DNA of 20,000 bases from the IMG/VR virus record IMGVR_UViG_3300005837_002722; one strand, written 5' to 3'. Below are positions 1 through 20,000 of the stretch, in pieces. This DNA is from an uncultured virus (IMG/VR IMGVR_UViG_3300005837_002722). Taxonomy: Duplodnaviria; Heunggongvirae; Uroviricota; Caudoviricetes. Below the pieces are notes generated by a model, which was not told the origin of the DNA, searched no databases, and saw nothing but the letters and a program-made list of their open reading frames with translations. Both the position numbers and the translations under genes were made by a program. Numbering within the stretch: the first letter of the stretch is position 1; each line of letters begins with the position of its first letter.

Positions 1-363
1 CACTGCATTAAAACTGTTAATGGGTTTAGCAAGTTGTTCAATGTTAATTACACCACCTGATTCAAGTCTATCCAAAAATTTATTCATAGCACCATAGTCT
101 GAGTCTAGGCCTGCTATAATTTTTGTTATCTCTATTCGATGTGCCTCTTTGGCTTTGTCAGACATATATTCGTCTGCCATTGGTGAAGCAAAGGCCGAAT
201 TGATTTTGCCTGTAATTGATTCTGAGTTGAGTAATTTGTAAATTCTATCTAGTAGTGCGGCCTGCTGTTCGTCTTCTGCAGACAGTCCACTAATGGTTCT
301 AATAATGTTTTGCTTTTCCGACTCTAAGTCTTCGTATTCTTTTAAGATGTGTTTAATTAACAT
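1..363 (-). CDS. Partial ORF (runs off window start), late-promoter-driven hypothetical, possibly virion protein (MLIKHILKEYEDLESEKQNIIRTISGL...)
   Basis: ATG at 363, GAGGA SD at 371-375, TATAAATA at 387-394; frame open to the window edge; absent from the ORF track because it is truncated. Confidence 0.8.
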   Translation of the reverse strand, partial: MLIKHILKEYEDLESEKQNIIRTISGLSAEDEQQAALLDRIYKLLNSESITGKINSAFASPMADEYMSDKAKEAHRIEITKIIAGLDSDYGAMNKFLDRLESGGVINIEQLAKPINSFNAV

Positions 364-386
364 ATTACCGTCCTCTGCTTCTTATG

Positions 387-394
387 TATTTATA
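387..394 (-). promoter_or_regulatory. T4-type (gp55) late promoter TATAAATA
   Basis: Exact T4 late consensus just upstream of SD and ATG. Confidence 0.8.
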
Positions 395-1448
395 ACTTTT
401 CTTTGAAACTTTGGTGCATGTCATACTGCTTACGTTTGCTTTGCCCGCACATTTTGTTACATACATACTCTTTTAAGCCGTACATTTTGTCTTCCCACCC
501 CAATTCTTCAATATAATCTTCCATTTCATAGTAGTCCATGTCTTTAATACTGAGTTTTGGTAGTAGTATGCTTTTGCTGTGTCCTGCTGTATCATACCAA
601 CAACAGGGTGCAAAATGATTGGTTGCACTAATATATAAGTTGCCTGTACTAACACATTTAGGATTTATACTCTTTATATCTGTACGAATTCCATAACCTC
701 GTAAAGGATCTTGTTTAACAACTGACCCGGGTGTTAGTTGATGATTTGCTGTGTTGTGTTTGCCTATTTTAAATTGAGGATTTACTTTTATACGCTGATG
801 TAATTCTTCTTGTAGTCTTGGTCTTACTTCTTCACTTACAAGATTTAAATCTGTTGGCAAGTCTGGATCATCTATTCCCCACCATATACTTGAATATACT
901 GTATTGAATTCTGTTATGCCTAGATCTTTTGCTAACTGTCTTGCTTCATCAATTTGATGTTGATTATGATTAAACACAATAAACTTCCAAACACTTCTAA
1001 CATCACTAGCACCTACTTTTTCTAATGCTGTCATTATACTTGGCCAATCACAGTTTTGTCTATAGTAGTGATTTGTATCTTCTAGTCCATCAATTGAAAA
1101 TTGTATGTGATCACTTCTAGTGTGTACGTTTTCTATAAACTCGTCCCACCATCTAGCACTTCTATAACTGCCGTTGGTAGTCATACTAATTGCAATGTCT
1201 GGATTTAGTTCACGTATTTTATTTCTAAGTTTAATTAGTTCTGGATGGTATAATGGATCACCGTGATTACCACATAAGTTTACATTCATTATATCCCATT
1301 TGATAGGTTCCCAAAAACGTACAAGTGCATCTGGATCGATATCACTCATTCCATGTTTACCATAGTCATAGGCTTTTCTTGCACATTTGATACAACCTAG
1401 TGTACATCTATTGGTTGGCTCTATGTGCCATCTACTAAAATCAAACAT
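390..1448 (-). CDS. Radical SAM protein with C-terminal Cys-rich (SPASM/twitch-like) region
   Basis: EPTNRCTLGCIKC (CxxxCxxC), CGNHGDP, TTNGS, FSIDG motifs; later Cys cluster (KC...PCC...CNKMC). Confidence 0.9.
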   Translation of the reverse strand: MFDFSRWHIEPTNRCTLGCIKCARKAYDYGKHGMSDIDPDALVRFWEPIKWDIMNVNLCGNHGDPLYHPELIKLRNKIRELNPDIAISMTTNGSYRSARWWDEFIENVHTRSDHIQFSIDGLEDTNHYYRQNCDWPSIMTALEKVGASDVRSVWKFIVFNHNQHQIDEARQLAKDLGITEFNTVYSSIWWGIDDPDLPTDLNLVSEEVRPRLQEELHQRIKVNPQFKIGKHNTANHQLTPGSVVKQDPLRGYGIRTDIKSINPKCVSTGNLYISATNHFAPCCWYDTAGHSKSILLPKLSIKDMDYYEMEDYIEELGWEDKMYGLKEYVCNKMCGQSKRKQYDMHQSFKEKL

Positions 1449-1686
1449 TGTATGGATTATCTTTTACGTCTGCTACACGTTCTTTTGCACGTTTTCTTTC
1501 TTCAAGATAGTGTGCGAACTGTTGGTTTATTTTTGGATCATTGCACATTGCAACAAACATAGGTATTGCTATAGAGCGACATCCCAGAAATGCTAATCGG
1601 CCGTTCTGGTATATTACCCCTCTCGATCTTTCATCGTCCAACTGTAATGTATATTGGTTATGTTGATACAAGTTCCTGTATGGCAT
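1441..1686 (-). CDS. Hypothetical protein, 81 aa, probably leaderless late gene
   Basis: Overlaps radical SAM start by 8 nt; TTAAATACAAGT directly before ATG, no SD. Confidence 0.7.
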   Translation of the reverse strand: MPYRNLYQHNQYTLQLDDERSRGVIYQNGRLAFLGCRSIAIPMFVAMCNDPKINQQFAHYLEERKRAKERVADVKDNPYNV

Positions 1687-1690
1687 ACTT

Positions 1691-1698
1691 GTATTTAA
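1691..1698 (-). promoter_or_regulatory. Late promoter variant TTAAATAC
   Basis: TAAATA core 5 nt upstream of ATG 1686. Confidence 0.6.
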
Positions 1699-1714
1699 TC
1701 AAGAGGGGCATATT

Positions 1715-2263
1715 TTATGGATGGTCGTTCTGTCTTTTGCGAAGATATTCTACACAATTTTCAGGTGTAGTTTCAATATATGGATCTTCGTCTTCACCAT
1801 TGTTATTGATTCCTGGTTCTTGCCACCACTTTTCAATAACACCGTCATTAATGATTGCCATATAACGCCAAGAACGCATACCAAATCCTAAATGGTTTTT
1901 ACCAATTAACATTCCCATGTAACGTGTAAAGTTACCAGAACCATCTGGAATAACTTTTACGTTTTTAATTTCTTGTTGTTTTGCCCAAGCATTCATTACG
2001 AAGGCATCGTTAACACTCATGCAGTAAACTTCATCAATACCCATTGACTTAATTTCTTCATAGTGTTCTTCAAAACCCGGTAACTGATATGTGGAACATG
2101 TTGGGGTAAATGCTCCAGGTAGACTAAACAGTACAATACGTTTACCATGTAGTAAACTATCGCTGGTTACGTCTTGCCAGCGGAAGGGGTTTGGACCTTC
2201 AATACTCTCGTCTCTGACTCGAGTTCTAAATACCACACAAGGTGGTTTAAAGCCTTCAATCAT
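1715..2263 (-). CDS. Peroxiredoxin, Prx5/redoxin family
   Basis: LPGAFTPTCS active site, SVNDAFVM, PDGSG, RSWRY motifs; AGGAGA SD. Confidence 0.95.
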   Translation of the reverse strand: MIEGFKPPCVVFRTRVRDESIEGPNPFRWQDVTSDSLLHGKRIVLFSLPGAFTPTCSTYQLPGFEEHYEEIKSMGIDEVYCMSVNDAFVMNAWAKQQEIKNVKVIPDGSGNFTRYMGMLIGKNHLGFGMRSWRYMAIINDGVIEKWWQEPGINNNGEDEDPYIETTPENCVEYLRKRQNDHP

Positions 2264-2288
2264 GTGTGTGTCTCCTCATTGGTTGGCT

Positions 2289-2465
2289 TTACATTGAGTT
2301 CTTTTTCTCTTGGATCTCTTTACGGCGTTCTTTAACCGCTTTTCCAATTTCGCCCAATGCTTTACGAGCACGAGTTGCCGCGGCTTTTACGCCTTTGGTT
2401 TCAAATGCTTCGCTCTCTTTTAGGTATTCTTCGTATTGTGATACGATCGTTTCATGTGTACTCAT
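2289..2465 (-). CDS. Small basic histone H1-like (Hc1-type) protein, 58 aa, missed by ORF track: [58 protein letters not shown]
   Basis: ATGA overlap with guaC stop, [22 protein letters not shown] motif typical of the small Hc1-like family. Confidence 0.8.
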
Positions 2466-3583
2466 GTTTCGTTCTCCTTATAAATTTCGTTAAGTTGTTG
2501 TGTAACTCTAACGAACGTTGTACATTTGCTCAAGTGTTTGAGTCTTACTGCACCTGCGTAGGTACATGCAGAACGGATACCACCAAGCATATCTTGTACA
2601 GTGCCAGCAACTGGACCTCTGTAAGGAACAAGAACTTCTCGTCCTTCACTGCTACGGTATTCTTTTAATCCGCCAAAATGTTTTTCATTTGCCGCTTTAC
2701 TGCTCATTCCGTAAAACTGCACAAATTTTCTTTCTTCAGTCCTGCGACTGACTTTAGTTTCACTAACTTCTTGTGTAACAAATTCTTTAGTAATTACTTC
2801 GCCACCACCTTCGTTATGTCCGGCTAACATACCCCCAAGCATAACAAAGTCTGCACCTCCTGCAAAGGCTTTGGCAACGTCACCTGGGCAAGTACAACCG
2901 CCATCAGCAATAATATGTCCGCCAAGGCCATGAGCACTATCAGCACACTCAATAACGGCGGAAAGTTGGGGATATCCAACACCCGTCTTGAGCCTAGTAG
3001 TACAAACGCTACCAGGTCCAATACCAACTTTAACAATATCAGCGCCACTTAAGATTAACTCCTCGGTCATTTCACCAGTAACAACATTACCAGCAATAAT
3101 CACTACGTTAGGGTAGTCTGTACGAATATCTCTTACAAAATGTGCAAATCGTTCTGAATAGCCATTTGCAACATCAATACAAACGTATTTAAGTGTTCCG
3201 TTAACTTTTGTGTATACTTGGTCGAATTTATTAGCATCACTGTCTGTAATACCAATGCTCATTGCTACATATTCTGTGCGTTCTTCCATACCACTTGTAA
3301 AGTAGTTGACTAGTTCATCTACTGTGTATGTTTTAACCAAGCAGGTCATCATCTTTGCTTCTGCAAGTTTGTCAGCCATTTCAAATGTGCCAACACCATC
3401 CATATTAGCGGCAATGATAGGAACACCTCTAAAGTGTTTTGCACCACTGTCTGCAAATGGTTTATAGTTACGGAATACAAAGCCACGTTCTAGATCTACT
3501 TCTTTACGTGAACCTAGTGTACTACGTTTAGGACGAATAAGAACGTCCTTGTAGTCTAGTTTAATATCTTCTTCAATTCTCAT
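2462..3583 (-). CDS. guaC: GMP reductase
   Basis: [24 protein letters not shown]-terminus, [32 protein letters not shown]. Confidence 0.97.
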
Positions 3584-3993
3584 TGTGCAAGGATCCTTTC
3601 CTGTGCTTCGATAATTTCTTCAGTGCTAAAAATACCGTTACGGCGATTTGCTTCTGGATCAACATACTTTTGTTTCTCTGGAATAACGCCTCTAACGCCA
3701 CCACGTGGATCTTCCATGTCACCTTTGCGTCTAGGGATAAGATGAACATGTGGATACATAACAGTTTGTCCTGCTTCTGATCCAATGTTCTGTCCTATGT
3801 TGTATGCATCACAGTATTCGCTCTGCACCCAATCATATCCCCAAGCATATGCGGCTTTGTAGCAAGCCGCCAACTTGTCCCAAGTTTCTTCTTTGGGTAC
3901 GAAAAGAATGTGGCCTTCTGTTACTGGAAAGCCATCCTTGTAAACCGTGTAGTCACGGGTATCGATTACTACATCTTTCCAAGGTAGTTTCAT
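3580..3993 (-). CDS. HIT-family nucleotide hydrolase
   Basis: [13 protein letters not shown] and [19 protein letters not shown] histidine-triad region. Confidence 0.92.
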
Positions 3994-4224
3994 TTACTTT
4001 TCCTGTTTAAGTTCTTCTGCATTTTTATGTTGTTCTAGTTGTCTGCAAGTGTCCGCATCTGCTTTAAGACCATCTGACTTACTGTACAACCAAACATAAC
4101 TATATGCAACTTGTCCATTATTTGTTTCAGAACACTTTTTACCAAATGCCACTCTTGGCTCTTTTGGAATACTACAGCCGGCTAATACCAACAGTGCTAG
4201 TGTACCTATAATGAATGACTTCAT
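3994..4224 (-). CDS. Small lipoprotein
   Basis: MK + hydrophobic stretch + LAGC lipobox. Confidence 0.75.
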   Translation of the reverse strand: MKSFIIGTLALLVLAGCSIPKEPRVAFGKKCSETNNGQVAYSYVWLYSKSDGLKADADTCRQLEQHKNAEELKQEK

Positions 4225-4469
4225 ATAACCTCCGGTTCATTCTCTTTGTTTGCATGACGTAATACATCTTCGCGTTTGAAAAGGCCACTAATATAATTAA
4301 AGGCGGCATCTTCAACATACGTTATGCTATTCTTGGGATACTTGATCGTTGCGAAACGTTCACCATCCTCCTCGAATTCTATTTGATATACACCATCAAT
4401 TTCGTCGATGTGTGCAACTAATTTTTCTTCTTTATTCTCGTAATAAAACGGACCTCTCATAAAAGGCAT
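4221..4469 (-). CDS. Hypothetical protein, acidic, 82 aa
   Basis: ATGA overlap with downstream gene; fits operon packing. Confidence 0.7.
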   Translation of the reverse strand: MPFMRGPFYYENKEEKLVAHIDEIDGVYQIEFEEDGERFATIKYPKNSITYVEDAAFNYISGLFKREDVLRHANKENEPEVI

Positions 4470-4474
4470 AACAT

Positions 4475-4705
4475 TTACTTTCTCCGAGCAAGTGGTTCTC
4501 GGTGTGATTCAGGAAGGTCAGATGACTTTACAACAAATTCGAATCCTGCCATATTGCCAATGTACTTCCCACGTTCAAACAACATCTTTACTTTTACAGT
4601 ATTGATGACTGCTTCTAAAAATTGTCCATCTCTACGTTGTAACAGATAACCATCAACATATTGATCTCTATCTGTACACCAAATTTTAATTGAGTCCGTT
4701 GTCAT
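4475..4705 (-). CDS. Hypothetical protein (likely start MTTDSIKIW at 4705)
   Basis: Part of ORF 4475..4774; the downstream ATG minimises overlap with the upstream gene. Confidence 0.65.
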   Translation of the reverse strand: MTTDSIKIWCTDRDQYVDGYLLQRRDGQFLEAVINTVKVKMLFERGKYIGNMAGFEFVVKSSDLPESHREPLARRK

Positions 4706-5051
4706 TTTTAAACCTATATAACCTTTCTTGTATACCTTCAACCCATTGCGTTGTTGCAGTTGGGCCAACACCATAATGATGTTCTAATAAACTTTTAAGT
4801 CCTACACTAATCAGTGCCATATCCCTAGTGAATTGTTCTTCGTTAGGGTCGTACTGATCTGGTACAGTAATTTTCTTATCTACTCTAAGAGCATACAATA
4901 AAATCTGTACTAGGTCCACAACGTCTTTATGGACTTCTTCTTCCCAATCAAACTCTGGGGGATTTAACGGTGATTCGTCAATGTTCTTCTTTGTAAAGAA
5001 GTTAATTACATTTTCATTGTTCAAGGATCTAACTTTCTTTTTTCTATTCAT
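4686..5051 (-). CDS. Hypothetical early protein, 121 aa
   Basis: First gene behind a consensus sigma70 promoter. Confidence 0.75.
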   Translation of the reverse strand: MNRKKKVRSLNNENVINFFTKKNIDESPLNPPEFDWEEEVHKDVVDLVQILLYALRVDKKITVPDQYDPNEEQFTRDMALISVGLKSLLEHHYGVGPTATTQWVEGIQERLYRFKNDNGLN

Positions 5052-5059
5052 GTAGTTAG

Positions 5060-5088
5060 ATTATAAATGATTTTGTTCAGTTTGTCAA
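5060..5088 (-). promoter_or_regulatory. sigma70-type early promoter TTGACA-N17-TATAAT
   Basis: -35 at 5083-5088, -10 at 5060-5065, perfect consensus. Confidence 0.9.
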
Positions 5089-5406
5089 CTATATTTTTTG
5101 CACTTCTACCTGTAATGGGTGTCCGCTGGCTCTTGCGAATGTAATCGCTTCAGCACATTTTTGTTCTGCTAGTTCATAGTAGTACTCGCCTACTATTGCT
5201 TTGTCTTCTTCGTGAATTTTGATTGTTAATGCTTTGCTTTGCTCGACTGTGTGGTGAAATAAACTTACTAATAGTTCTACAACAAAGTCCATAGGAGTGT
5301 AATCATCATTGTGCATGATTACTGCATACTTTGGAATTTTAATATTTGCTGGTTGATCTTTTACTACTGTCTCTGTAGTAGTTTGCGTCTGCGTATCTGT
5401 TGTCAT
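5089..5406 (-). CDS. clpS: ClpS N-degron adaptor
   Basis: YAVIMHNDDYTPMDFVVELL, IHEEDKAIVG, ELAEQK, GHPL. Confidence 0.95.
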   Translation of the reverse strand: MTTDTQTQTTTETVVKDQPANIKIPKYAVIMHNDDYTPMDFVVELLVSLFHHTVEQSKALTIKIHEEDKAIVGEYYYELAEQKCAEAITFARASGHPLQVEVQKI

Positions 5407-5423
5407 TTTTCCTATTACCTTTT

Positions 5424-5450
5424 GGGGGTACTGCCGAAGCAGTACCTCCC
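5424..5450 (-). other. Stable cUUCGg hairpin between hsp20 and clpS
   Basis: GGGAGGTACTGC-TTCG-GCAGTACCCCC; no U-tract follows on the minus strand. Confidence 0.7.
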
Positions 5451-5469
5451 GTTGACCCAGTTTTGTACT

Positions 5470-5907
5470 TTAGCCTTTGATAGCAATCTTTTTAGGTTGC
5501 TTCTCTTCTGGCACGTTGCGTACTAGCGAAACATTTAAGATACCATCTTTGAAAGATGAATCTTTTACTTCCATGTAGTCTGCAAGTTTAAAAGTACGTT
5601 TGAATTGACGTGTACCAATTCCCTTGTGTAGATAGTTAGCACTATCTTCTTTGTCGGAAATTTTACCTTCAATTGCTAATTCACCGTCATGTATTGTGAT
5701 CTCCAAATCGTCTTTGCTAAATCCAGCAACTGCTAAAGAGATTGTATACTCTTCTTTGTCGCTATCTTTTACAATGTTGTATGGAGGATAACCGCCATTT
5801 GTGTTTGGTGAATTTTCAAACATTCTATCCATGTCTTCGAACAGTCTGTCGAATCCTACGAATGAACGATGAAATGGGGTTAAGTCGAGAGTTGTTAGTC
5901 TTGTCAT
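5470..5907 (-). CDS. Small heat-shock protein Hsp20 (IbpA-like)
   Basis: GFDRLF, YPPYNI, LAVAGF, YLHKGI, F.R.F.L, PEEKQPKKIAI. Confidence 0.95.
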   Translation of the reverse strand: MTRLTTLDLTPFHRSFVGFDRLFEDMDRMFENSPNTNGGYPPYNIVKDSDKEEYTISLAVAGFSKDDLEITIHDGELAIEGKISDKEDSANYLHKGIGTRQFKRTFKLADYMEVKDSSFKDGILNVSLVRNVPEEKQPKKIAIKG

Positions 5908-5912
5908 TGTTT

Positions 5913-5957
5913 TCTCCTTTTAATAAGCAAGATTAATATTGGACCCTTTCGGCATCC
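5913..5957 (-). promoter_or_regulatory. ROSE-like RNA thermometer in the hsp20 leader
   Basis: UCUUGCUU-AUUAA-AAGGAGA hairpin sequesters the SD with a bulged G (U(U/C)GCU motif); upstream hairpin GGAUGCC-GAAA-GGGUCC. Confidence 0.75.
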
Positions 5958-5994
5958 TATACACACATGTTGCTTTACATGCATATATTCTCTT

Positions 5995-6023
5995 ATTGTA
6001 GTACATCATTAACACTTTGTCAA
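5995..6023 (-). promoter_or_regulatory. sigma70-type promoter TTGACA-N17-TACAAT for hsp20 (late-type ATAAATA also at 6040-6046)
   Basis: -35 at 6018-6023, -10 at 5995-6000. Confidence 0.8.
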
Positions 6024-6054
6024 CCATTTACTACAAAGTTATTTATCACAGATC

Positions 6055-6315
6055 TTAGTCAATTAAACCTTGATCACGTAATTTTTGTTGTTTCTTCTGC
6101 CAACGTCTAGTTGCTTGATTCTTTTCAAATCGCTTCTTGTCGCTGGGTTTTGTGTAATATTGACGGTCCCTTACTTCCTTAATGATGCCTTCATTATTCA
6201 TTAACTTTTTAAGTCTACGAATCGCTTTGTTTACATCATTGTTGCGAACTTCTACTGTGAGTCCACGTTTAGGACGGTCATCAAAGCGTGGTCTTTGTCT
6301 ATAGTTATTTTGCAC
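6055..6315 (-). CDS. rpsU: Ribosomal protein bS21
   Basis: VEVRNNDVNKAIRRLKK...GIIKEVRDRQYYTKPSDKKR. Confidence 0.93.
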   Translation of the reverse strand: MQNNYRQRPRFDDRPKRGLTVEVRNNDVNKAIRRLKKLMNNEGIIKEVRDRQYYTKPSDKKRFEKNQATRRWQKKQQKLRDQGLID

Positions 6316-6850
6316 GTTTTAATACTCCTAATAGTCTGTTTCCGGCAAACGAGGGTTTAGTTTCCCATTCACAATCTTCTACCATTTCTAGTATCTTAGT
6401 GCAAATAGCAAAACCGTTATCCTTGTGAGCCATCTCACGACCTCTAAATCGGATCATGATTCTAACCTTGTCACCGTCTTCGATGAACTCACGGATCTTC
6501 TTAAATTTGACTTCCATGTCGCTTTCACCTATCATAGGTCTAAACTGTATTTCATGGACGTCAACACGATTAGCACGAGCCTGTTTAGCACGTTCTTTTT
6601 CGCGTTTCTTTTGCTCATATTGATGTTTGCCAAACTCAATAATTTTGCAAACTGGTGGATCGGCTTTTTCTGTAACCAGAACTAAATCTAGTCCTTGCTC
6701 TTTTGCAAGGCTTACCGCACGGTCTTTATTCATTATACCTAGTTGCTCGCCATCTCGGCCAGTAACTCTTACTTCTCTGTGCTTAATAAAATGATTAATG
6801 GGCACACGAGGTTCGTGTTTTTTGTTAAACCTTTTCATTACTCTCAGCAT
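6305..6850 (-). CDS. infC: Translation initiation factor IF-3
   Basis: INHFIKHREVRV, GEQLGIM, GLDLVLV, PPVCKI, EIQFRP, GDKVR, FRGRE; GGAG SD before AUG. Confidence 0.96.
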   Translation of the reverse strand: MLRVMKRFNKKHEPRVPINHFIKHREVRVTGRDGEQLGIMNKDRAVSLAKEQGLDLVLVTEKADPPVCKIIEFGKHQYEQKKREKERAKQARANRVDVHEIQFRPMIGESDMEVKFKKIREFIEDGDKVRIMIRFRGREMAHKDNGFAICTKILEMVEDCEWETKPSFAGNRLLGVLKRAK

Positions 6851-8078
6851 GTTTCTCCGTGTTGTATAGTATCATTGGTTCTGTTTTCTCCTTTACATGT
6901 TCGCCGTTTACTACTACTTTGTTTGCACCTTGTAGTGCAATATCTGGTAGTACAAATTGTGTGCTTTTTAACACTGCTTCTACAATACTTCGCAGGCCTC
7001 TAGCACCTGTATTACTTTCAGATGCTTGTTCTGCAATAACATCTATAGCATCGTCAGTAAACTCTAGTTCAACACCATCTAATTTAAATAGGCGTTGATA
7101 TTGTAGTATAATACTATTTCGTGTATCTGTCAAGACTTTTCTTAAATCTTCTTTAGAAAGTGGGTGTAAACCTGTGATTACAGGAAGTCTACCTACTAGT
7201 TCTGGAATCAATCCGTATTTTACTAGATCATCTGGCTCAATATTATTCAAGATATCTTGGTCCATATGTGTCTTTTCTTTGGGTAGATCTTTACCAAAAC
7301 CAATACCAGCATTTGAATTAAGTCTACGACTAATTGTTTCTTCCATACCTACAAACGCACCGCCTACAATAAACAGTATGTCTGATGTGTCTACATCAAT
7401 TAGTTGCCCTTGTGGATGCTTTCTACCACCCTCTGGAGGTACTCTTACTTTTGTACCTTCAATAATTTTTAGCAGAGCCTGTTGCACACCTTCACCTGAT
7501 ACATCTCTAGTAATTGAAGTGCTTTCTGATTTACGACTCTTTTTATCAATCTCATCAATATATATGATACCACGTTGTGCGGCATTGATATCTCCGCCGG
7601 CTGTGTGTATCAATCTTACAATAACGTTTTCTACATCATCACCTACATAACCTGCTTCAGTAAGTGTAGTAGCATCAGCAATAGCAAATGGTACATCTAA
7701 ATAGTTTGCAATTGTTTTTGCCAGTAGTGTTTTACCAGAACCACTTGGTCCAAGCATTAATACATTTGACTTTTCAATTTCAACTTCATTTGGATCTTTG
7801 TTGTTGATGCGTTTATAATGATTGTATACTGCAATACTTAAAACTTCTTTAGCATCACTTTGTCCAACCACATATTTTTCTAAGTAATCGAATAATGCTT
7901 TAGGACTAGGTACTCCTTGATCTTTGCCTTTGTTAATGTGTATTTCTTTTACAATAATATCATGACAAAGGTCAACACATTCATTACAAATGTATACCTC
8001 TGGTCCTGCTATTAGTTTAGAAATTTCTTTTTGTGTTTTACCACAAAAACTACAACTTAGGTCTTGTACACTATTCAT
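6825..8078 (-). CDS. clpX: ClpX AAA+ unfoldase (likely start MNSVQDLSCSFCGK at 8078)
   Basis: C4 Zn domain CSFC...CNEC, Walker A GPSGSGKT, GYVG pore-1, DEIDK, RDVSGEGVQQ pore-2, RKH loop, IGF loop, TGARGLR. Confidence 0.98.
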   Translation of the reverse strand: MNSVQDLSCSFCGKTQKEISKLIAGPEVYICNECVDLCHDIIVKEIHINKGKDQGVPSPKALFDYLEKYVVGQSDAKEVLSIAVYNHYKRINNKDPNEVEIEKSNVLMLGPSGSGKTLLAKTIANYLDVPFAIADATTLTEAGYVGDDVENVIVRLIHTAGGDINAAQRGIIYIDEIDKKSRKSESTSITRDVSGEGVQQALLKIIEGTKVRVPPEGGRKHPQGQLIDVDTSDILFIVGGAFVGMEETISRRLNSNAGIGFGKDLPKEKTHMDQDILNNIEPDDLVKYGLIPELVGRLPVITGLHPLSKEDLRKVLTDTRNSIILQYQRLFKLDGVELEFTDDAIDVIAEQASESNTGARGLRSIVEAVLKSTQFVLPDIALQGANKVVVNGEHVKEKTEPMILYNTEKHAESNEKV

Positions 8079-8505
8079 TATCCATCTCCGTTCGTAGTGC
8101 ATACTCAACTAGGTCCATGCTTCTAAATATAGGACATCTACCTACTGTGTTCATAACTGTGAGTATTGATGTGTTTTTTTCTTGTTCACTGAATAACCAT
8201 GTGTTTGTATAATCTGCACGACTACATGCAAATGCAACTTCAATTGGATTGATCAAATCAAAGTTTACAAACACAATATCAGCATGACTGATGTTGGCTT
8301 GTGCCCAGGGAATTTCTTTTTCGCTGATCGGATTTGGTGTATAGTAATGACTTATTGCAATCTTTTGATAGACGTTTTCTGCAATATTAATTATACGTTG
8401 TTTCCATTCTTCGCTACCACCAAGGTAGTAAAAACGTAGTCCGTGATCTGGAAGGAATAAGTCAGGTGGAGTTATGTATAATACTTCTCCGGTTTTCTCA
8501 GTCAT
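8071..8505 (-). CDS. Hypothetical protein, 144 aa
   Basis: Overlaps clpX start, fits operon; no motif recognised. Confidence 0.75.
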   Translation of the reverse strand: MTEKTGEVLYITPPDLFLPDHGLRFYYLGGSEEWKQRIINIAENVYQKIAISHYYTPNPISEKEIPWAQANISHADIVFVNFDLINPIEVAFACSRADYTNTWLFSEQEKNTSILTVMNTVGRCPIFRSMDLVEYALRTEMDNE

Positions 8506-8515
8506 GAGTTTGCCA

Positions 8516-10645
8516 TTATTGTTTGCGTTGCAGAGGTAGCCAATGTGTGTTTTCCTCTAATGATTTTTCTGTATCCTCGCCTTCGGATTTCATTGTTCGA
8601 TCTTCAGCAGTTTCTGTTACCATTTCCTTGTATACACGTTCAAGGACATCTTCATCTGCGCCTCTGATCATTTCTTCTAAATTCTTTTCTTTAACTTTTG
8701 GTTCTGGTTTTTTAGGTTCTAGCAGATCGGGTTTGATCTTAATGCGTTCGCCTGTAGCACTTTCGTACTCTCTAAGAGTAGGTTTTTCTTCAACTTCTAC
8801 AGTGCCATTTGTTTCAGTGACTACCTTACCTTCATCGTCAACTTTAACTTGGCCAGCGAGTGCTTTTTGATCTTGCCACCACTGCTCGTCGTCTTTCATT
8901 TTTGAAATAGTTTCTTCTACTACATCTACTTGCTTTGTTTCTTCAACTGGTTCAGGCTCTTGCGGATCTTGTCCATCTCCTTCCTGTTGTACAGTTGCAT
9001 TGGTGTCAGTTTCCTGTTCATCAATGGCTTGAGTAGATCCTTCAGGAACTTTTCCACTTACTTCGTTCTCAAATGTCTTATCTGATTCCTCAGTATCATT
9101 GCTTTGTGATTCGTCTGAATCAGTTTCTGAGTTTTCTTCTGGATCTTTTTCTGGATCTTGCTTTGGGTCGTCATCTTTTCCTCCTCCTGGTGTGGGTGTT
9201 GTACCACCACGATGGTATGCAAAAGTATATTGACTTGCAATTAGGAGCAATACTGCTAGTGGGTCAAATACAAATATAATTGTAATAATAACCCAACGTA
9301 CTGCTTCTTCTAATAGATCTCTATCAGCCTTTTCACCGTAGATAAATTCTGCAATGTATTTGATAGGACCAACTTCTGCTTCTAGTTTTCTGTACTCTGC
9401 TTGAAGTTCATACTTCTCTTCTGTAAGTACATCAATATCACTTGAAGCCTTTCTAATTCTGTCATTTTGTTCATCTATAAGTGTGTCGATTTCAGTAGTG
9501 TTGTCAGTTTGTGCAAGTTGTTGTTGCAGTCTTGTAATTAACTCTTGACTCTGTTTAACTTGATCTTCAGCACTTTTGCGTAGTCTTTGAATCTCATCTC
9601 TTGCTGTCTGTATTACAGGAGATTCAGTTTGACGCACTTCATCAATCTTACCTAACATTACAAGTTCTCTTTCTTTGAGATCTTTTATCTGTCTTTCGCG
9701 AATATCTTTAACAACGCCTGCTAGTCTTACACGTTCTTTTTCAACTGTGTCAGTTGCATCTTTACGCAACTGTGATATTTCGCCTTGGATTTGTGAAATA
9801 CGTTCTTGTTGTGCAGACACCCAAGTCGCTAATGCTTTACGAGTGTTCTGACCAAATAGTCCATCACTTGATACACCAATGATTGCTTGTCCTGCACGGA
9901 TCTGTGATTGTTCTGTACTCTGTAATTGATTTGTTACACGAACAATCTCTTCTTCTATCTTTTTAATTTGTTGTAGTAAAGGCTCAACTGCACCTTGGTT
10001 TGCTTTTAGGTTAGCAATTTTATCTTCATATTCTCTTGCAGTTGTTTCTAGTCTAAGAATTTCTGCTTGTATGTTTGCTAGTTGATCTTCATAAGGTTTA
10101 GTTCTGTCTGCATCTGCACCTCTTGCATCTGCAATAATTTTGTTCTGTTGTTCAATAGCAGGTTCAATACGTTCAAATGCTTTATCAATACGTTCTTGTT
10201 CTTTATCAATTTGTGCTTGAATGTTTGCGTCTGAACCTGTACCTTTGTTTTCAAGGTCTTTAATCTTTTTATCAGCACGTTCGATAATGCCTTCTAGTCT
10301 GGCAACTTCTGTGTCAATACGTTCAACTTGTGCAATGCTTTCTTCGCCAGCACTTGTTTGTTCGATATGTGCTTTTGATAAGAAACCAAAAATACCCATA
10401 CTTGTAATAAGCATGAGCACCACAACGGCAACGGCGAGATATGTACGCAACCACCATTTGGTAACGCTCCAATACTTGTGTAACCAAACGGCTGTAACAA
10501 GTTTACCTACTTCTAGTACGCCACCCATAATCATAATTGGGATAGCGGCCGCGGCAAAGATTGCTACCAATCCTGCGACACTATAATAAATGGCAACGGC
10601 TGAAATACTCAATGCCGTTAATAAAACTAATATTGCTAATGCCAT
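8516..10645 (-). CDS. Membrane-anchored long coiled-coil protein with a peptidoglycan-binding-like motif and acidic disordered tail
   Basis: About 3 N-terminal TM segments, long Q/E/K coiled coil, GVSSDGLFGQNTRKAL, further TM VIITIIFVFDPLAVLLLIA, D/E/P/T-rich C-terminus. Confidence 0.8.
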   Translation of the reverse strand: MALAILVLLTALSISAVAIYYSVAGLVAIFAAAAIPIMIMGGVLEVGKLVTAVWLHKYWSVTKWWLRTYLAVAVVVLMLITSMGIFGFLSKAHIEQTSAGEESIAQVERIDTEVARLEGIIERADKKIKDLENKGTGSDANIQAQIDKEQERIDKAFERIEPAIEQQNKIIADARGADADRTKPYEDQLANIQAEILRLETTAREYEDKIANLKANQGAVEPLLQQIKKIEEEIVRVTNQLQSTEQSQIRAGQAIIGVSSDGLFGQNTRKALATWVSAQQERISQIQGEISQLRKDATDTVEKERVRLAGVVKDIRERQIKDLKERELVMLGKIDEVRQTESPVIQTARDEIQRLRKSAEDQVKQSQELITRLQQQLAQTDNTTEIDTLIDEQNDRIRKASSDIDVLTEEKYELQAEYRKLEAEVGPIKYIAEFIYGEKADRDLLEEAVRWVIITIIFVFDPLAVLLLIASQYTFAYHRGGTTPTPGGGKDDDPKQDPEKDPEENSETDSDESQSNDTEESDKTFENEVSGKVPEGSTQAIDEQETDTNATVQQEGDGQDPQEPEPVEETKQVDVVEETISKMKDDEQWWQDQKALAGQVKVDDEGKVVTETNGTVEVEEKPTLREYESATGERIKIKPDLLEPKKPEPKVKEKNLEEMIRGADEDVLERVYKEMVTETAEDRTMKSEGEDTEKSLEENTHWLPLQRKQ

Positions 10646-10662
10646 ATGTTCTCCCGTGTTAT

Positions 10663-10732
10663 GTATTTACCTAAAATTAGAAGGCAAATTCACAATAACA
10701 AGTATTATATACTGTGTTATCGTTTGTGTCAA
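10663..10732 (-). promoter_or_regulatory. Tandem early (TTGACA-N17-TATAAT) and late (GTAAATAC) promoters
   Basis: -35 10727-10732, -10 10704-10709; TAAATA at 10664-10669. Confidence 0.8.
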
Positions 10733-11079
10733 CTGTTAAAATAGTGAGTTGCAACGCCCTCTTCGACCATTGTATCGTTGATGTTTTGCTTGTGATGTTC
10801 ATCAACTTGTACATATACTTTTCCAAGTACTCTGCCGAATTTGCCACGTTTGTTTAGGATTGTTTGGATAACGAACTCTCTTGGTAATAGTTCGATAAGT
10901 TTATTGCGAGAAGCAATACCCTTTTCTCTAACTTCTGGATCTTTCGATTTGCTGTCTGGTGTGTTAATGCCATAGAGTTTGATACGTTGATGCACCCATA
11001 CACCGAAACCTAGATCGATGTCAGCATCAATTGTATCACCATCAATTACTCTAATTAATCTTGCTTTATATTCGTACAT
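10729..11079 (-). CDS. Thermonuclease (SNase-like) protein
   Basis: RVIDGDTID, IDLGF, IKLYGINTP, GKFGRVLG; late-type ATAAATAC at 11094-11101. Confidence 0.88.
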   Translation of the reverse strand: MYEYKARLIRVIDGDTIDADIDLGFGVWVHQRIKLYGINTPDSKSKDPEVREKGIASRNKLIELLPREFVIQTILNKRGKFGRVLGKVYVQVDEHHKQNINDTMVEEGVATHYFNS

Positions 11080-11100
11080 TTCTACTCCACAGTGTATTTA

Positions 11101-11787
11101 TTATAATTGCAAATATTCTACAGATTTTTTTAACAATCGTTTAATAACAGGATGAGTAGTGTCAAATCCAAATAGGGCAAAATATGCAAAAAGATTAGGA
11201 CTAATAAACTGTTCCATGCTTTTTAATTTTGCGGTATTTGTTGCATTTTTGAGTAGATCAATTGCACCTTTTTTAGAGCCTGCGTGTCTAGTAAGTTCGT
11301 CTGCAATGTTTTTAGCATATGCTTCGATCTCATCTGGACGACTCATGTATTCAATTTCTTTACCTTGGTCGCTTACATAGCCTTGCTGGCCGTCATGCCA
11401 GTCTCTTGCTTGGTGTTGCTTTTGATGAATTATTTCGTGTTGCAATACATCATCTATTCTTGTTATAATTGTTTGTATACCTTCATCGGAAAAATCAACC
11501 GTTTTGTCCTTGTCACTAAACACTAGATCAATACCAAAAGGAGCATCATCTTCTTGTTCGTCTGCTTCTGGATCGTAGTAGGCATTCATATTCATATCGC
11601 CACTATCTACATGTGGTGATTTTAAAAAGCCAACATTAACATCTATTCCAATTTCTGCTAGACTTTTTTGTAACTGGTCTGCAATTTCTTTAAAACTCTT
11701 TGCACCAGTCGTAAGCCAACTAGCAAAGCCTTGTAGTTCTTTGCTTATGTTTCTAGTAATTGGTTTAGTAATTTCAGTAATCTGCAT
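11101..11787 (-). CDS. HExxH-motif (zincin-like) late protein, likely start MQITEIT at 11787
   Basis: QHEIIHQKQ...PDEIEAYA; ATAAATACTAGT precedes ATG 11787. Confidence 0.7.
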   Translation of the reverse strand: MQITEITKPITRNISKELQGFASWLTTGAKSFKEIADQLQKSLAEIGIDVNVGFLKSPHVDSGDMNMNAYYDPEADEQEDDAPFGIDLVFSDKDKTVDFSDEGIQTIITRIDDVLQHEIIHQKQHQARDWHDGQQGYVSDQGKEIEYMSRPDEIEAYAKNIADELTRHAGSKKGAIDLLKNATNTAKLKSMEQFISPNLFAYFALFGFDTTHPVIKRLLKKSVEYLQL

Positions 11788-11788
11788 A

Positions 11789-12073
11789 CTAGTATTTATC
11801 TGTACTAGGATTATAGTTACCAAATCGTAACTTGAACATCAGTGCATCATGTGTGTTTTCAAACCATAGCCATCCGTCCCAATATGGATCATATCCTGGA
11901 GCGAATCCGTTATAGTGTCCTTTGTTATGGTCAAAGTACCAACGGTCTTGAATATTGTAAGAACAGTAATGTTCTATTTCTTCTGGTTTTGTTTGGGGAG
12001 AGAAAGTGTAATGGGTGACTTTATCTCTAATGTCACCCCATTCGAAAAGGTCTATTTCAATTTTTAGGCCCAA
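11789..12073 (-). CDS. Hypothetical phage protein (TTG start)
   Basis: C-terminal WFENTHDALMFKLRFG resembles repeated large-phage small-protein families (recollection, not searched). Confidence 0.65.
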   Translation of the reverse strand: MGLKIEIDLFEWGDIRDKVTHYTFSPQTKPEEIEHYCSYNIQDRWYFDHNKGHYNGFAPGYDPYWDGWLWFENTHDALMFKLRFGNYNPSTDKY

Positions 12074-12076
12074 CGT

Positions 12077-12301
12077 TTAGTTCAGTGTTTCTTTTGAGAA
12101 ATACTTGTCGAGCATGTCGATTCGATCTTGTGCCGCGGCCATTTTGTTCAGTTCTTCAATGACTGCTTCTGTAACATCTGAATGTTCACCAATACCTGCA
12201 GGCATTGTTTTGTAAACTTCGATGTTTGCTTTATGAACTGCAATTTCGCCTTCTGCTTGAGCACGAGCCGCTTCAATAATATAATCACCAGGTTTTTTCA
12301 T
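12077..12301 (-). CDS. Conserved small helical phage protein
   Basis: GAGGAG SD; PAGIGEHSD motif. Confidence 0.8.
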   Translation of the reverse strand: MKKPGDYIIEAARAQAEGEIAVHKANIEVYKTMPAGIGEHSDVTEAVIEELNKMAAAQDRIDMLDKYFSKETLN

Positions 12302-12313
12302 CTGCTTCTCCTC

Positions 12314-12583
12314 TTAATAACTATAAAACTGTACAAAGTTTCCGCTGTCAACTGTATCAACTTCAAGTTCGTTATAGATACCAACTTCATACAACTTTTC
12401 TTTTACATTCTTTACAAACAACGGATCCTTACTAAGAATAAAAGGATACATAGAGTCATAACCAATTGGCTCTACAACTACTAGACCTTTTTCTACTTCG
12501 CACTGACAAATCCATTCTTTACCTGCACCATCTAAGACTTTGTCAATCTTAAAAGCACTTTTTATTTTAGACTTCTTGACCAT
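12314..12583 (-). CDS. Hypothetical early protein, 89 aa
   Basis: GGAG SD, sigma70 promoter upstream. Confidence 0.7.
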   Translation of the reverse strand: MVKKSKIKSAFKIDKVLDGAGKEWICQCEVEKGLVVVEPIGYDSMYPFILSKDPLFVKNVKEKLYEVGIYNELEVDTVDSGNFVQFYSY

Positions 12584-12607
12584 AACACTTACTCCATAGT
12601 TTATACT

Positions 12608-12636
12608 AATATACTATAAAGTTATGGTATTGTCAA
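12608..12636 (-). promoter_or_regulatory. sigma70-type promoter TTGACA-N17-TATATT
   Basis: -35 12631-12636, -10 12608-12613. Confidence 0.75.
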
Positions 12637-12639
12637 GTA

Positions 12640-13347
12640 CTAATAATCAGTTGCTCCGCGATCTTTTAATTGTTGTTGGATCCACTGCTTTGCCTTACGA
12701 GAGGTAGGATTTGCTTCAATGAATTTGTTTAGGTTCTTTCGTACAACGTCAAAGTTCTTTTTACGTTTTGGATCTTCAAGTCCGCCACTGTTGTCAACAA
12801 CAAAGAACTTGTCAGCACCAAACACTTGCTGAAATCCCATAATGTTGTCTTGAACTTGTCGCCACATCTTTTCAACCATTTCTTTAGGAACACTTCTGGC
12901 TCTTTGCATATTGCGTTCCTGTGCAACTTCGAGACTAGTGTTAACAAAGATCATCATACAGTCGTATCCAATGGCTCTAAGTTTTTGTGCCATGTCTTCA
13001 TACTTTGTAACATCTTTGCCTGTGCCATCAATGATCAAACCAATACGACCGTCTAAGTAATGACGTTCTCTATTTCTGGATATTTCTTTGGCTCTGTTAC
13101 GAAGTTCTTGACCTTGATCACTAGCAACCTTATCTGGATCACCTAGATCAAAATCTTGTTTCTTTGCGAGATATTCGTAAACTTCATCGCTGTTTACTGA
13201 ACGTAGACCTGTGTTGGTTAACAATTGTCCTGCTACATAACTTTTACCTGATCCTGGGCCGCCAGCAAGGAACACTGCCTTAAAGATGCCTGGATCATAT
13301 GGACCTTCATTGATAATATGGTCTGGTGCAAATTCATTGATAAACAT
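12640..13347 (-). CDS. P-loop kinase (zeta-toxin/AAA_33-like), late gene
   Basis: KAVFLAGGPGSGKS, LIIDGTG, ERNMQRAR lid; ATAAATA at 13371-13377; GAGG SD. Confidence 0.85.
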   Translation of the reverse strand: MFINEFAPDHIINEGPYDPGIFKAVFLAGGPGSGKSYVAGQLLTNTGLRSVNSDEVYEYLAKKQDFDLGDPDKVASDQGQELRNRAKEISRNRERHYLDGRIGLIIDGTGKDVTKYEDMAQKLRAIGYDCMMIFVNTSLEVAQERNMQRARSVPKEMVEKMWRQVQDNIMGFQQVFGADKFFVVDNSGGLEDPKRKKNFDVVRKNLNKFIEANPTSRKAKQWIQQQLKDRGATDY

Positions 13348-13373
13348 TATAATACCTCTTGTTGTATCAATAT

Positions 13374-13853
13374 TTATCTAAGAAGGCGTGTATAACGTAA
13401 CTGTGTAATGCCTTTGAACAAGGCTGTATAGAATAGTGTACCAAGCAGTGTGTTTGTAAAGAAAGGTATGGCCGCTATATAACAGGCTATTAGTCCTTGA
13501 ACTGTGTAGGTATAATATCCTGCGGTCCATACGCCAAAGTTAGTAACTATAAAGAACGCAATTGATGCTGATATAGCATTAATCCATATGTTGTAACCTA
13601 GTGCAGTAAACATAACTGCAAATACAACTGACGCATATGTCCAAAACATAAAGCCATGCAGACCCCAATAGAGGTCACCTATGAACATTGCTCCTAGTGT
13701 AATTAGTGTTGCTTCTAGTTCTTGATCTTTAACAATTGTTGGTATAAAAACTGCTACTGCCAATAGTGGAGTAAAGTTTGGTGGGTGTGGTATAATTCGG
13801 CTTATACCTAGTAGAACTGCAAATCCTACAATCCATAATATTTTTTCTAACAT
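13374..13853 (-). CDS. Membrane transport protein (DUF6580 / ECF S-component-like), coupled to the TonB receptor
   Basis: SRIIPHPPNFTP, FFIVTNFGVW, CYIAAIPFF motifs; multiple TM; 1-nt overlap with upstream stop. Confidence 0.75.
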   Translation of the reverse strand: MLEKILWIVGFAVLLGISRIIPHPPNFTPLLAVAVFIPTIVKDQELEATLITLGAMFIGDLYWGLHGFMFWTYASVVFAVMFTALGYNIWINAISASIAFFIVTNFGVWTAGYYTYTVQGLIACYIAAIPFFTNTLLGTLFYTALFKGITQLRYTRLLR

Positions 13854-15550
13854 TAAAACGTTTTCTTAAATCCTATCTCAAAGTTTCTGCCCAATTGATT
13901 GTATCCATCTGGCTTTTCGTAATCTTCATCAAATACATTGTTGAGATTAGCAAATACTTTAAAACTGTTAATATCTTTGTTGTACTGTAGGTCCACTGTT
14001 GTTATAGCACTCATATCTTTTGTAGCATATGTACTAGCGTCTATGTCCTTGTGTTTCCCATAGTAGTTAACATTTACACTGTATTCATTATAGAATAACT
14101 TGGTGTTGTTTATTACTTTTGGTCTACGAAGTAATACATGTCCATCACCATCTTCGGAAATGTTGTAACTATATTTATTTTGAAACCATGTTCCTGTATA
14201 GTCAAATTCAAGACCTTTGATATTACTTGTTTTGGTATCGTTGACATATGTGTTGCTTGAATACTTTAGTAAGTTGTCTATTTCAGTTTTGTATACTGCA
14301 AAGTTATATAACCCCTTCTTATATCCTAGTTCTACTGTCTTTGACTCTTCAGGTATTAGTGTTGAGTTGCCAACAAAGCCATAATTGTTTTGTCCAAACA
14401 TTTCATATACAGTAGGTGCTTTGAATCCTGTTGAATAACTTAATCTTACACCATTGTTGTGTGCCGCGACTCTATATGTGTATATGTTATCAAATGTACT
14501 TGGAGTATCATATCTTAATCCAGTGTGCAACAAAACACCATTATCAAAAAGACTATCAAAGTTCATAAAGTATCCGTGATTGGTTCTTTCTTTATCTACA
14601 GAACTTGTATAACCATCAATGGCAGTAATAAAATCTACAGTAGATAGTTCTTGTTCTGTACCTAGTGTTAAATCATTCTTGTCTTTTGTAAATGTATGAG
14701 TCGCCAAAAATACTTTACTGTTGCTATTGTAGTTGTCCACTACACCATTCTTGTTGTATGATCTTTTGTGTGTGCTATTGTTAAACGAATACTCACTGTT
14801 ATTATCTTGCCAACTTATGTATTCGTTATTAAATTTCCAATCACTTGTGTAGTTTGCAAGGTCTGTGCTTGAATCTAAATTTGTATGATTGTCTGTTTGC
14901 ATGATTGCAGTTTTTAGTACGTGGCCATTTATAAAACTTTCTGTTTGTAAAATGTAGTCATCTGCTTTGTATGGATCTGTTTCTGTGCCATCTGCTATAC
15001 TAATGTTATCACTCGACTCTCCACTTAATCTTAGATCAACTGTGTGTTGGTTGTTGAACGTATGACCTAGTTTTATAGTTTTATGTTCTAGTCCGTTTGA
15101 ACCTCTGCTATATGTAATTGAATTTTCATCATTTGGATAAGTGATCATATTAATAACACCACCTATTGCATTTGGTCCATATACACTGCCCATTGGACCT
15201 TTGATGATTTCAAGTTGATCCATACTTGCAATATTGTGTTGTCCAATATCATCAACACCTGTTGGAGTGCTATGATCTTTTATAGGCATTCCATTTATTG
15301 TTAACAGTGTGTGATTTGAATTTGTCCCTCTTGTAAATGTACTGCTGACCTGTCCAGTTGTACCACTTGTAACTATGTTCACACTAGGTACTAGACGTAT
15401 GTCTTTTGGTTCTATTACATCGTAGGAGTATGTTTGGTGTTGAAGATCGCTTGAGTTTCTAAATGCGTATATTGTTAGTTCCAAAGGATCTGCTTGAGTT
15501 GGTGCAATTGTAGTCATTAGGAGCACCAGGACTAGCCAGAGTTTTTTCAT
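13853..15550 (-). CDS. TonB-dependent outer-membrane receptor, BtuB-like
   Basis: Signal peptide; plug motifs RGTNSNHTLLTING and EIIKGPMGSVYGPNAIGGVIN; TGFKAPT, LLRRP, NNVFDEDYE, C-terminal F. Confidence 0.9.
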   Translation of the reverse strand: MKKLWLVLVLLMTTIAPTQADPLELTIYAFRNSSDLQHQTYSYDVIEPKDIRLVPSVNIVTSGTTGQVSSTFTRGTNSNHTLLTINGMPIKDHSTPTGVDDIGQHNIASMDQLEIIKGPMGSVYGPNAIGGVINMITYPNDENSITYSRGSNGLEHKTIKLGHTFNNQHTVDLRLSGESSDNISIADGTETDPYKADDYILQTESFINGHVLKTAIMQTDNHTNLDSSTDLANYTSDWKFNNEYISWQDNNSEYSFNNSTHKRSYNKNGVVDNYNSNSKVFLATHTFTKDKNDLTLGTEQELSTVDFITAIDGYTSSVDKERTNHGYFMNFDSLFDNGVLLHTGLRYDTPSTFDNIYTYRVAAHNNGVRLSYSTGFKAPTVYEMFGQNNYGFVGNSTLIPEESKTVELGYKKGLYNFAVYKTEIDNLLKYSSNTYVNDTKTSNIKGLEFDYTGTWFQNKYSYNISEDGDGHVLLRRPKVINNTKLFYNEYSVNVNYYGKHKDIDASTYATKDMSAITTVDLQYNKDINSFKVFANLNNVFDEDYEKPDGYNQLGRNFEIGFKKTF

Positions 15551-15563
15551 GGCTTCCTTTCAT

Positions 15564-15586
15564 AAAAAAACTGCCCTTGGGCAGTT
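15564..15586 (-). terminator. Intrinsic terminator immediately upstream of the receptor RBS
   Basis: AACTGCC-CAAG-GGCAGTT followed by U tract. Confidence 0.7.
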
Positions 15587-15588
15587 AG

Positions 15589-15786
15589 TTAAAAATAGTC
15601 GTTTACACCCATAGGTGACCAATCCACTTGATTCGGATTGAACACATCTATTTTGTGTTTTGCAACCATGTCATTTACTTGTCCGTAACTCATATTCTGG
15701 AGACACTTCAAAAGTAAATCTTTTGTATGCTTGTCATCAATTTGATCTTTCTTGATCATTTTGATAAGTTTATTTTTATTTTCCAT
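15589..15786 (-). CDS. Hypothetical protein, 65 aa
   Basis: ORF between two terminators; no SD seen. Confidence 0.5.
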   Translation of the reverse strand: MENKNKLIKMIKKDQIDDKHTKDLLLKCLQNMSYGQVNDMVAKHKIDVFNPNQVDWSPMGVNDYF

Positions 15787-15790
15787 ATCT

Positions 15791-15820
15791 AAAAAAATAG
15801 GACGCTAACCGTAGCGTCCT
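15791..15820 (-). terminator. Intrinsic terminator
   Basis: AGGACGCTA-CGGT-TAGCGTCCT followed by A and T7. Confidence 0.8.
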
Positions 15821-15867
15821 GCGTGTGTGTTTCGGCACAACCCGGGGATGTTTATGTGGTTATCTAC

Positions 15868-16494
15868 TTAATCCCATCTGTAGAAAATGTGCGTGTCAAT
15901 ACGCCCAATTACTGTAAACTCATGTCGCCAATTTGGTGATACATAAGTTGCATGATAGTGTGTCGCATGTTCTACCATACCTTTAAACATGCCAAGTACT
16001 GCTACCTTGTATGCTACTTCTTGGCTTTGTTTCCAAGCAATGCTACGTTCATTAACATTGTCTGCTTTTCCATCACACCACCAACTAAATTGGCATTGGT
16101 GCCTACGAGGATAATAAACTCGTTCATTATCTGGTAGATCTGGATCGGATTTTGTTTTCCAAGACTCTTTAAGTGGACCTTCTTTAACTACTCCACAAAT
16201 AGTGTTTGGATAACGATTATCATTAACTCGTGTAAGTGTTACGAGTGCAACTGCTACTTTTCCTGCATAGGATTCTACGCCTGCTTCAAAATATATGTTT
16301 TCAGCAAGACATTGTAGTTCTTCGTTGCTTACTTCTGAGTGCTTTGACGAACTTGCCGGTGCAGTCTCCATATTGGCATACTTCACGGGTAAGTTCAAGA
16401 CTTCCGCCTTTGCAATGAGTGTGCTGGAGAAAATAACTCCTGCTATAGCCACTGCGTTCAATGCGCCACTCAGCATATTAAATGTCATTCGCAT
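15868..16494 (-). CDS. SleB-like cell wall hydrolase (Hydrolase_2) with N-terminal signal/anchor
   Basis: CLAENIYFEA, YPNTICGVV, CQFSWWCDG, ATHYHATYVSPNW, IDTHIFY. Confidence 0.93.
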   Translation of the reverse strand: MRMTFNMLSGALNAVAIAGVIFSSTLIAKAEVLNLPVKYANMETAPASSSKHSEVSNEELQCLAENIYFEAGVESYAGKVAVALVTLTRVNDNRYPNTICGVVKEGPLKESWKTKSDPDLPDNERVYYPRRHQCQFSWWCDGKADNVNERSIAWKQSQEVAYKVAVLGMFKGMVEHATHYHATYVSPNWRHEFTVIGRIDTHIFYRWD

Positions 16495-16528
16495 AATGGT
16501 TCGCTCCTGCTCTTGTTAACATGCTTGT

Positions 16529-16557
16529 ATATTAGCATTGTTACTATTTAATGTCAA
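16529..16557 (-). promoter_or_regulatory. sigma70 promoter TTGACA-N17-TAATAT with a nested late TAAATA
   Basis: -35 16552-16557, -10 16529-16534, TAAATA 16545-16550. Confidence 0.7.
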
Positions 16558-16582
16558 CCTTTTTTGGAGAAAAAACATAGTT

Positions 16583-16790
16583 TAATGGCGGTGTTGCAGA
16601 TTTGCAATACCGAGTGTTTGGAAGAAATACAGTAGTGGCCCCCGAACTCCGCCCTATCTGTGAATGTCCCTGCCATGGATCCTGCGGACTAAAATCAAGC
16701 ATTTTGACATTCTTGCCTTGGTATCTAGATCCCCACCGCTATCTAGTACATGATGAGCCATTACACTCATCTCCACAATAAGGTTTAGTT
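16583..16790 (-). ncRNA. Candidate structured non-coding RNA of unknown family
   Basis: GC-enriched intergenic stretch with no ORF-track ORF, four hairpins and potential long-range loop pairings. Confidence 0.5.
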
Positions 16791-16795
16791 AGTTA

Positions 16796-17050
16796 TTATA
16801 CTAAACCTTGAGCCATTGCCTTGTAACCAGCGGCAATTACTCTTTTAGAAGCAGTACCAAGTCTGTACTTGTTACCCTTCTTTGTTGAGTTCAAGTATAC
16901 TGGGTATCCTTTGAATCTCAAAGACTGAATAACCGCACCTGGGTTACCAGCACCAAATCTAGAAGCGATTTGATCTGAAGTTAGTTCTTGACCGTTCTCT
17001 AATGCGTTAAGAACTTTTTCAGTGATAGTTTTTGTATTTGATTTTGACAT
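16796..17050 (-). CDS. Small winged-helix/HTH DNA-binding protein (likely start MSKSNTKT at 17050)
   Basis: AGGAGA SD; KVLNALENGQELTSDQIASRFG...AVIQSLRFKGYPVY. Confidence 0.75.
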   Translation of the reverse strand: MSKSNTKTITEKVLNALENGQELTSDQIASRFGAGNPGAVIQSLRFKGYPVYLNSTKKGNKYRLGTASKRVIAAGYKAMAQGLV

Positions 17051-17146
17051 TTCTGTCTCCTTTTTGTTGTCGATGTTAAATATGTTAGATATATTAAACA
17101 TATTGCCTTTCCGTTTGCTTTAGTGCAAACTGTTATTATGTATATA

Positions 17147-17175
17147 ACTATAGCATCTGTAGTTGTATTTGTCAA
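17147..17175 (-). promoter_or_regulatory. Strong sigma70 promoter TTGACA-N17-TATAGT with TGn extension
   Basis: -35 17170-17175, -10 17147-17152. Confidence 0.8.
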
Positions 17176-17426
17176 CCACTAATTTGCACCCAATTATACA
17201 CACCACGTAACGCCAGTATTAGATAGGCTAATTCCATCAATGCTCTTGGTAGATCTTTGTCTTTGATCCCGGCGTAAAACCAAATACTACAACTAGAGCA
17301 ACTTATTAGCCAACCTATCCATTGTACCTCAGTATTAGCACCGCTTAAAATGTAAACACCAGTCATTGCTAGAAAAAAGCCTAACCAGCGAATACCGCTA
17401 ATACTTTGGTAGTAACGAATCTTCAT
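17172..17426 (-). CDS. Small 3-TM membrane protein (PnuC/SemiSWEET-like size)
   Basis: Three hydrophobic Trp/Gly-rich segments, RGVYNW end; ATGA overlap with deaminase. Confidence 0.65.
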   Translation of the reverse strand: MKIRYYQSISGIRWLGFFLAMTGVYILSGANTEVQWIGWLISCSSCSIWFYAGIKDKDLPRALMELAYLILALRGVYNWVQISG

Positions 17427-17845
17427 TGTTTTTCAATCGTTTGTTCATCTGTAGTATACACCACAGATTTAAGTTCAAATTCATTAATGCAATTAGCACA
17501 ACCGGAGCAGGGTTTTGCTTCTCCATAGTGCCAATGCCTACGATTACTATGACCATCACCTTTTTTGGCCCTAGCAATATACAGAGTACACTGTTTTAAA
17601 TCTTCTACACTGATTTTTCTCAGTGCATTTTTAATAGCATGTACTTCTGCATGAAAGTAAACTGCTTCAGGCTTTTTTGCAAACCGTGCCTGAAACGGAT
17701 TACTTTTCTTATGGTTGAATCCATATGCTACCGGTGTTTTACCTTTGACTAACATTGCCGCCATTCTTGAACCACGTACTGGTTCAATATCTTTAGCAAG
17801 TTCAAAGACCATCCTAATGTAGCGTTCGTCTTTGCGATTCACCAT
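17423..17845 (-). CDS. Zn-dependent cytidine/dCMP/tRNA deaminase-fold protein
   Basis: HAEVHAI, TLYIAR, KPCSGC motifs. Confidence 0.9.
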   Translation of the reverse strand: MVNRKDERYIRMVFELAKDIEPVRGSRMAAMLVKGKTPVAYGFNHKKSNPFQARFAKKPEAVYFHAEVHAIKNALRKISVEDLKQCTLYIARAKKGDGHSNRRHWHYGEAKPCSGCANCINEFELKSVVYTTDEQTIEKQ

Positions 17846-17859
17846 AATAAATTCCCCTC

Positions 17860-17936
17860 TGGCCCGCTCGGCAGGATTCGAACCTGCAACCCTCAGTTTA
17901 GAAGACTGATGAACTATCCAGTTGTTCTACGAGCGG
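17860..17936 (-). tRNA. tRNA-Arg(UCU)
   Basis: CCGCTCG/CGAGCGG acceptor, anticodon arm TCAGT-CTTCTAA-ACTGA, GGTTCGAATCC, encoded CCA, A20. Confidence 0.95.
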
Positions 17937-17961
17937 TTTCTCCAGAGTGATTGCGAATTTT

Positions 17962-18038
17962 TGGCCTTCACGGGAGGACTCGAACCTCCGACCTTTGGTT
18001 CCGCAAACCAATGTTCTATCCGGCTGAACTACGTGAAG
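17962..18038 (-). tRNA. tRNA-Arg(GCG)
   Basis: CTTCACG/CGTGAAG acceptor, anticodon arm TTGGT-TTGCGGA-ACCAA, GGTTCGAGTCC, encoded CCA, A20. Confidence 0.93.
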
Positions 18039-18043
18039 ATTAA

Positions 18044-18271
18044 TCATTTACCTTCATATGGTTCGCGATCATTATATACATCGCCAGCCAACGACTGTAT
18101 ATCTTCGATGAGTGCTTCTACACTCTTACGATCATATTCACCGCCTGCGGAATGCCCTGCACCGCCGCCATAACGTTCCCTATGAAGTTGAATACTTTTA
18201 TCATACATTACAGAAATCTTTTTACAGAAATCCTCAACACTGTGTCTCATATACATCTCTTTAACGCCCAT
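18044..18271 (-). CDS. Hypothetical protein, 75 aa
   Basis: ORF fits operon packing; start uncertain. Confidence 0.7.
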   Translation of the reverse strand: MGVKEMYMRHSVEDFCKKISVMYDKSIQLHRERYGGGAGHSAGGEYDRKSVEALIEDIQSLAGDVYNDREPYEGK

Positions 18272-18293
18272 CTTAGTGTAGGTCTTGTTAAGT

Positions 18294-18587
18294 TTACTCT
18301 TGAAGTTCAGGAAATTTACTACGAACTTCGCCTATCAACCCTTCGATCTTTATCGGGTCAAATTCTGTGTCGACATGTTTCATAGGTTCGTGCCTACCAT
18401 AATTATACAATCCTTTTTTAGCAAGATCAAATATCTGACGCTTGTTAGAGTCTTGTATTGTCTGGAAAGGATCACTATCCTCACAAACTTGTCTTAATGC
18501 ATATTTTGTTATTTCTTCTACTGTGATAGGCACAAGGACTTTTGCCATAATCCTTTTGCGTCCATCATCACATATTTGGCTTCTCAT
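18294..18587 (-). CDS. Hypothetical protein, 97 aa
   Basis: GAGGAG SD upstream. Confidence 0.7.
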   Translation of the reverse strand: MRSQICDDGRKRIMAKVLVPITVEEITKYALRQVCEDSDPFQTIQDSNKRQIFDLAKKGLYNYGRHEPMKHVDTEFDPIKIEGLIGEVRSKFPELQE

Positions 18588-18605
18588 TGTTTTACCATCT
18601 CCTCA

Positions 18606-18809
18606 CTAGAAAGCGACCTTGTAGCCGTTTGCCAGTGCTTTTGTGTATAGATCATCGGCCAAAACAATTGGAATTGAATCCCATACTTCAGTTTCATTAT
18701 TCTCTGTTTTGTAAACAGTTGCTTCATCAGACTTGCGTTTGATTGAAAAAGTCATCCATCCATCGGTAAAAGAACCTTTGGTTAGTACTGCGTTCATTGC
18801 TTTTGCCAT
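18606..18809 (-). CDS. Hypothetical early protein (likely start MAKAMNAV at 18809)
   Basis: The ORF-track start lies in the promoter; GGTGAG SD precedes ATG 18809. Confidence 0.7.
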   Translation of the reverse strand: MAKAMNAVLTKGSFTDGWMTFSIKRKSDEATVYKTENNETEVWDSIPIVLADDLYTKALANGYKVAF

Positions 18810-18843
18810 GTTTCTCACCATTTCTTTTAGTAACATTATGTAT

Positions 18844-18872
18844 ACTATACAGTAAGACGCCATACTTGTCAA
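18844..18872 (-). promoter_or_regulatory. sigma70 promoter TTGACA-N17-TATAGT heading the tRNA/deaminase operon
   Basis: -35 18867-18872, -10 18844-18849. Confidence 0.8.
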
Positions 18873-18925
18873 CCATTATTTCATGCTTTTTTAATCTTTT
18901 TTGGGGGTACTATATATAGTGGGGA

Positions 18926-18960
18926 AATATTAAAGGGGCACACAATATATGTGGCCCCTC
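18926..18960 (-). terminator. Probable terminator after the OMP gene
   Basis: AGGGGCCACA-TATAT-TGTGTGCCCCT then TTAATATTT. Confidence 0.6.
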
Positions 18961-18975
18961 TAATGTGTTGAAATC

Positions 18976-19575
18976 CTAGTATTTTAGGATAAATTTTACA
19001 CCTGCTTGGTGAGTCGCATTTGAAAAGTCCTTGTCCATTGAACGTGTAATGCCAAGGTCCATATCAAAATTGCCTGCTACAGGTACAATAATACCAACGT
19101 CTACGGAAGTGTCACCACGTCCCCAGTCAAAATAATCAGTATCATTGCTGTCAACTTCTAGGCCAACTGCGCCATAAACGGCAGAACTACCAAGATCGTA
19201 CTCGGCACCTAGTGTAGGTTTAAGTGTGAGTTCGTTGTTGGTATAACTGTCGCCAGTAGCATAAGTCAACTTTGGAGTTGCATAGATAGAGAGCGATTCG
19301 CCTTCTACTGCTGGAAGTAGATCAAACTTACGAGCAAGACTGATTTCCCAATCAGTACCTGTTGCATTGTCAATCCATTTTACTCCCAACTGTACAGGAA
19401 GTTGGTCTGTAGGAGTTGTCAAAGAAAGTGAACGAACACCTTCGCTTGTTGATAATTCTACCCCACCGGCGGATCCATCTGCCGCAATCGATAAGGAAGT
19501 ATTATCAAAATCATCCGCCATAGCGGTTTGACCACAGATCGCTACAGCCGCGATCGCAATTAATAGTTTCTTCAT
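18976..19575 (-). CDS. Secreted, probable outer-membrane beta-barrel protein
   Basis: Signal peptide ending AMA, alternating amphipathic strands, C-terminal aromatic (AGVKFILKY). Confidence 0.7.
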   Translation of the reverse strand: MKKLLIAIAAVAICGQTAMADDFDNTSLSIAADGSAGGVELSTSEGVRSLSLTTPTDQLPVQLGVKWIDNATGTDWEISLARKFDLLPAVEGESLSIYATPKLTYATGDSYTNNELTLKPTLGAEYDLGSSAVYGAVGLEVDSNDTDYFDWGRGDTSVDVGIIVPVAGNFDMDLGITRSMDKDFSNATHQAGVKFILKY

Positions 19576-19606
19576 TATTATATTCTCCGATTTTTAATAT
19601 AAGAAT

Positions 19607-19777
19607 GCAACTTTTCTGTTGCCAGGTAAGTTGCCAACCCCGTTGAATTATGCCGCTAAGGCTAATCCTTCATCTGCAAAATTATCGTTTGCATTTATAG
19701 TTTTTGTTACGTTAACCGAGTTTCCACCGGACGGCTCCGCTTACCTATTAAACACTAGTCGATCCTAGTTCAGGCCC
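19607..19777 (-). ncRNA. ssrA: Two-piece (permuted) tmRNA, coding piece
   Basis: 5' GGGCCTGAACTAGGATCGAC; ATAAAT before resume codon; tag ANDNFADEGLALAA* (19692-19648); 3' CGGGGTTGGCAACTTACCTGGCAACAGAAAAGTTGC; 3' boundary approximate. Confidence 0.92.
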
Positions 19778-19963
19778 ATCATAAACACACGGTATAAACA
19801 CACGGTCTAACCATCTTCGTTCTTTCTTGTTATATGCTCTCTTAACCTTTTTACAAACTTTAGGTCTTTGAGTATAACTGTAGAACTTTCGTGCTTTGGT
19901 TAGTACATCGTATTCATCACCACTGTTCATGGGTTTGCGAGGTAATCTGTTTGTTCCTACCAT
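19748..19963 (-). CDS. Small basic protein encoded within the tmRNA intervening segment
   Basis: GGGAGA SD 5 nt before ATG; 17 K/R in the first 62 aa; GDEYDVLTKARKFY motif. Confidence 0.7.
   Translation of the reverse strand: MVGTNRLPRKPMNSGDEYDVLTKARKFYSYTQRPKVCKKVKRAYNKKERRWLDRVFIPCVYDGPELGSTSV
19781..19806. repeat. 13-bp perfect tandem duplication ATAAACACACGGT x2
   Basis: Copies at 19781-19793 and 19794-19806. Confidence 0.95.
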
Positions 19964-19983
19964 TTTTGTCTCCCATGTGTTTA

Positions 19984-20000
19984 TGGTGGACCTGCTGGGT
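19984..20000 (-). ncRNA. ssrA: Two-piece tmRNA, 3' end of acceptor piece (truncated by window)
   Basis: ...ACCCAG-CAGGTCC-ACCA; CAGGTCC pairs with GGGCCTG at 19777-19771 with G3:U70 and discriminator A (alanine identity). Confidence 0.88.

Follow-up and report, generated by a model that had tools for sequence, protein, structure and literature searches.

The window, meaning the whole stretch of 20,000 nt analysed here, appears to belong to a large marine phage; the runs that contain the locus are mostly marine. One end of it is occupied by a permuted tmRNA gene of the alpha type (minus strand, 20000-19604), in which the acceptor piece precedes the coding piece and the 5' side is clipped by the window end. 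The Rfam models alpha_tmRNA (82.3 bits, gathering cut-off 50) and tmRNA_permuted (70.5 bits, cut-off 47) both match the gene, each match being clipped by the window end, and the gene has G3.U70 in the acceptor stem, the CCA and a tag frame with an LAA end. The two pieces are separated by an intervening segment (IVS), and this spacer holds an open reading frame. The features of the locus are:

19984..20000, minus strand: 3' end of the tmRNA acceptor piece, with the end of the T-arm, the acceptor 3' strand (19994-19988), discriminator A (19987) and CCA (19986-19984); the remainder lies outside the window
19973..19985, minus strand: 5' arm of the IVS stem, a 13-bp stem that prolongs the acceptor stem; the CA of CCA belongs to it, as do the first two G of the SD (RNA fold)
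19778..19983, minus strand: IVS, 206 nt, a native hairpin with the inserted gene in its loop
19970..19974, minus strand: SD-like GGGAG, 6 nt ahead of the ATG and partly paired (sequence and RNA fold)
19748..19963, minus strand: spacer ORF, with 71 codons when the transcript is unprocessed, 62 of them before G1; unnamed small basic phage family (GDEYDxLT...YNKxxR)
19805..19939, minus strand: conserved core of the protein (residues 9-53), made up of a long basic helix and two short ones, entirely ahead of the cut
19781..19806, minus strand: 13-nt tandem duplication, private to the window copy, which puts the ORF into a different frame at G1
19780..19792, minus strand: 3' arm of the IVS stem, coding for the final residues of the ORF; the conserved TGAT at the end of the arm supplies a TGA stop in one frame out of three, which is not the frame used here
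19604..19777, minus strand: tmRNA coding piece, with G1 at 19777 as the predicted RNase P site; contains the TAA of the ORF (19750-19748)
19648..19692, minus strand: tmRNA tag reading frame, ANDNFADEGLALAA-stop
18976..19575, minus strand: next gene, a secreted beta-barrel-like protein (weak OMP_b-brl match, below cut-off)
6825..8108, minus strand: phage-encoded ClpX (context only)

At its two ends the IVS base-pairs with itself, which lengthens the acceptor stem by 13 bp (RNA fold, z -5.7), and the same stem is found in locus L003. In phage relatives the same arms enclose a short loop, and the window gene is an insertion into the loop of a native IVS hairpin. In 128 of 171 IVSs the last letters of the 3' arm are TGAT, owing to pairing with the ACCA end, and this puts a TGA stop on offer in one of the three frames. 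At least eight stem pairs were counted in 71 of 171 IVSs, an undercount since a single register was tried. One relative has a perfect sigma-70-type promoter ahead of its acceptor piece. The cut site at G1 was placed from the tRNA-like fold, and the enzyme that cuts there is, by the same fold, probably RNase P. Permuted tmRNA precursors are cut by tRNA-processing enzymes, and the IVS is lost (PMC11915505).

The spacer ORF starts at ATG 19963 and runs for 186 nt (62 codons) to G1; its first in-frame stop, TAA 19750-19748, ends 30 nt past G1. A preliminary description of this DNA had reported the 206-nt spacer, the CCA, G1, the SD, the start and the stop, and every one of these coordinates holds. 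Its SD-led reading needs one correction: GGGAG is present at 19974-19970, but part of it is paired in the IVS stem. The ClpX gene that it placed in the window was confirmed at 6825..8108, and the protein is indeed K/R-rich, with 17 K/R against 6 D/E among its 62 residues. The ORF is not due to chance, because only 112 of 20,000 Markov-simulated spacers contained an ATG in the first 45 nt and a frame open to the end, and because it has many homologues under purifying selection, which also bears out its coding conservation. That the predicted cut falls exactly after codon 62 is true of the window copy but is not conserved. The closest relatives, which do not have the 13-nt duplication, cross G1 in another frame and reach a stop 13 nt into the tmRNA. 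The duplication is found unchanged in contigs of two runs from two studies, one run possibly being the source of the window, and is truly present in the DNA. The codon-exact cut is incidental, because this private duplication moved the copy out of the frame of its relatives. In the two RNA runs examined, of six listed, no RNA contig covered the spacer ORF; these two runs contained relatives with other loops, and the result is not evidence of silence.

A profile search places the spacer protein in an unnamed, mostly viral family of 496 clusters at 50% identity. We aligned 147 sequences (3 from the first search, the window protein, and 143 of the best 150 plus P0007), with six long rows omitted. 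The window protein received no family name from Pfam, PHROGs or NCBIfam; the unnamed phrog_16066 is matched by 4 of 11 close relatives, and the neighbours of the window protein in the ESM Atlas are unnamed, mostly viral clusters. The predicted model (pLDDT 82) is a helical hairpin of two short helices and a long basic helix. A fold search against 48,161 solved chains gave a best Z of 4.2 and no chain at Z of 5 or more, an absence that excludes nothing, and a fold search of models returned one uncharacterised mycobacteriophage model (E 1.5). The preliminary description had seen no ArfA motif, and we likewise found no similarity to E. coli ArfA, the sole ArfA compared, by hhalign (probability 0.1%) or BLASTP. 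ArfA is absent among the 25 of 34 weak Pfam families listed, and it was not found in four genomes searched for comparison sequences. The KH motif, which binds the mRNA entry channel in ArfA/BrfA-type factors, is absent from the window protein and occurs anywhere in only 15 of 144 relatives. A profile search of solved structures gave no BrfA or ArfT match at E 10. A likeness to bS21 was rejected, as hhalign against the window's own bS21 gave a probability of 0.1%. Pooled pairwise dN/dS among the IVS copies, in which pairs are not independent, is 0.07 for type A (which includes the window), 0.13 for type B, 0.37 for type C and 0.07 for type F. Judged by its substitution pattern, the spacer ORF is a functional gene in its IVS position, under purifying selection. 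Our best guess at the function of this basic, helical protein of about 55 residues, drawn only from charge, composition and neighbours, is that it most likely binds RNA or the ribosome in host takeover; the guess is weak because other neighbours are DNA enzymes.

We next considered where copies of the family lie and how they end. A context-blind sample taken by coding motif yielded 118 family members among at least 120 viral loci: 113 have their own stop, 3 end in a tmRNA and 2 are truncated, so that 113 of 116 complete copies have their own stop. Copies of the tmRNA type make up 1 of 40 clusters at 85% identity in this sample. The best 80 of 417 loci of another subfamily all have their own stop, and so do all 12 clear family members among at least 120 loci from bacterial assemblies, where no tRNA was called and 3 weak matches were left out. 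Most copies are ordinary genes next to DNA polymerase I, nucleases or ribonucleotide reductase. In HMO-2011 and in cultured Arthrobacter and Mycobacterium phages the family member is an ordinary small gene, which in actinophages often stands behind DNA polymerase I or a nuclease; 39 Arthrobacter phage records list it as a hypothetical gene of the ordinary kind. Of the stand-alone copies, some are found in tRNA arrays, ahead of bS21 or ahead of DUF7230. The preliminary description expected homologues in ssrA IVSs or tRNA spacers with stops beyond the processing site; an IVS and tRNA-adjacent subset of this kind exists, but most homologues stand alone with their own stops, which it had named as the finding that would speak against it.

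Several loci were noted in passing. The own-stop copies L002 and L022 nest in the window's clade (support 100/98). The copy at L002:3001-3195 is far from any tmRNA, and its tail looks by eye like a decayed IVS arm and tmRNA 5' end, suggesting exit from a spacer. At L022:1501-1689, L023 and L026 an own-stop family gene lies just upstream of a permuted tmRNA with a short IVS, and the L023 coding piece seemingly has no tag frame. The family gene overlaps the start of a phage gene judged by eye to be bS21-like in L688 and L689, and follows what by eye are toxin-antitoxin-like gene pairs in the betaproteobacterial assemblies L516, L522, L539, L606 and L613. A C-terminal DGDNT common to four representatives was suspected to mark an RNA overlap and proved to be an ordinary protein end.

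Two scans, one of viral and one of metagenome sequences, were made for family members directly behind a tmRNA acceptor end, with the stop disregarded. The viral scan gave 19 loci, of which 18 are complete and 1 is truncated. In the metagenome scan 43 loci were found, 17 of them not of the family, 2 truncated and 24 complete. These loci represent 14 (viral) and 15 (metagenome) unique IVSs, partly common to both sets. None of the complete copies (18/18 and 24/24) has a stop before G1, in agreement with the earlier proposal that 5' maturation is expected to yield a non-stop RNA, as is the finding that close relatives end inside a tRNA-Ser. All 42 of 42 complete IVS copies of the family are thus non-stop; both non-stop frames are used, the TGA frame never. 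Frame shifts within lineages, namely the window duplication and type B versus types C/F/H, likewise avoided the TGA frame. A weak tree of 86 cores from 44 columns has seven changes of the tmRNA label, and a constraint placing the tmRNA-type copies in one clade was rejected (p-AU 0.021), in a test whose group was enlarged with nested rows after the tree had been seen. The non-stop IVS copies appear to come from at least three lineages, perhaps five to seven by junction and frame. L001 and L006, which belong to the window's clade (100/98), stop 14 nt into a tRNA-Ser, and the clade is thus non-stop at two different RNase P-type sites, in tmRNA and in tRNA-Ser. Judged from peptides alone, the tails of 150 representatives include 7 that resemble a tmRNA 5' end and 2 that resemble a tRNA; the peptide tail of P0046 matches tRNA-Gly genes. 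In P0160 and P0161 (clade A) the spacer ORF runs in frame through the coding piece into the tag, so that the unprocessed transcript encodes a tagged protein; this may be chance.

The gene moves together with its spacer. IVS cassettes that are 99-100% identical stand ahead of coding pieces that are mostly 58-92% identical and have different tags. A contig from an RNA run agrees with the window at 299 of 304 positions across the coding piece and next gene, but where the window has the ORF this contig has a loop of 8 nt. This near-twin with an empty loop, and the identical cassettes before differing coding pieces, indicate that the cassette is dispensable in close kin and moves as a unit. The 42 non-stop copies therefore represent far fewer independent events.

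As a control we examined other passengers of the IVS, using at least 240 viral loci with an alpha-type acceptor end, in which 191 unique IVSs were delimited and no G1 was found at 29 loci. With a threshold of at least 27 codons and at least 72% of the spacer filled, the 191 unique IVSs contain 38 ORFs in 24 families, some of them singletons from heuristic calling that are possibly not genes. The 23 families unrelated to the window gene comprise 10 that are non-stop, 1 mixed, 6 with their own stop and 6 that stop at the TGA of the arm. Among the families reaching the arm, 11 are non-stop and 6 stop at TGA, as random choice of frame would give, and the unrelated passengers include hydrophobic peptides without a link to translation. 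Against this background of 11/23, the probability that the window family would be non-stop throughout is 0.14, 0.044 or 0.016 for 3, 5 or 7 independent events. ORFs of other families run into tRNA 5' ends at 4 of 18 junctions in these phages, by a heuristic count. The tmRNA spacer as a gene slot, half of whose passengers are non-stop, is a solid result. In the loci L052-L453, phage tmRNA IVSs contain small ORFs of at least 23 other families, several of them conserved across loci (L082/L108/L398, L099/L104 and L055/L056/L125/L351 are examples), and many other IVSs, of 60-140 nt, contain structured non-coding inserts.

We consider it rather probable that the window gene is a mobile cassette in a swappable slot, and that its non-stop state is a tolerated by-product and not a selected sensor. 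The loop of the IVS hairpin would serve as the slot for small genes, both slot and shuffling being observed; slot genes would ride on a strongly transcribed precursor, and recombination within the conserved tRNA-like arms may swap passengers from phage to phage. The family would have entered the slot several times, its variable tail being clipped and its frame continuing through the 3' arm, to end in the arm if it is the TGA frame and otherwise 13-108 nt inside the coding piece. Ribosomes that load on a precursor not yet folded or cut should make a stop-terminated protein. Formation of the stem would partly mask the SD, and cutting at G1 would leave a non-stop message, so that by established tmRNA biology any further product would be tagged and degraded, as non-stop products are (PMC4131195, PMC8012679). 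Tagging of the predicted non-stop spacer product by tmRNA is probable, and the non-stop state probably damps expression. What speaks against the by-product reading is that none of the 42 complete IVS copies, from what appear to be at least three lineages, uses the TGA frame, that frame shifts within lineages also avoided it, and that the window's clade is non-stop at two RNase P-type sites.

The same uniformity across two frames, together with the rejection of a single clade, is what selection for feedback would produce. The gene would then be kept non-stop so that tagging by tmRNA and ClpXP keep the protein scarce as long as trans-translation works, and the protein, which need not be a rescue factor, would accumulate if trans-translation fails or saturates late in infection. 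The sister copies ending in tRNA-Ser, the peptide tails that read into tmRNA (7/150) or tRNA (2/150), the reading of P0160 and P0161 into the tag, the ClpX gene in the window and the position of the whole conserved core ahead of the cut, as for ArfA and BrfA (PMC8012679), all fit this account. We nevertheless regard it as rather unlikely: most family copies do without such control, 11 of 23 unrelated passenger families are likewise non-stop, the lineage-level p reaches only 0.14 to 0.016, cassette copies are not independent, and the tree comes from 44 columns with a test group widened after it was seen. The reading in the preliminary description is thus supported in part. A built-in, arfA-like rescue sensor is possible, the uniform non-stop state of the family in the slot being in its favour; against it stand the own stops of most homologues, the non-stop default of the slot and the lack of likeness to E. 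coli ArfA, and the codon-exact junction is incidental. It is very improbable that the protein is a new phage release-factor-dependent ribosome-rescue factor of the ArfA/BrfA/ArfT kind. Its size, charge and non-stop layout would agree with one, some stand-alone copies lie in tRNA arrays, ahead of bS21 or ahead of DUF7230, and the known members are themselves unrelated in sequence (PMC8012679), so missing similarity does not exclude it; set against this are the negative hhalign, BLASTP and Pfam comparisons, the scarcity of the KH motif, the predicted helical hairpin, the ordinary genomic settings of most copies and the prevalence of own stops in the family (113/116, all of the best 80 of 417, and 12/12). 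Almost as improbable is the idea that the spacer RNA is excised and degraded untranslated, as for the 23S rRNA IVS ORF of Coxiella (PMC4990558), the ORF being a recently captured passenger. The partly paired SD and the two RNA runs with no contig over the ORF, which contained relatives with other loops, would suit it, but copies that share one insertion junction are under purifying selection (dN/dS 0.07 in type A, 0.13 in type B) and the SD and start codon are retained at the 5' arm.

We compared the locus with known systems. Two-piece tmRNA genes have been described in marine phages (PMC9004378), and the permuted genes known so far (Rfam RF01849 and RF04321; marine phage Melnitz, PMC9004378) resemble the window's in piece order, G3.U70, LAA tag end and marine phage carrier; the window differs in that its 206-nt IVS contains a protein gene. 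As IVS contents, the available text of PMC11915505 names a tRNA-Ala gene and a repetitive element, and no mention of a protein gene was found in it. In the literature searched, no report of protein genes in tmRNA IVSs was found. Hudson, Lau and Williams proposed that non-stop mRNAs arise where coding sequences overlap t(m)RNA genes (PMC4131195). In their case of Carsonella smpB over ssrA, as in the window, the stop lies in the downstream t(m)RNA and maturation should leave a non-stop message (PMC4131195). Such overlaps concern about 1 in 15,000 bacterial Pfam coding sequences and none is internal to a valid t(m)RNA gene, whereas the window gene is nested inside a permuted gene, phage-borne and recurrent (PMC4131195). 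E. coli arfA and B. subtilis brfA are alike in encoding a small basic protein with its conserved part before the truncation point of a predicted non-stop message (PMC8012679). They are truncated by RNase III or a terminator (PMC8012679), the window ORF by predicted tRNA-type processing, and the window family, without sequence similarity to ArfA, with a KH motif in few members and mostly not non-stop, is a candidate by its layout. The ORFs in 23S rRNA IVSs (S23p) also lie in a hairpin cut from a stable-RNA precursor and move horizontally (PMC4990558). That IVS is excised by RNase III and its ORF is decaying and apparently untranslated (PMC4990558), whereas the window ORF is under purifying selection and the tmRNA slot is used by many unrelated ORF families.

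Even on a cautious reading, the discarded spacer of the phage two-piece tmRNA is a shuttle site for small genes, which annotation pipelines miss or end wrongly. About half of the spacer genes should be natural substrates of trans-translation. The spacer gives a first testable handle on the reason why marine phages have tmRNA and ClpX, as well as on a phage protein family that is abundant but has no name. Selection for the non-stop state, if it exists, would represent a new route to arfA-type feedback, through tRNA-type processing and in a virus. A wider conjecture, which we hold to be doubtful, is that marine phages repeatedly put one small basic protein family ahead of RNase P sites, in the tmRNA spacer and before tRNAs. 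Maturation of the rescue RNA would then create a non-stop message that the rescue RNA itself tags, so that the gene would be regulated by its enclosing RNA and its product would act on translation when trans-translation fails; a second component would be DUF7230, which in some phages has its KH-bearing end right against tRNA-Ala.

The DUF7230 gene (PF23876), on which no literature was found, often overlaps the end of stand-alone family copies and usually has GYxKH at its end; L637 is a further locus with a DUF7230 gene by a family copy. It runs into a tRNA-Ala 3 nt after KH in L638:946-1071 and L679:949-1065, and into an odd tRNA-Ala-like element directly after KH in L183 and L273, whose peptide tail recurs in L676:943-1083 and L680:940-1083. 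Most of the 18 unique DUF7230 junctions listed have their own stops. A comparison of DUF7230 with ArfA gave no hhalign match. DUF7230 was not found in five records with IVS, tRNA- or tmRNA-adjacent family copies, four of which are fragments and for which the search control gave no signal. By layout, DUF7230 is a better candidate for an ArfA-like protein than the spacer protein. The remainder of the window contains a host-like translation and proteolysis cluster at 5089-8108 (ClpS, a small heat-shock protein, bS21, IF3 and ClpX) and a GMP reductase gene. Two tRNA-Arg genes, with anticodons TCT and the unusual GCG, lie at 17860-18038. At 13374-15550 a BtuB-like TonB-dependent receptor (below cut-off) has a small membrane protein next after it, and the two may form a cobalamin uptake module.
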